Assembly: GCA_036648085.1 (NCBI GenBank)
Contig: JAVXJA010000005.1
Coordinates: 1 to 64,000 of the forward strand
Source: Terrisporobacter sp.
GTDB lineage: Bacteria > Bacillota > Clostridia > Peptostreptococcales > Peptostreptococcaceae
Length of the DNA: 64,000 bases
Direction of reading: 5' to 3'
In this document: positions 1 to 64,000 of the stretch, piece after piece
Layout: every line of letters begins with the position of its first letter
How positions within the stretch are numbered: the stretch's first letter is position 1
The notes under the pieces: model-generated
The model's input: only the letters and a program-made list of their open reading frames with translations
What the model was told of the DNA's origin: nothing
Database searches by the model: none
Made by a program: the position numbers and the translations under genes

Positions 1-1223
1 AGTACGAAAGAGAAATGGCTTTAATATGTGAAGAAATGATAATACAAAGATTAGACGGTATGAAAAATTATAAAGGTCAGCCAATAGGAGAAGAATTTCC
101 TAAATTAGTTTATCTTCTAGATGAACATAACTGTTTAGAAGGTGGAAAATATGATTACATTACTAAGCTAGCTGGAAAATGTAATACTAAAAGATTAGTA
201 CCAGATTATCAAAGTGCTAAAATAATGAGAAGAAATTATGAAGGTAGTACATTCCCACCAATGGGTTGTAGATCTCATTTATCTCCTTGGAAAGATGAAA
301 ATGGAAATTACAAATGGTACGGAAGATTTAATCAAGGGGTTATTTCTTTAAACTTAGTACAAGTAGCATTAAGTGCTGACAAAAATATGGAGAAATTCTG
401 GCGAATATTAAATGAAAGATTAGATCTTTGCAAAGAAGCTTTAATGGTTAGGCACAATTTATTAAAAGGAACAACATCTGATATTTCTCCAATACATTGG
501 CAACATGGAGGAATAGCAAGATTAGAAAAAGGTGAAAAAATAGATTCATTACTTGAAAATGGATATTCAACTCTTTCATTAGGATACGTTGGGATATATG
601 AAATGACACAAGCAATGCTTGGTATCTCACATACTAGTAAAGAAGGAGAAGAATTTGTTATAAAAGTTATGAATCACTTAAATAATAGATGTAGTGAGTG
701 GAAAAAAGAAAGCGGACTTGGATTTGGATTATATGGAACTCCGGGAGAAAGTTTAACTTCAAGATTCTGTAGAATTGATCAACAGAAATTTGGTAAAATC
801 AAAAATGTAACAGATAGAATGTACTATACTAACTCATATCATGTTCATGTAAGTGAAGAAATAGATGCTTTTGAAAAATTAAGATTCGAAAGTCAATTCC
901 ACGATATAAGTTTAGGTGGATGTATAAGTTATGTTGAAGTACCAGATATGAGTAAAAATTTACCTGCAGTAGAACAAATAATTAATTATATTTATCACAA
1001 CATACAATATGCTGAAATAAATACTAAACCAGATGTTTGCTTTAGTTGTGATTACACTGGAGAAATAAAACTTGATGATAATTTAGAATGGTATTGTCCA
1101 AACTGTGGAAATAAAGATAAAGATAATATGCAAGTTATGAGAAGAACTTGTGGATATATAGGATCAAATATGTGGGGTAAAGGACGTACTCAAGAAATAG
1201 GACAAAGAGTATTACATTTATAG
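1..1223 (+). CDS. nrdD: anaerobic ribonucleoside-triphosphate reductase NrdD, C-terminal part (5' end lies outside the window)
   Basis: Reading frame is open from position 3. C-terminal zinc ribbon CFSCDYTGE...CPNCGN and glycine-radical motif RRTCGYIGS near the C-terminus. nrdG follows downstream. Confidence 0.9.
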   Translation, partial: YEREMALICEEMIIQRLDGMKNYKGQPIGEEFPKLVYLLDEHNCLEGGKYDYITKLAGKCNTKRLVPDYQSAKIMRRNYEGSTFPPMGCRSHLSPWKDENGNYKWYGRFNQGVISLNLVQVALSADKNMEKFWRILNERLDLCKEALMVRHNLLKGTTSDISPIHWQHGGIARLEKGEKIDSLLENGYSTLSLGYVGIYEMTQAMLGISHTSKEGEEFVIKVMNHLNNRCSEWKKESGLGFGLYGTPGESLTSRFCRIDQQKFGKIKNVTDRMYYTNSYHVHVSEEIDAFEKLRFESQFHDISLGGCISYVEVPDMSKNLPAVEQIINYIYHNIQYAEINTKPDVCFSCDYTGEIKLDDNLEWYCPNCGNKDKDNMQVMRRTCGYIGSNMWGKGRTQEIGQRVLHL

Positions 1224-1289
1224 GAGAGAAGGTGCATTAGCACCTTTTATATTATACATAAAAATAGGTAGGAAAGAAGGATGACATAG

Positions 1290-2138
1290 ATGGCATTACT
1301 TGATGCAAGACAATTAGTAATTAAAAAGATAGAAATATTAAGAAATAGGGTAAATAAACTAAATAAGAAGCCTTCTTTAATAATAATAAGAATAGGAAAT
1401 GATTTTGCCAGTGGAAAATATGTTGCAAATAAAATAAAAAGATGCGAAGAAGTGGGAATAGAGTCTAAAATAATTCATTTAGAAGAAGATGTAAAACAAG
1501 AAATTGTAGAAGAAACAATTTTAAAATTAAATGAAGATAAAGATGTTACAGGAATTTTATTACAGCTACCTATACCAAAGCACTTAGATGAAGACTATTT
1601 AACTAACATTATTGAAAATGACAAAGATGTAGATGGATTTACTATAGGAAATATGGGAAAACTATGTCTTGGATTAGACGGAAATGTAGCATGCACACCA
1701 AGAGGAATAATTACACTTTTAAAAGAATTTAAAATAGATATAGAAGGACAAGATGTATTAATAATAAATCGTTCTAATATAGTAGGTAAACCATTATCAC
1801 AACTATTTTTAAATGAGAATGCTACAGTAACTATAGCTCATAGTAAAACTAAAAATCTAAAAGAAAAAATAAAATTATCCGATATAGTTGTAACGGCAGT
1901 AGGCAAGTCAAATTTCTTAAGAAGTGAAGATTTTTCACCTAGCACAACTATAATAGATGTGTCTATTAATTTTAATGAAGAAGGCAAAATGTGCGGTGAC
2001 GTATGTAAATCTGATTATGAGGGCTTAATTAATAAAAATTGTAACTTAACACCTGTACCAAATGGTGTTGGGCAGATGACAGTAATAGAATTAATAGAAC
2101 AAACAATAGAAATTGAAGAGAAAAGGGAGAGAATTTAA
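1290..2138 (+). CDS. folD: bifunctional methylenetetrahydrofolate dehydrogenase / methenyl-THF cyclohydrolase
   Basis: 282 aa, typical FolD size and architecture. Matches FolD-family motifs ([27 protein letters not shown]). AAGAAGGA ribosome-binding site upstream. Confidence 0.85.
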
Positions 2139-2139
2139 T

Positions 2140-3000
2140 ATGGAAACAACTTTAAAGGTAAAATTAATATCACACACTATGAATCCAGAACTAGTAATAG
2201 CTACAGCAGGGAAATTATGTTATTCACCATCAAATATAGATGATTTAATGGAAAAACAAACACCAGAAAGTATTGAAAAATTCATAAAGATGATAACATC
2301 TATGGGACATGGAAGCGTATTAGAGCATATAAGTTTTAGTTTTGCAATAGAGGGTGTATCTAGAAGTTTAACTCATCAATTAGTGAGACATAGAATAGCT
2401 TCTTATAGTCAACAATCTCAAAGATACGTTAAAGAAATACAATTTGAATATGTTATTCCACAGGATATAAAAAATAATGAAGTTCTACTAAAAGCATATG
2501 AGAAAAACATGGAAGATACTCAAAATTTATATGATGAAATAGTAGATAAATTAATATACGATTATATTAATGATAAGGAAAACTATGGTGAATATTTAAA
2601 TATACAATTAAAAAAATGCAATATAGATAAAGATGAATTTGAAGCTTGGAAAAATGAAAATAAATCTAGTGATAAATTTGTCAATGAATTAAGAGCAGCA
2701 TATAAAAGATTATGCTCAACTTTAGAAAAAAAAGCTATAGAAAATGCTAGATATATTTTCCCTAATTCATGTGAAACTAAGATAATATGTACTATGAACT
2801 TAAGATCTTTAATAAACTTCTGTCATCACAGATGTTGTAGAAGAGCCCAAGAAGAAATTAATAAACTAGCATGGACTATGGTGGAAGAAGTTGAAAAAGT
2901 AAGTCAACTACTTTCTAAAACTCTTGGAGCTAGTTGTCAATTTGGACCATGTCCAGAGGGCTCTATGTGCTGTATGATGCCATATGAGAAAAAAATATAA
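2140..3000 (+). CDS. thyX: FAD-dependent thymidylate synthase ThyX with a Cys-rich C-terminal extension
   Basis: ThyX signature RHRxxSxxQxSQRY ([17 protein letters not shown]). ATG at 2140 is preceded by a GGGAGAG ribosome-binding site. The ORF-track start at 2113 is a TTG overlapping folD. C-terminal ~60 aa carry 8 cysteines. Confidence 0.85.
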
Positions 3001-3051
3001 TGATTTTATAATAATAATTACCATGCTAAAATAATTAAGGGAGCATGAAAT

Positions 3052-3558
3052 ATGAGAATAAATAAAATAAAAGATAATGATATAGCTAATGGGTTTGGAA
3101 TTAATATGTCTTTGTGGACTCAAGGGTGCCCCCATTGTTGTAAAGGATGCTTCAATGGAGAAACATGGAGTTTTACAGGAGGAAGAGAATTTACAGGAGA
3201 TGACCTAAACTATATACTTACCAAAATTGATAACCATAATGTAAAGAGAGATTTATCTATTTTAGGAGGAGAACCTCTTTGTACTGAAAACGCTGAAGGT
3301 ATTTTACAAGTATGTAAAGCATTTAAAAGTAAATATCCAAATAAGAAAATATATATTTGGACGGGATATGTATTTGAAAATTTTGATGAGGTTCAAAAGA
3401 AGATATTAAACTATATAGATGTCTTAGTAGATGGGAAATTTGAAGAAGAAAATAAGAATCTAAGTCTTATATTAAGAGGATCTTCTAATCAAAGAGTAAT
3501 CGATGTTAAAGAAACATTACAAAGGGATAAAATAGTATTATTAGATATAAATAAATAA
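3052..3558 (+). CDS. nrdG: anaerobic ribonucleotide reductase activating protein (radical SAM)
   Basis: 168 aa. CxxxCxxC radical-SAM cluster motif within GCPHCCKGC. NrdG-typical size and N-terminus. Same strand as nrdD. Confidence 0.85.
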   Translation: MRINKIKDNDIANGFGINMSLWTQGCPHCCKGCFNGETWSFTGGREFTGDDLNYILTKIDNHNVKRDLSILGGEPLCTENAEGILQVCKAFKSKYPNKKIYIWTGYVFENFDEVQKKILNYIDVLVDGKFEEENKNLSLILRGSSNQRVIDVKETLQRDKIVLLDINK

Positions 3559-3669
3559 TATAATGAAAAGAAGTTGTTTACTAAATGTAAATGACTTCTT
3601 TTTTGTATAATATTAATTAAACAGGAAATAAATTTTAAATAGATATTAATAGTTGGAGATGATTTTATT

Positions 3670-4878
3670 ATGTTAGGTGTAGCGTTGGAAGGTGGAGGAG
3701 CTAGGGGAGCTTTTCATATAGGTGCAATAAAAGCACTACTTGAAGAAGGTTATAAAATAGACGGTATAGTTGGAACTTCAATAGGAGCATTTAATGCAGC
3801 CATGTTTGCACAAGGAGATTTTAATCAGTGCTTTAAACTGTGGAGTGATGTAACTCCAGAGATGTTATTCGATATAGAAGGTAGACATATGGAAAATATT
3901 ATAAATAGAAATTTAGATATAAAAACTATATCCTATTTTTCGGGTGAAGCAAAAAAAATAATATTAAATAGAGGCATTGATGCTGATAACTTAAGAAAAG
4001 TCGTAGATGATTTTATAGATGAGGATAAACTCAGAAAAAGTAAAATAGATTTTGGACTAGTAACAGTAGAACTTGGTCCATTAACACCTATTAAAATACT
4101 TAAAGAAGATATACCAAAAGGTAAGTTGAAGGATTTTATAATGGCAAGTGCTAGATATCCAGGCTTGAAAATGGAACCATTGGATGGAAAAGCATTTTTA
4201 GATGGGGGTATTTATGATAATTGCCCAGTAAGTCTCTTAGCAAATAAAAAATACGATAAGATAATTGCTATTAGACTTAATTCTACTAAAAAGTTAAGAC
4301 ATATTGATAAAAATGTTAATGTGGTAGAAATACAACCATCTAAGGATTTGGGAGGGACTTTTATATTTACTCAGGAAATAGCTCATAGAAATATGAAATT
4401 AGGGTATTATGATACGATAAAGGTTATTAGAAAATTAAAAGGAAGAGAATATTATATTAAACCAATAGATGATGAAGTAATTTTTTCTAAGCTTTTAGAA
4501 ATACCAGATGAAATGATTTTGAATATAGGGAAAAGCATGGGATTTAGCGATATTCAAGTAAGAAGGATGTTGTTTGAATATATAATGCCTAATATATCAA
4601 AATATTTAAATCTTGATAAAGAAGCTACATATCAAGATATTATTATAGCTTTATTTGAGGAAATGGCCAAAGAAAGAGAAATAGAACAATTTAAAATATA
4701 CTCACTAAAAGAATTTATCTATAATATAAAAGAGAATGATAAAGATATTAACATACAGAATAAAATAAATATCAGTATTAGAGGATTAAAAAGATTAGCC
4801 ATAGAAAATTTAACACAAGTTAATGTTGAAATTATTAATAATAAGTTAATGGAGTTACTAGAAGAAACAGATATATAA
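3670..4878 (+). CDS. patatin-like phospholipase family protein
   Basis: N-terminal GGGARGAFHIG oxyanion/glycine motif and GTSIGA (GxSxG) nucleophile elbow. Confidence 0.8.
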   Translation: MLGVALEGGGARGAFHIGAIKALLEEGYKIDGIVGTSIGAFNAAMFAQGDFNQCFKLWSDVTPEMLFDIEGRHMENIINRNLDIKTISYFSGEAKKIILNRGIDADNLRKVVDDFIDEDKLRKSKIDFGLVTVELGPLTPIKILKEDIPKGKLKDFIMASARYPGLKMEPLDGKAFLDGGIYDNCPVSLLANKKYDKIIAIRLNSTKKLRHIDKNVNVVEIQPSKDLGGTFIFTQEIAHRNMKLGYYDTIKVIRKLKGREYYIKPIDDEVIFSKLLEIPDEMILNIGKSMGFSDIQVRRMLFEYIMPNISKYLNLDKEATYQDIIIALFEEMAKEREIEQFKIYSLKEFIYNIKENDKDINIQNKINISIRGLKRLAIENLTQVNVEIINNKLMELLEETDI

Positions 4879-4885
4879 GATAAAA

Positions 4886-4916
4886 AAACTGTAGTTAAAA
4901 CTACAGTTTTTTTTGT
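4886..4916. terminator. bidirectional Rho-independent terminator between convergent genes
   Basis: Hairpin aaactgtagtt-aaaa-ctacagttt followed by TTTTTT. Confidence 0.6.
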
Positions 4917-5899
4917 TTAGCTGAATAGGAAAAATCTTTCATTAAAGTGCCGCCGTATTCAACACCCGTGCTTAAACCAATATCTTCATAGATTTTTTTA
5001 TTACTTTTTATATCTTCTAAAAGCATATAAACTTGACCGTTTAGAGTTTCTTTTACAGCTGGTGACATGGTACCATTTTTGGGTCCTTTACATAAAACAA
5101 AGTTATTTTTATTTGTAAAAGTTTTAAGAGTTAATCTTAAATTTTTATTTTGAACTGTTAATGTTACATCATCACCAAGACTTTTAAGAGTTAATTTACT
5201 TCTATTAATAGTAGTAAAGCTAATAAATTTATTATTTACTGTTACTCCAATAAGAAAGCCTTGAAAAATCTTTCCAGGAATAGGTACTTCTCCTAAGGAA
5301 CAAGTGACAGAAACACTTCTATCTTTAAAATTATTACTTTGAATCCAAAGCCAAGATTTAGGGAAACTTTTGCCCCAATTTTTTTCAATATAGACTTTAC
5401 CACCAGTAAAATCAATATTCTTATTGTCTATATTTAAACATCCAAGAATAGAACCGTTTACTATACAAACTTGAGAATAACACTCCATAAATTTTAGATA
5501 ATTATAAAACCCCATACTTCCAGGACTAAAAACATTAGAAGGCCACTTAACTGTATTTTTAAAAATAAGATGTCCATTAATTCTTTTATTATTATATTCA
5601 AGATTTAAGTCAATATTATTTAAGGTGAATATATTTGATTTTATGGAAATTTTAAATTTATTATTATTAAACTTAAAATCTTGTGAATCAAATTCTATAT
5701 AATCGTATATAACATCGTGACCATTTAAAACTTGGATAAATGCATGATGTTCATCATCACTATTTCCATAGGATATGCCAGGTATAATAGCAAGCTTGTT
5801 ATTATTATATCTATCGACTAATTTATAGTACCAACCTTCAAAATAATTTTTATTTTTATGTGCACCGTGATACAAATCGGGATTAAAAAGTTCTCTCAT
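4901..5899 (-). CDS. tocopherol cyclase (VTE1)-family protein, function unknown in bacteria
   Basis: N-terminal HGAHKNKNYFEGWYYK resembles the conserved FFEGWYFK start of the tocopherol-cyclase family. AAGGAGG ribosome-binding site 8 nt upstream of ATG. Confidence 0.5.
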   Translation of the reverse strand: MRELFNPDLYHGAHKNKNYFEGWYYKLVDRYNNNKLAIIPGISYGNSDDEHHAFIQVLNGHDVIYDYIEFDSQDFKFNNNKFKISIKSNIFTLNNIDLNLEYNNKRINGHLIFKNTVKWPSNVFSPGSMGFYNYLKFMECYSQVCIVNGSILGCLNIDNKNIDFTGGKVYIEKNWGKSFPKSWLWIQSNNFKDRSVSVTCSLGEVPIPGKIFQGFLIGVTVNNKFISFTTINRSKLTLKSLGDDVTLTVQNKNLRLTLKTFTNKNNFVLCKGPKNGTMSPAVKETLNGQVYMLLEDIKSNKKIYEDIGLSTGVEYGGTLMKDFSYSAKQKKL

Positions 5900-6047
5900 A
5901 TAATACCTCCTTTATATCCTTATTAGTGTCAAATTTAAAAGAAAATATAACCAGAAATAAAAAAATCATTATATAACAATACTTAATGGTATAATAATAA
6001 GATAAAGAAGAAAATAATTCTAACTAGAATGATGATAGGTGATATAA

Positions 6048-7208
6048 ATGGAAGATATAATAAAATCAATCAATGCAATATGTGAAGACAAAGCAGTCAA
6101 AATAGTTATTAGTAATAAGAAGAATAAAGAAGTGAAATATAATAAAATAGTAATTTTATTAAAAGAAAATAAAAAAGAGTATTATCAAATTGAAAAGTAT
6201 ACAGATAAGCAAGTTTTTCATGAAAATATTCAAGTAGAAGATTTAAAAGATAAAGTATTTGATTTTGTGAAAGAAGATTACAAGCAATTATCTGCTTGGT
6301 CTGAAAATATAACTTATGATATGAAGATATCAAAAAAAGGTAAGGTATTTTTAGGAAAGAAAAAAAGTGATAATGCAAAGGTAGCAGATAGAGGTCATAA
6401 TAAAGAAAAAAATTATATATTAAAAGAAGGTATGCAAATACAACCTCTTATTGATTTAGGTGTATTTACAAAAGAAGGAAAAGTTGTAAATTCTAAATAT
6501 GATAAATATAAACAAATAAATAGATTTATAGAAATAATAGATGATGAGATAAAGAAAAATAATTATGAAGAACTTACTATATTAGATTTTGGATGTGGTA
6601 AATCATATTTAACATTTGTACTTTATTATTACTTTGTAGAAATTAAAAAAATTAATGTGAAGATGATAGGCCTAGATTTAAAAGAAGATGTAATTACAAA
6701 GTGTAATGAAATAGCAAAAAAATATGAATTTGAAAATTTACATTTTGAACTTGGAGATATAAACGGATTTAAATATAACAATAAAGTAGACATGGTAATT
6801 ACATTACATGCATGTGATACAGCTACAGATTATGCTCTTTATAATGCTATTAAATGGAAGGCTAAAATGATATTTTCGGTTCCTTGTTGTCAGCATGAAT
6901 TTAATCATCAAATGAAATCAAATTCATTAGATATACTAACTAAGTATGGAATAATTCAAGAACGAGTAGCGGCTCTAATGACTGATTCTGTAAGAGGTAA
7001 TTTACTAGAGTGTGTAGGATATAAAACTCAATTATTAGAGTTTATAGATATAGCACATTCTCCGAAAAATATCTTAATAAGGGCTTCAAAATCAAACTTA
7101 GCAAAAGATAAAAAAGAAAAATCATTGAAACAAGTAGAAGCATTAATGAATGAGTTTAATTTTAAACCAACATTATATAATTTATTAAAAGATAACAAAT
7201 TAATATAG
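6048..7208 (+). CDS. class I SAM-dependent methyltransferase (Methyltransf_32-like) with ~170-aa N-terminal domain of unknown function
   Basis: SAM-binding motif I ILDFGCGKSYLT, followed by LHACDTATD and SVPCCQHEF motifs typical of the Methyltransf_32 family. Confidence 0.6.
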   Translation: MEDIIKSINAICEDKAVKIVISNKKNKEVKYNKIVILLKENKKEYYQIEKYTDKQVFHENIQVEDLKDKVFDFVKEDYKQLSAWSENITYDMKISKKGKVFLGKKKSDNAKVADRGHNKEKNYILKEGMQIQPLIDLGVFTKEGKVVNSKYDKYKQINRFIEIIDDEIKKNNYEELTILDFGCGKSYLTFVLYYYFVEIKKINVKMIGLDLKEDVITKCNEIAKKYEFENLHFELGDINGFKYNNKVDMVITLHACDTATDYALYNAIKWKAKMIFSVPCCQHEFNHQMKSNSLDILTKYGIIQERVAALMTDSVRGNLLECVGYKTQLLEFIDIAHSPKNILIRASKSNLAKDKKEKSLKQVEALMNEFNFKPTLYNLLKDNKLI

Positions 7209-7351
7209 TTAATAAAAAACTCAAGAACCATGATATTCTTGGGTTTTTTATTAACCGTAGAATATATAAGAAAACTTAAAAAATATATTTTAATATGATA
7301 TAATTTTAAAATATTAATTTATAGAAATATTTCTTTGAAGGGAGATAGTAG

Positions 7352-8881
7352 ATGAAATTATTAAGGTTTTTATTTAGTAGAATTGTTATTGTAGGATTAA
7401 TGCTTACAATACAGCTTATAATATTTATAATGCTAATAACTAAGTTTAGTCATATTTCTGTTAGAGCCTCTTTTATATGTACAATAATAAGTGCTTTAGT
7501 AGTACTTTGGATAATTAATAAGAGTGATAACCCAGCATATAAATTAGCTTGGATTATACCAATATTAATATTCAATATTTCAGGAGGTATATTATATATA
7601 ATATTAGGAAATAAAAAACCTTCAAGAAAGATGAGAAGGGAACTTGAAAAAGTACAAGAAAAAACAAGTGAGTTATTGAAACAAGATAATAAAGTAAGAG
7701 ATGAAATAGAAAAAGAAAATCCAATTATTTTAGGACATGCTAATTATATAAATAATGCGGCAGGTTTTCCAATTTATAAAAATACAGAAGTTAAGTATTA
7801 TAGTTTAGGTGAATATAACTATGAGGATTTAATAAATGAATTAAAAAAAGCAAAGAAATATATATTTATGGAGTATTTTATAATTGAAGAAGGAAAGATG
7901 TGGAATGGTATTTTAGAAATACTTGAACAAAAGGCTAAAGAAGGACTAGATGTCAGATTAATGTATGATGATATGGGATGTATTTCTTTATTACCTTTAG
8001 GATATGATAAAAAATTAGAGAAAAAAGGAATAAAATGTATTGCTTTTAATCCATTTAAACCGTTGTTATCTTTGGCTATGAACAATAGAGATCATAGGAA
8101 GATAACAGTAATAGATGGACATACAGGTTTCACAGGTGGTATTAATTTAGCAGATGAATATATAAATGAGAAAGAACGATTTGGTCATTGGAAAGATACA
8201 GGAGTAATGTTAAAAGGAGATGCTGTATGGAATTTAACAATCATGTTTTTAGAAATGTGGAATTCAGTAAGAAAAACTGATGAAGATTATTTTATATACA
8301 ATCCAGAAGTATATCAAGTAGAAACTATAGTTAATGACGGATATGTACAACCTTATGGAGACTCTCCTCTTGATGAGGAGATAGTAGGGGAAAATGTATA
8401 TATGAATATTATTAATACTGCTAAAAAATATGTTTATATATTTACACCATATTTAATTATAGATAATGAAATGATGACAGCTCTTTGTTTAGCAGCTAAA
8501 AGAGGTGTAGATGTGAAAATTGTTACACCAGGTATTCCAGATAAAAAAACAGTATTTAAATTGACTAGATCGTATTATCCTCAATTAATTAGAGATGGTG
8601 TGAAAATTTATGAATATACACCAGGGTTTATACATGCTAAGGTATTTTTATGTGATGATGAAATTGCAACTGTAGGAACTATAAATATGGACTATAGAAG
8701 TTTATATTTACACTTTGAATGCGGTGTTTATTTATATAAAAATAAATGTATAAGTAATATAAAAGAAGATATGTTAGATACAATAGAAAAAAGTCATGAA
8801 TTTTCTAAAGAAGATATTAAAGAAGGTAGACGATATGCTTTATGGCAAGCTATATTAAGAGTATTTGCTCCTCTAATGTAA
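7352..8881 (+). CDS. cls: cardiolipin synthase
   Basis: Two N-terminal TM helices. Two phospholipase-D HKD motifs (HRKITVIDGHTGFTGGINL and HAKVFLCDDEIATVGTINMDYRS). Confidence 0.9.
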   Translation: MKLLRFLFSRIVIVGLMLTIQLIIFIMLITKFSHISVRASFICTIISALVVLWIINKSDNPAYKLAWIIPILIFNISGGILYIILGNKKPSRKMRRELEKVQEKTSELLKQDNKVRDEIEKENPIILGHANYINNAAGFPIYKNTEVKYYSLGEYNYEDLINELKKAKKYIFMEYFIIEEGKMWNGILEILEQKAKEGLDVRLMYDDMGCISLLPLGYDKKLEKKGIKCIAFNPFKPLLSLAMNNRDHRKITVIDGHTGFTGGINLADEYINEKERFGHWKDTGVMLKGDAVWNLTIMFLEMWNSVRKTDEDYFIYNPEVYQVETIVNDGYVQPYGDSPLDEEIVGENVYMNIINTAKKYVYIFTPYLIIDNEMMTALCLAAKRGVDVKIVTPGIPDKKTVFKLTRSYYPQLIRDGVKIYEYTPGFIHAKVFLCDDEIATVGTINMDYRSLYLHFECGVYLYKNKCISNIKEDMLDTIEKSHEFSKEDIKEGRRYALWQAILRVFAPLM

Positions 8882-8900
8882 AAAATTAATTCAAAATATA

Positions 8901-8952
8901 AAAGACTATTTATAGTAAGGTATTACTTTATTATAAATAGTCTTTCTTTTAT
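8901..8952. terminator. Rho-independent terminator (bidirectional)
   Basis: aagactatttata...tataaatagtctt hairpin followed by a T-run. Lies between convergent cls and the 8952-9323 gene. Confidence 0.55.
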
Positions 8953-9323
8953 TAATTACATGTTGGTAACTTTATTTTTTCGTTTTTTATTAAACTTAAT
9001 AAATATATAGCTTCTTGGCGTGCATATATATCATAAATATTGTCAGTATCATAATTAAGAACCATCCTTAATGCATCAGAAACTCTATTACCTTTTATTA
9101 TTTTTAGTAGGGATTCAACCCTACTATAAATATCTAGTATATTTTCATCTAATAATAATGGATCATATTTACGTATATCGTATGTAAATTCATTTCTATA
9201 TTCTCCATTAGACAAAGAGTTTAAATTATCAAGGAATGTTTCCATATAAAGACCTACAAACCATGGACTTGCTGATTCAATACTTTCAACTAATTCATAA
9301 TCACTTAGAAATAAATTATTCAT
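8952..9323 (-). CDS. hypothetical protein
   Basis: 123-aa ORF with a terminator downstream. No recognisable motif. Confidence 0.4.
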   Translation of the reverse strand: MNNLFLSDYELVESIESASPWFVGLYMETFLDNLNSLSNGEYRNEFTYDIRKYDPLLLDENILDIYSRVESLLKIIKGNRVSDALRMVLNYDTDNIYDIYARQEAIYLLSLIKNEKIKLPTCN

Positions 9324-9488
9324 TTAAGACCTCCAGATACTAATTTAATTTTATTTATAGGATTTACGAGAAGGTTTATAATTACACATATTATTTTTGT
9401 GGAAATATTTAACCTACTAAAAAATAAGTTGATTTATAAAAAATGAACAAAATAATAAATAGAAAATAATTATTTTAAGGAGGTACTT

Positions 9489-9701
9489 ATGAGTAATAGA
9501 ATGGTAGACCCAAATGCTAAATCAGCTTTAAATCAAATGAAAATGGAAATAGCAAATGAATTAGGCATTAATGACAGTGGTGGTGCAAACCTTACATCTT
9601 ATGAAAATGGAAAAATAGGTGGTGATTTAGGGGGATTAATGAGTAAACAGTTAGTAAAAATGGGAGAAGAAGAATTAATAAGACAATATTATAATAAATG
9701 A
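9489..9701 (+). CDS. ssp: small acid-soluble spore protein, alpha/beta type
   Basis: 70 aa. Two conserved SASP blocks (KMEIANELGI and GGxLTSxxNGKIGGDLGGLMSKQLV). GGAGG ribosome-binding site. Terminator directly downstream. Confidence 0.85.
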   Translation: MSNRMVDPNAKSALNQMKMEIANELGINDSGGANLTSYENGKIGGDLGGLMSKQLVKMGEEELIRQYYNK

Positions 9702-9703
9702 TA

Positions 9704-9734
9704 AGGAGAGGCTAAAATATAGCCTCTTATTTTG
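9704..9734 (+). terminator. Rho-independent terminator
   Basis: agaggct-aaaatat-agcctct hairpin followed by tatttt. Confidence 0.6.
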
Positions 9735-9910
9735 ATGAAAAATATAATAACTATATCTAGAAAAGCTATTTTATACATAGATTTTTATTAAGAATACAGG
9801 ATAAAAAAAGTTTTCTTAAAAAAATATGAAATAAATGGGATTAGATGTAGAAATTATATATATTTGTGCTATAATCATCTTGTAGTAGAATACATGCTAA
9901 GGAGAAACAC

Positions 9911-10387
9911 ATGTTACACACATCACCAGGGTATATTTTAGTTAGAAGTTTTCCAGAATGTGCAGTTGTACTGCTTGTGGGATGCTACTTATTAAAAATT
10001 AAAGTACCAAAAAACATTATATTTAAAAAAACATTAATATTAGGATTAATGGTGTCATTAATCAGAACACTTCCGATTAATTTTGGAATACATACGATTT
10101 TATCTATGACGTGTACTTTATTCATGCTTGCAAATTTAACTAAAGATAGTTTTATAAATTGTATAATAGCAATATGTAAAATATTTATTTCGTTGATACT
10201 GAGTGAATTTGTTTATATATTCTTAGTTACATTTGTATTTAAAATTCCTGAAAGTAACTTGGTAGATAATTATACAGTAAGTAGTGCTATATTCACCCTA
10301 CCTTCACTTTTAATACTTGTTTTAATCTCCGTACTGATACAGTTTGTAACAGATAAGGTAAAGGAAAAGTTTTTAATAGAGGATTGA
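9911..10387 (+). CDS. polytopic membrane protein (about 5 TM), co-transcribed with agrB
   Basis: Hydrophobic throughout. Stop TGA overlaps the agrB ATG (ATGA-type overlap), suggesting translational coupling. Resembles the conserved membrane ORF preceding agrBD in other clostridial agr loci. Confidence 0.55.
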   Translation: MLHTSPGYILVRSFPECAVVLLVGCYLLKIKVPKNIIFKKTLILGLMVSLIRTLPINFGIHTILSMTCTLFMLANLTKDSFINCIIAICKIFISLILSEFVYIFLVTFVFKIPESNLVDNYTVSSAIFTLPSLLILVLISVLIQFVTDKVKEKFLIED

Positions 10388-11019
10388 TGGAAAGTCTTAC
10401 AGAAACGATTTCTTCAAAGTTAGCTTTATATATTGGTGAAAATACAAACAAGTCAGGTGAAGAGTTAGAAGTTTTAAAATACGGTATTTTTATATTTATG
10501 CATATTTTCATTGCAGTTGTTTTTACATTTATTTTTGGATTAATAACTAATACATTATTTGAAATATTAATTATTTCTTTAATAGGTGGTTTAATGAAAA
10601 GATGTTGTGGAGGAGTTCACTCATCTAGCCCAAATAGATGTATTATTACTGGAATTATAGTTTCATACGGTTTTTCCTTAATAGGTAAAAATATAATTAA
10701 CATAAATGGACATATAATTTATTTAATTGTAGGATTAATGTTAATTCATTCATTTTTTATAATTTATAAAAAGTGCCCTGTACCATCTAAAAATAAACCA
10801 TTAAAAAAAGAAGAAACAAGAAAAAAATTAAGAAAAAAAGCTTTTAAAAATTTCTTTATATGCACAATTGGGTTTATATTAAGCATGTTTTATACAAATC
10901 TTAATTACTTAGCAATATGTATGGTTTTAGGTTTGTATATGCAAAGTATATCTCTGACAGCAATAGGAACTAAGGTCATATTGCTTATAGATAAGCTATT
11001 GATAAAGGTGAGAGTATAA
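10387..11019 (+). CDS. agrB: accessory gene regulator protein B (AgrD-processing membrane peptidase)
   Basis: About 210 aa, multi-TM. Conserved AgrB catalytic region KRCCGGVHSSSPNRC (R..GG.H......C). Immediately followed by an agrD-like peptide gene. Confidence 0.8.
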   Translation: MESLTETISSKLALYIGENTNKSGEELEVLKYGIFIFMHIFIAVVFTFIFGLITNTLFEILIISLIGGLMKRCCGGVHSSSPNRCIITGIIVSYGFSLIGKNIININGHIIYLIVGLMLIHSFFIIYKKCPVPSKNKPLKKEETRKKLRKKAFKNFFICTIGFILSMFYTNLNYLAICMVLGLYMQSISLTAIGTKVILLIDKLLIKVRV

Positions 11020-11078
11020 TTTTTAGAAATTAACAAATTATTTGTTAATATAAATTATAATGTAAAGGAGATACTAAA

Positions 11079-11186
11079 ATGGGATTCTTAGTTAATTTTT
11101 TCAACAAAGTAGCTAACAGTGGAAGTACTTACTGTATGGCAATATTTTTTGAGCCAGAAGTACCTAAATCTTTAAGAGAAGAATAA
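11079..11186 (+). CDS. agrD: autoinducing peptide precursor AgrD (35 aa; absent from the ORF track)
   Basis: Translates to MGFLVNFFNKVANSGSTYCMAIFFEPEVPKSLREE. AAAGGAG ribosome-binding site 8 nt upstream. Short amphipathic leader, Cys five residues before the conserved acidic AgrB-recognition tail (EPEVPKSL; compare S. aureus EVEVPKEL). Predicted thiolactone ring is CMAIF. Terminator follows. Confidence 0.75.
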   Translation: MGFLVNFFNKVANSGSTYCMAIFFEPEVPKSLREE

Positions 11187-11191
11187 TAGGT

Positions 11192-11230
11192 AAAAAAACC
11201 ATAAGAATTTTTTCTTATGGTTTTTTCTTA
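11192..11230 (+). terminator. Rho-independent terminator of the agr operon
   Basis: aaaaaccataagaa-tttttt-cttatggttttttc hairpin plus T-run. Confidence 0.65.
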
Positions 11231-11260
11231 ATTTAGAGTCATTTATACTATTTGGAATAG

Positions 11261-13009
11261 GTGAATAAAATGAATAAATTTGATCAAGAAAGAAATATAA
11301 AAATACTGGAAATATTAGTAGGTTTAAAATTTTTATATATTATATTAGCCAGCTTAAATATAATTAGTTATTATAGTATATCCTTAGATATAAATAGCGC
11401 ATTACTATTAATTGTATCTGATTGTTGCATAGCATCATTTATGGTACTATGTTCAAAAATGATGTATGGAAATACTAATAAAAGTTTTCTGAATACGCCT
11501 AATATGTATAACATAATCGAAGCTAGTATAATATTATGTTTGTTTATTGCGTTAATGGCAAAAACAGGAGGAGTTAATAGCTCATTTAAATATATAGGGA
11601 TGATAATTATACTAATATCTTCTATTCAGTATAATAAAAAAATAAGTTTTTCAATTGCTTTAGCAGTATCCATGATAATAATGTCATTTAATTTTATAAA
11701 TGTAAATTCACCTCAAATAATTGATGAATTACAAGTTACGCATTATTTTGAGGGGGATATAATTTTAGTTAGTTCTTTATTAATAACTTCATTTATTCTA
11801 TCCCATTATATAGAGATAGAAAAAGATCATAACTTAAAATTAACGGAATTAGCCATTAAAGATGGTCTAACCGGTTTATATAACCATAGAAGTTTCCAAG
11901 ATGTACTAGATGAATATATGGTTAAAGCACATAAGGACAATAAAGAAGTTTCTCTTCTATTTATGGATATAGATAATTTCAAAAACTTTAATGATGTAAA
12001 TGGACATCAAAAAGGGGACTGGCTGCTTACAAGGTTAGGTAAAGTTTTAAAGGACACAGTAGGCGATGTTGGAGTAGTAACCCGTTATGGTGGAGAAGAA
12101 TTTGCCATATTATTGTATGATAAGACTGAAGAATTTGCTTTGGAATTAGGTGAAAGGATTCGTCAAAATATACAAATTACCTATTTTAAAGGTCAAGAAC
12201 ATCAACCTAATAAAAATATTACTGTTTCAATTGGTGTATCATCGTATCCAAATATGGCAGGAAACAAAAAAGAGCTGATTGAACTTGCGGATAATGCTCT
12301 ATATAGAGCTAAATCCTTTGATAAAAATAGAGTTGAAAGATACTATAACATATTAGATGAAATAGATAGTAGTATTAATAAGCAATCATTACAATCTATA
12401 GCAAGTATACTAAATAGAATAAATAAGAAAGATAAGTATACTTATGGTCATTCAGAGAGGGTTGTAATTTATGCTAAAAAATTTGCTAATCATTTAAATT
12501 TAAAAGAATCACAAAAAAAAGATTTACTTTTAGCAGCTTATTTACATGATATAGGTAAGTTGGAAATTTCCAAAGAGCTTTTAAATAAAAGAGAAAAGTT
12601 ATCACAAAGTGAATTTAATATATTAAAACAACATCCTACATTAGGATCAGATTTGGTTAGTTTAATTAAAGAATTTAAGGATGTAGAACCTATAATTAAG
12701 CATCATCATGAAAAATTTGATGGAAGTGGATATCCGAGTAACTTAGAAGGAACGTCCATACCATATTTAGCAAGGATACTTACTATTATAGATAGTTTTG
12801 ATGCTATGACATCTAAGAGGCCTTATAACGTTAGAAAAGATTACAACCAAGCGATTATTGAATTAAAACAATGTTCGGGGAGTCATTTTGATAGTAAGTT
12901 AGTGTCGAAATTTATAGAGATGTTGCAAGATGATATGCTAGAGAAAGAGTTACCAAAAGATTTAAATAATGTTTTACTGAAAAAAGATAAGCCTAATATG
13001 GGAGCTTAA
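11261..13009 (+). CDS. membrane-anchored c-di-GMP signalling protein: N-terminal polytopic sensor domain + GGDEF (diguanylate cyclase) + HD-GYP (phosphodiesterase)
   Basis: About 190-aa N-terminal region with 5-6 predicted TM helices. GGDEF domain with RYGGEEF active-site motif. C-terminal HD-GYP domain (HD at LHDIGK; HHEKFDGSGYP). Confidence 0.8.
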   Translation: MNKMNKFDQERNIKILEILVGLKFLYIILASLNIISYYSISLDINSALLLIVSDCCIASFMVLCSKMMYGNTNKSFLNTPNMYNIIEASIILCLFIALMAKTGGVNSSFKYIGMIIILISSIQYNKKISFSIALAVSMIIMSFNFINVNSPQIIDELQVTHYFEGDIILVSSLLITSFILSHYIEIEKDHNLKLTELAIKDGLTGLYNHRSFQDVLDEYMVKAHKDNKEVSLLFMDIDNFKNFNDVNGHQKGDWLLTRLGKVLKDTVGDVGVVTRYGGEEFAILLYDKTEEFALELGERIRQNIQITYFKGQEHQPNKNITVSIGVSSYPNMAGNKKELIELADNALYRAKSFDKNRVERYYNILDEIDSSINKQSLQSIASILNRINKKDKYTYGHSERVVIYAKKFANHLNLKESQKKDLLLAAYLHDIGKLEISKELLNKREKLSQSEFNILKQHPTLGSDLVSLIKEFKDVEPIIKHHHEKFDGSGYPSNLEGTSIPYLARILTIIDSFDAMTSKRPYNVRKDYNQAIIELKQCSGSHFDSKLVSKFIEMLQDDMLEKELPKDLNNVLLKKDKPNMGA

Positions 13010-13011
13010 TA

Positions 13012-13064
13012 AAAAGTCTTCTAAAGTATTTTATTATAATAATACTTTAGAAGACTTTTTTTGC
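13012..13064 (+). terminator. Rho-independent terminator
   Basis: Long perfect hairpin aagtcttctaaagtatt...aatactttagaagactt followed by TTTTTTT. Confidence 0.7.
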
Positions 13065-13096
13065 TACAATAAAGTTGTACTTATAATTAACGTAGT

Positions 13097-13876
13097 ATGA
13101 AAGGGGATAACATGGGGGATATAGGGGTTAAATTTAAATATTTAGATGAATATAATGTAGAGTTATTAAAAAAAGTGAATCAAAATATAAATAATTTGAA
13201 GGATGAAAAACTTAATAGTGAGATAGTATCAATATTTGAAGATATAACAAATGAAATAGATGATAGTGTTTATACTGCAAAAGAAAGTAAAAAAATATTA
13301 ATTTCTTTGTTTTATGCTTTAGAAATAATAAGAGAAAATATAGAAAAAAATGGTATCGTTAGACAGAATGAATTTTTTGAGGAAGAAAAAAATCAAGATT
13401 CTATAGCGAAAGAGCTATTAGAAGGAATGATAATATCCGCGAAAAATGAATATGAAGAAAATAAGTTAAGGTATTATGGTTATTTATTAGGAAATATATT
13501 TTTTCAAAATGATTTATATAAAGATGAAAGTAATAGATTAATTAGGATAATTAGAACCTTATCTTATTGCCAAATTAGGTTAATAAATATGTATGTAATT
13601 TCACAGACTATACAAGTTCCTATTTTAAAAAGAGAAGACTATATAAAATGTGGAATACATGATTATAAATTATTAGGTATTTTACAAGACACTTTAGATA
13701 TGATACAAAAGGGAATATTAAATGGAAGTGGTAAACTAGTTTTAGATGTAGTTCAAATAAATCCATCAAAAATAAAGGTTCAAGGATGTGGAACTCTTCT
13801 TTATAATTTGATGTGCTTGAATAAAATGCCGTATGATGAATTAGAAGACTTATTAGAGATTTTATCAAATAAATAA
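13097..13876 (+). CDS. hypothetical protein (no recognisable domain)
   Basis: 259-aa ORF with a terminator on each side, forming its own transcription unit. Confidence 0.45.
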   Translation: MKGDNMGDIGVKFKYLDEYNVELLKKVNQNINNLKDEKLNSEIVSIFEDITNEIDDSVYTAKESKKILISLFYALEIIRENIEKNGIVRQNEFFEEEKNQDSIAKELLEGMIISAKNEYEENKLRYYGYLLGNIFFQNDLYKDESNRLIRIIRTLSYCQIRLINMYVISQTIQVPILKREDYIKCGIHDYKLLGILQDTLDMIQKGILNGSGKLVLDVVQINPSKIKVQGCGTLLYNLMCLNKMPYDELEDLLEILSNK

Positions 13877-13886
13877 TAGTTAAAAG

Positions 13887-13920
13887 TAAATGCTCTTAAT
13901 ATTAAGGCATTTATTTTTTT
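13887..13920 (+). terminator. Rho-independent terminator
   Basis: aaatgctcttaatattaaggcattt hairpin followed by TTTTTTT. Confidence 0.6.
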
Positions 13921-13965
13921 GAAAAGAATTGTAAAAAAAAATAAATATAAATATAAAAAACAAAG

Positions 13966-13979
13966 TGCAAGCGGTTGCA
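13966..13979. promoter_or_regulatory. candidate catabolite-responsive element (cre) upstream of ptsG
   Basis: TGCAAGCGGTTGCA fits the cre consensus TGNAANCGNWNNCA. Palindromic. Confidence 0.35.
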
Positions 13980-13987
13980 TAAAATTA

Positions 13988-14015
13988 TTGACACCAATAT
14001 TATTCCCATGATAGT
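13988..14015 (+). promoter_or_regulatory. candidate sigma-A promoter of ptsG
   Basis: TTGACA, 16-17 nt spacer, then GATAGT. Confidence 0.3.
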
Positions 14016-14112
14016 ATCGATAGTAAGATAATCATTATTAATATGATAAAAATAGATTTTTATAAAAGAAATTATAAAACAATTAATATTGTGGGGGGAG
14101 AGGAAGATAGTT

Positions 14113-16200
14113 ATGAAAGACAAGATATTTGGTGTTTTACAACGTGTAGGAAGATCATTCATGCTACCAATTGCTATTTTACCAGTAGCAGGTTTATTTT
14201 TAGGAATAGGCGGATCATTTACAAATGAAACAATGTTAAATGCATATGGATTAATGGGTGTTATGGGACCAGGAACTCCTATAAATGCATTTTTAACAGT
14301 TTTAAGTAATGCGGGAGATATAGTATTTGCAAACTTACCTTTGCTATTTGCAATGGGTGTTGCAATAGGTATGGCCAAAAAAGAAAAAGAAGTTGCAGCT
14401 TTATCAGGAGCTATAGCGTTCTTAATTATGCACGCATCAATAGGTGCAATGATAAATATTAATGGTGGAACTGAAGCTATGCTTGATGGTTCTACAACAA
14501 GTGTTTTAGGTATAACATCACTTCAAATGGGCGTATTTGGTGGGATGATAGTAGGACTTGGAGTATCGGCATTACATAATCGTTTCTATAAGATAGAACT
14601 TCCGCAAGTATTATCATTCTTTGGTGGAACTAGATTTGTTCCTATTATATCTGCAATAGTTTACTTATTAGTTGGTATAGCAATGTTCTATGCATGGCCT
14701 CCAGTACAAAATGCTATATATTCTGTAGGTGATTTAGTAAGAGATTCAGGGTATGGAGGAACTTGGTTATACGGATTTATGGAAAGAGCATTAATTCCTT
14801 TTGGACTTCATCATGTATTCTACTTACCATTTTGGCAAACTGCTGTTGGTGGTACGGCAATGGTAGGAGGACAATTAATAGAAGGTGCTCAAAACATATT
14901 CTTCGCGGAACTTGCAACTCCAGGAATTACAGAATTCAGTGTAGAAGCTACTAGATTTATGTCGGGTAAATTCCCACTTATGATATTTGGTTTACCAGGA
15001 GCAGCGCTTGCTATGTACAAATGTGCCAAACCAGAAAAACGTAAGGTTGCTGGTGGATTATTAATATCTGCAGCTTTAACATCTATGTTAACAGGTATAA
15101 CTGAGCCAATAGAATTTACATTCTTATTTGTTGCTCCAATATTATATGTTATTCATTGCATATTTGCAGGAGCAGCTTACATGCTAATGCACATGTTAAA
15201 TGTTGGAGTTGGTATGACATTCTCTGGAGGATTAATAGATTTATCATTATTTGGAATATTACAAGGAAATGCTAAAACTCATTGGATAAATATAATAGTG
15301 GTAGGATTAATGTACTTTGCAGTATATTACTTCTTATTTACATTCTTAATAAAGAAATTTAACTTCAAAACTCCAGGAAGAGAAGACGATGATGTAGAGG
15401 TTAAACTTTACACAAGAGCAGATGTAAATGCTAAAAAAGACGGTAATGTAGACAATCAAAATAATCAAGTATCTGCCAGGATATTAAAAGGTCTAGGTGG
15501 TCAAGTTAACTTAACTGACTTAGATTGTTGCGCTACAAGACTTCGTGTTACAGTAAAAGATTCTAGTAAAGTAAGTGAATCTTTATTAAAATCAAGTGGA
15601 GCAGCAGGCGTTATAATAAAAGGTAATGGTGTGCAAGTTATATATGGACCACGTGTTACAGTTATAAAGTCTAATTTAGAAGATTTTATATCAAGTGGTG
15701 CAATAATTGAAATAGAAGAAACTCCAGTTGTTGAAAATAAAAAGATAGAAGCTCATATTATAGTAGCACCAATAGAAGGTAATGTTGTATCTCTTGAAAA
15801 AGTAGGAGATGGAGTATTCTCAGAAGGTATGTTAGGTAAAGGTATAGCGATAGAACCAAGTGTAGGTAGAGCTGTATCTCCTGTAAATGGAACTATTTCA
15901 ACTGTATTCGATACAAAACATGCTATTGGTTTAACTGCATATGATGGAGCTGAAATTTTAATTCATATAGGATTGGATACTGTAAAGCTAAATGGAGAGC
16001 ATTTTGATACTCATGTTAAAGCAGGAGATAAAGTAAAGGTAGGAGATCTTTTAGTAGAATTTAATATAGAAAAAATAAAAGAAGCTGGATATCCAACAAT
16101 AACACCTGTAATAATAACTAATACTGATAGTTATGAAGATATTGAAACATTAGTAAATGGATCAGTTAAAGAAAAAGATAAATTAGTATTAGTTAGATAA
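14113..16200 (+). CDS. ptsG: PTS glucose-family transporter, fused EIICBA
   Basis: Start MKDKIFGVLQR with GGGGGGAGAGG ribosome-binding site. The ORF-track start at 14089 is further upstream. EIIC membrane domain. EIIB motif NLTDLDCCATRLR. C-terminal EIIA-Glc domain (GIAIEP...HIGLDTV). Confidence 0.9.
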   Translation: MKDKIFGVLQRVGRSFMLPIAILPVAGLFLGIGGSFTNETMLNAYGLMGVMGPGTPINAFLTVLSNAGDIVFANLPLLFAMGVAIGMAKKEKEVAALSGAIAFLIMHASIGAMININGGTEAMLDGSTTSVLGITSLQMGVFGGMIVGLGVSALHNRFYKIELPQVLSFFGGTRFVPIISAIVYLLVGIAMFYAWPPVQNAIYSVGDLVRDSGYGGTWLYGFMERALIPFGLHHVFYLPFWQTAVGGTAMVGGQLIEGAQNIFFAELATPGITEFSVEATRFMSGKFPLMIFGLPGAALAMYKCAKPEKRKVAGGLLISAALTSMLTGITEPIEFTFLFVAPILYVIHCIFAGAAYMLMHMLNVGVGMTFSGGLIDLSLFGILQGNAKTHWINIIVVGLMYFAVYYFLFTFLIKKFNFKTPGREDDDVEVKLYTRADVNAKKDGNVDNQNNQVSARILKGLGGQVNLTDLDCCATRLRVTVKDSSKVSESLLKSSGAAGVIIKGNGVQVIYGPRVTVIKSNLEDFISSGAIIEIEETPVVENKKIEAHIIVAPIEGNVVSLEKVGDGVFSEGMLGKGIAIEPSVGRAVSPVNGTISTVFDTKHAIGLTAYDGAEILIHIGLDTVKLNGEHFDTHVKAGDKVKVGDLLVEFNIEKIKEAGYPTITPVIITNTDSYEDIETLVNGSVKEKDKLVLVR

Positions 16201-16210
16201 TAATTTTAGA

Positions 16211-16246
16211 AAAGGCAGAGTTAAATAAACTTTGTCTTTTTTTGTA
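16211..16246 (+). terminator. Rho-independent terminator
   Basis: aaggcagagtt-aaataa-aactttgtctt stem with two G-U pairs, followed by TTTTTTT. Confidence 0.5.
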
Positions 16247-16372
16247 CGACAAAACACGTACTAAAAATGTTAAAAATAAAAAAATATTCGTAAAAAACAA
16301 ATTATTATATATACTATTTTTAAGTTTTAAATTATAATAGAATATATTTGTAAATATTGGAGGAAATGAATA

Positions 16373-18049
16373 ATGAAATTTAAATCAGATATAGAAATAG
16401 CACAAGAAGTAAAACCTCTACATATTAGAGAAATAGGAAAAAAATTAGGGTTAAGTGAAGATGACTTAGATTTATATGGAAAATATAAAGCTAAAGTTGA
16501 TTATAATTTATTAAAAACACATAGTAAAGATAAAAAGGCTAAGTTAATATTAACTACAGCTATTAATCCCACTCCAGCAGGTGAAGGAAAAACAACTACA
16601 ACTATAGGTGTAGCTGATGGTTTACAAAAGATAGGTAAGAATGCAATAGTTACTTTAAGAGAGCCATCTTTAGGACCTGTATTTGGTTTAAAAGGTGGGG
16701 CAGCAGGTGGAGGATATGCTCAAGTTGTTCCAATGGAAGATATAAATTTACACTTTACAGGAGATTTCCATGCAATAGGAGCAGCAAACAATTTATTAGC
16801 AGCTATGATTGATAACCATATTCATCAAGGAAATAACTTAGGTATAAATCCTAAAACTATTACTTGGAGAAGATGTGTAGATATGAATGACAGACAACTT
16901 AGGAATATAGTTTGTGGAATGGGTAAAAAGGCGGACGGAATAGTTAGAGAAGATGGATTTGATATAACAGTTGCTTCAGAGGTAATGGCAGCATTTTGTT
17001 TAGCAAATAATATTGGAGATTTAAGAGAAAAACTAGGAAACATAATAATAGGATATAATTATGCTGGAAATCCAGTAAGTGCTCAAGAGTTAAATGCTAA
17101 TGGATCTATGGCAGCTTTATTAAAGGATGCTTTAAAACCTAATCTAGTTCAAACTCTAGAAGGAACACCAGCATTTGTTCATGGAGGTCCGTTTGCTAAT
17201 ATTGCTCACGGATGTAATTCGGTTATAGCAACAAAAATGGCTATGAACTTTGCAGATTATGTAGTAACAGAAGGTGGATTCGGAGCAGATTTAGGTGCAG
17301 AAAAATTCTTAGATATAAAATGTAGGTTGGCTGATATAAAACCAGATGCAGTTATTATTGTAGTTACTGTTAGAGCATTAAAATATAATGGTGGAGTATC
17401 AAAAAATGATTTAAATGAGACTAATTTAGAAGCTTTAGAGCAAGGATTACCAAACTTATTAAAACACGTTGAAAACATAACAAAAGTATTCAAACTGCCA
17501 GCAGTAGTTGCAATAAATGAATTCCCAACAGATACTAAAGAAGAAATTAATTTAATAAAAGATAAATGTGAAGAACTTGGTGTTAATGTGGTTATATCAC
17601 AAGTATGGGCAGAAGGTGGAAACGGTGGAGTTGAGCTTGCAAAAGAAGTTGTAAAACTTTGCGATGAAGATAATGACTTTGAGTATGTTTATCCATTAGA
17701 TTGTAGTATAAGAGAAAAAATAAATGCTATAGCAACCAAGATATATGGTGCTGATGGTGTAGATTATACTAAAGAAGCAGAAAAAGAAATAGTTAATTTA
17801 GAGAAACTTGGATTTACTAATTTACCTATATGTATTGCAAAAACTCAATATTCATTTACAGATGATGCAACAAAACTAGGTAGACCTACTGGATTTAGAA
17901 TAACTGTAAGGCAGGTTAATGTAAATTCAGGAGCAGGATTTATAGTTGCTATGACTGGAAATATAATGAAAATGCCGGGGCTTCCAAAGTCACCAGCTGC
18001 AGAGAAAATAGATGTTGATAAAGATGGAGTTATTATAGGATTATTTTAA
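16373..18049 (+). CDS. fhs: formate--tetrahydrofolate ligase
   Basis: 558 aa. Matches the Fhs nucleotide-binding region [14 protein letters not shown]. Confidence 0.9.
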
Positions 18050-18415
18050 TAATAATTAATATATTATAGATATAAATATAAAAGATAGATCTTATATATA
18101 GATAGGCATTTAGCGTATTTATTATATAGGATCTTCTTTACTTTAGGAATTAAATAATAATATTATTAGATAACTACCTTTGATATAATCAGTAAGTATA
18201 TATTTCGACAATATGTGACGGGAATATTAAGGAGGAAGCAAGTGGTTAACAATATAAAATGTTAATTATGATAAGAAAAACTATGTAAAATGTAACCCTT
18301 TTTTAAAACATATAAAACAATTATGATATACTCTTTGTATTAGTAGTTTTTAAGAATAAATACTATTATAGTAATGAAGAAAATATATATTCAAAGTATA
18401 AATAGGAGGTTTCGA

Positions 18416-19105
18416 ATGGCTGGAATAATATCAAGATTTAAAGACATAATGTCTTCAAACATCAATGCATTATTAGACAAGGCAGAGGATCCATCAAAAA
18501 TGATAGATCAATATTTAAGAAACTTAGAAAGTGATTTAGGAAAAGTTAAAGCGGAAACAGCTTCTGTTATGTCAGAAGAAAAAAGATGGAAGCGTCAACT
18601 AGATGAATGTACTGAAAATATGGAAAAAATGCATAGGTATGCTGAAAAAGCTCTTATAGCTGGTAATGAAGATGATGCTAAACTATTTTTAGAAAAGAAA
18701 AGCGAGTTAGTAAATAAACAACAAACTTTGAAACAATCATATGAAATAGCAGCTGGTAATGCAGAAAAAATGAGAAGTATGCATGATAAACTTGTGAAAG
18801 ATATAGGGGAGTTAAATGCTAGAAAAGACCAATTAAAGGTTAAACTTGCAGTGGCTAAAACTCAAGAAAGACTAAATAAAATAGGTTCAAGTATTGATGG
18901 TGCTAAGGGGAATATGTCTGCATTTGATAAAATAGAAGATAAAATCAACAAGCAATTAGATGAAGCGAATGCTATGGCTGAACTTAATTCATTAAAAGAA
19001 GAAAATAATATAGATGATTTAATGAGTAAATATGATGATGAAAAATCTACAAATCCAGAGATAGATGATGAGTTAGCAGAATTAAAAAGAAAATTAGGAC
19101 TGTAA
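18416..19105 (+). CDS. pspA: PspA/IM30 family (phage-shock protein A-like) envelope stress protein
   Basis: Start MAGIISRFKDIMSSNINALLDKAEDPSKMIDQ is the PspA-typical N-terminus, followed by long coiled coil. AGGAGG ribosome-binding site. The ORF-track start at 18374 is upstream of the ribosome-binding site. Confidence 0.85.
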   Translation: MAGIISRFKDIMSSNINALLDKAEDPSKMIDQYLRNLESDLGKVKAETASVMSEEKRWKRQLDECTENMEKMHRYAEKALIAGNEDDAKLFLEKKSELVNKQQTLKQSYEIAAGNAEKMRSMHDKLVKDIGELNARKDQLKVKLAVAKTQERLNKIGSSIDGAKGNMSAFDKIEDKINKQLDEANAMAELNSLKEENNIDDLMSKYDDEKSTNPEIDDELAELKRKLGL

Positions 19106-19136
19106 TAGGTATTTATAATTAAATAAATTTTAGGGG

Positions 19137-20204
19137 GTGAAGAAGATAAGTAAATCATACTATTGTGAAAGTTGCGGAGGTATAATGGCTTTTGATGCAA
19201 CTGCACAATGTTTAAAATGTCCAAATTGTGAAACAGAAGTTGAAATAGAAAATAACCCAAACAATGTAAGAGAGCATAGGCTTGATATGCATGCTATGAA
19301 TAGAATCAAAGTGGAAGAAAAAACATCCACTAGTATGGAATGTGAAGGATGTGGTGCAAAGGTGGAAGTAGATGCCACTAGCAGTGCTACAAGTTGTCCT
19401 TATTGTGGATCTCATTATGTTTTAGCAAAAAAACAAATTGAGTCTATCATTCCTGATGGTGTAATACCTTTTAAAATTAGCAAAAATGATGTAGAATCTA
19501 TATTTAGAAACTGGATAAAAGGAAGGTGGCTTGCACCCAATATATTAAAAACTTTATATCAAAAGGATAAAGTACAAGGTATATACATGCCATACTGGAC
19601 ATTTGATGCAGATACAAGTGTACATTATACTGCTATGGGTGGTATAAACTATGAAGTAGAATATGAAGATGATGAAGGAAATAAACATACAAGGATAGAA
19701 ACAAATTGGTATCCAACAAGTGGATATATAAAAGAATTCTTTGATGACGTATTAGTTAGGGCTTCAGATAAATTAAGTGAAGGTCTTTTACAATGTATAG
19801 AACCATATAATACAAAGAATACAGCATCATATTCACCTGATTATATGTCAGGGTACTCTGCAGAAGTATATACTATAGAATTAAAATCTGCTCATACTGA
19901 TGCAATGAACAAGATGGAAAGAGAATTAGTGAATTTGGCAGAACTAGATGTTCTTAGAAGATATGATAGAGTAAGAGGGGTACATCTGAATACGTCATTT
20001 AATAACGAAACTTATAAACACATTTTCTTACCTATTTATTCAACTGCTTATACATATAAAGATAAACATTATAATGTTTTAATAAATGGTGAAAATGGAA
20101 ATATAAAAGGAGAATATCCAAAGAGTGTAGCTAAGATAATTGCTATTGTCGTTGTAGTTTTAATAATAATTATATTGATTTATGTAGCAACATCTTCAAA
20201 TTAA
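19137..20204 (+). CDS. PspA-associated zinc-ribbon protein with C-terminal TM anchor (B. subtilis YdjG-like)
   Basis: Several CxxC pairs (CESCGG...CPNCE, CEGCGA...CPYCG). C-terminal hydrophobic helix. Start codon uncertain (GTG at 19137 or ATG at 19185). Confidence 0.6.
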   Translation: MKKISKSYYCESCGGIMAFDATAQCLKCPNCETEVEIENNPNNVREHRLDMHAMNRIKVEEKTSTSMECEGCGAKVEVDATSSATSCPYCGSHYVLAKKQIESIIPDGVIPFKISKNDVESIFRNWIKGRWLAPNILKTLYQKDKVQGIYMPYWTFDADTSVHYTAMGGINYEVEYEDDEGNKHTRIETNWYPTSGYIKEFFDDVLVRASDKLSEGLLQCIEPYNTKNTASYSPDYMSGYSAEVYTIELKSAHTDAMNKMERELVNLAELDVLRRYDRVRGVHLNTSFNNETYKHIFLPIYSTAYTYKDKHYNVLINGENGNIKGEYPKSVAKIIAIVVVVLIIIILIYVATSSN

Positions 20205-20283
20205 TATAGTTAATGTTAATATATTATAATAAATAGATATATTTTTGATTTTTACAAAAAAGAGATATTAGGAGGTGATAAGC

Positions 20284-21243
20284 ATGGGATTATTTAGCAA
20301 CCAATTTTCAAATGTAGTTGAATGGGAAGAATTTAGAGATGATATGCTATTTTGGAAATGGGATAATAAAGAAATAAAAAAAGGTAGTAAATTGGTAATT
20401 AGAATGGGTCAAGATGCTATTTTTATGTATAATGGTAAAGTTGAAGGAATATTTGAAGATGAAGGTAGTTTTGACATGGAATCACAAATTGTTCCCTTCT
20501 TATCAACATTAAAAGGATTTAAATTTGGATTTAATAGTGGTATTAGAGCAGAAGTTTTATTTGTTAATACTAAGGAATTAACAGTGAAATGGGGAACAAA
20601 AAATTCTATTAATATTCCTGCACAAGGATTACCGGGAGGAATGCCTATTAAGTCTTTCGGTACATTTTGTTGTAAAATATCTGACTATCAGGTATTAATA
20701 GATAAGGTGGCAGGTGTAAAAAAACAATATACAATTGATGATGTAAAAGCACGTATAATGTCTATGTTAGATCAAGTGCTTATGAAGTGGATTGTTAAAG
20801 AAGGTAAAGATTTATTTAATCTTCAAGCTAATGCTTATGAAATATCAAAAGGTATTCAGGAAGATTTAGATATGGAAATGGAGAAAATAGGAATTGCAAT
20901 AACTAATTTTGCAATATCTAGTGTTTCTTATCCAAAAGAAGTTCAAGAAATGGCAAATAAAGCAGCATCTCAAAGTATGCTTGGAGATATGGATAAGTAT
21001 ACTAAAATTGCCATGGCAGACTCTTTAGGAAAAGGAGGAAGTTCTGCAGCAGATATGGCAGGCATTCAAGTTGGGATGATGATGGGACAACAAATGGTTA
21101 ATAATATGAATAATAATCAAGGCTATCAAAACCAATCAGGTAATAATAATTCAGGGAATAGTAAATCTAATTTCTGTCCAAACTGTGGAATTAAGAATGA
21201 AGGGGCTAATTTCTGTCCAAACTGTGGAATAAAATTAGGATAA
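20284..21243 (+). CDS. PspA-associated SPFH/band-7-like protein with tandem C-terminal zinc ribbons (B. subtilis YdjI-like)
   Basis: VVEWEEFRDDMLFWKW...FLSTLKGFKFGFNSG core. C-terminal NFCPNCGIK repeated twice. AGGAGG ribosome-binding site 9 nt before ATG at 20284. Confidence 0.8.
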   Translation: MGLFSNQFSNVVEWEEFRDDMLFWKWDNKEIKKGSKLVIRMGQDAIFMYNGKVEGIFEDEGSFDMESQIVPFLSTLKGFKFGFNSGIRAEVLFVNTKELTVKWGTKNSINIPAQGLPGGMPIKSFGTFCCKISDYQVLIDKVAGVKKQYTIDDVKARIMSMLDQVLMKWIVKEGKDLFNLQANAYEISKGIQEDLDMEMEKIGIAITNFAISSVSYPKEVQEMANKAASQSMLGDMDKYTKIAMADSLGKGGSSAADMAGIQVGMMMGQQMVNNMNNNQGYQNQSGNNNSGNSKSNFCPNCGIKNEGANFCPNCGIKLG

Positions 21244-21508
21244 TTATAAAATCATAAAAATAGGATATAAGTTAAGCTTAGCTTATATTCTATTTTTTTA
21301 TCATTGAAGGATATTCTATTTTTTAGTACTTGTTAATTAATAAGGGCAAAAGTAAAATATTTTACTATATTAGATAAAAAATAAAAATTTTATTTAATTA
21401 TTAATAATTATAACTGTAATATATGGAAAAAAATATTATAATATAAATATGTGATTTATTGGAATATTAATTATATTTCCAAAGACATTAGGGGGGGAAT
21501 ACATAAAA

Positions 21509-22480
21509 ATGAAAAACAAAAGAAATAGCGTAGAGTTAGTGTCACCAATAGGGAGATGTTGTGTGCACGTGGATTTAAGAAATCCAAGTAATGAATATAT
21601 TGAGGCAAAGTTGTCACCTTTTGCTTCATATAAAGGGGACAATCATAAAATCAATAGACCAAAGAGAACCACATCCAAATCAGAAGTTGATTTTTTATTG
21701 GAAAAGGGACATGTAGGTGAAATAGAAAAAATGATTTTAGTAGCAATAAACCATTTGGTTTTTGCCACATCTCTGCAAATTACAACATATATCAATAAGA
21801 CAGGTATAAAGATTGAATCAAAGTCTGTAGCAAGAAAACTGACTAGATTAAAGGAAAAAAGCTTTGTAAAACAAATAGAATTTATATCAGAAAATAGTAT
21901 AAGTTCTTATAAAGCGTATTATTTAGGATATCACGGAATTGGTCTTTTGAGAGCATTAGATAGAAAAACTTATTCTCAAGGATATGTAAGTGAAATAAAA
22001 ACTGCTAAAATAAAATGTTTATTAGCATCTAATCAATTACTAACACAGGTTATGAATGGGGAAGCAGATTTTAAAGTATCTAAGATAATATTAAATGAAA
22101 GTATAAGAAATTGTATAGTGAGACCGCAATCCATATTAAATACTAATAGTAAATCATATCTTGTGGAGGTTGTAAGAAAAACAGAGAATTGGAAAGAAGA
22201 TTTTGTAAATAAACTTGCAAGATATGAAAACGTTATTGAAAATTATGAAACTTTAAATATTAAATTTAAAGTTAAACCTACCTTAATAATACAAGGTGAA
22301 TCATATGATCATATGATTGAAATTATGAGTACAACCAAAGAAAGAGAAGAAAACTCTAATATAAATATTATTTATACATATGATAGAATTCTCCTATATA
22401 ATGTAGAAGAAGCTTTCTTCTCACTAGAAGAAAAACAAGTTAAAAAGAACTTATTTTCATTTTTATTTAGTAAATGTTAA
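21509..22480 (+). CDS. hypothetical protein (possible winged-helix region), orphan ORF in an AT-rich island
   Basis: 323-aa ORF with poly-G ribosome-binding site (GGGGGGG). Terminator downstream. No confident family assignment. Confidence 0.4.
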   Translation: MKNKRNSVELVSPIGRCCVHVDLRNPSNEYIEAKLSPFASYKGDNHKINRPKRTTSKSEVDFLLEKGHVGEIEKMILVAINHLVFATSLQITTYINKTGIKIESKSVARKLTRLKEKSFVKQIEFISENSISSYKAYYLGYHGIGLLRALDRKTYSQGYVSEIKTAKIKCLLASNQLLTQVMNGEADFKVSKIILNESIRNCIVRPQSILNTNSKSYLVEVVRKTENWKEDFVNKLARYENVIENYETLNIKFKVKPTLIIQGESYDHMIEIMSTTKEREENSNINIIYTYDRILLYNVEEAFFSLEEKQVKKNLFSFLFSKC

Positions 22481-22486
22481 TTACAG

Positions 22487-22530
22487 AAAAAGACACTTGG
22501 TAATAGATATATTCCAAGTGTCTTTTTACT
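22487..22530 (+). terminator. Rho-independent terminator
   Basis: aaagacacttgg...ccaagtgtcttt hairpin followed by a T-run. Confidence 0.65.
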
Positions 22531-23041
22531 TATAAGGAGATTATATTGCTCCAAAATCTGTGGATAATCTGTGAAATGAAGAAATATCAGCATGTACAGA
22601 ACTGTAAAAAAGTACGATTTTGAGCAACGGGATAAGTCGCAGCTAAGCAAGACTTATACGTTGACGACATGAGCAAAGCGAATTTTTTATATCTGATAAT
22701 TGTTAAACTAACATATAAAATCATCTTAATTTATAATTTAAATATAGTCCGATAAAATATTTTAATTCTGAAAAAATTTAATGAAATATGACAAATACAA
22801 TTGATATCATAAAAATAATTGATGAAAATAATGAATATATAAAAATTCTTATTCCTTTCATAAAAAATTTACATTAAATTCATATTGATGAGTTATTATT
22901 AAAACATAGAAAGACTAGCTTAATAATTTACTTAAATACCCGTATAATGATAGATTCCCTCACACTCTTTTATCTATCATTATAAACACTTAAAGCCCTG
23001 TACCCTCGTAGCAGGGCCTTATTTTTTTGGAAATAAAATAT

Positions 23042-23479
23042 TCATATGAATTTATAAGTGTGTTTTTTCTTTTTAAAAATCTTATTTCTTAACAAATCAT
23101 CTACATAAATTGCTAAAAATGATAAAAAGAACCAAGCAAGAGAGCTTCTAAGGGAAACCTGTCCTAAAAAATTATATTTCATATAAGAGTAATCCCAAAC
23201 ATTTAATAATAGTATTTTATTTATAATAATCCCGGAAACTAATTCTACAGTATTAACAATAAGTACTGAAATAATCATTTGTAGGAATAAAGGTATTTCT
23301 TTTGATGAAACTTCATTAATGGAACCGATTAATATAAAACATAACCCACCAACTATTATCATGGAAAAATGAGAATAACCTCTGTAAATAACCTCAATAA
23401 AGTAATATGTTACACCTCCTATTAAAAATAAAGTAAAATATTCTAAAAATAAATTTAATTTTTTCATACTAGTCACCAT
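23042..23479 (-). CDS. small polytopic membrane protein (putative ABC-transporter type IV / DUF1113-like)
   Basis: 145 aa, four predicted TM helices. Motif FLIGGVTYYFIEVIYRG resembles that family. Confidence 0.4.
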   Translation of the reverse strand: MVTSMKKLNLFLEYFTLFLIGGVTYYFIEVIYRGYSHFSMIIVGGLCFILIGSINEVSSKEIPLFLQMIISVLIVNTVELVSGIIINKILLLNVWDYSYMKYNFLGQVSLRSSLAWFFLSFLAIYVDDLLRNKIFKKKKHTYKFI

Positions 23480-23623
23480 CTTTATATAATTTAATCGTTA
23501 TAATATATTTTTTGTATCCAATTGATTAACATACGTGGTAAAAAAAGTAACAAAAATGTTTGTGATTTAAAAGATGTGGGTAAATACGTATTAATAAAAA
23601 CAATATTATAGGAGGACATACAT

Positions 23624-23797
23624 ATGTCAGATAGAATAGTATGCGATTGCATGGGAACATCTTTTGAAGATATAAAAAAAGCAGTTGAAGATGGAGCAAA
23701 AACATTAGATGTTATAAAAGAAACTACTGAAGCAGGAACAATATGTTGCGGATGTGATTGTGAAATAGAAGAAGCATTAAACGAAATAGTAAAATAA
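23624..23797 (+). CDS. BFD-like [2Fe-2S]-binding domain miniprotein (57 aa; absent from the ORF track)
   Basis: Translates to MSDRIVCDCMGTSFEDIKKAVEDGAKTLDVIKETTEAGTICCGCDCEIEEALNEIVK. Cx(1)C...Cx(2)C pattern of BFD-like domains. AGGAGG ribosome-binding site 7 nt upstream. Strong terminator downstream. Replaces the antisense track ORF 23491..23838. Confidence 0.65.
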   Translation: MSDRIVCDCMGTSFEDIKKAVEDGAKTLDVIKETTEAGTICCGCDCEIEEALNEIVK

Positions 23798-23829
23798 TAT
23801 TTTATATAGTGTGAAACGAATCTTGATAT

Positions 23830-23867
23830 TCGTTTCATATTTTTTTGAAAATATACTGGAAATTTAA
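23830..23867 (+). terminator. Rho-independent terminator
   Basis: tgaaacgaat-cttgat-attcgtttca hairpin followed by TTTTTTT. Confidence 0.7.
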
Positions 23868-24167
23868 GGATAAAAAATAGATTTTAATTGAAAAAGATAT
23901 ACATAAAATAATGAGAAAAATGTATATCAAACATAGTGTTAAAGCCGATTTTACAAGATAAACAAAAATTAGAAAATATAATAATTAAATGATATAGATA
24001 AAAAAATTTTACATTACATTTTAAAGTTGTTTGATATTTTTAAATTATTATTGTATAATAAATCTCAAGGAAAATAATGACTTAGGAAAATATTTTACAA
24101 GGTGGGAAAATGATTTTTATGTAGAATGTTTTTTATTATATAAACAATAAGAGAGGGATTGATTAAT

Positions 24168-25385
24168 ATGTTAAAAGTTACTTTAAATGATGTAAAAAAA
24201 GCTCAAGAAACTATAAAAGGTGTTGTAAAAGAAACTCCTGTTTTAGAAAGTAAAACTTTAAGTGAAATGACAGGTGCAAACGTTTTTTATAAATGTGAAA
24301 ATTTACAAAAAACTGGTTCATTCAAAGTTAGAGGAGCAGTTAATACAATTGCTAACTTAACAGAACAAGAAAAGGCAAACGGTGTCATAGCTTCAAGTGC
24401 TGGAAACCATGCTCAAGGTGTTGCTTTAGGAGCACAAATGACGGGAATAAAAGCTACAATAGTAATGCCAGCTACTGCACCACTTGCAAAAGTTTCTGCA
24501 ACTAGAGGATACGGAGCTGAAGTTGTATTAAATGGAGAAGTTTATGATGATGCTTATGCAAAAGCAGTAGAATTACAAAAAGAAACTGGTGCTACTTTTA
24601 TACATCCATTCAACAATGAATATGTAATGGCGGGACAAGGAACTATATCATTAGAAATATTTAATCAATTAAACAACGAAGTAGATACTATACTTTGCCC
24701 AATAGGTGGTGGGGGAATAATAGCTGGTGTTGCTGTTGCTGCTAAAGCTTTAAACCCAAATGTAAAGATAGTAGGTGTTCAAACTTCAAACATACCTTCA
24801 ATGCAAGAGTCAGTAAAAAATGGAGAAGTTACAACTGCATTCAAAGCTGCTACAATAGCTGATGGTATAGCTGTTAAGACTCCAGGAGATGCTACATTCG
24901 AAATAATAAAAGAATTAGTTGATGATGTTATAACTGTAACTGAAGAAGAAATAGCTCAAGGAATGTTATTCTTATTAGAACATCAAAAAATAGTTTCAGA
25001 AGGCGCTGGAGCAGTATCTACAGCAGCTTTATTATCTAAGAAATATCAACCAACTGCAGGGGAAAAAGTTGTTTGTATAGTTTCTGGAGGAAATGTAGAT
25101 GTTAACACATTATACAGAGTTATGGGTGTTGGTTTAGCTAAAGAAGGAAGAAGATACTCATTCAGTACTATAATGACTGATAAGCCAGGTGGATTTTTAC
25201 AATTAATAAAAATAATAAGCGAAAATAATGCGAACATATTAAATGCTAACCAAACTAAATTATCTTCAGGTGGAGCTATAGGAAAGCAATCAGCTGAATT
25301 TATACTTGAAACATTTGATCATGACCATATAGCAAAAATAAGAAAAGAAATAGAAGAAGCAGGATTTGTAATCACTGCATTATAA
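24168..25385 (+). CDS. ilvA: threonine ammonia-lyase (threonine dehydratase) with C-terminal ACT-like regulatory domain
   Basis: PLP-lysine motif SFKVRGA. Glycine-rich loop. About 80-aa C-terminal regulatory domain. GAGAGGGA ribosome-binding site before ATG at 24168. Confidence 0.85.
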   Translation: MLKVTLNDVKKAQETIKGVVKETPVLESKTLSEMTGANVFYKCENLQKTGSFKVRGAVNTIANLTEQEKANGVIASSAGNHAQGVALGAQMTGIKATIVMPATAPLAKVSATRGYGAEVVLNGEVYDDAYAKAVELQKETGATFIHPFNNEYVMAGQGTISLEIFNQLNNEVDTILCPIGGGGIIAGVAVAAKALNPNVKIVGVQTSNIPSMQESVKNGEVTTAFKAATIADGIAVKTPGDATFEIIKELVDDVITVTEEEIAQGMLFLLEHQKIVSEGAGAVSTAALLSKKYQPTAGEKVVCIVSGGNVDVNTLYRVMGVGLAKEGRRYSFSTIMTDKPGGFLQLIKIISENNANILNANQTKLSSGGAIGKQSAEFILETFDHDHIAKIRKEIEEAGFVITAL

Positions 25386-25421
25386 GATATAAAAAGGGTA
25401 TAAGGGAATTAAAATAATAAA

Positions 25422-25482
25422 AAAAGCTGTTGTATTAGCAATTAAAAATTGCAGTACAATAGCTTTTTCTTTTTAAAGAAAA
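25422..25482. terminator. bidirectional terminator between ilvA and the thioredoxin-like gene
   Basis: agctgttgta...tacaatagct hairpin flanked by A-run and T-run. Confidence 0.55.
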
Positions 25483-25488
25483 TTTTTA

Positions 25489-25983
25489 TTATTTTATTAT
25501 GTTCAAAATGTCATTTGCAGAATCAGTTAAATATTTTCCTTTATAGTAATCAAGTTTTATATCATCAAAACTACTAGCGTTCTTTACAATATCAGGCCTT
25601 TCTTGGAATGTTCCTAAAACGTTAAAATCGTTATCTAAAACAACAACTAAAGGATATTTACCATCATTTATACCTAAAATAGGTTCTATATATTTTTTAC
25701 CTCTAGCCATAGTAATAACAGACATATCAAATTTTGGATTAAGATCCATAAATCTTTTTAATATAGCACCATTTAGTTGATAATCAGGACACCATATTTC
25801 ACCTGCTACTAAAAATTTTATTTCTTTATCAAAGTTAATTATGTTGTTGGTTAATTCTTCATCAAAATTAATTCTAGATGAGTTTTTAGGTATTCTACCT
25901 CTTTCACTTTTAGTTCCTTGTCCAACTGATGATTCAAAAGAGCAACCTACTTTATATAATTCTTTTAATGTCATTTGGTTCAT
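25489..25983 (-). CDS. thioredoxin-fold family protein, co-oriented with CoA-disulfide reductase
   Basis: Start MNQMTLKELYK chosen 7 nt after an AGGAGG ribosome-binding site and just after the upstream stop. The ORF-track start at 26064 overlaps the upstream gene. Thioredoxin-like fold is inferred with low confidence. No clear CxxC motif (one Cys in EIWCPD). Confidence 0.45.
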   Translation of the reverse strand: MNQMTLKELYKVGCSFESSVGQGTKSERGRIPKNSSRINFDEELTNNIINFDKEIKFLVAGEIWCPDYQLNGAILKRFMDLNPKFDMSVITMARGKKYIEPILGINDGKYPLVVVLDNDFNVLGTFQERPDIVKNASSFDDIKLDYYKGKYLTDSANDILNIIK

Positions 25984-25997
25984 AAATTTCCTCCTGT

Positions 25998-27329
25998 TTA
26001 TTTGCTTACATTCCCTGCAATATTTAAAATGTCCCACGTAGTAGCAAAGGGAGGTGCATAACATAAATCGAGCATACCTAATTGTGCTGTAGTCATTTTA
26101 GCAGTTATAGCAGTAGCTAATACATTAGTTCTTTGAACTGCGTCTTTATAACCAGCTATTTGTCCACCAAGTATCACCTTAGTATTAGCATTATATATAA
26201 GTTTTATAGTTAATTTTTCTCTACCTGGATAGTAGTGAGTTTGATTATAATTAGTTACCACTTTAGTTTTATAATCAATGTTTAAATCATTTGCTTTTTG
26301 CTCTGTTAATCCTGTAGCAGCAGCTTCCATATTTAAAACTTTTATACAACTTGATGCTAAAGAACCAGGGAAAGATGAATTAATTCCACCTAAGTTTTCA
26401 CCAACAATTCTACCCAATTTATTAGCTCCAGTAGCTAAAGGAGCATACATATCCTCATTAGTTATTAGATTTTTTATAGATGCACAATCACCTGCTGAAT
26501 AAACATCTTCGATAGATGTTCTACCACATTCATCAACTATTATAGCACCATTAGGTAACATGTTAATATCTGTATTTTTTAAGAATTGAGTATTTGGTTC
26601 AACACCTATAGCTATTATAACTAAATCAGCATTTATTTCACCTTTATTAGTAATAACTTTTTCTATTTTATTATTGCCAAGATATTTTTGAACAGTTTCA
26701 CCAAGATGCAGATGAATATTATTATTTCTTAATTCTTCTTCTAATAAATCTGTTATTTCTTTATCAAAAACCTTACTTAAAATTCGATTACTTCGACCTA
26801 TAAGGTGTATATTTTTATTAAGCTTTTTAGCAGCTTCTATAGTTTCTATTCCTATAAATCCAGAACCAACTATCACTATATTTTTTACATCATCCTTATT
26901 AATTAATTCTTTTAATTTAATACCATCATTCATATCTTTTAAAGTAGTTAAGTTCTCGTAATTTTTATCTAAAGAAGGCATGATACTACTTGCTCCAGTA
27001 GCTATCATTAATTTATCATAGTTATCTTCAAATATTTCTTCAGTTATAGTATCTTTTATTGTAAGTTTTTTATTAAGTGTATCCACATTAATAACTTCTT
27101 TAAAAGTTCTTAAGTCTATTCCTGATTCAATAAATTTTGATTTTTCTCTAGCAATCATCATATTTGAATTCTGGAAAAAGTCGCCTACGAAGTAGGGAAG
27201 ACCACAAGCACCAAAAGATACTATATCAGTTTTTTCATATACGACAACATGGTAATCTGGTTTTATTCTTTTTAATTTTGCAGCAGCGGACATGCCAGCA
27301 GCTACAGCTCCTATTATAACAACTCTCAT
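25998..27329 (-). CDS. CoA-disulfide reductase / NADH oxidase family pyridine nucleotide-disulfide oxidoreductase
   Basis: FAD-binding motif VVIIGAVAAGMSAA. Single redox-active Cys in SFGACGLPY. Second Rossmann motif IVIVGSGFIGIE. Confidence 0.85.
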   Translation of the reverse strand: MRVVIIGAVAAGMSAAAKLKRIKPDYHVVVYEKTDIVSFGACGLPYFVGDFFQNSNMMIAREKSKFIESGIDLRTFKEVINVDTLNKKLTIKDTITEEIFEDNYDKLMIATGASSIMPSLDKNYENLTTLKDMNDGIKLKELINKDDVKNIVIVGSGFIGIETIEAAKKLNKNIHLIGRSNRILSKVFDKEITDLLEEELRNNNIHLHLGETVQKYLGNNKIEKVITNKGEINADLVIIAIGVEPNTQFLKNTDINMLPNGAIIVDECGRTSIEDVYSAGDCASIKNLITNEDMYAPLATGANKLGRIVGENLGGINSSFPGSLASSCIKVLNMEAAATGLTEQKANDLNIDYKTKVVTNYNQTHYYPGREKLTIKLIYNANTKVILGGQIAGYKDAVQRTNVLATAITAKMTTAQLGMLDLCYAPPFATTWDILNIAGNVSK

Positions 27330-27423
27330 TTTGATCTCCTTGATGTGTTTTTTATTATTACTATTTTATCATTATGATAATACCCTGAAAAGAGAAAAAA
27401 TAATCTATATCACAGAAAAAAAG

Positions 27424-27456
27424 ATAAAACCAGTTAATTTATTAACTGGTTTTATC
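27424..27456. terminator. Rho-independent terminator (bidirectional)
   Basis: aaaaccagttaa-ttt-attaactggtttt perfect hairpin. Confidence 0.6.
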
Positions 27457-27467
27457 TTATATAAATT

Positions 27468-28193
27468 TTATTTATATTTATTAATTGATTCTACAAGGTG
27501 ATTCAATTTGAATTTTGGATATATAGGTCTACGGTTATATAATAGTGTATTTTTTTTATATTCTTTATACTGTTCTGTTTCATCTTCAAAATATTCATTG
27601 ATACCTATTTTAAACATATCTTCTTCATCACCAAAATTCATATATTTTAAATAGTCATCTATTAAAGATGAATTAGCTTCTGTTAATTGAATAAATTCAT
27701 TTTCAATGAATCTTAATTGTTTTAGTAATCCCTTAGTTGCTCGTTGCATTTCATCATTTAAATATTTAACATCTCTTACTGAATTAGTAAGCTCATTCAT
27801 AATACTATATTGAGTATCTCTTATTTTTCTAATAAAAACCTCAGATAAGAAGAATAATTCACCTAGTTTTTTTTCTTTTTCAAAGAATCCAGGTAAAAAT
27901 AATCTTACTGAAGATAAGTCAGATTTTTTGTCAACTGTCAATTGAGTTCCGTGATTAAAGATGATTTTTAATGGGAACTTTAAATCGTCAATATTGGCTT
28001 CCTTTTTTAAAATTTCGTTCTCAACAATAAACAATTTACTATTTTGAAAAATAACAAAACTAGAATTATAGTTATAGAACAATGTTTTAGTAGGAACTTT
28101 ATCTCCAAAATTAAAATCACGAATACCATCATTACATCTAAATATATCACCGTCGTTACTTAAAACAGGATAATAAAAACATTGAAATTTCAT
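27468..28193 (-). CDS. hypothetical protein
   Basis: 241-aa ORF with GGTGGGG ribosome-binding site. No recognisable domain. Confidence 0.4.
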   Translation of the reverse strand: MKFQCFYYPVLSNDGDIFRCNDGIRDFNFGDKVPTKTLFYNYNSSFVIFQNSKLFIVENEILKKEANIDDLKFPLKIIFNHGTQLTVDKKSDLSSVRLFLPGFFEKEKKLGELFFLSEVFIRKIRDTQYSIMNELTNSVRDVKYLNDEMQRATKGLLKQLRFIENEFIQLTEANSSLIDDYLKYMNFGDEEDMFKIGINEYFEDETEQYKEYKKNTLLYNRRPIYPKFKLNHLVESINKYK

Positions 28194-28577
28194 AATACAT
28201 CAACCCCACCCTTATAAAAAAATATATATCTAATGTAATTATATCATTTCTAACTAAATAATGTGAAAAAATTACCAATATATTTGTGTTATTCCAAAAA
28301 GGTATTTATGTAATTTATATTTGAAAGAAACAAATACGTTGGCTTGTTTAAAAAATAAATATATTATATAAAAGTTTATGGATTTATAAATATGACTTAT
28401 TCTATGATAAGATGTTTTTAGAAAAGGGAGTAGAGATATCAGATGATGAGAGCCTGAATATAGCATGAGTAGAGTGATTTATTATAAGGTACAACCAGAA
28501 GAGATACTTTGGGTGAAACAGCAAATATATTTCTTACAACAGTAGAAATAATTAAATTATACTAACGAAATAATAAC

Positions 28578-28630
28578 TTGACTATGAAATAAAGGTTACC
28601 TATAATAATAGTTAACAATAGAAACTATTT
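28578..28630 (+). promoter_or_regulatory. sigma-A promoter of the marR-ABC operon with overlapping inverted-repeat operator
   Basis: Perfect TTGACT, 17 nt spacer, TATAAT. Immediately followed by inverted repeat aatagtt-N9-aactatt. Confidence 0.55.
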
Positions 28631-28670
28631 AGTTGGGAAATTAATTTTCGAAAGAGAAAGGGATGAAGAA

Positions 28671-29138
28671 ATGAAGGATTTAAATAATAAATCAAAAGAG
28701 TTTTTAAACTCAATAGCAAAAATTAAGAAATTAGCTCATAAACAAAAAAAATCAAATGATTTTCATCCAGCAATGCTTATGACACTAAAAACAATATGGT
28801 GTAATTATGAAGACAATAAACTAGATGAAAATTACTGTGGCATGAAAACTTCTGATTTAACTAAAGATTTATGTATAACAAAACCTGCAACTTCTAAGGC
28901 ATTAAATATACTTGAAGAAAAAAATTATATAGAGCGAACTTCAAATAAATCTGATAGAAGGATAGTGTACGTTAAACTGACGTCAGAAGGTGAAAATTTT
29001 TTAAAAGATCAGAACAAAAAATTTGAAAATTTCACATGTAATATTATTGAAAAAATGGGTGAAGAAGATACTGATAACTTAATTAGTTTATTCGGAAAAT
29101 TGTACGATGTAATAGAAGAATTGCAATCAGAAAAATAA
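28671..29138 (+). CDS. MarR family transcriptional regulator
   Basis: 155 aa. Winged-helix region (TSDLTKDLCITKPATSKALNILEEKNYIERTSNKSDRRIVYVKLT). Confidence 0.8.
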   Translation: MKDLNNKSKEFLNSIAKIKKLAHKQKKSNDFHPAMLMTLKTIWCNYEDNKLDENYCGMKTSDLTKDLCITKPATSKALNILEEKNYIERTSNKSDRRIVYVKLTSEGENFLKDQNKKFENFTCNIIEKMGEEDTDNLISLFGKLYDVIEELQSEK

Positions 29139-29167
29139 AATTACGATAATTTAGAAAGGAAGAAACG

Positions 29168-31468
29168 ATGTTCAAAATATTTAAGCATTTAAAAAATTCA
29201 AGCTTTATAATTTTTATAATTATACTTCTTTTGGCAGGGCAAGCGACTTGTGAACTTTCTTTACCAACTTATACATCTAATATTATAAATATTGGTATTC
29301 AACAAGGTGGTATAGAAAATGCAGCTCCAGAAGTTATAAGAGCGAAACAAATGGATAAATTATTTATTTTTATGAGTGATAAAAATAAAAATATTGTATT
29401 AGATAATTACAAATTATTAAGTAAAGAGAAATTAAGTAAAGATGATTTTAATAAATATAAAAAGAAATACTCAGCTTTGGAGAAGGGGGATTTATATTTA
29501 TTAAATACAAATGATGAAAACACAATAAATAAGTTAGACAATATACTTAGTAAGCCTGAACTTATTGTTTCTGGTTTAGAAAGTGATGATGAATCAAGTG
29601 CTGTTATTAAAGATCAAATGAAGAAAAATATGTCACAGAATATGCAACAAGGAAACATGCCTGCAAGCATGTCACAAAACAGTACAGCTATGAATCTTGA
29701 TAATATGGATATGTTTACTTTATTAAAATCCATGCCTAAAGACCAAAGAGATAGTGTAATTAAAGAAGTGGATAATAAGTTAGTGGATCTACCTGAAGCA
29801 ATGGTATCTCAAGGGGCAATTTCATTTGTTAAAGCAGAATATGATGAAATAGGAATAGATACGGGAGCATTACAGACAAAATATATTTTAAATACAGGTT
29901 TTATAATGATAGGTATAACAATACTAAGTGTAGCAGCGGCTGTATTAGTTGGATTCTTTGCTTCAAGGGTTGGTGCATCTTTGGGTCGTAATCTAAGAGC
30001 TAAAACTTTTGAAAAAGTTATGAGATTTTCAAATAAAGAGATGACTGAATTCTCAACAGCATCATTAATAACTCGTAGTACTAATGATATTCAACAAATA
30101 CAAATGATGACTGTAATGATGTTAAGAATGGTATTTTATGCACCATTTATGGCACTTGGAGGTATATATAAAGTATTAAATACCAATACATCAATGACAT
30201 GGATTATAGGCATATCAGTACTTGCAGTGGTGGCTATAGTTACAATATTGTTCTCAACAGTGATGCCGAAATTTAAAATATTACAAAATTTAGTAGATAA
30301 ATTAAATTTAGTTACAAGAGAAATACTAACTGGTCTTCCAGTAATTCGTGCTTTTAGTACGGAAAAATTTGAAGAAAAAAGATTTGATAAAGTAAATAAA
30401 GATTTAACTGAAGTTAATATGTTTGTAAATAGAATAATGTCATTTATGATGCCTGCCATGATGCTTATAATGAATGTTATTTCAGTATTAATAGTATGGA
30501 TAGGTGCAAAAAATATCGATACAGGAGCAATGCAAGTTGGAGATATGATGGCATTTATTCAATATACAATGCAAATAGTAATGTCATTCTTAATGATTTC
30601 TATGGTTTCTGTTATGATTCCAAGAGCGGCAGTATCTGCAAAGCGTATAAATGAAGTACTTGAGGCAGATATTGAAATTAAAGAAAATAAAATGCCCGAT
30701 AATTTTAATGAAGATAAAAAAGGTATAGTTGAGTTCAAAAATGTTTCATTTAAATATCCTGATGCAGAAGAAGATATATTACACGAGATAAGTTTTACAG
30801 CAAGACCAGGGGAGACTACAGCATTTATAGGAAGTACAGGCAGTGGTAAATCTACGTTAATTAATTTAATACCTAGGTTCCATGATGTTACAGATGGAGA
30901 AATTGTAGTAAACGGTGCTAATATAAAAAATGTTTCTTTACATGATTTAAGAGGAAAAATAGGATATGTTCCTCAAAAGGGAGTTTTATTCTCTGGAACT
31001 ATAGACTCAAACTTAAGATATGGTAAAAAAGAGGCTAGTGAAGAGGATATAAAAAGAGCTGCTAAAATAGCCCAGTCTTTAGATTTTATAATAGAAAAAG
31101 AAGATAAATTTGATTCAGAAATATCACAAGGTGGTTCAAATGTATCAGGGGGTCAAAAGCAAAGATTATCAATAGCTAGAGCAATAGCTAAAGATCCAGA
31201 AATATTTATATTTGATGATAGTTTTTCTGCTTTAGACTTTAAAACAGATGGTAATCTTCGTAAAGCTTTAAAGTCTGAAATTAAAGATAGTACTGTTTTA
31301 ATAGTGGCTCAAAGAATAAGTACTATATTAGATGCAGAACAGATAGTAGTACTTGATGAAGGTAGAATAGTTGGAAAAGGAACACATAAAGAACTTCTAA
31401 AAAATTGTGATATCTACAAAGAAATAGCATTATCACAACTTTCAAAGGAGGAGTTAGAAAATGAGTAG
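29168..31468 (+). CDS. ABC exporter, fused permease/ATPase subunit A, with ~200-aa insertion between TM1 and TM2
   Basis: Six-TM exporter domain. Walker A GSTGSGKST. Signature VSGGQKQR. Walker B IFIFDDSFSALD. Overlaps the next gene by 8 nt. Confidence 0.85.
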   Translation: MFKIFKHLKNSSFIIFIIILLLAGQATCELSLPTYTSNIINIGIQQGGIENAAPEVIRAKQMDKLFIFMSDKNKNIVLDNYKLLSKEKLSKDDFNKYKKKYSALEKGDLYLLNTNDENTINKLDNILSKPELIVSGLESDDESSAVIKDQMKKNMSQNMQQGNMPASMSQNSTAMNLDNMDMFTLLKSMPKDQRDSVIKEVDNKLVDLPEAMVSQGAISFVKAEYDEIGIDTGALQTKYILNTGFIMIGITILSVAAAVLVGFFASRVGASLGRNLRAKTFEKVMRFSNKEMTEFSTASLITRSTNDIQQIQMMTVMMLRMVFYAPFMALGGIYKVLNTNTSMTWIIGISVLAVVAIVTILFSTVMPKFKILQNLVDKLNLVTREILTGLPVIRAFSTEKFEEKRFDKVNKDLTEVNMFVNRIMSFMMPAMMLIMNVISVLIVWIGAKNIDTGAMQVGDMMAFIQYTMQIVMSFLMISMVSVMIPRAAVSAKRINEVLEADIEIKENKMPDNFNEDKKGIVEFKNVSFKYPDAEEDILHEISFTARPGETTAFIGSTGSGKSTLINLIPRFHDVTDGEIVVNGANIKNVSLHDLRGKIGYVPQKGVLFSGTIDSNLRYGKKEASEEDIKRAAKIAQSLDFIIEKEDKFDSEISQGGSNVSGGQKQRLSIARAIAKDPEIFIFDDSFSALDFKTDGNLRKALKSEIKDSTVLIVAQRISTILDAEQIVVLDEGRIVGKGTHKELLKNCDIYKEIALSQLSKEELENE

Positions 31469-33320
31469 AGAAGGAAATAGACAAAGAAGACCAAGAGGTC
31501 CAATGGGTGGTCATGGTCCAATGGGTAGACCAGGTGAAAAAGCAAAAGATTTTAAAGGAACAATGAGAACTTTAATGTCTTATTTAGTTAAATATAAATT
31601 GTCAATAATATTAGTATTTATATTTGCTATAGGGAGTGTTACTTTCTCAGTAATAGGTCCTAAAATATTAGGGAAAGCAACAACAGAAATCTTTAATGGA
31701 TTAGTAAGTAAGGTTTCTGGTACTGGTAATGGAATAGATTTTGATTCAATAAAAACAATATTATTAACCTTAGTAATATTATATATAGTAAGTGCTATGT
31801 TCTCGTTTATACAAGGATTTGTAATGAGTGGAATATCACAAAAAGTTGCATATAACTTAAGGGATGAACTTTCTAAGAAAATAAATAGATTACCGATGAA
31901 ATATTTTGATAGTAAAACTCATGGTGAGGTTTTATCGAGATTTACAAACGATATAGATACACTAGCACAAAGTTTAAATCAAAGTTTAACGCAAATAATA
32001 ACATCGATTACCACATTAATAGGTGTACTAATAATGATGTTATCTATAAGTGTAATAATGACATTTAGTGCATTAGTGGTAATACCAATATCTTTACTTA
32101 TAATAACTTTTGTTATAAAAAAATCTCAAAAGTACTTCAAGTCACAACAAGAGTATTTAGGAGAAGTAAATGGTCAAGTAGAAGAATTATATGGTGGTCA
32201 TACAGTAGTTCAAGCATTTAATGGTGAAGAAGATTCTATAAAAGAGTTTAATAAAATTAACGATAAATTATATAACTCAGCTTGGAAATCACAATTTTTA
32301 TCAAGTACAATGCAACCTATAATGATGTTTGTAGGTAACTTAAGTTATGTAGTGGTATCCATACTTGGTGGATATTTAGTTATAAAAAATAGAATAGAGG
32401 TTGGAGATATACAATCATTTATTCAATATGTAAGAAGTTTTAACCAACCAATAGCGCAAATGGCACAAGTATCAAATCAATTACAATCTATAGCAGCTGC
32501 TGCAGAAAGGGTATTTGAGTTCTTAAATGAGGATGAAGAGGATATTAGTGTAGAAAATCCAGTTAGCATAGATGGATTACAAGGTAAAATTGACTTTGAA
32601 CATGTTAAATTTGGATATGATGAAGATAAAACTATAATTAAAGACTTTACAGCTCATGTAAAACCAGGTCAAAAAGTTGCTTTAGTTGGACCAACAGGTG
32701 CTGGTAAATCTACTATGATAAAATTACTAATGAGATTTTATGATGTGAACTCAGGAGAAATACTTGTAGATGGTCACAATATAAAAGATTTTAATAGAAG
32801 TGAACTAAGACAATTATTTGGTATGGTGCTTCAAGATACATGGCTGTTTAGTGGACCAATAAAAGAAAATATTAGATATGGTAGATTAGATGCAACTGAT
32901 GAAGAAGTAATAAATGCTGCAAAAGCTGCTCACGTTCACCACTTTATAAAAACTCAGTCAGATGGGTATAATATGTTATTAAATGAAGAGTCTAGTAATA
33001 TATCACAAGGTCAAAAACAATTATTAACAATAGCTCGTGCTATACTAGCCGATCCTAAAATATTAATATTAGACGAAGCTACAAGTTCTGTTGACACAAG
33101 AACAGAAATTTTAATTCAAAAGGCTATGGATAATCTTATGGAAGGAAGAACCAGCTTTGTAATTGCACATAGATTATCAACAATAAAAGATGCTGATTTA
33201 ATATTAGTAATAGATGATGGTGATATAGTTGAACAAGGAAACCATGAAGAATTATTAATAAAAGGTGGTTTCTATGCAAATTTATATAACTCACAATTCG
33301 CAGATAAAGAAGCTATATAA
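31461..33320 (+). CDS. ABC exporter, fused permease/ATPase subunit B (heterodimer partner)
   Basis: N-terminus MSREGNRQRRPRGPMGGHGPMG typical of this exporter family. Walker A GPTGAGKST. Signature ISQGQKQL. Walker B ILILDEATSSVD. Confidence 0.85.
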   Translation: MSREGNRQRRPRGPMGGHGPMGRPGEKAKDFKGTMRTLMSYLVKYKLSIILVFIFAIGSVTFSVIGPKILGKATTEIFNGLVSKVSGTGNGIDFDSIKTILLTLVILYIVSAMFSFIQGFVMSGISQKVAYNLRDELSKKINRLPMKYFDSKTHGEVLSRFTNDIDTLAQSLNQSLTQIITSITTLIGVLIMMLSISVIMTFSALVVIPISLLIITFVIKKSQKYFKSQQEYLGEVNGQVEELYGGHTVVQAFNGEEDSIKEFNKINDKLYNSAWKSQFLSSTMQPIMMFVGNLSYVVVSILGGYLVIKNRIEVGDIQSFIQYVRSFNQPIAQMAQVSNQLQSIAAAAERVFEFLNEDEEDISVENPVSIDGLQGKIDFEHVKFGYDEDKTIIKDFTAHVKPGQKVALVGPTGAGKSTMIKLLMRFYDVNSGEILVDGHNIKDFNRSELRQLFGMVLQDTWLFSGPIKENIRYGRLDATDEEVINAAKAAHVHHFIKTQSDGYNMLLNEESSNISQGQKQLLTIARAILADPKILILDEATSSVDTRTEILIQKAMDNLMEGRTSFVIAHRLSTIKDADLILVIDDGDIVEQGNHEELLIKGGFYANLYNSQFADKEAI

Positions 33321-33341
33321 AAATAGATAATAGTATTATTA

Positions 33342-33384
33342 TAAAACACCTTGAATATATTAACTGTATTTAAGGTGTTTTTGG
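33342..33384 (+). terminator. Rho-independent terminator
   Basis: aaaacacctt...aaggtgtttt hairpin. Confidence 0.6.
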
Positions 33385-33471
33385 TTATACTAAGACAGTT
33401 GATGTATTGGTGAAAATAATATATTATAACATTTATGGGGTGAGGATACTATATTTTAGGGAGGTAAAATA

Positions 33472-34302
33472 ATGGGAAATTTACGAAGGAAATTATCAAA
33501 TGGAGTAGAAATACCTCTTATAGGTTTTGGAACTTATAAATTAGAAAATGAGAATGATGAAGCTTGTAATATGGTAAAAAAAGCTATAGATGCAGGCTAT
33601 AGAAATATTGATACAGCATCTTTTTATAATAATGAAGAAGGTGTAGGTAAAGGAATAAAAGAAAGTAATATTCCGAGGGAAGAGTTATTTATAAGTACGA
33701 AGGTGTGGATAGATGATGATGGATATGAAAATGCTTTAAAGGCTTTTGATAGATCATTAAAAAAACTTGGATTAGAATACATAGATTTATATTTAGTGCA
33801 TTGGCCAACAGAAAATATAAAAGAAACATGGCGAGCTATTGAAGATTTATATAAACAAAAGAAGGTAAAATCCATAGGTGTATGCAACTTTACAAGTAAA
33901 CAATTAGAGAAATTAATAGAATTTGCTGAAATAAATCCTATGATAAATCAAGTAGAATTACATCCTTATCGCTCAGAAAAAGAGCTTTTGAAAATATGTA
34001 AAAGACATAATATAGGTGTTGAAGCGTGGAGTCCAATAATGAGAGGTCAACTAGCTTTAAATGAAATAATAAAAGGGTTATCTAAAAAATATAATAAAAG
34101 TGAAGCTCAAATAATATTAAGATGGCATCTACAAAATAATGTGATTGCTATACCAAAAACAAGCAATGAAGAGAGAATAAAAGAGAATATTGACATCTTT
34201 GATTTTGAAATAGATAAAGATGATATGGATAAAATTGATTCTTTAAACATAAATGAAAGAATGAAACCACAAAAATATGAAGATTTATATAAAGTAGTTT
34301 AA
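33472..34302 (+). CDS. aldo/keto reductase (2,5-diketo-D-gluconate reductase-like)
   Basis: GFGTYK...YRNIDTAS...LVHWP motifs of aldo/keto reductase (AKR) family members. Confidence 0.85.
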   Translation: MGNLRRKLSNGVEIPLIGFGTYKLENENDEACNMVKKAIDAGYRNIDTASFYNNEEGVGKGIKESNIPREELFISTKVWIDDDGYENALKAFDRSLKKLGLEYIDLYLVHWPTENIKETWRAIEDLYKQKKVKSIGVCNFTSKQLEKLIEFAEINPMINQVELHPYRSEKELLKICKRHNIGVEAWSPIMRGQLALNEIIKGLSKKYNKSEAQIILRWHLQNNVIAIPKTSNEERIKENIDIFDFEIDKDDMDKIDSLNINERMKPQKYEDLYKVV

Positions 34303-34304
34303 GA

Positions 34305-34333
34305 AAAAGAGATTTTATAATCTCTTTTTTTGT
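34305..34333 (+). terminator. Rho-independent terminator
   Basis: aaagagatt-ttat-aatctcttt hairpin followed by TTTTTT. Confidence 0.65.
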
Positions 34334-34510
34334 TGAATAAATTTTTTGTTGTTATTAGAAAAAAGTACCTAAATTATTTTTTTAATTTGTACATTATAAT
34401 ATAAGTATTAATTGCAATAAAATCATTTAATAAAATAAAACTATAATTATATATATTTGCTTATTATGCAATTTGAATAAATTATTGTGAAAAAATAGAA
34501 AGGATAGTAA

Positions 34511-35161
34511 ATGAATTTTAAAAAAGAGAATTCTCTATGTGAAAATCAGTTTATTGAAGAACATTTCCCTTTTATTATTAAATCCATAAGCAAGATTACT
34601 AAAAGATATGTTTCCATAGAAAATGATGAAGAGTTTAGTATAGGAGTGCTTGCTTTTCATGAGGCAATGAAAAAACATAGCGAAGAAAAAGGTCCATTCT
34701 TACCTTTTGCTAATTTAGTTATAAGTAGCAGAGTTAAGAATTATTTAATGAGAGAAAATAAATATAGATTAAACCCATCACTTGAAAAACTAAAAGAAGA
34801 GGGTATTGATTTTGGAGAAGAAGTTACAAGCCCAGTAGAAGATCAAAATCACCTTAAAGAGGAGATACAAAATTTAAAGTTATACATAGATGAGTTTGGA
34901 TTTACATTTGAAGATTTAGTAGATGATGCACCAAAGCATAAGAAAACTAGAGAAAATGCTATAAACTTATCACAAAAAGTTAGTAAAGAAAAAACATTAG
35001 TAGATTTTATGTATGAGAAGAAAAGACTTCCTATTAAAAAAATTTGTCTACAATTTAATATTACAGAAAAAATTATTAAAGGAAGCAAGAAATTTATAAT
35101 AACAGTAATAATTATATTTGATAAAAACTTTAGAAATTTAAAATTATGGATTAAGAGGTAG
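34511..35161 (+). CDS. sigI: RNA polymerase sigma factor, SigI family
   Basis: Strong similarity to the B. subtilis SigI core (DEEFSIGVLAFHEAMKKH...PFLPFANLVISSRVKNY). Confidence 0.8.
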   Translation: MNFKKENSLCENQFIEEHFPFIIKSISKITKRYVSIENDEEFSIGVLAFHEAMKKHSEEKGPFLPFANLVISSRVKNYLMRENKYRLNPSLEKLKEEGIDFGEEVTSPVEDQNHLKEEIQNLKLYIDEFGFTFEDLVDDAPKHKKTRENAINLSQKVSKEKTLVDFMYEKKRLPIKKICLQFNITEKIIKGSKKFIITVIIIFDKNFRNLKLWIKR

Positions 35162-35169
35162 GTTGAGTT

Positions 35170-35994
35170 ATGTACAATAAAGGAATTATACTTGAAATAA
35201 AAGAACAATACTCCTTAGTTCTAAAAGAAGATTCTACTGTGGTGAGAATAAGAAATAAGGAAAAAATGGAAATTGGAGATATTATATTTTTCTTAGAAGA
35301 AGATTTGTATGAAGTATGCAAAAATAAAAATACTATGAAAAATAAAATCATACCTCTTTTAACTATTGCAGCAATGTTAGTATTATTAGTAATACCTGTT
35401 GTAAAAAATAATACTACAGGAGGAGCATATGCTCTAATGTCTATTGATGTTAATCCTAGTATTGAGTTTGAGCTAGATGAAAATAAAAATATAGTTAATG
35501 TATACGGGGTAAATGATGATGGTAAGGATATGGAATTAGAAGAGTTAAAAGGAAAACCACTGGAAGAAGCTGTGAAAATCTTAGAAATTTATTTGCAAAA
35601 AAATTATAGTAATACTAAAGAAGGTATAGTAGGATTTACTTTTATAGATAAGATTAGTGATGATAAGTATGAAAGTGAAGTTAAAGATGTAGTAAGTAAG
35701 GGATTAAATAAGACCAAGTTTCTTTATTTAAAAGGTAGTGAAGAAGATATAGCCCTTGCTAAAGAGAAAGGGGTAAGTCTTGGGAGATATGAAGCTTTAT
35801 GTAATCTGGATGAAGAGACCTTAGAAGATACCATAGAGCATATGTCAGTCGATGAGATAACAAATCTTTTAGGAGCTAAAGGAAATAATGAATATTTAAA
35901 TGAAGAAGTAATTGATGAATTAGAAGACGAATTAGAAGATAGAACAGAAGTAGAAGATGATGACGATGAAGACGACAATCATGATAATGATTAA
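35170..35994 (+). CDS. rsgI: anti-sigma-I factor, RsgI family (RsgI_N domain, single TM, extracytoplasmic domain, polyacidic tail)
   Basis: N-terminus MYNKGIILEIKEQYSLVLKEDSTVVRI matches RsgI_N. TM helix IIPLLTIAAMLVLLVIPVV. C-terminus EELEDELEDRTEVEDDDDEDDNHDND. Confidence 0.8.
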   Translation: MYNKGIILEIKEQYSLVLKEDSTVVRIRNKEKMEIGDIIFFLEEDLYEVCKNKNTMKNKIIPLLTIAAMLVLLVIPVVKNNTTGGAYALMSIDVNPSIEFELDENKNIVNVYGVNDDGKDMELEELKGKPLEEAVKILEIYLQKNYSNTKEGIVGFTFIDKISDDKYESEVKDVVSKGLNKTKFLYLKGSEEDIALAKEKGVSLGRYEALCNLDEETLEDTIEHMSVDEITNLLGAKGNNEYLNEEVIDELEDELEDRTEVEDDDDEDDNHDND

Positions 35995-36008
35995 AAATAG
36001 GAGATAAT

Positions 36009-36449
36009 ATGAAAATACTAATAGATGGTGATGGATGCCCAGTAATAGATATAACAATTAAAATAGGTAAAATGTTTAATATGGAAGTGATAATAATGTG
36101 TGACACTTCTCATGTTTTTAATAAAGAAGGTGCAAAAACTATGATATTTGCAAAAGGTGCAGATTCTGTAGATTTTGCATTAATAAATACTGTAAAAAAA
36201 GATGATATTGTAATTACACAAGATTATGGTTTAGCAGCGATGGCGATAAATAAAGCATCTTATGTTGTTAATCAAAATGGATTAATTTATAGTAATGATA
36301 ATATTGATAGACTACTTTATAATAGACATATTTCTAAAAAAGTTAGAAAAAGTGGCGGTAGGGTTAAAGGTTCTAAGAAAAGAAGCAAAGAAGATAATAT
36401 AAATTTTGAAAACACCTTATTAGAAATATGTAAAAAAATAAATTCTTAA
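36009..36449 (+). CDS. YaiI/YqxD family protein (DUF188)
   Basis: MKILIDGDGCPV N-terminus and ITQDYGLAAMAI motif characteristic of the UPF0178 family. Confidence 0.7.
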   Translation: MKILIDGDGCPVIDITIKIGKMFNMEVIIMCDTSHVFNKEGAKTMIFAKGADSVDFALINTVKKDDIVITQDYGLAAMAINKASYVVNQNGLIYSNDNIDRLLYNRHISKKVRKSGGRVKGSKKRSKEDNINFENTLLEICKKINS

Positions 36450-36632
36450 AAATAATCAATGTTTAAGTAAAAAGGGTACTATTTTATATGAGTATCTAGA
36501 AAAATATTAATTGAGGCTAGTAAAAAATATAATCTATTTATAGCAAGTAATTGCAAAATTATGCTTTTTTTATTTTTTATAAATTTTCGTGTTTAGGTAA
36601 AAATAAATAAAAAGTAAGAGGAGGATGACAAT

Positions 36633-36905
36633 TTGATATTTATAAATAAACGATTCGTAGTAAAGTATGTGGAAGAAGAGAATAAAATGGAAGATTATAT
36701 TTATAATTTTTCTGTTGATATAAAAGATTTCGATACTCCTTTTGTCAACATAAAGTATGATAGTAACAAAAATAAAATAGTATCAATGTGGCTTAATACA
36801 GAAGTAGATGATAATGGACCTAAAAACCATGTGGCTATGAAATTATTAGAGTTTGGAAAATATGAAGTTTGTGAAATTATAAAATTTATGGTTAGCCATA
36901 GTTAA
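36633..36905 (+). CDS. hypothetical small protein
   Basis: TTG start 8 nt after a GAGGAGG ribosome-binding site. 90 aa. No motif. Confidence 0.35.
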   Translation: MIFINKRFVVKYVEEENKMEDYIYNFSVDIKDFDTPFVNIKYDSNKNKIVSMWLNTEVDDNGPKNHVAMKLLEFGKYEVCEIIKFMVSHS

Positions 36906-36909
36906 TAAA

Positions 36910-36945
36910 ATCCCCTATCTATTTTACTAATAGATAGGGGGGGTT
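36910..36945. terminator. bidirectional terminator between convergent genes
   Basis: cccctatctatt-ttac-taatagataggggggg hairpin. Confidence 0.6.
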
Positions 36946-36956
36946 ATTAACTATTT

Positions 36957-38063
36957 TTAATCTAATATTCTTCTAGGTATTTTATATTTAATATCACTTT
37001 CGATTTGTTCTAAAGTTTTTGTGTTTTTGGGATCTACAAACATGCATGTATATCCATCTTTACCAGCTCTACCAGTTCTACCTATACGGTGAATATAATC
37101 TTCACTAGTTTCAGGTATATCATAATTATATATATGAGTAACTCCAGTTATATCAAGTCCTCTAGAAGCTACATCTGTTGCTATTAAATATTGCAAATCA
37201 GCTTTTCTAAAGGATTTCATTATTCTTTCACGTTTTGCTTGAGTAATATCACTATGAAGTTTTTCACAGTTATAACCATCAATGGCAAGAGCTTCTTCTA
37301 AAGCATCAACTCTTCTCTTAGTTCTGCAGAAAATAATTGCCATAAAAGGATTATCATTATTTAAAACTTTACATAAGGAATCTTTCTTATGTCTATCTGT
37401 AGTTTCTACTACCTCTTGTTTTATAGTATCTAAAGTTATTTCATTACTTTTGATAGTAATTTCTACAGGATCCTTAGTATGTCTATAAGCTAATTTTTTC
37501 ACATCAGAGTCTATAGTAGCAGAGAAACATAAAGTTTGACGTTTTTTATTAGTCTCTTTTATAATAGCTTCCATTTCATTTTTGAACCCCATAAGAAGCA
37601 TTTGGTCAGCTTCATCTATTACTAGTGTTTTTAACTTATTTAGATTAATAGATTCTCTATCTAGGTGATCTAAAAGTCTACCAGGAGTTGCTATAACTAA
37701 ATGAATATTTTTTTTTAATTTATTTAATTGAGATTTTATATCTTTACCACCATAAGCAGCAAGTATATTAATTTCTTTAGCAGTATTTAATTTTTCTGCA
37801 GCCTGGCTTATTTGTAAAGCTAGTTCTCTAGTAGGGGTAATAATAAGTCCTTGTATATTATTTTCCTTAGGATTTATATTTTCAAACATTGGAAGCAGAA
37901 AGGCAAAAGTTTTACCTGTTCCTGTTTGAGATTGAGCAATAATATCTTTTCTATTTATGATTAAAGGAATACTTTCTTCTTGTATGGCAGTAGGACTATT
38001 TATTCCTATTTGACTTAATCTATCTACTAAGTCATTACTTATGCCTAGTTGTTTAAAATTCAT
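36957..38063 (-). CDS. DEAD-box ATP-dependent RNA helicase
   Basis: Q-motif. AQSQTGTGKT (motif I). DEAD at VIDEADQM. SAT. ARGLD. HRIGRTGRAG. Confidence 0.9.
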   Translation of the reverse strand: MNFKQLGISNDLVDRLSQIGINSPTAIQEESIPLIINRKDIIAQSQTGTGKTFAFLLPMFENINPKENNIQGLIITPTRELALQISQAAEKLNTAKEINILAAYGGKDIKSQLNKLKKNIHLVIATPGRLLDHLDRESINLNKLKTLVIDEADQMLLMGFKNEMEAIIKETNKKRQTLCFSATIDSDVKKLAYRHTKDPVEITIKSNEITLDTIKQEVVETTDRHKKDSLCKVLNNDNPFMAIIFCRTKRRVDALEEALAIDGYNCEKLHSDITQAKRERIMKSFRKADLQYLIATDVASRGLDITGVTHIYNYDIPETSEDYIHRIGRTGRAGKDGYTCMFVDPKNTKTLEQIESDIKYKIPRRILD

Positions 38064-38354
38064 TTTTACGACCTCTCTATATATAAAATATTTTATATTT
38101 TTATCTAATTATAATATCACATTGGAAGTATAAATTATATCTCAATATAAATTTATTATAATTATTTATATTATTTGACTAAAAATATACTCTTAATTCA
38201 TTGAAATATTAAATATTAAAAAGAAAAAGATTAAAGAAGGTTGAAAAATAGCTTAATTTTGAGAATATATTTAAATGTAAAATACAAGGAATTTCACTAT
38301 AAATAAAGAAATTATTCTATATTGGGAAAAAACAATGAATAGAGGTGTAATTAA

Positions 38355-38666
38355 GTGGGAATATTTAAGTCAAAATCGCAAGATGATTGGAAAATTAATT
38401 ATATTAAAGAATTTAATGAAATGAGAGATTCATACGAAGATAAATTACAAAAAAAACAAGGTGAAATAGAAACACTTAAAAAAGAAATTGAAGAGTTAAG
38501 AGCTTTAAAAAGTAACTTAAGACCGAAGGAAAAACAAATTAAAGATACGGATATTGAGCAAATTAAAGAATTAAGAAATGAAGGATTAAGCTACAGACAA
38601 ATATCTGATAAAACTTCATGGAGCAAAGCCACAGTTTGTAGGGTATTAAATGGATTATATGATTAA
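38355..38666 (+). CDS. small coiled-coil protein with C-terminal helix-turn-helix (resolvase-type HTH_7-like)
   Basis: GTG start after an AGAGGTG ribosome-binding site. C-terminal LSYRQISDKTSWSKATVCRVL resembles a DNA-binding HTH. Confidence 0.45.
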   Translation: MGIFKSKSQDDWKINYIKEFNEMRDSYEDKLQKKQGEIETLKKEIEELRALKSNLRPKEKQIKDTDIEQIKELRNEGLSYRQISDKTSWSKATVCRVLNGLYD

Positions 38667-38712
38667 TATAATTAATTTTGTATTTTTATATATCAATTAT
38701 ACTGTGTTATAA

Positions 38713-39441
38713 TTGATTTATATTATACAAAATGTGGGTGATAATTTGAATTCAGGTGCAAGTAAGATTAAATTAAAAGATAAAGAATATATATTAGATG
38801 TTGCTTTACTTTTAGTATTGATACAAATAGGAAGAATCATCATAAAATACATATTTTTAAGTCAGTTAAATTTCACATACGAAAATGTGAATATTGCTAA
38901 TATAATATCATTTATGTTAGTAGGAATAAGTATAGCTCTTTTTTTAAGAGGAAGTGATATGTTTAATTCTGCAGGACAAAGGTTAATAAATCTTAATAAT
39001 AAATATCATAATAAAAATAAAAGAATAACTTTAGGAGTAGTAACTGTACTAGGAATAGTTATTTCCTTTTATTATGAAGGTGGTTACTTTATGACTGCCT
39101 TAACATTATTAACTTTGTCACTAATAATAGAGCCAATATTTGAAGAAATATTATTTAGAGAATATTTATGGAATTATATTGGAAACTATGAAAAGGATGA
39201 TAAAAAAATATTAATTATTATTAGTATTTTATCTGCATTATTTAAAATAGGTTATTGGGATATAATAAGTCAAAATTTAAGTGTAATAGGAAGTTCATCA
39301 TATACTATAGATATTGTACTTACAAAAGTGTTTTTAGGATTAATAGTTTCATTACTTTTAGGTGTTATTAAAATTAAATTTAAGGATACTTATTTGTGTA
39401 TTTTTGTACATAGTATAGTAAATATTTTTATTGGAAGATAA
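38713..39441 (+). CDS. CPBP family intramembrane metalloprotease (CAAX protease / Abi domain)
   Basis: Multi-TM. Conserved EExxFR motif (EEILFREYLW) and distal His motif region (FVHSIVN). Confidence 0.7.
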   Translation: MIYIIQNVGDNLNSGASKIKLKDKEYILDVALLLVLIQIGRIIIKYIFLSQLNFTYENVNIANIISFMLVGISIALFLRGSDMFNSAGQRLINLNNKYHNKNKRITLGVVTVLGIVISFYYEGGYFMTALTLLTLSLIIEPIFEEILFREYLWNYIGNYEKDDKKILIIISILSALFKIGYWDIISQNLSVIGSSSYTIDIVLTKVFLGLIVSLLLGVIKIKFKDTYLCIFVHSIVNIFIGR

Positions 39442-39592
39442 GATTTTAATAAATATAGAATAAGTAAGATAATTACATTTAATAATAAGTAAAAGGAAGA
39501 TCATTATTATGAGTTGCTTTATACTTATAGATTTCTTATGAAGAGAAAATAAATAAGAAACTATTGAAATATCTAAATAAATTAGATATGAT

Positions 39593-39620
39593 TAGAGAGC
39601 TCACAAGCTCTCTTTTTTAA
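39593..39620 (+). terminator. terminator-like hairpin in the leader of the chorismate mutase-DAHP synthase operon (possible attenuator)
   Basis: agagagct-cacaa-agctctct followed by TTTTTT. Lies 150 nt after the CPBP gene and 80 nt before chorismate mutase. Confidence 0.5.
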
Positions 39621-39698
39621 GTCGAAAATATAATTAGTTTTATAAAATATAATTCTAAATAAGGAGATTTTTATTTAATATAGAAGGGAAAAATAATT

Positions 39699-39971
39699 AT
39701 GGATGAATTAAAAAAATGTAGAAATGAAATAGATGAAATAGATAAAAAAATAACGGAATTATTTGAAAGACGCATGGATTTATCAAGAAAAGTTGCTCAA
39801 GTAAAACAAGAAAATGAAATAGGTATTTTAAATGCAAAGAGAGAAGAAGAAGTTATACAAAAAAACTTATCTTATTTAAAAAATAAAGAATATAGATTTG
39901 TATTGGAAGGATTTTTTAGGAACTTAATGAATTTAAGTAAATTAATTCAGGATGACCATAATCACCGTTAA
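39699..39971 (+). CDS. chorismate mutase (AroQ class)
   Basis: 90 aa. LxxxRxxIDxIDxxIxxLxxxRM N-terminal helix typical of AroQ. Confidence 0.8.
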   Translation: MDELKKCRNEIDEIDKKITELFERRMDLSRKVAQVKQENEIGILNAKREEEVIQKNLSYLKNKEYRFVLEGFFRNLMNLSKLIQDDHNHR

Positions 39972-39988
39972 GTTAAGGGAGGAAGACT

Positions 39989-41002
<1,014 letters not shown>

Positions 41003-41005
41003 AAA

Positions 41006-41032
41006 AAGGAGCCTAGGCTCTTTTTTTTATGT
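41006..41032. terminator. bidirectional Rho-independent terminator
   Basis: ggagcc-ta-ggctc hairpin flanked by A-run and T-run. Confidence 0.6.
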
Positions 41033-41058
41033 ATAAAAATAACAAGTGATATTAGTTT

Positions 41059-41703
41059 TTATATTATTGATAAAAGATCTTCTGGTGTATCAATAATATA
41101 ATCTGCACCTAAATTTTTTAATGACTCCTTATCTCTAAAACCCCATGTAACACCAACAGATTTCAGATTTGTATTTTTAGCAGTTTGTATATCAACTTCA
41201 CTATCTCCAATATATAAGCAATTCTCTATAGATACTCCCAATTCATCTATAGCAGTAAAGACTGCATCTGGATATGGTTTTTTTCTCCTATCTGGAGATT
41301 TCCCTATGGCTACTTGAATATACTCTGAAAAATAATGATTATTTAAATCAGTAACTCCTTCTTGAAACTTGTTTGATACTATTGCTATTTTATAATTTTT
41401 TTCTTTTAAATATTTTAATAAATCTATTATCCCATCATAAGGTTTAGTTAATACCATCATATTTTTAGAATAATTATTTTTAAAAAGAAATAAACATTTA
41501 GCAAATTTGTCGTAAGATGTTTTCTCTGGAATGGAAAGTTCAATTAACTTTTCTATACCATTTCCAACAAAAGACTGAATATCTTCATTACTCCTAGTTG
41601 GCAGGTTTAATTTTTCTAAAGCATAATTTACACTATTAGCTAAATCATCCAAAGAATTTAAAAGAGTACCGTCTAAATCAAATATCAAAGTGTTGTAATT
41701 CAT
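41059..41703 (-). CDS. HAD-superfamily hydrolase (phosphoglycolate phosphatase-like)
   Basis: Motif I FDLDGTL. Later motifs VSNK and GDSEVD. Confidence 0.8.
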   Translation of the reverse strand: MNYNTLIFDLDGTLLNSLDDLANSVNYALEKLNLPTRSNEDIQSFVGNGIEKLIELSIPEKTSYDKFAKCLFLFKNNYSKNMMVLTKPYDGIIDLLKYLKEKNYKIAIVSNKFQEGVTDLNNHYFSEYIQVAIGKSPDRRKKPYPDAVFTAIDELGVSIENCLYIGDSEVDIQTAKNTNLKSVGVTWGFRDKESLKNLGADYIIDTPEDLLSII

Positions 41704-41878
41704 AATAAGTCCCCTTATCTATATTAAGTTATTTTATAAGAAATCCAAAAAATTTATTGGATTAATAGAAATTACTAAAAAATTTTTCTATATTAACAAA
41801 ATTAATGTTCCATTAAGATAAATAATTTTTCCACAGACTAAAATAATATAGATATAAATATTATTTTAGGAGAAAAAA

Positions 41879-43231
41879 ATGAAAAATATAAGAAAAATCG
41901 TTAGTATTTTATTATCTATTATTATTATAATGTTTTTTCCCAAATTGTCCATTTGCCAAGACAATAAAAAAAATTTTCATATTGATAAAAACAGTGAATC
42001 TGGCTCTGCATGGAATGAATATTGGAAAGAAAATAGAGAGTTTCCAACACAAATATGTATAACACCAGGTAATAATGAAACTGTATTAAATTTTTCTTGG
42101 TATAGCAAGGATAAAGAGGCATCAAGTAAGTTGAAAATTTATGAAGACAATAAAATAAGTAAATTAATTCAAGTGAGTAGTATTAATTTAGGTAATGGGT
42201 TTATCTCTAATAAAGCTGAAATAGAAAATCTTAAAGCTAATAAAAAATATTATTATAGTTACACGATAAATGGAAAGTGGACGGAAAAGATTTTATTAGA
42301 AAGAAAAGATTCTGATAAATTTTCATTTATATTTATGGGGGATCCACAAATAGGTTCATCTTATAAAAGTAAAAACTTATCTTCACATGAAGAAGGAATA
42401 AAAATAGATGCTTATAATTGGAATAAAGCTATAGAAAAAGCCTTAGATAAAGTGGATAAATGTAGTTTTATTATTTGTGGTGGAGATGAAACAAATACAA
42501 AAAATGATTATAGTAATAAGAATAAGGAAGAGATAAGTAAAATGGAGTATTGTGGCTTTTTATGTCCTGATTATTTAAGATTTACACCTATAGCTAATGC
42601 TATTGGAAATCATGATAAAGATAACATAGATTTTTATTATCATTTTAATGTACCAAATTCAAGCAAATTAGGAAGTACTAAAGCTGGCAGTGATTATTAC
42701 TTTACATATAAAAATGCAATATTTTTAGTGTTGAATACTAATAATTTAAATATTGAAGAACATAAAAAATTCATAGAGGAAACAATTAATAAAAATAGCA
42801 GTATGCAATGGAAAATAGCTGTTTTTCATCATGATATATATGGATGTGGTATTCATAGTGATGATATAGAGGTGAAATTGTTAAGAGAAAAATTACCACA
42901 AGTATTAGAGGAGAATAATATAAGTTTAGTTTTTAATGGTCATGATCATATTTACTCAAGGTCTTATAAATTGTATCAAGAAAAGATAGTAGAAGATATG
43001 ACAAACAATTCTAAAGGAACAATTTATATAACAGGAGGATCTTCTACAGGAAGTAAATTTTATAAAAGCAGTAAAGATAATAAAGAATATATAGGGGAGA
43101 ATTTTGAAAAAGAAGTGCCTACATATACTACAGTAGATATTACAAAAGATATGGTGAGTATAAATACATATAGAATAGACACTAATGGGCCAATAGATGA
43201 TATTATCACAATAAAAAATAAAAATAATTAA
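41879..43231 (+). CDS. secreted calcineurin-like metallophosphoesterase (purple acid phosphatase-like)
   Basis: N-terminal signal peptide. Metallophosphoesterase motifs GDPQ, GGDE, GNHD, GHDH. Confidence 0.75.
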   Translation: MKNIRKIVSILLSIIIIMFFPKLSICQDNKKNFHIDKNSESGSAWNEYWKENREFPTQICITPGNNETVLNFSWYSKDKEASSKLKIYEDNKISKLIQVSSINLGNGFISNKAEIENLKANKKYYYSYTINGKWTEKILLERKDSDKFSFIFMGDPQIGSSYKSKNLSSHEEGIKIDAYNWNKAIEKALDKVDKCSFIICGGDETNTKNDYSNKNKEEISKMEYCGFLCPDYLRFTPIANAIGNHDKDNIDFYYHFNVPNSSKLGSTKAGSDYYFTYKNAIFLVLNTNNLNIEEHKKFIEETINKNSSMQWKIAVFHHDIYGCGIHSDDIEVKLLREKLPQVLEENNISLVFNGHDHIYSRSYKLYQEKIVEDMTNNSKGTIYITGGSSTGSKFYKSSKDNKEYIGENFEKEVPTYTTVDITKDMVSINTYRIDTNGPIDDIITIKNKNN

Positions 43232-43324
43232 ATTCCATATTAAGGTAAATGATTTGTGGTTTCTACTTATAACATGTTGTATAATAATAAATACAAGGAA
43301 AAACAAAAAAGGGAGGTTTATGAA

Positions 43325-43546
43325 ATGAAAGAAAGAGTTCAAGAAGTATTAAACCAAGTTAGACCTGTGCTACAAAGAGACGGTGGGGACGTTGAATTAG
43401 TAGAAGTAAGTGAAGATGGAATTGTTTTAGTAAGATTAAAAGGAGCATGCGCTGGATGTCCAGGAGCTACTATGACTCTTAAAGCAGTTATAGAAAATTT
43501 ACTAGTTAAAGAAGTACCAGGAGTTAAAAAAGTAGTAGGAGTATAA
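43325..43546 (+). CDS. NifU-like Fe-S cluster scaffold domain protein (Nfu-type)
   Basis: ATG at 43325 is 8 nt after a GGGAGG ribosome-binding site. The ORF-track start at 43256 (GTG) is less likely. Motif [14 protein letters not shown]. Confidence 0.75.
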
Positions 43547-43711
43547 ATTTAAATATTAACTATAAAGGGCACTCAAGGAGTGTCCTTATCTAATTGTAAG
43601 TATTTTATATAGAATATTTATATTTAGATATAGTATTATATTATTATAGCTATATAATAGAAATAAAGATGATGTAAGTATTAATTTTATAATAGGAAGA
43701 GGAAATAAATT

Positions 43712-44107
43712 ATGATAGAAGAATACTATAAACAAATTACTATAGAAGTAAAAACATATTATTTAGAGCAAATATTATATTTGAGGGTTGATTTGAATAT
43801 TAATGAAATAGAGATTTTCTATATAAATAATGAGAATACAAAACAAAGAGAATTATACTTCTTAGGAAATGATGATATTGAAAAATTAAAAAATATCATG
43901 GGTAAAGATGTTTTAGGAAGATTAAATAATCAAATATTTGAAAATGAATCTAGCAGTGAAGAGCCTAATAAATGGACGCTAAGTGGAAGTGATAATTTAA
44001 GTGCTGAGGGAAGCTATTTTTTACCTAGGGAGTTAAAAAAAGTACTAGAGTGTATAATTCGTATATTAGGTAAAAATAAATTTAATTCTCAAATTAATGT
44101 ATTATAG
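43712..44107 (+). CDS. hypothetical protein
   Basis: 131-aa ORF. No motif. Confidence 0.35.
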   Translation: MIEEYYKQITIEVKTYYLEQILYLRVDLNINEIEIFYINNENTKQRELYFLGNDDIEKLKNIMGKDVLGRLNNQIFENESSSEEPNKWTLSGSDNLSAEGSYFLPRELKKVLECIIRILGKNKFNSQINVL

Positions 44108-44325
44108 TATTTAATAATTAGGATTTTGGAATAAAAAAATCATCTATACAAATTATTAACTATACATAAAAATAATATTTTATGTATAGTTGAGTAGAAG
44201 GTTATTAGTTCATTTGATATAATAAAAAAGTATGACATAAAATCATAGAAGTATGAATATATATTTACAAAGAAAATAAATATAAGAACTTGAGGTTAAT
44301 TGCAATTGATTTCAAATCAAGGGAA

Positions 44326-44357
44326 AAGAAGGTTTTGGCGAGCCTTCTTTTTTTGTA
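44326..44357 (+). terminator. Rho-independent terminator
   Basis: gaagg...ccttc hairpin followed by TTTTTTT. Confidence 0.45.
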
Positions 44358-44466
44358 TAAAAAAGTATATATAAAGTATTTTTGTATAATTATTTAATTT
44401 ACACAAAAAATATAAAAGCATGAAAACTATCATATTTTTTCAGAACAACTAAGTGGAGGAATACAT

Positions 44467-46614
44467 ATGAAAAACATAATAAAAATATTTAGAGATGATA
44501 TAAAAGATATATTTTCAAATGTGTCAGTAATAATTGTGATAATAGCTTTAGCTATTTTACCATCTTTATATGCTTGGTTTAATATTAAAGCTTCCTGGGA
44601 TCCATATGGTAATACATCTAATATATTTGTTGCTGTTGTAAATAATGACAAAGGTGCTACGTTGTTACAAAAGAAATTAAATATGGGAGATAGATTAATT
44701 GAACAGTTAAAGGATAATAAATCTTTAGGATGGAAATTTGTTGATACAAAAGAAGCAGAAAAAGGTGTGGAAACAGGTAAATATTATGCTTCAATAGAAA
44801 TACCAAAGGAATTTTCAAATGATATTATATCTGTGTTAGGTGAAAATATAGCAAAAGCAAAAATTAATTACACTGTAAATGAAAAAATAAATGCAATAGC
44901 ACCAAAAATAACAGATAAAGGTGCATCAACAATACAATTACAAGTGAATAAAACTGTGGTTAAAACTGCTAGTGAAGCAGTTTTTCAAACATTAAATGAA
45001 CTAGGAATATCATTGGAAGAAAATTTACCAATGTTGAGTAAGATAGAGAATTCATTAGTAGAGGTACAAAGTAAATTTGACAAAATTGATGAAATACTAA
45101 ATACAGCAACTGATGCATCTGCTCAAATAAGTGATATAGTTAAACTTCTTCAAGATGATATGCCTTTAATAGAATCAACTTTAAATAATTCAATTGGTTT
45201 ATCTGGAGATGTTGAAAACTTTTTAAGCGATACTAAGTCTAGTATGAATGATATAGCACCAACTATAAAAAATGACCTACAAATTATAAATACTGTATCA
45301 GCTTCAGCAGTTAAGGGATTAGAGGATTTAATAAGAGCTATACAAAATGGATATGAAAATGCACCAGAATTAATAGATACTTTATATAATAAGATAAATA
45401 ATATATTTTCTATAGCCACTACATTAGAAAAGTTTCTAATAAAAATAGATAAAATAACACCGGGAACTTCTTTAGGAAGCACAATAGATTCAATAAAATC
45501 TATAAATAATAAATTAAATTCAGTAAGTGGCTTATTAACTACCATAAAAGAAGAAATAAACAATGGACAAACACCTTCAATGGATAAATTAAATGGTATT
45601 TTAACTGTACTTAATGATGTAAATAATATAACTAATAATATATTGAATAATTTTAATACTAAAATAACTGAACCACTTAATAATATATTTGATAGAGGTA
45701 TAACTGTATCTGGTGATGTAATTACTTTACTAGAAAAAGCAGAGGACAAATTACCCAAAGTAAATAATGTTTTAGATACAGCTCTTAATTTTTCGGGAAA
45801 TGCTGATGAGGCTATAGATTATATTAAGAAAAAAGTTCCAGAAGCTAAAATTGTATTAGATAAACTAGTAAATGCAATGTCAGTTGTGAATGATAGTGAA
45901 GAAATGGGTGATTTAGTCAAATTCTTAAAAAATAATATTGTTGAGCAAGCTAATTTTTTAGAAGAACCAGTAACTTTAGTAACTAAATCTTTATATCCCA
46001 TGAAAAACTATGGTGCAGCAATGACACCATTTTACACAGTATTAAGTCTTTGGGTTGGTGTAGTACTTTTAACATCATTATTATCAACGGAAGTACATGG
46101 TGATTATAAGTCTTATGAAGTTTACTTTGGAAGGGGATTAACATTCTTAGCAATAGCATTGTTACAAGGATTAATAGTAAGTGTAGGTGATATTTTAGTT
46201 CTAGGAGTTAGCATGACAAATTTTGTATTATTTGTAGGATTATCATTATTTATAAGTATGGTGTTTACATTTATCATTTACTCTCTAGTATCAGTATTTG
46301 GAAATATAGGTAAATCTCTAGCAGTGATATTACTAGTTATACAAGTTGCAGGATCTGGAGGAACATTTCCAATCCAAGTAACACCACCATTTTTCCAAAT
46401 GGTTAATCCATTTTTACCGTTTACTTATGGTATAGAAGCACTAAGGGAAGCTGTTGCAGGGATATACGAACCAAATTTAATTGGAGATATAATTATGCTT
46501 TCGGTATTCTTAGTACTATCTATTGTATTAAATGTAATGCTAAAAGGACCTATGAATAAAATACTATCTAATTTCACAAATAGATTTAATGAAAGTAGAA
46601 TTACAGAACATTAA
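44467..46614 (+). CDS. YhgE/Pip (phage infection protein) domain membrane protein
   Basis: N-terminal TM. About 450-aa extracytoplasmic coiled/helical region. C-terminal ABC-2-like multi-TM domain (VYFGRGLTFLAIALLQG...). Characteristic Pip/YhgE architecture. Confidence 0.8.
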   Translation: MKNIIKIFRDDIKDIFSNVSVIIVIIALAILPSLYAWFNIKASWDPYGNTSNIFVAVVNNDKGATLLQKKLNMGDRLIEQLKDNKSLGWKFVDTKEAEKGVETGKYYASIEIPKEFSNDIISVLGENIAKAKINYTVNEKINAIAPKITDKGASTIQLQVNKTVVKTASEAVFQTLNELGISLEENLPMLSKIENSLVEVQSKFDKIDEILNTATDASAQISDIVKLLQDDMPLIESTLNNSIGLSGDVENFLSDTKSSMNDIAPTIKNDLQIINTVSASAVKGLEDLIRAIQNGYENAPELIDTLYNKINNIFSIATTLEKFLIKIDKITPGTSLGSTIDSIKSINNKLNSVSGLLTTIKEEINNGQTPSMDKLNGILTVLNDVNNITNNILNNFNTKITEPLNNIFDRGITVSGDVITLLEKAEDKLPKVNNVLDTALNFSGNADEAIDYIKKKVPEAKIVLDKLVNAMSVVNDSEEMGDLVKFLKNNIVEQANFLEEPVTLVTKSLYPMKNYGAAMTPFYTVLSLWVGVVLLTSLLSTEVHGDYKSYEVYFGRGLTFLAIALLQGLIVSVGDILVLGVSMTNFVLFVGLSLFISMVFTFIIYSLVSVFGNIGKSLAVILLVIQVAGSGGTFPIQVTPPFFQMVNPFLPFTYGIEALREAVAGIYEPNLIGDIIMLSVFLVLSIVLNVMLKGPMNKILSNFTNRFNESRITEH

Positions 46615-46639
46615 AAATAAATATAATTTAGAATATAAA

Positions 46640-46690
46640 GGGGCTGTCGCATGAACAATTGTAAATTGTTCTATGACGGCTACTTTTTTA
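46640..46690 (+). terminator. terminator-like hairpin after pip; left copy of an inverted repeat
   Basis: gaacaatt-gtaa-aattgttc perfect hairpin inside gctgtcgc...gacggc, followed by TTTTTT. Confidence 0.5.
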
Positions 46691-47068
46691 ATTAAATTTA
46701 TGAAATAAAATTTTTATAGAATATCAAAATTTCTAAAGTATTAAATTACTACATAACAAATAGCGGTATCAAAAATACCGATTTTTTTATGTAAGACCAA
46801 TATCATTTTTGTATTTTCTTGTTTTTCTAGTTTAATAATTTGATGTTTTTATAATGGTATAGTTTTTTGTTTTAGCATACAATTATTATACAAAATCTCT
46901 AGGATATTTGGACTAGGGATTTATTTTTTTGCCTCAAAAAGGGCACCGCCCTAATCTTTTAGTGCGACAGTCCCTTTATTTATGGTACTAAAAGGACTAC
47001 TATTTTTAGTATAAATAGAAAAAGATGTAAATACTTCAAGTAGGAAATTAATATTCTATAAATAAGGA

Positions 47069-48601
47069 GTGATAAAATTGAGAATAGGAACATCTATGTC
47101 TACATATATGTTAGATGAAGCATGTGTTAATGAATATAAAATACCTTTAATAGTACTTATGGAAAATGCTGTACTATCTGCAACAAGACATATGGATTCA
47201 GAACTATATAATAGTTATGTTATTGTTAGTGGGACGGGTAATAATGGTGGAGATGGTCTTGGAATTGCAAGACAACTAGTATCAAAAGTAAAAAAAGTAA
47301 AAGTGTTTATAATAGGAAATATGGATAAAATCACATCATGTTCAAAAATAAATTATGAAATTCTTAAATCTATGAATATACCAATAGAGATAATAGATAG
47401 TAAAAATCCAGATGAAATGAAGATAAATCTATTAAAAGAAGAAATTAAAAATAGTGATATAGTGATAGATGCTATATTTGGAACAGGTTTAGAGAGAGAG
47501 ATTAGATATATTTTTAAAGATATAATAAATATAATTAATATTTATAAAAAATTAACTTACTCCATAGATGTTCCATCAGGAATAAATTCAAGTAATGGAG
47601 AAATTTTAGGAACTTGTATTAAAGCAGATAAAACTATATGTTTTGAGTTTTACAAAAGAGGTTTTCTAAAATATGAGGTAAAAGAATATATAGGAGAAGT
47701 AATAGTAGAGCATTTAGGTATTCCAGAGTATATACTAGAAAAATATGATAATAAAGAATTTATAACATCCTTGGAATTAGTTAGAATGCATATAAAAGAA
47801 AAAAATAAGTATAGTTTCAAAAGTGATTTTGGAAAAGTTGCAGTATTTGCGGGTTCAAAAGGTTTTTCAGGAGCTGCGTTTATAGCTAGTGAAAGTGCAG
47901 TAAAAAGTGGAAGTGGATTAGTAACTTTAGTTAGTGATGAATATGTTCAAAATATAGCTAGCTGTAAATTAATTGAAGGCATGACTCTTAATTTTAATCA
48001 AAAGGAAAAGATAAATAGATTAATAAAAAGTTGCAATGCCATAGGGTTTGGATGTGGTATGGGAAATAATGATACAACTTTAGAATTATTAAGGAGCACA
48101 CTAGAAGGTAGTACATGTACCATAGTTATAGATGCAGATGGATTAAATGTACTTAACAATAATTGTGATATATTGAGTAGTCATAAAAATAGAATAGTTA
48201 TTACACCTCATTTAGGTGAAATGTCAAAACTTACAGAAAAATCTATAACATATATTAGAGATAACAAAATAGATGTAGCTAAGGAATTTGCAAAAGAGTA
48301 TGGAGTAATAGTTTTATTAAAGGGTTATGAAACAGTAATTACAGATGGAAATATGACATATATAAATCCTACAGGAAATAGTGCTATGGCCAATGGAGGA
48401 ATGGGTGATTGTTTATTGGGAATGATAACTTCTTTTATAGGCCAAGGAATGAATAATCTTTATGCAACAGTTTGTGCAGCTTATATACATGGGTATATAG
48501 GTGACCACTTAGCTAAAGAATTGTATACTATAAATGCAAGTGACGTTATAAAAAATATACCTTTAATAATGAAACAACTTAGTATTGAAATTAATTTGTA
48601 A
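47069..48601 (+). CDS. nnr: bifunctional NAD(P)H-hydrate repair enzyme Nnr (YjeF N-terminal epimerase + C-terminal ADP-dependent dehydratase)
   Basis: GTGNNGGDG epimerase motif. C-terminal carbohydrate-kinase-like domain (GKSFDFGKV-type region, GMGDCLLG). Exact start uncertain (GTG 47069, TTG 47078 or ATG 47095). Confidence 0.85.
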   Translation: MIKLRIGTSMSTYMLDEACVNEYKIPLIVLMENAVLSATRHMDSELYNSYVIVSGTGNNGGDGLGIARQLVSKVKKVKVFIIGNMDKITSCSKINYEILKSMNIPIEIIDSKNPDEMKINLLKEEIKNSDIVIDAIFGTGLEREIRYIFKDIINIINIYKKLTYSIDVPSGINSSNGEILGTCIKADKTICFEFYKRGFLKYEVKEYIGEVIVEHLGIPEYILEKYDNKEFITSLELVRMHIKEKNKYSFKSDFGKVAVFAGSKGFSGAAFIASESAVKSGSGLVTLVSDEYVQNIASCKLIEGMTLNFNQKEKINRLIKSCNAIGFGCGMGNNDTTLELLRSTLEGSTCTIVIDADGLNVLNNNCDILSSHKNRIVITPHLGEMSKLTEKSITYIRDNKIDVAKEFAKEYGVIVLLKGYETVITDGNMTYINPTGNSAMANGGMGDCLLGMITSFIGQGMNNLYATVCAAYIHGYIGDHLAKELYTINASDVIKNIPLIMKQLSIEINL

Positions 48602-48673
48602 CTATTACTATTACTTATATTGTTATACTAAATATAAGTAATAGTAAAATTTTGGCAAGAGAGAGGGATGTAA

Positions 48674-49114
48674 ATGAATACGGTGTGGTTAGTTGTTGCA
48701 GTAGCTTTTGGTATTGCAGAGTTAATGACAGCAAGTTTAACACTAGTATGGTTTAGTATAGGGGCATTAGTTTTAATGGGGTTAAGTACTTTTATTGAAA
48801 GTATTATAATTCAAATTGTACTATTTGCTACTATATCAATAACCTTATTAGTAGTATTTACAAAATATTTTGTTGATAAAGATAAAAGTTTTAAATATAA
48901 TACTAATTTACAGGGAATCACTCAAAAAAAAGGTATTGTAACACAGGAAATACCTCCTTATAGAACAGGAATTGTTAATTTAAGTGGTGAAGACTGGACT
49001 TCTATTTCTGCAGACAATGAAAAGATAGAAAAAGGTGTAGTAGTGTCAGTAGTTAGAATTGAAGGTGTAAAATTAGTAGTAAGACCCTTAAATGATAAAA
49101 CTGAAGAAAATTAA
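48674..49114 (+). CDS. NfeD family membrane protein (SPFH-partner)
   Basis: Two N-terminal TM helices plus C-terminal OB-fold-like soluble domain. Precedes an SPFH gene. Confidence 0.7.
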   Translation: MNTVWLVVAVAFGIAELMTASLTLVWFSIGALVLMGLSTFIESIIIQIVLFATISITLLVVFTKYFVDKDKSFKYNTNLQGITQKKGIVTQEIPPYRTGIVNLSGEDWTSISADNEKIEKGVVVSVVRIEGVKLVVRPLNDKTEEN

Positions 49115-49143
49115 ATATTTTATTATAAAAAGGAGAAAAGAGT

Positions 49144-50091
49144 ATGATAAAACTAATAGTAATAATACTTATAGTGGTAGTGTTAAGTTTAATTTGTGTT
49201 AAAGTTATCAAACAATCTAGAGTTGGAATAATAATTAGACTAGGAAAATTTCATAAGAAAGCTGATACAGGGGTACATTTTATTATTCCATTTTTAGATC
49301 AAATGGCTTATGTTATTGACTTAAGAGAAAATGTAGTTGATTTTCCACCACAACCAGTTATAACTAAGGATAATGTAACTATGCAAATAGATACAGTTGT
49401 TTATTTTCAAGTAACAGATCCAGTTAGATATATATTTGAAATAACAAATCCTATATCTGCAATAGAAAACTTAACTGCAACTACTCTTAGAAATATTATA
49501 GGTGAATTGGATTTAGATGAAACTTTAACTTCTAGGGATTTAATAAATACAAAAATGAGATCTATACTAGATGAAGCAACTGATAAATGGGGTATAAAAG
49601 TGAACAGAGTAGAGCTTAAAAATATTATGCCACCTCATGATATTCAAATTGCAATGGAAAAGCAAATGAGAGCAGAAAGAGAAAGAAGAGAATCAATACT
49701 TCAAGCAGAAGGTAATAAAGCGGCTGCTATACTCTCAGCAGAAGGTGAAAAACAATCAGCAATACTTAGAGCAGAAGCTAAAAAAGAAGCTATGGTAAGA
49801 GAAGCAGAAGGTGAAAAGCAATCTCGTATACTTAGAGCTCAAGGTGAAGCTGAGTCAATAAGACAAATTGCAATGGCAAAAGCAGAAGGTGAAGCTGTTA
49901 TAATTAAAAATGTATTTAAAGCTATGAAAGAATCAGATATAGATGATAATATGTTAGCTCTTAAATCTATGGAAGCTCTTGAAAAACTTGCAGATAGTGA
50001 TTCAACTAAGTTAGTTCTTCCATCAGAAACAGTAAACTTCTTAGGTTCATTTAAAGGAATTAAAGAAGTTTTAAGTAGTGACAGAAATTAA
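49144..50091 (+). CDS. SPFH/band-7 (stomatin-like) protein with C-terminal EGEKQS-type repeats
   Basis: N-terminal TM. Stomatin core (PPQPVITKDNVTMQIDTVVYFQVTDPVRY). Repeated AEGNKAA/AEGEKQS/AEGEKQS/AQGEAES heptads. Confidence 0.8.
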   Translation: MIKLIVIILIVVVLSLICVKVIKQSRVGIIIRLGKFHKKADTGVHFIIPFLDQMAYVIDLRENVVDFPPQPVITKDNVTMQIDTVVYFQVTDPVRYIFEITNPISAIENLTATTLRNIIGELDLDETLTSRDLINTKMRSILDEATDKWGIKVNRVELKNIMPPHDIQIAMEKQMRAERERRESILQAEGNKAAAILSAEGEKQSAILRAEAKKEAMVREAEGEKQSRILRAQGEAESIRQIAMAKAEGEAVIIKNVFKAMKESDIDDNMLALKSMEALEKLADSDSTKLVLPSETVNFLGSFKGIKEVLSSDRN

Positions 50092-50107
50092 AAGTAGAAT
50101 ATAATTT

Positions 50108-50150
50108 AAAATGCTTTAGAAAATGATTTTATTTTCTAAAGCATTTTCTT
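50108..50150 (+). terminator. Rho-independent terminator
   Basis: aaatgctttagaaaat...attttctaaagcattt perfect hairpin. Confidence 0.65.
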
Positions 50151-50400
50151 ATTTATGGAAATTTAAATTTATAGGAAAACGATTGGAGGGAGGATTAAAT
50201 TAGGAATTTTTTTTATTGCATCAATACAGTATACAATTTTTAAATTATGAATTAAAATAATAAGAAATAAATAATTCTAACTGTAAAATTACTAATAATA
50301 TGTAATTATACTTTATGTTTTAAAAATAAATAAAGGTAGTTATATATTTTAGTAGAAATATATAACATACTGATAATTTATAAAACTTGGGGGGATTAAA

Positions 50401-52338
50401 ATTAAATATTTAGACATTATTACAAAAGAGAGAATTAATGATTTCAAAAAAGGAGATTCTTTAGATAGTTATAAATATCTTGGAAATCATAAAGCTAAGT
50501 ATAATGGGGAAGAAGGAATCTCTTTTGCTGTATGGGCACCAAATGCTAAAAACGTGTATTTGGTTGGTGACTTTAATAATTGGAATGAAATTTCACATCC
50601 TTTAGAGAATTTTGAAGAAAGTGGTATATGGACCATATTCATAACAGAATTGTCTCAAGGAGACCGTTATAAATACAATGTAGTAGGTTGTGATGGAGTT
50701 AGTAGATTAAAAGCAGATCCTTATGGTTTATTTAGTGAATTAAGACCAAATACAGCTTCCATTATTCATGAAAGTAAAGATTATAATTGGAAAGATAAAA
50801 ATTATTTTGATTTAAAAAATAAAAAGGATTTAAGTAATGAGCCAATGAATATATATGAGGTTCATTTAGGTTCTTGGAAAAGAAAATGGGATGGAGAATT
50901 TCTAACTTTTAAAGAATTATATGAAATAGTAGATTATGTTAAAGATATGGGATATACACATATTGAGCTTATGCCTATAACAGAATATCCTCTAGATATG
51001 AGTTGGGGATATCAGACTGTTGGATATTTTGCAACAACTAGTAGACATGGTAAACCAGAGGAATTTAAAGCATTTGTAAATAGGTGCCATGAAAAAGGAT
51101 TAGGTATAATTTTAGATTTTGCATATAGTCACTTTTGTAAAGATATACATGGATTGTATCGATTTGATGGTTCACCACAATATGAATACGCAGAGCCATC
51201 AAAGGCTGAAAATATAGGATGGGGAACTGTACATTTTGATTTAGGAAAACCAGAAGTAAATAGCTTTTTACTTTCAAACGTTATCTACTGGTTTAAGGAA
51301 TTCCATATTGATGGTATAAGGGTGGATGCAGTAAGTAGTATTTTGTACTTGGATTATGACATAGGAGATTGGAAACCTAATAAATATGGTGGAAGAGAAA
51401 ATATAGAAGGTATAGATTTCTTAAGAATACTTAATGAAGTTGTATATAAAGAAATTAAAAATCCATTATTAATAGCAGAAGAATCAACAGCATGGCCTAT
51501 GGTCACAGGACCTACCTATGTAGGTGGACTTGGCTTTACATATAAATGGAATATGGGGTGGATGAATGACACCTTGAAATATATGGAAATGGATCCCATC
51601 TACAGAAAATATCACCATGATTTAATTACTTTCTCATTTATGTATGCTTTCTCAGAAAATTTTATTTTACCACTTTCTCATGATGAAGTAGTTCATGGTA
51701 AAAAATCTTTATTAGATAAAATGTCGGGAGATGAATGGCAAAGATTTGCAGGATTAAGATTGTTATATGCATATTATATGTTACACCCTGGAAAAAAACT
51801 TTTATTTATGGGTGGAGAATTTGCTCAAGGTCTAGAGTGGAGATATTCATATGGATTAGAATGGCAGCTACTTGAAAGAGAACAACATAAAAAGATGCAG
51901 ACTTATGTAAAAGATTTAAATCATTTATATATAAATGAAAAATCACTTTATGAAGTAGATAATTCTTTTGAAGGATTTGATTTTATAGATCCTCATAATG
52001 AAGAACAAAGCGTAGTTATATTAATGCGAAAAGGGAAAGACAAGAATGAATTTATAATTGGAATATTAAATTTTACACCTATAGTTTACTATGATTACAA
52101 GGTAGGAGTACCTTATATAGGTGTATACGAAGAAATATTTAATACAGACGATAAGAAGTACTGGGGATCAAATCAAACGATGGAAAGTACTAAGATTTTC
52201 TCTCAAGAAGAAAAATGGCAGAATCAACCTCATCATATAAAAATTAAAGTTCCTCCAATGGGAGCTACACTTATAAAAGTAATTAAAGACAGTATAATCA
52301 CATCATCAAATGAAATAAAAACTAGCCTAAATAAATAA
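50401..52338 (+). CDS. glgB: 1,4-alpha-glucan branching enzyme GlgB (start codon uncertain; frame open from 50377)
   Basis: Conserved N-terminal CBM48 region (FKKGDSLDSYKYLGNHKA...ISFAVWAPNAKNVYLVGDFNNW) is encoded upstream of the first canonical start (GTG 50554). GH13 catalytic core downstream. Poly-G ribosome-binding site at 50388-50393. Confidence 0.8.
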   Translation: MKYLDIITKERINDFKKGDSLDSYKYLGNHKAKYNGEEGISFAVWAPNAKNVYLVGDFNNWNEISHPLENFEESGIWTIFITELSQGDRYKYNVVGCDGVSRLKADPYGLFSELRPNTASIIHESKDYNWKDKNYFDLKNKKDLSNEPMNIYEVHLGSWKRKWDGEFLTFKELYEIVDYVKDMGYTHIELMPITEYPLDMSWGYQTVGYFATTSRHGKPEEFKAFVNRCHEKGLGIILDFAYSHFCKDIHGLYRFDGSPQYEYAEPSKAENIGWGTVHFDLGKPEVNSFLLSNVIYWFKEFHIDGIRVDAVSSILYLDYDIGDWKPNKYGGRENIEGIDFLRILNEVVYKEIKNPLLIAEESTAWPMVTGPTYVGGLGFTYKWNMGWMNDTLKYMEMDPIYRKYHHDLITFSFMYAFSENFILPLSHDEVVHGKKSLLDKMSGDEWQRFAGLRLLYAYYMLHPGKKLLFMGGEFAQGLEWRYSYGLEWQLLEREQHKKMQTYVKDLNHLYINEKSLYEVDNSFEGFDFIDPHNEEQSVVILMRKGKDKNEFIIGILNFTPIVYYDYKVGVPYIGVYEEIFNTDDKKYWGSNQTMESTKIFSQEEKWQNQPHHIKIKVPPMGATLIKVIKDSIITSSNEIKTSLNK

Positions 52339-52486
52339 ATCACATAAAAATAATTAAATAAATTTGAATAAATAGCAAGTCAAAAACTAGAAAGTAGTAT
52401 AGTTGATTAGCTTTGCTAATATAATAAAATATTGAGTTTATAGGGGTATAAATGAAATAACATATGAATAATAAGGAGGCTATTAT

Positions 52487-53644
52487 ATGAAAAAAGAAAT
52501 GCTTGCAATGATTCTTGCTGGGGGGCAAGGCTCGAGACTGGGAGTATTCACAAAAAATATTGCAAAACCAGCAGTATCTTTTGGAGGGAAATACAGAATA
52601 ATTGATTTTGTTTTGAGCAACTGCTCAAATTCGGGGATAGATACAGTAGGAGTATTAACACAGTACAAACCTCAAATATTAAATTCTCATATAGGTATGG
52701 GAAGTCATTGGGATTTAGACAGAATAAATGGAGGAGTATATATATTACAACCATATATGAATGAAGATAAAGAAGGACATTGGTATAACGGTACAGCAAA
52801 TGCCATTTATAAAAATATGGATTTTATAAATGATTATAATCCAGAGTATGTACTTATATTATCGGGAGACCACATATATAAAATGGATTATAGTAAAATG
52901 CTTACATTCCACAAGGAGAAAAGAGCTAAAGCAACTATTGCAGTTATTGAAGTTCCGTGGGATGAAGCTAGTAGATTTGGGATTATGAATGCTGATGATG
53001 AGAAAAAAATATATGAATTTGATGAGAAACCAGAAAAACCTAAAAGTAATTTAGCTTCAATGGGGGTCTATATATTTGATTGGAAAGTTTTAAAAGAGTA
53101 TTTTTTAAGAGGAGAAAAAACTGGAGAATGTTTTGATGACTTTGGTAAAAATGTGATTCCAGCTATGTTAGAAGATGAAGAAGAAATGTATGCATATCCA
53201 TTTAAAGGGTACTGGAGAGATGTAGGAACTATACAAAGTTTATGGGAAGCTAATATGGATTTAATTAAAACTCCAGAGGCTGTAGATTTAAGTGATTCAC
53301 AATGGAGAATATATACAAATACTATGGATTTACCACCTCAATATATAGGTAAACATGGAAAAGTAAGAGAAGCTTTAATTGCTGATGGATGTTCAGTTTT
53401 AGGTTCTGTAGAAAATACTGTTTTATCTCATAAAGTAGAGGTCGGAGCAGAAAGTCAAATTAGAGATTCAGTTATAATGCCAAATGTTAAAATCGGTAAA
53501 AATGTTATCATAGAAAAAGCTATGATCGGTGAAGGTGCTGTAATTGAAGATAATGTAATCATTAAGAGTGATATAAATGATATAACTGTAATTTCTGAGT
53601 ATGAGGTTGTATCATCAGATAATAGAGAAAAAATAGAAGCTTAG
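52487..53644 (+). CDS. glgC: glucose-1-phosphate adenylyltransferase catalytic subunit
   Basis: [13 protein letters not shown]...[11 protein letters not shown]-terminus. AAGGAGG ribosome-binding site. Confidence 0.9.
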
Positions 53645-53661
53645 TAGGGGGAACTAGTAAT

Positions 53662-54792
53662 ATGAAAAATGAATGTATGGGATTGATTAATTTAGATAAA
53701 AAAGGCAATCCAAATATAAATATATTAAACTATGCAAGACCATTAGCATCTACTCCTATAGCAGGTAGATATAGAATAATAGATTTTGTTTTATCAAATA
53801 TGGTTAACTCGGGAATGACAAATGTGGGGATTTATGCAAAAGAAAAATATAGATCATTAACAGATCACTTAGGAAGTGGGAAAGATTGGGATTTAAGTAG
53901 GAAAAAAGGCGGGTTATATATTTTTAGTCCAGAAAATACAAAACATAATAATAATTATGGATTTAGAAGTGGAGATATATATTCAATATTAGCTAATATT
54001 GATTATATTGAAAGAAGTACAGAAGAATATATATTAATAGCTCCAGGTTATATGTTATGTAGTATGGATTATAGTGAAGCCATAGAACATCATAAACAAT
54101 CTAAAAATGATATTACTGTAATATATAAAAATATTGATAATGCAGATGAAGATTTCTTAGGTTGTATGACTTTGAATATTGACTCAAATGGTAAGGTTTT
54201 AAATATTGGAAATAATATTGGAGCTTTTCCAAGAGCGAATATATCAACAGAAACATATATAGTAAGAAGGACAGATTTTATTAGATGTATATATAAAATA
54301 GCAAGCTTAGGAACATATTCTTATTTTGAGGATTATATTAATAGAGAATTACCTAATATACAGGTTGGAGCATTTGAGGTTAAAAATTATTTGAAATGTA
54401 TAAATTCTATACAAAGTTATGCAGAGGCTAGTAAAGAGATGCTAAGTAAAGAAGTTTGTTGCGAGTTATTTAACTCAGATAGAAAAATATTTACAAAAGA
54501 TAAAAGTCAAGCACCAACAATATATAAAAAGCATGCAAATGTTGAAAATTCTTTTGTGGCTACGGGATGTAAAATAGATGGAACTGTGATTAACAGTACT
54601 ATATTTAGAAAAGTAGAAATAGGAAAAGGCTCAGTTCTTAAAAATTGTGTAATTATGCAAAATTGTAAAATAGAAGAAAATGTGGTTTTAGAAAATGTAA
54701 TTTTTGATAAAAATATTTCCGTTTGTGAAGGTAAAGTTCTAAAGGGAGATAGAGATTATCCAATGGTCATAGAGAAGAACCAAAAGCTTTAA
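53662..54792 (+). CDS. glgD: glucose-1-phosphate adenylyltransferase regulatory subunit GlgD
   Basis: Paralogue of GlgC ([17 protein letters not shown]). Follows glgC, as in Firmicute glg operons. Confidence 0.85.
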   Translation: MKNECMGLINLDKKGNPNINILNYARPLASTPIAGRYRIIDFVLSNMVNSGMTNVGIYAKEKYRSLTDHLGSGKDWDLSRKKGGLYIFSPENTKHNNNYGFRSGDIYSILANIDYIERSTEEYILIAPGYMLCSMDYSEAIEHHKQSKNDITVIYKNIDNADEDFLGCMTLNIDSNGKVLNIGNNIGAFPRANISTETYIVRRTDFIRCIYKIASLGTYSYFEDYINRELPNIQVGAFEVKNYLKCINSIQSYAEASKEMLSKEVCCELFNSDRKIFTKDKSQAPTIYKKHANVENSFVATGCKIDGTVINSTIFRKVEIGKGSVLKNCVIMQNCKIEENVVLENVIFDKNISVCEGKVLKGDRDYPMVIEKNQKL

Positions 54793-54812
54793 TTTTATGG
54801 GGGGAATATTAG

Positions 54813-56252
54813 ATGAAGATTCTTTATGTTACTGCAGAGTGTTGGCCATTTGCTAAAACGGGGGGATTAGGAGATGTATCTTATGCATTACCTAAAGCTT
54901 TAAAAAAAACAGGAGCGGATGTGCGAGTTATAATGCCAAAATACTCTACAATACCAGCATATTTAAAAGACCAATTTAAGCCAGTTGCAGAATTTAGTGT
55001 AAAGGTAGGCTGGAGAAACCAATATTGCGGAATAGAAATGATGGAAAAAGATGGAGTTAAATTTTATTTTATAGATAATGAATTTTACTTTAAAAGAGAT
55101 AACGAGCCGTGTATTTATGGTCATGGAGATGATCCTGAGAGATTTGCATTTTTTAGCAATGCAGTTTTATCAGCTATGGAAAAATTGAATTTTTATCCCG
55201 ATATTATGAATTTAAATGATTGGCATACAGGGATGATACCTTTAATACTAAAGGAAGACTATAGTCATTTAAATAAATATAAAAATATAAATACAGTTTA
55301 CACTATACATAACTTAAAATATCAAGGTATATTCAATAAAAATGTTTTAGGTGATGTATTTAATTTATCGTATGACTATTACTATAATGGAGATGTAGAG
55401 TTTTATGGAGATATAAACTTCATGAAAGCAGGAATAGTATTTGCAGATAAAGTAACAACAGTGAGTGAAACTTATGTGGATGAAATACAAACACAGTTTT
55501 ATGGAGAAAAACTAGATGGTCTTCTAAAGTCAAATGCTTATAAATTAGAAGGTATTTTAAATGGAATAGATTATGATTTAAATAATCCAGCCACAGATCC
55601 AGCAATATTTGTTAACTTTGATACAAAATGTATAGAAAAAAAGGTTGAAAATAAACTTAGATTACAAAAACTGCTTGGTTTAGAGATTAATCCAGAAATA
55701 CCTTTAGTAGGAATAGTATCTAGATTAACTTCACAAAAGGGGTTAGACTTGATCAATTATATGATGCCTGAAATAATGGGGGAAAACTTACAATTAGTAG
55801 TACTAGGTACTGGTGAGCATCAATATCAATCCATGTTTAATTATTATAATTCGAATTTTAGTAATAAACTTTCAGCGAGGATAACTTTTGATAGTGCCTT
55901 TGCACAACAAATATATGCTGGTTGTGACATATTCTTAATGCCTTCATTGTATGAACCATGTGGAATAGGTCAAATGTTAGCTATGAGATATGGAGCTTTA
56001 CCAATAGTAAGAGAAACAGGTGGTTTAAAAGATACTGTAACTCCATACAATAAATATACTAGTCAAGGTAATGGGTTTAGTTTTACTAATTATAATGCAC
56101 ATGATATGTTCTTTACTTTAAAAAATGCGATTAACTTGTATAAAGATAAGAATGTTTGGAATAAATTGGTAACTAATGCTATGAATACTGATAATAGTTG
56201 GAATAAATCTGCTCACGACTATATGAATATGTTTAATAACCTAATAAGCTAA
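54813..56252 (+). CDS. glgA: glycogen synthase (ADP-glucose type)
   Basis: MKILYVTAECWPFAKTGGLGDV N-terminus. Confidence 0.9.
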   Translation: MKILYVTAECWPFAKTGGLGDVSYALPKALKKTGADVRVIMPKYSTIPAYLKDQFKPVAEFSVKVGWRNQYCGIEMMEKDGVKFYFIDNEFYFKRDNEPCIYGHGDDPERFAFFSNAVLSAMEKLNFYPDIMNLNDWHTGMIPLILKEDYSHLNKYKNINTVYTIHNLKYQGIFNKNVLGDVFNLSYDYYYNGDVEFYGDINFMKAGIVFADKVTTVSETYVDEIQTQFYGEKLDGLLKSNAYKLEGILNGIDYDLNNPATDPAIFVNFDTKCIEKKVENKLRLQKLLGLEINPEIPLVGIVSRLTSQKGLDLINYMMPEIMGENLQLVVLGTGEHQYQSMFNYYNSNFSNKLSARITFDSAFAQQIYAGCDIFLMPSLYEPCGIGQMLAMRYGALPIVRETGGLKDTVTPYNKYTSQGNGFSFTNYNAHDMFFTLKNAINLYKDKNVWNKLVTNAMNTDNSWNKSAHDYMNMFNNLIS

Positions 56253-56265
56253 AAGGGGCGATTTC

Positions 56266-58722
56266 ATGATAACAATAAATAAAAGACGCTTTAAAGAACA
56301 ATTTAGAAGGAAAATGAATAATCTATATGTTCAATCTATAGAAGAAGCAAGTAAGCAAGAATTATTTGATGTCTTATGTTCTGTTATTAAAGATATGATA
56401 TCAAGGGATTGGGAAGGTGCAAGAATATATGAAGAAAAATCAGTATTTTACTTCTCAATAGAGTTTTTGCTAGGCAGACAATTAAAGTCAAACTTACTAA
56501 ATTTAGATTTTGAAGAATCTGTAAGACAGGGCTTAAAAGAATTAGGTATAGACTTAGATGATTTAATAGAAGAAGAGCCAGATCCTGCATTGGGAAATGG
56601 AGGACTAGGAAGATTAGCTGCTTGTTTTTTAGATTCTATGGCATCTGTGGGAATAGATGGTCATGGATATGGAATAAGGTATAAATATGGTCTTTTTGAA
56701 CAAAAATTTGTAAATAATTCGCAGGTAGAAGTTCCTGATAATTGGCTAATAAATAGTTCTTATCCTTGGGAGTCTGTTAGACCTAATAGAGCTCTACTAG
56801 TAAAGTATGAAGGTAATATTAAACTAGAAAAAGATGAATATGGAGACTTAAAGGTTATTCATAATGACTATATTCCTGTAATGGCTATGCCTTATGACAT
56901 ACCTATTATTGGATATAGAAATGACTGTATAAATACATTGAGAATATGGAAGAGTGAGGTTCCAAGTAGAGATTTTGGGAAAACATCCTTATATGCTAAA
57001 AATCAAAGTGGTAGCTATGAAGATGCTTTAAAGTATAAATATTATGCAGAAGAAATTTCTCAAACCTTATATCCAAATGATTCAAATTATGCAGGTAAAC
57101 TATTAAGGTTAAAGCAAGAATACTTCTTTGTAAGTGCTGGAATACAAGATATATTTAGAAAATGTAGACGATATAAAATACCTGTGGAGAAATTACCAGA
57201 TAAAATATCTATTCATATAAATGATACTCATCCAGCCCTATGCATTCCAGAAATGATGAGAATTTTGTTAGATGAAGAAGGATTATCTTGGGATGAATCT
57301 TGGGATATAACTATAAGGGTAATGTCTTATACTAATCATACGATATTATGTGAAGCCTTAGAAAGATGGCCACAGGAGATGATTAAAAAGTTGCTACCAA
57401 GAATGTATATGATAATAGAAGAAATAAATAGAAGATATATAATTACTTTAAAAAGTAAAGGTTATGACGAAAATAAAATCAAACACATGGCTATTATGTA
57501 TGATAATGAAATTAGAATGGCTAATCTTTGTATAGTAGGAAGTTTTAGTGTTAATGGTGTGGCGAAGCTTCATACAAAATTATTAACGCAAGAAGTACTG
57601 CATGATTTTTACAAGGAGGAACCTGATAAGTTTAACAATAAAACAAACGGTATTGCTCATAGAAGATGGTTAATAAGTTCAAACCCAGAATTAGCCAACT
57701 TAATCACAGAATTAATTGGTGATAAGTGGATAAAAGATACTACTAAATTAAAAGATTTAGAAAAATATGTGGATGATAAAAAAGTTCTAAATAAATTGGG
57801 TGAAATAAAATATAATAACAAAGTTAACCTTGCTAAATATATTGAGGAATCACAAGGAATAATTGTAGATCCAAATTCTATATTTGATATTCAAGTAAAG
57901 AGACTACATGCATATAAAAGACAATTATTAAATATTTTACATGTACTTTATTTATATCATGAAATTTTAGATAATCTAGGTATGGAATTAGATATAGAGC
58001 CAAGGACAATTATATTTGGAGCAAAAGCAGCTCCAGGATACTATTTAGCAAAGTGTATAATTAAGTTGATAAATTGTGTGGCTGATTTAGTAAACAATGA
58101 CCCTAGAGTAGAAGAGAAAATAAAAGTTGTTTTTATTGAAAATTATGGTGTATCACTTGCTGAAAAAATTATCCCAGCAGCAGATGTTAGTGAGCAAATT
58201 TCTACTACAACTAAAGAAGCATCAGGAACTAGTAATATGAAGTTAATGATGAATGGGGCTATAACTTTAGCTACTTTAGATGGTGCTAATGTGGAAATAT
58301 GTGAACAAGTAGGCAAAGAGAATATGTTTATATTTGGTCTAAGTGCTAAACAAGTACTTGATTACAATAAGTATGGCGGATATTCAGCTAAAGATTTATA
58401 TCATTCTAATAATAATATAAAAAAAGTAGTTGATGATTTAGTAAATGGATTTATACCTGGTCTTGGAAATGAAGGAAGAGAAATATATGATGCTTTAATA
58501 ACTTATAATGATGAATATTTTGTTCTGAGGGATGCAGGGGATTACTCTCAAACTCAACATAGATTAGGTCAGCTTTATAAAGATAAAGAAAAGTGGAATA
58601 GAATGTCTCTTATAAATATAGCAAACTCAGGTATTTTCTCAAGTGATAGAACAATAAGAGAATATATAGAAGATATTTGGTTTAAGGGGTGTGATAAGGA
58701 TGGCAAAAATAATATCATTTAA
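56266..58722 (+). CDS. glgP: glycogen/maltodextrin phosphorylase
   Basis: 818 aa. YFSIEFLLGR. EASGTSNMK pyridoxal-lysine region. Confidence 0.9.
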   Translation: MITINKRRFKEQFRRKMNNLYVQSIEEASKQELFDVLCSVIKDMISRDWEGARIYEEKSVFYFSIEFLLGRQLKSNLLNLDFEESVRQGLKELGIDLDDLIEEEPDPALGNGGLGRLAACFLDSMASVGIDGHGYGIRYKYGLFEQKFVNNSQVEVPDNWLINSSYPWESVRPNRALLVKYEGNIKLEKDEYGDLKVIHNDYIPVMAMPYDIPIIGYRNDCINTLRIWKSEVPSRDFGKTSLYAKNQSGSYEDALKYKYYAEEISQTLYPNDSNYAGKLLRLKQEYFFVSAGIQDIFRKCRRYKIPVEKLPDKISIHINDTHPALCIPEMMRILLDEEGLSWDESWDITIRVMSYTNHTILCEALERWPQEMIKKLLPRMYMIIEEINRRYIITLKSKGYDENKIKHMAIMYDNEIRMANLCIVGSFSVNGVAKLHTKLLTQEVLHDFYKEEPDKFNNKTNGIAHRRWLISSNPELANLITELIGDKWIKDTTKLKDLEKYVDDKKVLNKLGEIKYNNKVNLAKYIEESQGIIVDPNSIFDIQVKRLHAYKRQLLNILHVLYLYHEILDNLGMELDIEPRTIIFGAKAAPGYYLAKCIIKLINCVADLVNNDPRVEEKIKVVFIENYGVSLAEKIIPAADVSEQISTTTKEASGTSNMKLMMNGAITLATLDGANVEICEQVGKENMFIFGLSAKQVLDYNKYGGYSAKDLYHSNNNIKKVVDDLVNGFIPGLGNEGREIYDALITYNDEYFVLRDAGDYSQTQHRLGQLYKDKEKWNRMSLINIANSGIFSSDRTIREYIEDIWFKGCDKDGKNNII

Positions 58723-60610
58723 CTCTTGGAATAAATTTTTTAAGGCTCCGTTTGGAGCCTTAAAAATTAATGAAGGAGCAGATATAAAAGTTAGACTTAA
58801 TGAAGATGGAATATACAGTATTAATCTTGTAGTATTAAAAGAAAATAAGGATTTAGGTTGTAATGAAGTAAGAAGAATTGTATTAAAAGAAGAAGATGAC
58901 AATATTTACACATGTAGAATAGAACCATTATTAGAAGCTGGTATATATTATTACTACTTTCAAGTAGATGTAGATAGTGAAGGAAATACTAAAAGTTTAT
59001 TCTATGGGAAAATGATCCCAAATGGAGAATCGTGTGAATATTCATATAATGATTTAAATAAGTATCAATTAACTGTATATGAAGATTATAAAACTCCAGA
59101 TTGGTTAAAAGGGGGCGTTTTATATCAAATATTTATTGATAGATTTAATAATGGAAATAGAAATGGAAAAGTAAGTAATCCTAAGAAAAATAGCTTTATT
59201 TATGCTAACTGGGAAGATGACCCAATGTACATTAAAAATGTCAATGGAGATATAGTAAGATGGGACTTCTATGGTGGAAATTTAAAAGGAATAATAAATA
59301 AACTGGGATATCTAAAAAGATTAGGAGTAAGTATCATTTATTTAAGTCCAGTATTTGAATCTAGCAGTAATCACAAATACAATACAGGAAATTATAAAAA
59401 TATAGATCCTATGTACGGTGATGAAGAGATATTTGAAGAGTTGATAAAAAAAGCTGCTGATAAAGGTATATCTATAATTCTTGATGGAGTTTTCAGTCAT
59501 ACAGGAGCAGATAGTGTTTATTTCAATAAATTTGGAAATTATGAAACTGAAGGAGCATATCAATCTGAAAAATCACCTTATAAATCTTGGTATAATTTCG
59601 ATGATTCAGAAGATGGATATGAATGTTGGTGGGGAGTGAAAGATTTACCAAATGTAAACGAACTTAATCCATCATACATGGATTATATTATAAAAGATAA
59701 AGATAGTGTATTGAATAAATGGACTAAAATGGGAGTTAAAGGATGGCGATTGGATGTAGCAGATGAACTTCCTACTCCTTTTATAACAGAATTTAAGAAA
59801 GTACTTAAAGAAGCAGATAAAGATGCCATATTAATAGGTGAAGTTTGGGAAGATGCATCTAATAAAATTAGTTATGGAGAACGAAGAGAATACCTTCTAG
59901 GAAATCAATTAGATTCTGTAATGGGATATCCATTTAGAAAAAGCATATTATCATTTTTAAAAGGCGAAATGCCTTCTTATGAATTAAATGATATATATAT
60001 GACTACTAAGGAAAATTATCCACCTGAAGCATTTAAATCTAATCTTAATTTACTAGGAACACATGATGTAAATAGATTAAAGACTGAATTAAACTGCGAT
60101 AAGGATATGATTAAATTAGCTGTACTTACACAAATGACATTTGAAGGTGTGCCATATATATATTATGGTGATGAAGCTGGTTTGGAAGGAAATACAGATC
60201 CAGATAATAGAAGAACATATCCATGGAAAAGTGAAGATAATGATATGATAGATTTCTATAGAAATATTATACAAACTAGAAATAGAGTGAAATCTTTATC
60301 AAAAGGTGAAACTAGATTTATCTATACAATGGATAATGATGTATTTGCTTTTGTAAGATATTTAGATAATGATGAAGAAGCAAATAATGAAGGCAGTTTA
60401 ATAGTAGTTAATAGAAGTAATGAGGCGAAGAATATAACATTAGAATTAGATTGTGATATTTTAGATGAAATAGGAATAAAATACTCTCCTGGAGATTATG
60501 GACAAACACTAGAAGAAGAGGATAGAAAGTATTCAATATATGTAATGCCTAAATCTTATATGATATTTAAAATGAGAAAATTAATAGATAAATCATTAGA
60601 AAAGGCTTAA
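58700..60610 (+). CDS. GH13 alpha-amylase-family glycoside hydrolase (neopullulanase/debranching-like) terminal gene of glg operon
   Basis: GH13 conserved regions (DGVFSH; GWRLDVADEL; GEVWE; LLGTHD). ATG at 58700 lies inside the glgP 3' end, a 23-nt overlap. Confidence 0.8.
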   Translation: MAKIISFNSWNKFFKAPFGALKINEGADIKVRLNEDGIYSINLVVLKENKDLGCNEVRRIVLKEEDDNIYTCRIEPLLEAGIYYYYFQVDVDSEGNTKSLFYGKMIPNGESCEYSYNDLNKYQLTVYEDYKTPDWLKGGVLYQIFIDRFNNGNRNGKVSNPKKNSFIYANWEDDPMYIKNVNGDIVRWDFYGGNLKGIINKLGYLKRLGVSIIYLSPVFESSSNHKYNTGNYKNIDPMYGDEEIFEELIKKAADKGISIILDGVFSHTGADSVYFNKFGNYETEGAYQSEKSPYKSWYNFDDSEDGYECWWGVKDLPNVNELNPSYMDYIIKDKDSVLNKWTKMGVKGWRLDVADELPTPFITEFKKVLKEADKDAILIGEVWEDASNKISYGERREYLLGNQLDSVMGYPFRKSILSFLKGEMPSYELNDIYMTTKENYPPEAFKSNLNLLGTHDVNRLKTELNCDKDMIKLAVLTQMTFEGVPYIYYGDEAGLEGNTDPDNRRTYPWKSEDNDMIDFYRNIIQTRNRVKSLSKGETRFIYTMDNDVFAFVRYLDNDEEANNEGSLIVVNRSNEAKNITLELDCDILDEIGIKYSPGDYGQTLEEEDRKYSIYVMPKSYMIFKMRKLIDKSLEKA

Positions 60611-60805
60611 AAAATTATGTGGGTTAAATAATAATCTATACAATTTTTTAATTCTTAGGAAATTATATTTTATCTAGTTTATGGATGAAATATAATTTCC
60701 AACTACTTAATGAAAGTGTTTCGCCTACACGTAGCTCAAGCAAGAAATCTGATTTGTAGATTACTAGATATATGAACGAAGCGGATTTTTTATTTTATAT
60801 ATTAA

Positions 60806-61219
60806 TTAAAATGGAATTTCACTTTCAGATATTTCACCTTCAAATATAGCTTCATTATCGAAAATTGCATCTGCACTTTTAATATTATTATTACTTTCAG
60901 TTTTAGATGTTAAAAAGTCGAATTTGCTACATCTAACTATAATTTTCTTTACATTTTCACCAGATGATGATACATATTTTTCTAATCTTAATTGACCTTC
61001 AACTCCGAATAATTTACCTTTCTCCATATACTGACAAAAAATTTCGGCATGTTTCCCCCATAATTCACAGTCAATAAAATCGGCACCATATTGACCTTGA
61101 GAATTTTTATATTCACGGCTAACAGCAATTGTGAATTTAGTTATAGGAGTATTTTTTTCACCTACATATTTAATTTCAGGATTATGACATAACCTACCTG
61201 TTAAAATAATCTTATTCAT
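60806..61219 (-). CDS. ssb: single-stranded DNA-binding protein (short paralogue)
   Basis: OB-fold MNKIILTGRL...FTIAV...DFIDCELWGK...LFGVEGQLR. C-terminal acidic tail ending IPF. GGAGG ribosome-binding site before ATG at 61219. The ORF-track start at 61267 is too far upstream. Confidence 0.75.
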   Translation of the reverse strand: MNKIILTGRLCHNPEIKYVGEKNTPITKFTIAVSREYKNSQGQYGADFIDCELWGKHAEIFCQYMEKGKLFGVEGQLRLEKYVSSSGENVKKIIVRCSKFDFLTSKTESNNNIKSADAIFDNEAIFEGEISESEIPF

Positions 61220-61410
61220 TTTTACCTCCAAATTTATTTTAAATTCAAGTATTAAAATTATAGACAAGCATAGGTTTGTTTATACAAAAAAACATATGTG
61301 AAATTTATTTCCATATAAAGTAAGGATAAATGATCAAAACAGTGATATAATTAATTGGAGTGAGGAATTTTTTATACAATTATGAACTATGGGAAATAAG
61401 GGGTTTTATT

Positions 61411-63303
61411 ATGAGAAATGATATATTTGAAAATATAATAAAAAATAGTAAAATAGCCTATTCTAAGATAAATTTCACAAAAAATAAAGAAGACAAATAT
61501 ACGGGAATAAGTGTTATTGAACAAAATAAGGAATTTGAAAAAGTAGCAAGACTAGTAAGCGATAATAATATATTAAGTAATGATGCTGCTGAGCTATTAA
61601 TTAATAATTGGATTCGTAGGACATATACAGCTGATGAATTTGATTTATTAATAAAAGATGTAATAAACAATGGACAGGCAAGAATAGAATACTCAGTAGA
61701 ATTGAAAGATAAAAAATTAATTGTAGATATATATAATTTAGAGAAGTACATCTTACTTATATATAATCTAGAAGGTGATAAAGCAAGGTCGGATAATAAG
61801 CTAAAGTCATATAACTGGGCTAAGGATTTAGATGGAAAGTACATAGTTGCTTATAAGGATTATTATAATTATTTAACTGAACAAAATGAAAAACATAGAG
61901 GTGAAATAATTGGTAAAAAAGACATAGAAATATGGAGTCCAGAAGAAGTAAAAATATTTAGAGAACATGAAAATGAAGTAATCTCAAAAAGATTCTTGAA
62001 AACTTATTATGAAATTATAACAGATAAAAAGGGACGAAAAAAATATATGGAGTGTACTCTTTGGCCGTTATTTGATAAAGATAATAATATTATAGGTACA
62101 AGAGGAACAAGCATTGAAATTAATGATAAGTTAGCTTTTGAAAAAAGTATGGAGCAAAATGAAGAAAGTTTTAGGGAAATAACAAAATATTGTGAATCAG
62201 TCTTTATTATAAGGGATAAAGTAAGAGCAACTTATGTAAGTCCATCTTTTAAAAACATATTTGAGCAAGAACCAGAGGATTTATATCATGATATAGATAA
62301 ACTAGATGAATATTTTAGAAGAGTAGAATTAGAGAATAATTACATAAGTGATGAATTTAAATTTAATGAATCAAATGAAGGTATAGGAAAAGTAAAACTG
62401 GATAATGGAAAAGAAAAATGGATATGGTATAAATTTTTACCGATTAAAAATTCTAAGGGAAATATAACGAAAAGAATAGGAATACTAACAGATGTAACAG
62501 AAAAGAAAAAACTTGAAGAAGAAAAAAATCAACTTGAATTAGATTTTTTTGCAAATTTATCACACGAATTAAGAACACCAATCAATCTTATATCAAGTAC
62601 AATTCAGCTAATCAAAATGAAGTTAAATAAAAAATCACCAGAAGAAATTGACAAGCTATACAACTATATGGATATTATGGAAATTAACAGTCTTAGACTA
62701 TTGAAATTAATAAACAGCCTACTAGATTCTTCAAGAATTGATGCCGGTTACGTTAAATTTGATCCAGTAAGTGGAGACATAATTAAATTCATTGAAGATA
62801 TCTGTGAATCAACAATTGATTTTGCGAAAGTGAATAATATGGAAATAATTTTTGATACTAATAGTGAGGAAGAAATAGTACTATTTGATCCGGATATTGT
62901 TGAAAGAACTATGTTGAACTTATTATCTAACGCAATAAAATTTAATAGAATTAATGGAATGATATATGTGAATATTTATATAAAAGATGATGAAATTAAA
63001 ATTGTAGTAAAAGATGAAGGTATAGGCATACCAAAGGAAAATAAACATTTAATTTTTGATAGATTTGAACAAGTAAGTAGTAGAAATAGAGCAGAGAAAC
63101 AAGGAAGTGGTATAGGCCTTTATTTAGTTAAATCATTAGTTGAATTACATGGTGGAAGTATTAGAGTTGAAAGTGAAATTAATAAAGGTAGTGAATTTGT
63201 AGTATGTTTACCTAAGTTAATACAGAAATCAAGTGAGCAAAATATGATGGGAAATAATGACTTTATATATGCTGAGGCTAATGTTGAATTTTCTGATATA
63301 TAA
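61411..63303 (+). CDS. cytoplasmic PAS-domain sensor histidine kinase (orphan, no adjacent response regulator)
   Basis: No TM. PAS-like regions. HisKA H-box FFANLSHELRTPIN. HATPase_c N/G boxes (LLSNAIKFN, DEGIGIP, GSGIGL). ATG 61411 after an AAGGGG ribosome-binding site. Confidence 0.8.
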   Translation: MRNDIFENIIKNSKIAYSKINFTKNKEDKYTGISVIEQNKEFEKVARLVSDNNILSNDAAELLINNWIRRTYTADEFDLLIKDVINNGQARIEYSVELKDKKLIVDIYNLEKYILLIYNLEGDKARSDNKLKSYNWAKDLDGKYIVAYKDYYNYLTEQNEKHRGEIIGKKDIEIWSPEEVKIFREHENEVISKRFLKTYYEIITDKKGRKKYMECTLWPLFDKDNNIIGTRGTSIEINDKLAFEKSMEQNEESFREITKYCESVFIIRDKVRATYVSPSFKNIFEQEPEDLYHDIDKLDEYFRRVELENNYISDEFKFNESNEGIGKVKLDNGKEKWIWYKFLPIKNSKGNITKRIGILTDVTEKKKLEEEKNQLELDFFANLSHELRTPINLISSTIQLIKMKLNKKSPEEIDKLYNYMDIMEINSLRLLKLINSLLDSSRIDAGYVKFDPVSGDIIKFIEDICESTIDFAKVNNMEIIFDTNSEEEIVLFDPDIVERTMLNLLSNAIKFNRINGMIYVNIYIKDDEIKIVVKDEGIGIPKENKHLIFDRFEQVSSRNRAEKQGSGIGLYLVKSLVELHGGSIRVESEINKGSEFVVCLPKLIQKSSEQNMMGNNDFIYAEANVEFSDI

Positions 63304-63340
63304 AGATAAAGCACATTATTGATTAGATACAATAATGTGC

Positions 63341-63790
63341 TTATTTATTTCTATCTGTATTTTTTATAACTAATCTCATTAAGAAAAATACGGGTATAGT
63401 TGAGAATATGGGAGCAATAATTGGAGCTATGGCTTTACTTATATTAAAAAAATGAACAAAAGTAACTATGGCACCTAAATTCAAAATATATTCAAATATA
63501 TAAACTAATATACTTAGAAAATATTTTTTGAAGGTGAAGTTTTGATCTTTAAAAGTATATTTTGAATTGAAATAATAGGATGCAGTAATGCTAATGGCAC
63601 TAGTTATAGTATAAGCTATAATGTAGTTCACATTGAAAATAATATAAAGTGTTAAATAAAAAAGCTGTGAAATTATAAAGTTAATCATTCCAACAACATT
63701 GAACTTAATGTATTCTATTATTTTTCCGCTAAGTCCTTTAATTTTTTGTGAGAGATTATTGTTAATTGTAATTCCTCCTTTAAAAAACAT
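63341..63790 (-). CDS. GtrA family membrane protein
   Basis: IEYIKFNVVG...4 TM pattern typical of GtrA-like proteins. Exact start uncertain. Confidence 0.6.
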   Translation of the reverse strand: MFFKGGITINNNLSQKIKGLSGKIIEYIKFNVVGMINFIISQLFYLTLYIIFNVNYIIAYTITSAISITASYYFNSKYTFKDQNFTFKKYFLSILVYIFEYILNLGAIVTFVHFFNISKAIAPIIAPIFSTIPVFFLMRLVIKNTDRNK

Positions 63791-63920
63791 ATAGTAATAA
63801 TAAATTATAAGGCAATTTATTTATAAAGTGCACTACATTTATTATGCCTCATTGACAAAATAAATATAAAGAACTATATTTATTTTGTAGATATTACTTA
63901 TTATTAGGGGGGGAATAGAA

Positions 63921-64000
63921 ATGTCAAATTGTGGTTCATGTCCATCTAATGGATCTTGCAACAAAGAAGAATCAAGTTGTGGTGTAAATAATAATCCACT
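63921..64000 (+). CDS. Mrp/ApbC/NBP35-like ATPase, N-terminal fragment (continues beyond window)
   Basis: MSNCGSCPSNGSCNKEESSCG Cys-rich N-terminus, as in clostridial Mrp proteins. Poly-G ribosome-binding site. Confidence 0.45.
   Translation, partial: MSNCGSCPSNGSCNKEESSCGVNNNP

Follow-up and report, generated by a model that had tools for sequence, protein, structure and literature searches.

The Agr system is the model of peptide quorum sensing in Firmicutes, and in the agrBDCA locus of Staphylococcus aureus the AgrC sensor varies with AgrD across specificity groups. To our knowledge, a histidine kinase is the reader of every Agr peptide characterized to date. The term "orphan" is applied to many clostridial agrBD loci, for which receptors are disputed or have yet to be assigned. 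[quoted passage not shown]

In Clostridium perfringens, agrD is located between CPE1561 and CPE1560 (PMC2706048) and the published core of its product is CLWFT (PMC7300355, PMC2706048). The peptide is read through the unlinked VirS/VirR system, in which VirS both binds and responds to it, and Li and McClane consider that a second peptide receptor remains possible (PMC7492741). C. difficile, which is related to Terrisporobacter, has an AgrC-like kinase, RgaS, but this is not what receives AgrD1, and the AgrD1 receptor is yet to be identified (PMC10602386).

This article describes an agrBD cassette of Terrisporobacter sp. that is followed by a gene for a membrane-bound GGDEF/HD-GYP protein. Judged from sequence, positions 9848-13009 of the window (the whole stretch of 64,000 nucleotides that was analyzed) on balance probably form a self-contained Agr-type quorum-sensing module, the cognate receptor of which would be a c-di-GMP enzyme and not a histidine kinase.

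Organization of the Cassette

An earlier note on this DNA had listed a membrane ORF, agrB, a 35-aa agrD, a terminator and a GGDEF/HD-GYP gene, and all of these were recovered where it had placed them. The features of the cassette are as follows.

9848..9875, + strand: promoter-like site 5' of memORF; TAGAAA, 16-nt spacer, TG-extended TATAAT (consensus scan; putative function)
9911..10387, + strand: memORF, cassette gene 1, 158 aa, five-helix membrane protein
10387..11019, + strand: agrB, putative AgrD-processing membrane peptidase (PF04647, E 1.4e-33)
11079..11186, + strand: agrD, pheromone precursor, 35 aa (TIGR04223, E 5e-8)
11193..11226, + strand: hairpin, terminator or attenuator, in the gap between agrD and the candidate receptor gene (terminator scan and RNA fold)
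11270..13009, + strand: 6TM-GGDEF-HD-GYP gene, whole, 579 aa, 66 kDa (ORF list and exact 579-aa match to P0001)
11270..11830, + strand: 6TM sensor domain, residues 1-187 of the GGDEF/HD-GYP protein; proposed pheromone receptor module
11855..12331, + strand: GGDEF diguanylate cyclase domain (PF00990, E 1e-41)
12419..12901, + strand: predicted HD-GYP c-di-GMP phosphodiesterase domain (HD_5; PF13487, E 2.5e-39)

The first gene, memORF, has no Pfam or NCBIfam match, and its AlphaFold model consists of five long helices (pLDDT 82). Its stop codon overlaps the agrB ATG at 10387 (TGATG), an arrangement by which agrB is translationally coupled to it. That memORF is one more Agr component, as had been suggested, is supported by its conservation and by its position inside the variable block described below; its product might assist in processing or export, or might partner the sensor in the membrane. 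Paralogy between memORF and the enzyme TM domain was ruled out, both BLASTP and hhalign being negative.

AgrB gives a full-length match to PF04647 and has the catalytic His...Cys pair of AgrB-family membrane peptidases (GGVH78...C85), with His78 and Cys85 seven residues apart, a spacing that we take to equal that of H77 and C84 in S. aureus AgrB. AgrD scores above the cutoff of TIGR04223 and below that of the Pfam AgrD model. Its Cys lies five residues ahead of the cleavage site, its tail is acidic and contains proline, and its predicted thiolactone ring, CMAIF, is followed by FEPEVPKSLREE; this C-x4 ring and FEPEVPKSLREE align with the form CLWFT-HQPEEPKSLRDE, and throughout the orthologue alignment the tail is conserved and the ring residues are variable.

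A -35-like element, an extended -10 and a ribosome-binding site before memORF are kept in seven Terrisporobacter loci, and in an alignment of these seven promoters no LytTR- or VirR-type direct repeats were evident 5' of memORF. The hairpin downstream of agrD has a 15 bp stem, and an 86-nt stretch folds at -22.7 kcal/mol (z -3.95 against shuffles). A hairpin occupies the same position in 27 of the 31 loci tested across genera, with stem sequences that differ and T-tails that are often weak; it is presumably leaky, permitting read-through into the receptor gene. The gap between hairpin and start codon is about 35-45 nt, and a consensus scan found no convincing promoter in it. An Rfam scan of the window returned no c-di-GMP riboswitch and no other RNA.

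The fusion of GGDEF and HD-GYP domains in the last gene, as originally described, holds, but its start had been placed at GTG 11261, giving 582 aa. That start is less likely than ATG 11270, which is the most likely one because it has an AGGTGA ribosome-binding site and because the database protein P0001, an exact match from a Terrisporobacter MAG, is 579 aa long.

Conservation of the Four-Gene Order

With memORF as the anchor, 43 informative metagenome loci were obtained; in 40 of them the enzyme gene lies 3' of agrD, and two of the 43 have memORF-agrB-agrD without it. The four-gene order, the conservation of which in relatives had been put forward as a check, is present in seven Terrisporobacter loci; in Romboutsia and Paeniclostridium the cassette sits between sigG and nrdR, and it is found in many species of Clostridium, with other flanks in C. 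tertium, C. sartagoforme and C. gasigenes. Because the arrangement is repeated in those 40 loci, and across five or more genera whose flanks differ, the adjacency of agrBD and the enzyme gene is far beyond chance.

The cassette is also found in loci whose AgrD bears the CLWFT core. These C. perfringens-type loci were recognized in the metagenome scan by that published core, so that their species assignment is presumptive. Given the location of agrD between CPE1561 and CPE1560, their 563-aa 6TM-GGDEF-HD-GYP protein is taken to be CPE1560, and by position and domain order memORF corresponds to CPE1562. CPE1560 has a predicted mass of 64.7 kDa; a band of ~75 kDa has been recovered in a pull-down with the C. 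perfringens peptide (PMC7492741).

The earlier note had also held that no AgrC kinase or AgrA regulator is encoded in the 64 kb. An AgrC-type kinase is indeed absent from this stretch, but one orphan histidine kinase is present at 61360-63303, 50 kb from the cassette, with a PAS-PAS-HisKA-HATPase_c architecture that is not of the AgrC type; no response regulator was detected in the 64 kb with a receiver-domain HMM that we assembled from three sequences and that has limited sensitivity. Beside agrBD, where a canonical agrBDCA locus has an HPK10/HATPase_c_5 AgrC and a REC-LytTR AgrA, the next gene is the GGDEF/HD-GYP gene. The further assertion that this enzyme acts instead of a two-component system is not claimable, as the view is one of 64 kb and as C. 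perfringens-like loci share the cassette, in a species whose peptide is read through VirS/VirR.

Allelic Variation Within the Cassette

Same-species pairs of loci, none of them including the window, reveal how the cassette varies. In the pair L159 and L160, flanks are 99-100% identical at the nucleotide level over more than 7 kb and the catalytic parts are 100% identical, yet identity is only 47-77% between the start of memORF and the point where the TM domain ends, and the AgrD rings differ (CWWCA in one, CWWAM in the other). Between L102 and L103 the block is 49-78% and the catalytic region 97-100% identical, identity being regained across nt 2575-2800, with the TM/GGDEF junction at nt 2667-2686. 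An allelic block of the pherotype type is likewise seen in L094/L090, and the local identity dips of Terrisporobacter L004 versus L153 and of C. perfringens-like L099 versus L104 take in the initial ~250-290 nt of the candidate receptor gene.

The same boundary is apparent among 240 homologues, in which 113 pairs have a catalytic identity of at least 96% yet a TM identity below 80%, down to 53%, whereas the opposite discordance (TM domain conserved, catalytic part divergent) is rare (4 pairs). Mismatches start at about 70% and are down to 1-2% once residue 161 is reached. What was found is the architecture of a pherotype system, with a within-species allelic block that takes in AgrB and AgrD but, of the candidate receptor gene, the sensor part alone; alleles of memORF, agrB, agrD and the TM domain co-segregate as one block. 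A variable block that ends near the TM/GGDEF junction mirrors the agr specificity groups of S. aureus.

Omega is below 1 everywhere and synonymous divergence (dS) is also raised in the block, and positive selection can therefore not be claimed; the block pattern reflects old recombining alleles. At deep divergence, partial Mantel tests gave a TM-domain covariation that was not above controls, that of memORF and AgrB being stronger. Partial Mantel tests of the AgrD ring against the TM domain were dropped as evidence, since the control (ring versus GGDEF given HD-GYP) was equally "significant".

The Enzyme and Its TM Domain

The GGDEF active site is intact (RYGGEEF), and GGEEF is invariant in the 240 homologues. 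The allosteric RxxD inhibitory site (I-site), an optional element five residues upstream of GGDEF, is missing in the window, where GDVG stands at that position; among the 240 homologues it is found only in the Clostridium group, the orthologues of which have R-[ED]-x-D. The HD, HHE..DG.GYP and DxxDA motifs, which serve as signature and in metal binding, are intact in the window and invariant in the 240 homologues, and by these motifs the HD-GYP domain is a predicted c-di-GMP phosphodiesterase.

The enzyme N-terminus is polytopic, as had been noted with a count of five to six TM helices that is now settled as six. At 5-7 residues, the loops predicted to be extracellular are very short, and near-invariant polar residues of the domain include G100, S104, K107, Q120 and D163, among others. 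A likeness to LytS or AgrC had been suspected and was not upheld: none of 30 family members matched 5TMR-LYT at E up to 1, and hhalign, run with the family profile and S. aureus AgrC (a sequence the C-terminal half of which was verified against PDB 6e52 and 4bxi), gave a probability of 0.5%. Pfam 6TM_PilS (PF25323) matches the window domain weakly (E 0.015, 15.5 bits; gathering cutoff 27), matches 18 of the 30 family members (best 3.2e-7) and matches a distant homologue, the kinase P0289, at 1.7e-6. The PilS ligand is a pilin, not a cyclic peptide. A PDB sequence search with the TM profile had no matches at E up to 10; the fold resembles that of the 6TM domains found in membrane adenylyl cyclases and in the diguanylate cyclase ImcA, and the domain is probably, going by this modeled fold, a receptor-type 6TM bundle. 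CqsS, a 6TM quorum sensor, can drive a cyclase once fused to it (PMC4821796). Beside the cassette of L090 and L094 there is a histidine kinase with a fused paralogous 6TM domain, which shows the 6TM domain to be a transferable input module.

Proposed Peptide Signaling Through c-di-GMP

The central proposal of the earlier note, that the peptide is read out via the adjacent membrane GGDEF/HD-GYP protein, loses the AgrC/LytS likeness but gains strong support from comparison because the same four-gene order is nearly universal and because the hypervariable allelic block stops near the TM/catalytic junction of that protein, the allelic evidence being the decisive part. In the best reading, the 6TM domain is a candidate pherotype-specific receptor that would turn the peptide signal into c-di-GMP turnover. 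A single promoter would transcribe memORF-agrB-agrD, and AgrB, perhaps assisted by memORF, would remove the acidic AgrD tail and cyclize the remainder into a hydrophobic thiolactone (predicted CMAIF), while the hairpin 3' of agrD would let part of the transcription reach the receptor gene. The released peptide would then bind the six-helix membrane domain of the 579-aa protein, which would shift the balance between GGDEF synthesis and HD-GYP hydrolysis and so translate cell density directly into a c-di-GMP level. Several observations weigh against this account: the predicted extracellular loops are very short, the TM domain has no homology to AgrC or LytS sensors, two loci have the other three genes without the enzyme, TM-domain covariation was no higher than its controls, and synonymous divergence is raised in the block. 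The generalization that 6TM-GGDEF-HD-GYP proteins are the primary pherotype-specific Agr receptor of Clostridium sensu stricto (including CPE1560) and several Peptostreptococcaceae, with memORF as an obligatory Agr component of the specificity unit, is more tentative, and we give it slightly less than even credence.

It is conceivable, although we consider it unlikely, that the enzyme TM domain binds no free peptide and contacts memORF and/or AgrB in the membrane, the co-variation arising from protein-protein interfaces and the enzyme monitoring or controlling pheromone production in the producing cell (e.g., precursor flux or export). The pair L099/L104 could mean such memORF-TM contacts, as memORF is most divergent there, the TM N-terminus is divergent, AgrB is conserved and the ring changes only from L to I; moreover, memORF and AgrB distances co-vary with the TM N-half (r 0.38-0.55, with controls positive too), and in L090 and L094 a memORF paralogue lies directly 5' of the kinase with the paralogous 6TM domain, with no agrBD between. 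That kinase-linked memORF2/TM pair is, however, not hypervariable, whereas the enzyme TM domain beside agrD is. The agrD ring is also always within the allelic block, L139 and L147 have memORF and agrBD with no such sensor nearby, and memORF and the TM domain are not homologous.

Since VirS/VirR is what senses the C. perfringens peptide, the main receptor, or even the only one, may be a kinase. By analogy with C. perfringens, the same peptide may be read in parallel with the enzyme by a VirS/AgrC-type kinase encoded elsewhere in the genome; that such an unlinked kinase with its LytTR regulator is the sole receptor, the enzyme acting downstream or independently, strikes us as quite improbable. 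The binding and response of VirS (PMC7492741), the presence of the same cassette in loci assigned to C. perfringens and a genome view limited to 64 kb all speak for it, but it leaves unexplained why allelic variation shared with agrD is seen in the sensor domain of the enzyme but not in its catalytic part. The VirS authors themselves allow further receptors (PMC7492741), and the example of RgaS and AgrD1 (PMC10602386) also counts against it. Least of all do we expect the linkage to be transcriptional or physical only, with the enzyme co-expressed by read-through from the agr promoter, c-di-GMP turnover following agr expression, and a TM domain that is a plain anchor or a sensor of an unrelated cue, its variability hitch-hiking with a balanced agrD polymorphism. 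The short gap with no convincing promoter fits this account, the raised synonymous divergence is as expected of linked old alleles, and the covariation statistics did not discriminate. Independent lineages nevertheless regain identity near the TM/GGDEF junction and not scattered over the 1.1-kb catalytic part, two lineages have the TM N-terminus as a separate island of divergence with conserved agrB between it and memORF, and the near-invariant polar TM residues and a fold like that of membrane-cyclase 6TM domains, for which a receptor role is itself a proposal, are at odds with a plain anchor.

If the broader generalization is true, the enzyme would be the first peptide-pheromone receptor to signal directly via c-di-GMP, and memORF would be a previously unrecognized Agr component within the specificity unit. 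For orphan clostridial agrBD loci, the c-di-GMP enzyme beside agrD, being conserved and co-diversifying, is a concrete receptor candidate, one that would tie cell density directly to this messenger. Clostridia, a major toxigenic pathogen among them, would also prove to be polymorphic in pherotype.

Comparison With Known Systems

The C. perfringens array CPE1563-CPE1562-agrB-agrD (PMC2706048) is presumably an orthologous cassette. The order in C. perfringens-like loci is DUF5317, memORF, AgrB, a 44-aa AgrD (ring CLWFT) and the 563-aa 6TM-GGDEF-HD-GYP protein, whereas in the Terrisporobacter cassette no DUF5317 gene is present and AgrD is shorter and differs in its ring. The published C. perfringens receptor is the unlinked VirS kinase (PMC7492741), while the candidate in the window is the adjacent enzyme; a limited literature search found no discussion of the role of the downstream enzyme in C. 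perfringens. As for the 6TM modules of CqsS, membrane adenylyl cyclases, PilS and ImcA, most have no known ligand and their sequence similarity to the window is marginal.

ScrABC of Vibrio parahaemolyticus (PMC11315295) likewise combines a signal synthase and a membrane-bound bifunctional c-di-GMP enzyme in one operon, and, as proposed here, a self-made extracellular signal flips the enzyme between cyclase and phosphodiesterase. It differs in its Gram-negative host, in its small-molecule S-signal of unknown structure, with no peptide and no pherotype polymorphism, in sensing through the periplasmic binding protein ScrB and in having a GGDEF-EAL and not a GGDEF-HD-GYP enzyme.

[quoted passage not shown] In both, AgrB and AgrD make or are predicted to make a thiolactone and a polytopic membrane sensor is encoded directly 3' (outlined in PMC7492741, PMC10602386), and in both the hypervariable block spans AgrB and AgrD but, of the receptor or candidate receptor, just the sensor half, the output half being conserved.

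Organization of the Cassette

The window, which has a G+C content of 27% and whose proteins match Terrisporobacter of the family Peptostreptococcaceae, carries four co-directional genes (the cassette, 9911-13009, + strand) between a spore-protein gene and a hypothetical gene. The layout described in the earlier note, in which a small membrane protein gene (memORF) is followed by agrB, agrD, a hairpin and a gene for a membrane GGDEF/HD-GYP protein (the enzyme), is confirmed by the open reading frames and their domain matches.

Features of the cassette and its neighbours
9489-9701: SASP (spore-protein) gene, 5' neighbour, with its own terminator at 9706-9728
9848-9875: promoter-like site with extended -10, conserved in seven Terrisporobacter species
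9911-10387, +: memORF, 158 aa
10387 (ATG) to 11019, +: agrB, PF04647, E 1.4e-33
11079-11186, +: agrD, 35 aa, TIGR04223, E 5e-8
11193-11226: hairpin after agrD, 15-bp stem and T-run
11270-13009, +: GGDEF/HD-GYP gene, GGDEF E 1e-41, HD_5 E 2.5e-39
13097-13876: hypothetical gene, 3' neighbour

The agrB start overlaps the memORF stop as TGATG, AgrB has the GGVH78...C85 pair, and AgrD reads MGFLVNFFNKVANSGSTYCMAIFFEPEVPKSLREE. The enzyme gene, previously placed at GTG 11261, most likely starts at ATG 11270, because this codon is preceded by AGGTGA and gives the 579 aa of the database protein P0001, an exact match from a Terrisporobacter MAG. The space before this ATG leaves no room for a convincing separate promoter. 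Of 31 loci examined from several genera, 27 have a hairpin 2-18 nt past the agrD stop, with stem sequences that vary among loci and T-tails that are often weak. Transcription probably reads through it in part, which would yield much precursor and little receptor.

Conservation of the Four-Gene Unit

The cassette order is kept in seven Terrisporobacter species, but their entire neighbourhood is syntenic, so genera beyond Terrisporobacter are more telling. The unit lies between sigG and a PRC/nrdR pair in Romboutsia and Paeniclostridium/Paraclostridium, after an Fe-hydrogenase gene in C. tertium and C. sartagoforme, and amid different genes in C. gasigenes, with an additional DUF5317 gene ahead of it in these three Clostridium species. 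A metagenome scan anchored on memORF rather than the enzyme returned 70 loci, which were annotated with HMMs built from the Terrisporobacter, Romboutsia/Paeniclostridium and Clostridium loci. The agrBD-GGDEF synteny that the earlier note had proposed to check in relatives is conserved in several genera with different flanks and in these loci, the 6TM-GGDEF-HD-GYP gene directly following agrB and agrD in 40 of the 43 with sufficient downstream DNA; two of the exceptions (L139 and L147) are without the enzyme gene, and the third (L152) is doubtful.

In L139 (605-1700) and L147 (5974-7130), memORF-agrB-agrD encodes an AgrD of the form ...VFACAYI[AS][HY]QPKTPKSLQR with no GGDEF/HD-GYP gene downstream, and the genes that come next in L147 encode a PHP-type hydrolase and unrelated metabolic functions. 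At L090 (5267-8607), the DUF5317, agrB and GGDEF matches are each broken over two adjacent frames, which indicates frameshifts, from sequencing errors or a decaying cassette. Many Clostridium-type AgrD proteins (L008, L084, L089, L091, L094-L096 and others) have a second Cys in the predicted ring (CFWCS, CVWCV, CYWCF...) and a Cys in the tail (PKCLRDE), so that other ring sizes, or disulfides, are conceivable.

A Hypervariable, Pherotype-Like Block

The decisive evidence for the cassette reading is a block of variation that ends within the enzyme gene. When Terrisporobacter species are compared with the window, identity is 81-86% for the flanking cls and PTS proteins and 51-70% for memORF, AgrB and the enzyme's transmembrane (TM) domain, and the AgrD ring residues differ. 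Loci L159 and L160 (P0187, P0216) share 99-100% nucleotide identity upstream, in the DUF5317 gene, and for more than 7 kb on the downstream side, with 47-77% from the memORF start through the end of the TM domain; their rings are CWWCA and CWWAM. Between L102 and L103, the block is 49-78% identical and the sequence from about nt 2650 to the gene end 97-100%, the TM/GGDEF junction lying at nt 2667-2686. The Terrisporobacter loci L004 and L153, with a background of 96-98%, fall to 69-86% in two islands, one comprising the memORF 3' half and the agrB 5' end and the other running from the agrB 3' end through agrD to ~290 nt into the enzyme gene. In the C. perfringens-like pair L099 and L104 (rings CIWFT and CLWFT), identity drops from a background of 94% to 72-82% in memORF and over the initial ~250 nt of the enzyme gene. 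The pair L094 and L090, with a background of about 90%, shows 57-66% in the TM N-half.

Among 240 full-length enzyme homologues, 113 pairs combine catalytic identity of at least 96% with TM identity under 80% (minimum 53%), whereas only 4 pairs show the opposite. Mismatch frequency in the discordant pairs is about 70% at residues 41-80, below 20% after residue 110 and 1-2% after residue 160. Because synonymous divergence is raised here too, with omega below 1, the block holds old alleles that recombination has moved, and the data do not demonstrate positive selection. In S. aureus, allelic variation between agr specificity groups affects AgrB, AgrD and, of AgrC, the sensor half alone. The block likewise comprises AgrB, AgrD and only the sensor part of a putative receptor gene; unlike in S. 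aureus, memORF belongs to it, and the 6TM domain that stands in for the AgrC sensor is part of a c-di-GMP enzyme.

Proposed Sensor Domain, Catalytic Output and memORF

The five to six helices noted earlier at the enzyme N-terminus are six by family alignment and AlphaFold model (pLDDT 74.6), which give an N-in topology with outer loops of just 5-7 residues. The proposed likeness to AgrC or LytS was rejected, the sensor being unrelated to AgrC. A search through all 1.8 billion representative proteins yielded just 17 relatives of residues 1-190; in a Pfam scan of ten, seven have GGDEF (with or without HD-GYP), two are distant HisKA kinases and one has no Pfam match. Bundles of this type can receive hydrophobic quorum signals, and the 6TM domain of CqsS, fused to a cyclase, gives ligand control (PMC4821796). 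At L094 (10194-12459) and L090 (10375-12432), ~1.1 kb beyond the 3' end of the cassette, a memORF paralogue is immediately followed by a PAS-HisKA-HATPase_c kinase gene whose product bears a paralogous 6TM domain, and this fusion shows that the domain is a portable input module. Between L094 and L090, this paralogue/kinase pair shows no hypervariability.

The GGEEF, HD, HHE..DG.GYP and DxxDA motifs are invariant across the 240 homologues. Both enzyme activities are probably genuine, and the enzyme likely switches between synthesis and hydrolysis, in one direction or the other. At the RxxD inhibitory site, Clostridium-group orthologues have R-[ED]-x-D in the 240-protein alignment and Terrisporobacter has GDVG-like residues, a difference that may extend to feedback inhibition by c-di-GMP.

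memORF, whose helices carry the invariant polar residues E16, R52, H61 and S98-E99, is always upstream of agrB within the variable block; Pfam and NCBIfam scans gave no match, and fold and family searches none that explains its function. It is sometimes duplicated and is prone to this: at L110, L112, L113, L117 and L118, two paralogues, in tandem or flanking a DUF5317 gene, precede agrB. It may partner the sensor in the membrane, which the kinase-linked paralogue favours, or may aid peptide processing or export, which is favoured by L139 and L147, where there is no sensor.

Other Genes of the Window and C. perfringens-Type Loci

Three further genes of the 64 kb have the following products.

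21509-22480, +: Replication-relaxation family protein, PF13814, E 6e-10
38713-39441, +: Rce1/CAAX (CPBP) family membrane protease, PF02517, E 4.8e-11
61360-63303, +: orphan histidine kinase, 647 aa, PAS-PAS-HisKA-HATPase_c

The first, ~8 kb downstream of the cassette, may be a sign of an integrated mobile element. The protease belongs to the same family as S. aureus MroQ, which aids Agr peptide maturation; at 27 kb from the cassette, a link cannot be claimed. The statement that the 64 kb encode neither an AgrC kinase nor an AgrA regulator holds, but the region is not kinase-free: its sole kinase, 50 kb from the cassette, is not of the AgrC type, has no adjoining response regulator, and its N-terminus does not match the cassette 6TM domain. 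A receiver-domain HMM, built from three sequences and of limited sensitivity, found no response regulator in the 64 kb, and an Rfam scan of 1-64000 found no family at gathering score, with no riboswitches (including c-di-GMP), T-boxes or tRNAs.

Six metagenome loci encode the AgrD MKKLNKNLLTLFAALTTVVATTVATSACLWFTHQPEEPKSLRDE, whose core equals the published C. perfringens peptide CLWFT(H) (PMC7300355), and their layout agrees with the published operon of two hypothetical genes, agrB and a 135-bp agrD between CPE1561 and CPE1560 (PMC2706048). We infer that CPE1560 is a 563-aa orthologue of the window enzyme, as encoded downstream of the CLWFT agrD at L104 (3946-5637; 563 aa, 64.7 kDa predicted). 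The C. perfringens peptide is read by VirS/VirR, the authors leaving further receptors open (PMC7492741); with 64 kb as the part of the genome covered, the wording that the enzyme acts instead of a two-component system is rejected. The unexplained ~75-kDa band in the peptide pull-downs of Li and McClane (PMC7492741) is not a match to the 64.7-kDa orthologue and serves as a lead only.

Comparison with Known Systems

Stripped of its AgrC/LytS likeness and of "instead", the proposal of the earlier note that the peptide may be read out through the adjacent membrane GGDEF/HD-GYP enzyme is strongly supported by comparative genomics. A link between agrBD and a neighbouring GGDEF/HD-GYP gene was not found in the full-text literature, where subscription journals are thinly covered and absence is unproven; the receptor of C. 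difficile AgrD1 is still unknown (PMC10602386). The principle exists in ScrABC of V. parahaemolyticus, where a self-produced signal is read by a bifunctional c-di-GMP enzyme of the same operon; there the signal is a small molecule, sensed by way of a periplasmic binding protein (PMC11315295). The cassette resembles agrBDCA in its production chemistry and allelic architecture, but is not a canonical agr locus, since it lacks both AgrC and AgrA and has a sensor of a kind unrelated to AgrC.

What the first reader, a model, noticed from the sequence alone, without database searches (positions are those of the whole stretch)
11079..11186. Unannotated AgrD autoinducing-peptide precursor gene missed by the ORF track
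A 35-codon ORF (MGFLVNFFNKVANSGSTYCMAIFFEPEVPKSLREE) sits 60 nt after agrB with a canonical AAAGGAG ribosome-binding site and is followed by a terminator. It has AgrD hallmarks: short amphipathic leader, Cys five residues upstream of an acidic EPEVPKSL recognition tail (S. aureus has EVEVPKEL). The predicted mature AIP is xTYCMAIF with thiolactone ring CMAIF. That ring differs from the CLWFT ring I recall for C. perfringens, but I did not compare it against other characterised AIPs.
Basis: seen in the sequence. Interest (0 to 1): 0.6.

Follow-up and report, generated by a model that had tools for sequence, protein, structure and literature searches.

The report
AgrD pheromone gene with unusual sensor
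The small ORF is a real gene for a cyclic quorum-sensing peptide precursor (AgrD), already auto-annotated elsewhere. It sits in a widely conserved gene cassette whose likely peptide receptor is a membrane enzyme that makes and breaks c-di-GMP, not the usual AgrC/AgrA kinase pair.

Summary
Window 11079-11186(+) is a 35-codon ORF with the stated translation, an AAAGGAG ribosome-binding site, a terminator, and agrB 59 nt upstream. It is a genuine agrD: it passes NCBIfam TIGR04223 (32.9 bits against a cutoff of 19). The ORF recurs after agrB in about 48 related loci. Its invariant residues are encoded by synonymous codons, and variation is concentrated in three ring-internal positions (C-x-x-x-F). 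It is not new to databases: NCBI holds the identical peptide as 'cyclic lactone autoinducer peptide' from Terrisporobacter sp. MAGs. The mature form is uncertain, because the clostridial AIPs characterised so far lack a tail and rearrange to lactams.

The context is the interesting part. No AgrC/AgrA lies in the 64 kb. Instead agrD belongs to a conserved cassette: a 158-aa membrane protein of unknown function, AgrB, AgrD, and a 6TM sensor fused to GGDEF and HD-GYP domains. The sensor family is narrow. It lies directly downstream of agrBD in every locus that could be checked. In other clostridia it is fused to a histidine kinase and is still usually next to agrBD. Between close relatives the hypervariable DNA block ends at the sensor/catalytic junction, as it does in S. 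aureus agrC. The most likely reading (about 0.55-0.6, untested) is an AIP receptor that directly sets c-di-GMP levels.

The parts
9848..9875 (+). Promoter-like site (TAGAAA, 16-nt spacer, TATAAT with an upstream TG) ahead of the cassette. It follows the terminator of the SASP gene at 9706-9728.
   Evidence: This is a consensus match only, and the number of such matches in the region is not above the shuffled expectation.
9911..10387 (+). Gene for a 158-aa membrane protein of unknown function ('up158' family, predicted five TM helices). Its stop codon overlaps the agrB start (TGATG). It is the first gene of the conserved cassette.
10387..11019 (+). agrB, the membrane peptidase/cyclase that processes AgrD. 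The 210-aa product starts at the ATG at 10387, as annotated by NCBI.
   Evidence: Pfam PF04647 at 1.4e-33. The identical 210-aa protein P0005 is named 'accessory gene regulator B family protein'. The motif G75-G76-x-H78...P82-x-R84-C85 is invariant in 21 homologs. It contains the catalytic His/Cys pair known from S. aureus AgrB (my own knowledge).
11029..11049 (.). Near-perfect palindrome ATTAACAAAT-T-ATTTGTTAAT in the agrB-agrD spacer. Its function is unknown; it could be an RNA stem-loop or a protein-binding site.
   Evidence: Related palindromes (ATATTAACAAA...TTTGTTAATAT) lie at the same place in the Terrisporobacter loci L003-L007. Other genera have other AT-rich hairpins there.
11064..11070 (+). 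Ribosome-binding site AAAGGAG of agrD, 8 nt before the ATG.
   Evidence: G-rich Shine-Dalgarno motifs precede the ATG in all 23 homologous loci.
11079..11186 (+). agrD, the 35-aa precursor. It comprises an amphipathic leader (about residues 1-15), the core ...S-T-Y-C19-M-A-I-F23, and a C-terminal recognition tail F24-EPEVPKSLREE.
   Evidence: TIGR04223 scores 32.9 bits against a cutoff of 19. The exact peptide is in NCBI as 'cyclic lactone autoinducer peptide'. Homologs are listed. Codon-level constraint is shown. The leader's hydrophobic moment is 0.48, reached by 2.4% of shuffles.
11193..11226 (.). Terminator-type hairpin after agrD (15-bp stem flanked by an A-run and a T-run). It separates agrD from the sensor gene.
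   Evidence: An equivalent hairpin is present in all 25 loci examined. Its core AACCATAAG...CTTATGGTT is conserved, and L006, L009, L012 and L022 show compensatory changes.
11270..11845 (+). N-terminal 6TM sensor domain of the downstream protein (residues 1 to about 192, counted from the ATG at 11270). This is the candidate AIP receptor module.
11855..12331 (+). GGDEF (diguanylate cyclase) domain of the same protein, with an intact GGEEF active site. The RxxD inhibitory site is absent in the Terrisporobacter copies.
   Evidence: PF00990 at 9.8e-42. Motifs are shown.
12419..12901 (+). HD-GYP (c-di-GMP phosphodiesterase) domain of the same protein, with intact HD, HHE and GYP motifs. The gene ends at 13009.
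   Evidence: PF13487 HD_5 at 2.5e-39. The motifs are intact in all 23 orthologs.

Best explanation
The ORF is a genuine agrD gene of a Terrisporobacter species. The following steps rest on the known AgrB/AgrD mechanism, not on tests done here. The 35-aa precursor is anchored to the membrane by its short amphipathic leader. AgrB recognises the C-terminal tail F-EPEVPKSLREE, cuts after Phe23, and joins the Phe23 carbonyl to the Cys19 thiol. This gives a five-membered ring C-M-A-I-F. The leader is then removed by a protease that is not identified. If no N-terminal tail is left, the thiolactone should rearrange to an all-amide cyclopeptide, as in other clostridia. The next points are shown here. 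agrD is part of a conserved four-gene cassette: a 158-aa membrane protein of unknown function, agrB, agrD, a terminator, and a gene for a 6TM sensor fused to GGDEF and HD-GYP domains. The cassette has no AgrC/AgrA. The final step is inferred, and is the most likely mechanism. The secreted peptide binds the hypervariable 6TM domain of the downstream protein. That domain shifts the balance between the protein's c-di-GMP-synthesising (GGEEF) and c-di-GMP-degrading (HD-GYP) activities. Cell density would then be converted directly into a second-messenger level rather than into phosphorylation of a response regulator. My confidence that this is agrD is about 0.97. My confidence that the 6TM protein is the cognate receptor is about 0.55-0.6.
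For: Identity as agrD. TIGR04223 scores above its cutoff. AgrB lies directly upstream with its His/Cys motif invariant. The identical peptide is named as an AgrD-type peptide by NCBI. The ORF is conserved after agrB in 23 of 23 genome loci, with the pattern leader-(S/T)x-C-x-x-x-F-(F/Y)-EPEVPKSLREE. Invariant residues use synonymous codons, and the ring positions are hypervariable.

Cassette and receptor.
(1) All 22 complete AgrB-selected loci have a 555-589 aa ORF at the same offset after agrD, with the 6TM, GGEEF and HD-GYP elements intact. The flanking genes differ between genera, so the cassette is conserved as a unit.
(2) The reverse direction gives the same answer. Starting from the sensor domain alone, 2 of 2 remote relatives have agrB and agrD directly upstream. 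So do 20 of 20 metagenome loci with enough upstream sequence. These loci span 25-61% GC.
(3) The sensor family is narrow, with 20 hits among 1.84e9 representatives. It also occurs fused to HisKA-HATPase_c kinases (profile E-values 6e-26 to 8e-14 scaled to that library, with no other hit among 1098 ORF segments). Two of these three kinases again lie beside an up158-agrB-agrD cassette: Alkaliphilus metalliredigens L026 and the metagenome contig L027.
(4) Between close relatives the divergent DNA block runs from the start of up158 to the end of the 6TM domain, then stops. For L008 against L014, the flanks are 85-96% identical, the block is 53-74%, and the GGDEF-HD-GYP part is 77-90%. Pairs with identical AIP cores keep the 6TM domain as conserved as the catalytic domains (94/90, 88/86 and 94/96%). 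Pairs with different AIPs at the same catalytic identity fall to 46-47%.
(5) There is no AgrC/AgrA/LytTR gene anywhere in the 64 kb.
(6) The fold resembles the 6TM-plus-signalling-helix modules of membrane nucleotide cyclases. The least conserved stretches map to predicted outward-facing loops.
Against: There is no experimental evidence of any kind for this organism. A conserved terminator separates agrD from the sensor gene, so the two need not be co-transcribed. The partial Mantel test for covariation between the AIP ring and the 6TM domain is significant (r=0.20, p=0.003). My control, GGDEF given HD-GYP, is about as strong (r=0.20, p=0.006). Simple linkage therefore explains part of that signal. 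One same-AIP pair (L008/L012) still has only 66% 6TM identity. One kinase-type homolog (L028) is not next to agrB. In C. perfringens, whose AgrD resembles many of the cassette AgrDs, the demonstrated receptor is the AgrC-like kinase VirS (PMC7492741). I could not check whether whole Terrisporobacter genomes encode an AgrC/VirS-type kinase elsewhere. Pfam's AgrD model scores below threshold. The N-terminal cleavage site, and hence the mature peptide, is unknown.
Confidence: 0.6

Rival explanations
1. agrD is real, but the peptide is sensed by an AgrC/VirS-type histidine kinase encoded elsewhere in the genome. The GGDEF-HD-GYP membrane protein would then be only a conserved neighbour: for example a target, a modulator of AIP production, or a sensor of some other membrane signal.
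For: In C. perfringens the agrBD locus has no adjacent two-component system, and the unlinked kinase VirS binds the peptide (PMC4963840; PMC7492741). A conserved terminator separates agrD from the sensor gene. The covariation statistic is confounded by linkage.
Against: Adjacency is near-perfect in both directions across about 45 loci of 24-61% GC, and the flanking genes differ. The sensor module stays next to agrBD when its output domain changes to a histidine kinase. The hypervariable block ends at the sensor/catalytic junction within one gene. No such kinase lies in the 64-kb window.
Confidence: 0.27
2. The 6TM protein works with the Agr machinery inside the membrane rather than as a receptor for the external signal. 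It might monitor unprocessed AgrD or AgrB activity, much as PilS monitors membrane pilin, or it might control AIP production or export.
For: The domain has weak similarity to the PilS-like 6TM domain. The window protein scores E=0.12, and the kinase-type homolog P0178 scores 28.3 bits against a cutoff of 27. In C. difficile an Agr-linked kinase (RgaS) activates agrB1D1 transcription without sensing AgrD1 (PMC10602386). The up158 protein and AgrB diverge together with the sensor.
Against: The least conserved stretches lie in predicted outward-facing loops. No c-di-GMP riboswitch or other Rfam element lies in the cassette that could feed back on agrBD expression. The sensor's divergence tracks the ring residues of the mature peptide.
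Confidence: 0.12
3. The 35-codon ORF is a chance open frame in AT-rich DNA (27% GC) and is not translated.
For: Small ORFs are abundant in the window: one search lists 55 ORFs of 25 aa or more in 9 kb. Pfam's AgrD model scores below its cutoff.
Against: TIGR04223 scores above its cutoff. The ORF is conserved after agrB in about 48 loci, with synonymous substitutions at invariant residues. A Shine-Dalgarno site precedes it in every locus.
Confidence: 0.01

Closest known systems
Staphylococcus aureus agrBDCA quorum-sensing system
   Same: AgrB processes a short AgrD with an amphipathic leader, a Cys-anchored five-residue ring and an acidic, Pro-containing C-terminal tail. The Cys-to-Pro spacing is the same. 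A hypervariable block covers agrB, agrD and the membrane sensor domain of the next gene, and ends at the sensor/output junction. I recall this being the classic pattern of the agr specificity groups.
   Different: There is no AgrC (HPK10 kinase) and no AgrA (LytTR) here. The gene after agrD encodes a 6TM-GGDEF-HD-GYP protein, whose sensor domain gave no AgrC-type match in the sequence or fold searches run here. An extra conserved membrane-protein gene (up158) precedes agrB. A terminator follows agrD. The precursor is shorter (35 aa).
Clostridium perfringens Agr-like system (CPE1563-CPE1562-agrB-agrD, with VirS/VirR as receptor)
   Same: It is an agrBD operon preceded by genes for hypothetical proteins, with no two-component system alongside (PMC2706048; PMC4963840). 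The AgrD tail ...QPEEPKSLRDE (as I recall it) is very close to EPEVPKSLREE. A five-residue ring, probably without a tail, is the likely natural signal (PMC7492741). Many cassette loci found here carry C. perfringens-like AgrDs.
   Different: The established receptor there is the unlinked kinase VirS. I could not determine whether the gene after C. perfringens agrD (CPE1560) is a member of the 6TM-GGDEF-HD-GYP family, or whether CPE1562 belongs to the up158 family. Some agr-dependent regulation in C. perfringens is VirS/VirR-independent, which leaves room for a second receptor.
Clostridioides difficile agr1 (orphan agrB1D1)
   Same: Same bacterial family (Peptostreptococcaceae). It is an agrBD pair without cognate agrCA, and the AgrD1 receptor 'remains elusive' (PMC10602386).
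   Different: The C. difficile AgrD1 tail, as I recall it, differs from EPEVPKSLREE. The AgrB-pattern genome scan returned no C. difficile locus. Whether C. difficile has a homolog of this sensor was not tested.
6TM receptor modules coupled to nucleotide cyclases or kinases (membrane adenylyl cyclases, P. aeruginosa ImcA, PilS, Vibrio CqsS)
   Different: The window protein does not pass any Pfam sensor-domain threshold. The family is restricted to agrBD neighbourhoods in clostridia. A peptide ligand is proposed, not shown.

Membership tests
AgrD (cyclic lactone autoinducer peptide precursor; NCBIfam TIGR04223 / Pfam PF05931) | Match to the curated family profile above its cutoff | tested here: met
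   TIGR04223 gives 32.9 bits against a cutoff of 19, E=5.2e-8, covering residues 2-33. The narrower Pfam 'Staphylococcal AgrD' model is below threshold at 15.6 against 22.7 bits.
AgrD | Small gene directly downstream of agrB on the same strand | tested here: met
   It lies 59 nt after agrB. The arrangement is the same in 23 of 23 genome loci and in the remote and metagenome loci.
AgrD | Conserved Cys (or Ser) that starts a five-residue ring, followed by a conserved Pro-containing acidic C-terminal recognition tail | tested here: met
   C19, F23, E25, E27, P29, S31 and L32 are invariant across 25 loci. The ring-internal positions are hypervariable.
AgrD | N-terminal amphipathic leader | tested here: met
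   Residues 1-13 have a helical hydrophobic moment of 0.48 against a shuffle mean of 0.24. Only 2.4% of shuffles reach the observed value. The leader is short, about 15 residues.
AgrD | Processed to a secreted cyclic (thio)lactone or lactam peptide with signalling activity | not testable with these tools
   This needs LC-MS and bioassay.
AgrB (Pfam PF04647) | Profile match and catalytic His/Cys pair | tested here: met
   PF04647 at 116 bits, E=1.4e-33. H78 and C85 are invariant in 21 homologs.
Canonical four-gene agrBDCA locus | AgrC-type histidine kinase and AgrA (LytTR) response regulator adjacent to agrBD | tested here: not met
   The downstream gene encodes 6TM-GGDEF-HD-GYP. No LytTR or AgrC-type kinase was found among the 46 ORFs of 150 aa or more in the window. 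The only kinase is a PAS-HisKA protein at 61360-63303.
GGDEF diguanylate cyclase / HD-GYP phosphodiesterase | Domain profiles and catalytic motifs (GG[D/E]EF; HD, HHE, GYP) | tested here: met
   PF00990 at 9.8e-42 and PF13487 at 2.5e-39. GGEEF, HDIGK, HHE and GxGYP are present in all 23 orthologs. Enzyme activity was not tested.
PilS-like 6TM sensor domain (Pfam PF25323) | Profile match above the gathering score | tested here: not met
   The window protein scores 12.5 bits against 27, E=0.12. Only the kinase-type homolog P0178 just passes, at 28.3 bits.

The most novel reading that the evidence does not exclude
A widespread but undescribed variant of agr quorum sensing exists in Clostridia. 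In it the AgrD-derived cyclic peptide is sensed by a dedicated, co-diversifying 6TM receptor, not by an AgrC-type kinase. The receptor is fused directly to GGDEF and HD-GYP domains, or in some lineages to a HisKA kinase. Population density would then be read out directly as c-di-GMP. A third conserved membrane protein (the up158 family) would be an additional, specificity-linked component of peptide maturation or export. The same receptor family would be a candidate for the 'missing' receptors of orphan agrBD loci in clostridia.
Probability: 0.5. Interest if true: 0.8.

Novelty: new variant of a known kind. Interest (0 to 1): 0.58.

Why it matters
The agrD gene by itself is an ordinary member of a known family, already auto-annotated and not studied experimentally. 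Its ring, CMAIF, did not turn up in my literature searches, which found nothing on Terrisporobacter or Romboutsia AIPs.

The architecture around it is what would matter. Orphan agrBD loci without agrCA are common in clostridia, and their receptors are an acknowledged open question. For C. difficile the AgrD1 receptor 'remains elusive' (PMC10602386). In C. perfringens some agr-dependent regulation is independent of VirS/VirR (PMC4963840).

This work identifies a concrete, testable candidate. It is a narrow 6TM sensor family that is almost always encoded next to agrBD, that diversifies together with the peptide, and that carries its own c-di-GMP synthase and hydrolase domains. If confirmed, it would be a direct one-protein link between peptide quorum sensing and c-di-GMP signalling in Gram-positive anaerobes. 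c-di-GMP controls motility, biofilm formation, sporulation and toxin-related behaviours. The many natural peptide/sensor pairs would also provide material for specificity studies.

Tried and rejected
I reached AgrD homologs through AgrB loci instead.

(2) My first tblastn of the downstream protein used a query extracted one base out of frame. Its 48-53% identities, and the 'missing' hits in L010 and L015, are artefacts. They are superseded.

(3) A partial Mantel test for covariation between the AIP ring and the 6TM domain was significant, but so was the linkage control. I do not count it as specific evidence.

(4) The word-indexed search with the 6TM domain returned only fragments. The exhaustive HMMER search replaced it.

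(6) The afdb50 fold library was unavailable, so I could not compare the sensor with predicted AgrC or VirS sensor domains.

(7) Rfam found no riboswitch or known RNA in 9000-14200.

(8) I could not establish whether C. perfringens CPE1560 and CPE1562 belong to these families.

(9) The ten-sequence sensor alignment was too diverse for the metagenome scan. A four-sequence alignment worked.

(10) Ten literature searches found no paper linking agrBD to a GGDEF/HD-GYP sensor, and none on Terrisporobacter or Romboutsia AIPs. Subscription-journal papers are mostly not covered, so prior description cannot be excluded.
Full report
OBSERVATION. An ATG at 11079 opens a 35-codon frame ending at 11186, which translates to MGFLVNFFNKVANSGSTYCMAIFFEPEVPKSLREE. 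AAAGGAG lies at 11064-11070, 8 nt upstream of the ATG. The preceding ORF ends at 11019, leaving a 59-nt gap. A 15-bp hairpin with a T-run lies at 11193-11226. One detail needs correcting. The Cys is six residues, not five, before EPEVPKSL. The ring is C19-M-A-I-F23 and F24 begins the tail. The Cys-to-Pro29 spacing is 10 residues, which matches the register I recall for S. aureus and C. perfringens AgrD.

IDENTITY. The upstream ORF is AgrB (Pfam PF04647, 1.4e-33). Its G-G-x-H78...P-x-R-C85 motif is invariant in 21 homologs. The small ORF passes NCBIfam's AgrD model TIGR04223 (32.9 bits against a cutoff of 19). It falls short of Pfam's staphylococcal AgrD model (15.6 against 22.7 bits). An exact-sequence look-up shows the peptide is already in NCBI as 'MAG: cyclic lactone autoinducer peptide [Terrisporobacter sp.]' (MEG0855152.1 and others), seen on 14 contigs. 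The identical AgrB is likewise annotated. The window comes from an uncultured Terrisporobacter (Peptostreptococcaceae).

IS IT REALLY CODING? I aligned AgrB homologs and scanned one genome per species. This gave 23 loci from Terrisporobacter, Romboutsia, Asaccharospora, Faecalimicrobium and unnamed Peptostreptococcaceae. Every locus has an ORF with its own Shine-Dalgarno site 60-120 nt after agrB. The consensus is leader-(A/S/T)-S-(T/S)-(Y/F/C/H)-C-x-x-x-F-(F/Y)-E-P-E-V-P-K-S-L-R-E-E. Across 25 loci the invariant residues C, F, E, E, P, S and L are each encoded by 2-4 synonymous codons. The three ring-internal positions each carry 5-8 different, mostly hydrophobic, amino acids. This is the signature of a translated AgrD with diversifying specificity. 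The leader (residues 1-13) is amphipathic: its hydrophobic moment is 0.48, reached by 2.4% of shuffles.

MATURE PEPTIDE. The ring CMAIF follows from the conserved register. The N-terminal cut cannot be predicted. Native clostridial AIPs characterised so far lack an N-terminal extension, and their thiolactones rearrange by an S-to-N acyl shift into homodetic cyclopeptides (PMC8251862). The likely natural C. perfringens signal is also a bare five-residue ring (PMC7492741). The tailed masses are 729.3099, 830.3575 and 917.3896 for Y, TY and STY tails.

CONTEXT: NO AgrC/AgrA, BUT A CONSERVED CASSETTE. Pfam scans of the 46 window ORFs of 150 aa or more found no LytTR regulator and no AgrC-type kinase. 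The only kinase is a PAS-HisKA protein 50 kb away. The gene after agrD (ATG at 11270, ending at 13009) instead encodes about 190 residues of polytopic membrane domain. These are followed by a GGDEF domain (9.8e-42) and an HD-GYP domain (HD_5, 2.5e-39). The gene before agrB (9911-10387) encodes a 158-aa membrane protein with no Pfam or NCBIfam match, and its stop overlaps the agrB start. All 23 genome loci have the upstream gene. All 22 complete loci have a 555-589 aa ORF at the same offset after agrD. GGEEF, HD, HHE and GYP motifs are intact in every ortholog. My first tblastn for this protein used an out-of-frame query, so the numbers for it are invalid. replace them. The genes flanking the cassette differ between genera, so the four genes are kept together as a unit. 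A terminator hairpin with a conserved core (AACCATAAG...CTTATGGTT), and with compensatory changes in some loci, follows agrD in all 25 loci examined.

THE SENSOR DOMAIN. An exhaustive HMMER search of 1.84e9 representative proteins with the membrane domain alone found only 20 relatives. The closer ones have the same GGDEF-HD-GYP architecture. The weakest are HisKA-HATPase_c histidine kinases. Two remote GGDEF-type relatives, at 24-30% identity, both lie directly after agrB and an AgrD ORF. One of those AgrDs is C. perfringens-like...TSACWWFMYQPEEPASLKDK. Of the three kinase-type relatives, two lie beside an up158-agrB-agrD cassette. The first is in Alkaliphilus metalliredigens QYMF (L026), with one gene between kinase and cassette. 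The second is on a metagenome contig (L027), where the kinase is divergently adjacent. There the ORF after agrD again begins with the same sensor N-terminus.

A profile built only from the 23 GGDEF-type sensor domains gave the following E-values, scaled to the 1.84e9 library. The kinases score 6e-26, 8e-23 and 8e-14, and no other hit appears among 1098 ORF segments from all loci. Shared motifs include TGGxxSx(Y/F)K, S(S/T)(I/L/V)QY and YF(Q/E)xD(I/L)xL. The up158 profile likewise finds the genes upstream of agrB in L024, L026 and L027.

A metagenome scan seeded with the sensor, not with AgrB, gave 26 more loci of 25-61% GC. All 20 loci with enough upstream sequence have AgrB and AgrD directly upstream, usually preceded by an up158-family gene. 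All carry GGDEF, plus HD-GYP where the contig allows. The association therefore holds in both directions and across a change of output domain.

CO-DIVERSIFICATION. Within the sensor protein the membrane domain is the most divergent part. Against the window it is 59-71% identical, compared with 78-84% for the catalytic domains, within Terrisporobacter. Across genera the figures are 23-33% against 44-66%. Pairs of loci with the same AIP core keep the membrane domain as conserved as the catalytic domains: L005/L007 94 against 90%, L015/L016 88 against 86%, and L011/L020 94 against 96%. Pairs with different AIPs at equal catalytic identity drop much lower, for example L008/L014 at 47 against 85%. 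A partial Mantel test was significant (r=0.20, p=0.003). The linkage control, GGDEF given HD-GYP, was about as strong (r=0.20, p=0.006), so I do not rely on that statistic.

Sliding-window DNA identity between close relatives is more telling. For L008 against L014 the flanks are 85-96% identical. Identity falls to 53-74% from the start of up158 to the end of the 6TM domain. It then recovers to 77-90% in the GGDEF-HD-GYP part of the same gene. In L005/L007, which share an AIP, the 6TM segment is 93-97% identical. A hypervariable block covering the processing enzyme, the peptide and the sensor half of the next gene is what I recall being known for S. aureus agrB-agrD-agrC. It is what one expects if the 6TM domain recognises the peptide.

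MECHANISM AND CONFIDENCE. Shown here: a conserved, translated agrD; a catalytically intact AgrB; a conserved cassette including a 6TM-GGDEF-HD-GYP protein and a 158-aa membrane protein; no AgrC/AgrA nearby; and co-diversification of up158, AgrB, AgrD and the 6TM domain. Following from established AgrB/AgrD biochemistry: cleavage after F23 and cyclisation of Cys19 to Phe23. Inferred: the peptide is sensed by the 6TM domain, which biases the protein between c-di-GMP synthesis and hydrolysis. I put this at about 0.55-0.6.

The main rival (about 0.27) is that a distal AgrC/VirS-type kinase is the receptor, as in C. perfringens, and that the neighbour has another role. A second rival (about 0.12) is that the 6TM protein monitors AgrD or AgrB within the membrane, or controls peptide production. 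This would resemble PilS, or the C. difficile kinase RgaS, which activates agrB1D1 without sensing AgrD1. The conserved terminator after agrD means the sensor gene may be transcribed separately or only by read-through.

KNOWN OR NEW? The agrD gene is a new member of a known family, auto-annotated and not studied experimentally. Ten full-text searches found no paper that links agrBD to a GGDEF/HD-GYP sensor, or that describes this sensor or the up158 family. None covered Terrisporobacter or Romboutsia AIPs. The library lacks most subscription-journal papers, so earlier mention cannot be excluded. The literature does state that the C. difficile AgrD1 receptor is unknown. It also states that some C. 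perfringens agr regulation bypasses VirS/VirR. I could not determine whether C. perfringens CPE1560 and CPE1562 belong to the sensor and up158 families. That is the most useful quick follow-up.

VERDICT. The locus is an example of an apparently undescribed and widespread variant of the agr system, with a strong and directly testable receptor candidate.

Noticed in passing
window 9911-10387 (+): A 158-aa protein with five predicted TM helices, no family assignment, and invariant polar residues (R12, P15-E16, R52, P55, H61-T62, S98-E99, P131-S132). It is always encoded just upstream of agrB, with its end overlapping the agrB start. It is part of the hypervariable block and it covaries with the AIP ring (r=0.28, p=0.0006). 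It may be a missing maturation, export or immunity component of these agr systems.
   Followed up: partly
window 11029-11049: Near-perfect palindrome ATTAACAAAT-T-ATTTGTTAAT between agrB and agrD. Related palindromes lie at the same place in other Terrisporobacter loci, and other AT-rich hairpins lie there in other genera. Its function is unknown: it could be an RNA processing or stability element, or an operator.
   Followed up: partly
window 11193-11226 and the equivalent sites in L001-L024: The terminator hairpin after agrD keeps its stem sequence (AACCATAAG...CTTATGGTT) across genera, with occasional compensatory changes. That is more sequence conservation than a plain terminator needs. 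It might also act as a regulated attenuator controlling read-through into the sensor gene.
   Followed up: partly
window 11261-13009, around the GGEEF motif; orthologs in L001-L023: The RxxD allosteric inhibition site, five residues upstream of GGEEF, is present in the Romboutsia-type orthologs (for example IRQGDVVARYGGEEF). It is replaced in all Terrisporobacter orthologs (VGDVGVVTRYGGEEF here). This suggests product inhibition has been lost in this genus.
   Followed up: no
L026 4001-5416 and 6516-7787 (Alkaliphilus metalliredigens CP000724.1); L027 3-3530: The same 6TM sensor is fused to an orphan HisKA-HATPase_c kinase next to up158-agrB-agrD, and no response regulator is visible nearby. 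In L027 one agrBD has two sensor paralogs flanking it: a divergent kinase, and a truncated ORF after agrD. Orphan HisKA kinases feed Spo0A in clostridia (my own knowledge), so this might be a direct link between AIP and sporulation.
   Followed up: partly
window 13097-13876 (+): A 259-aa protein with no credible family match lies between the sensor gene and a PTS glucose-type transporter gene. It is conserved at 60-63% identity in the same position in Terrisporobacter loci only.
   Followed up: no
window 21509-22480 (+), 60806-61267 (-): A Replic_Relax (replication-relaxation) domain protein and, far from it, a lone SSB gene. These may be remnants of an integrated mobile element.
   Followed up: no
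window 19137-20204 (+), 27468-28193 (-), 34511-35161 (+): Three sizeable ORFs (355, 241 and 216 aa) have no Pfam match at the thresholds used. The first lies between a PspA/IM30 gene and an SPFH/Band-7 gene.
   Followed up: no
L037, L038, L040 (61% GC metagenome contigs): The full cassette (up158-agrB-agrD-6TM-GGDEF-HD-GYP), with AgrD ...SSACIWYLYQPEEPEALSDK, occurs in high-GC organisms. Its taxonomic range is therefore far wider than low-GC Peptostreptococcaceae.
   Followed up: partly
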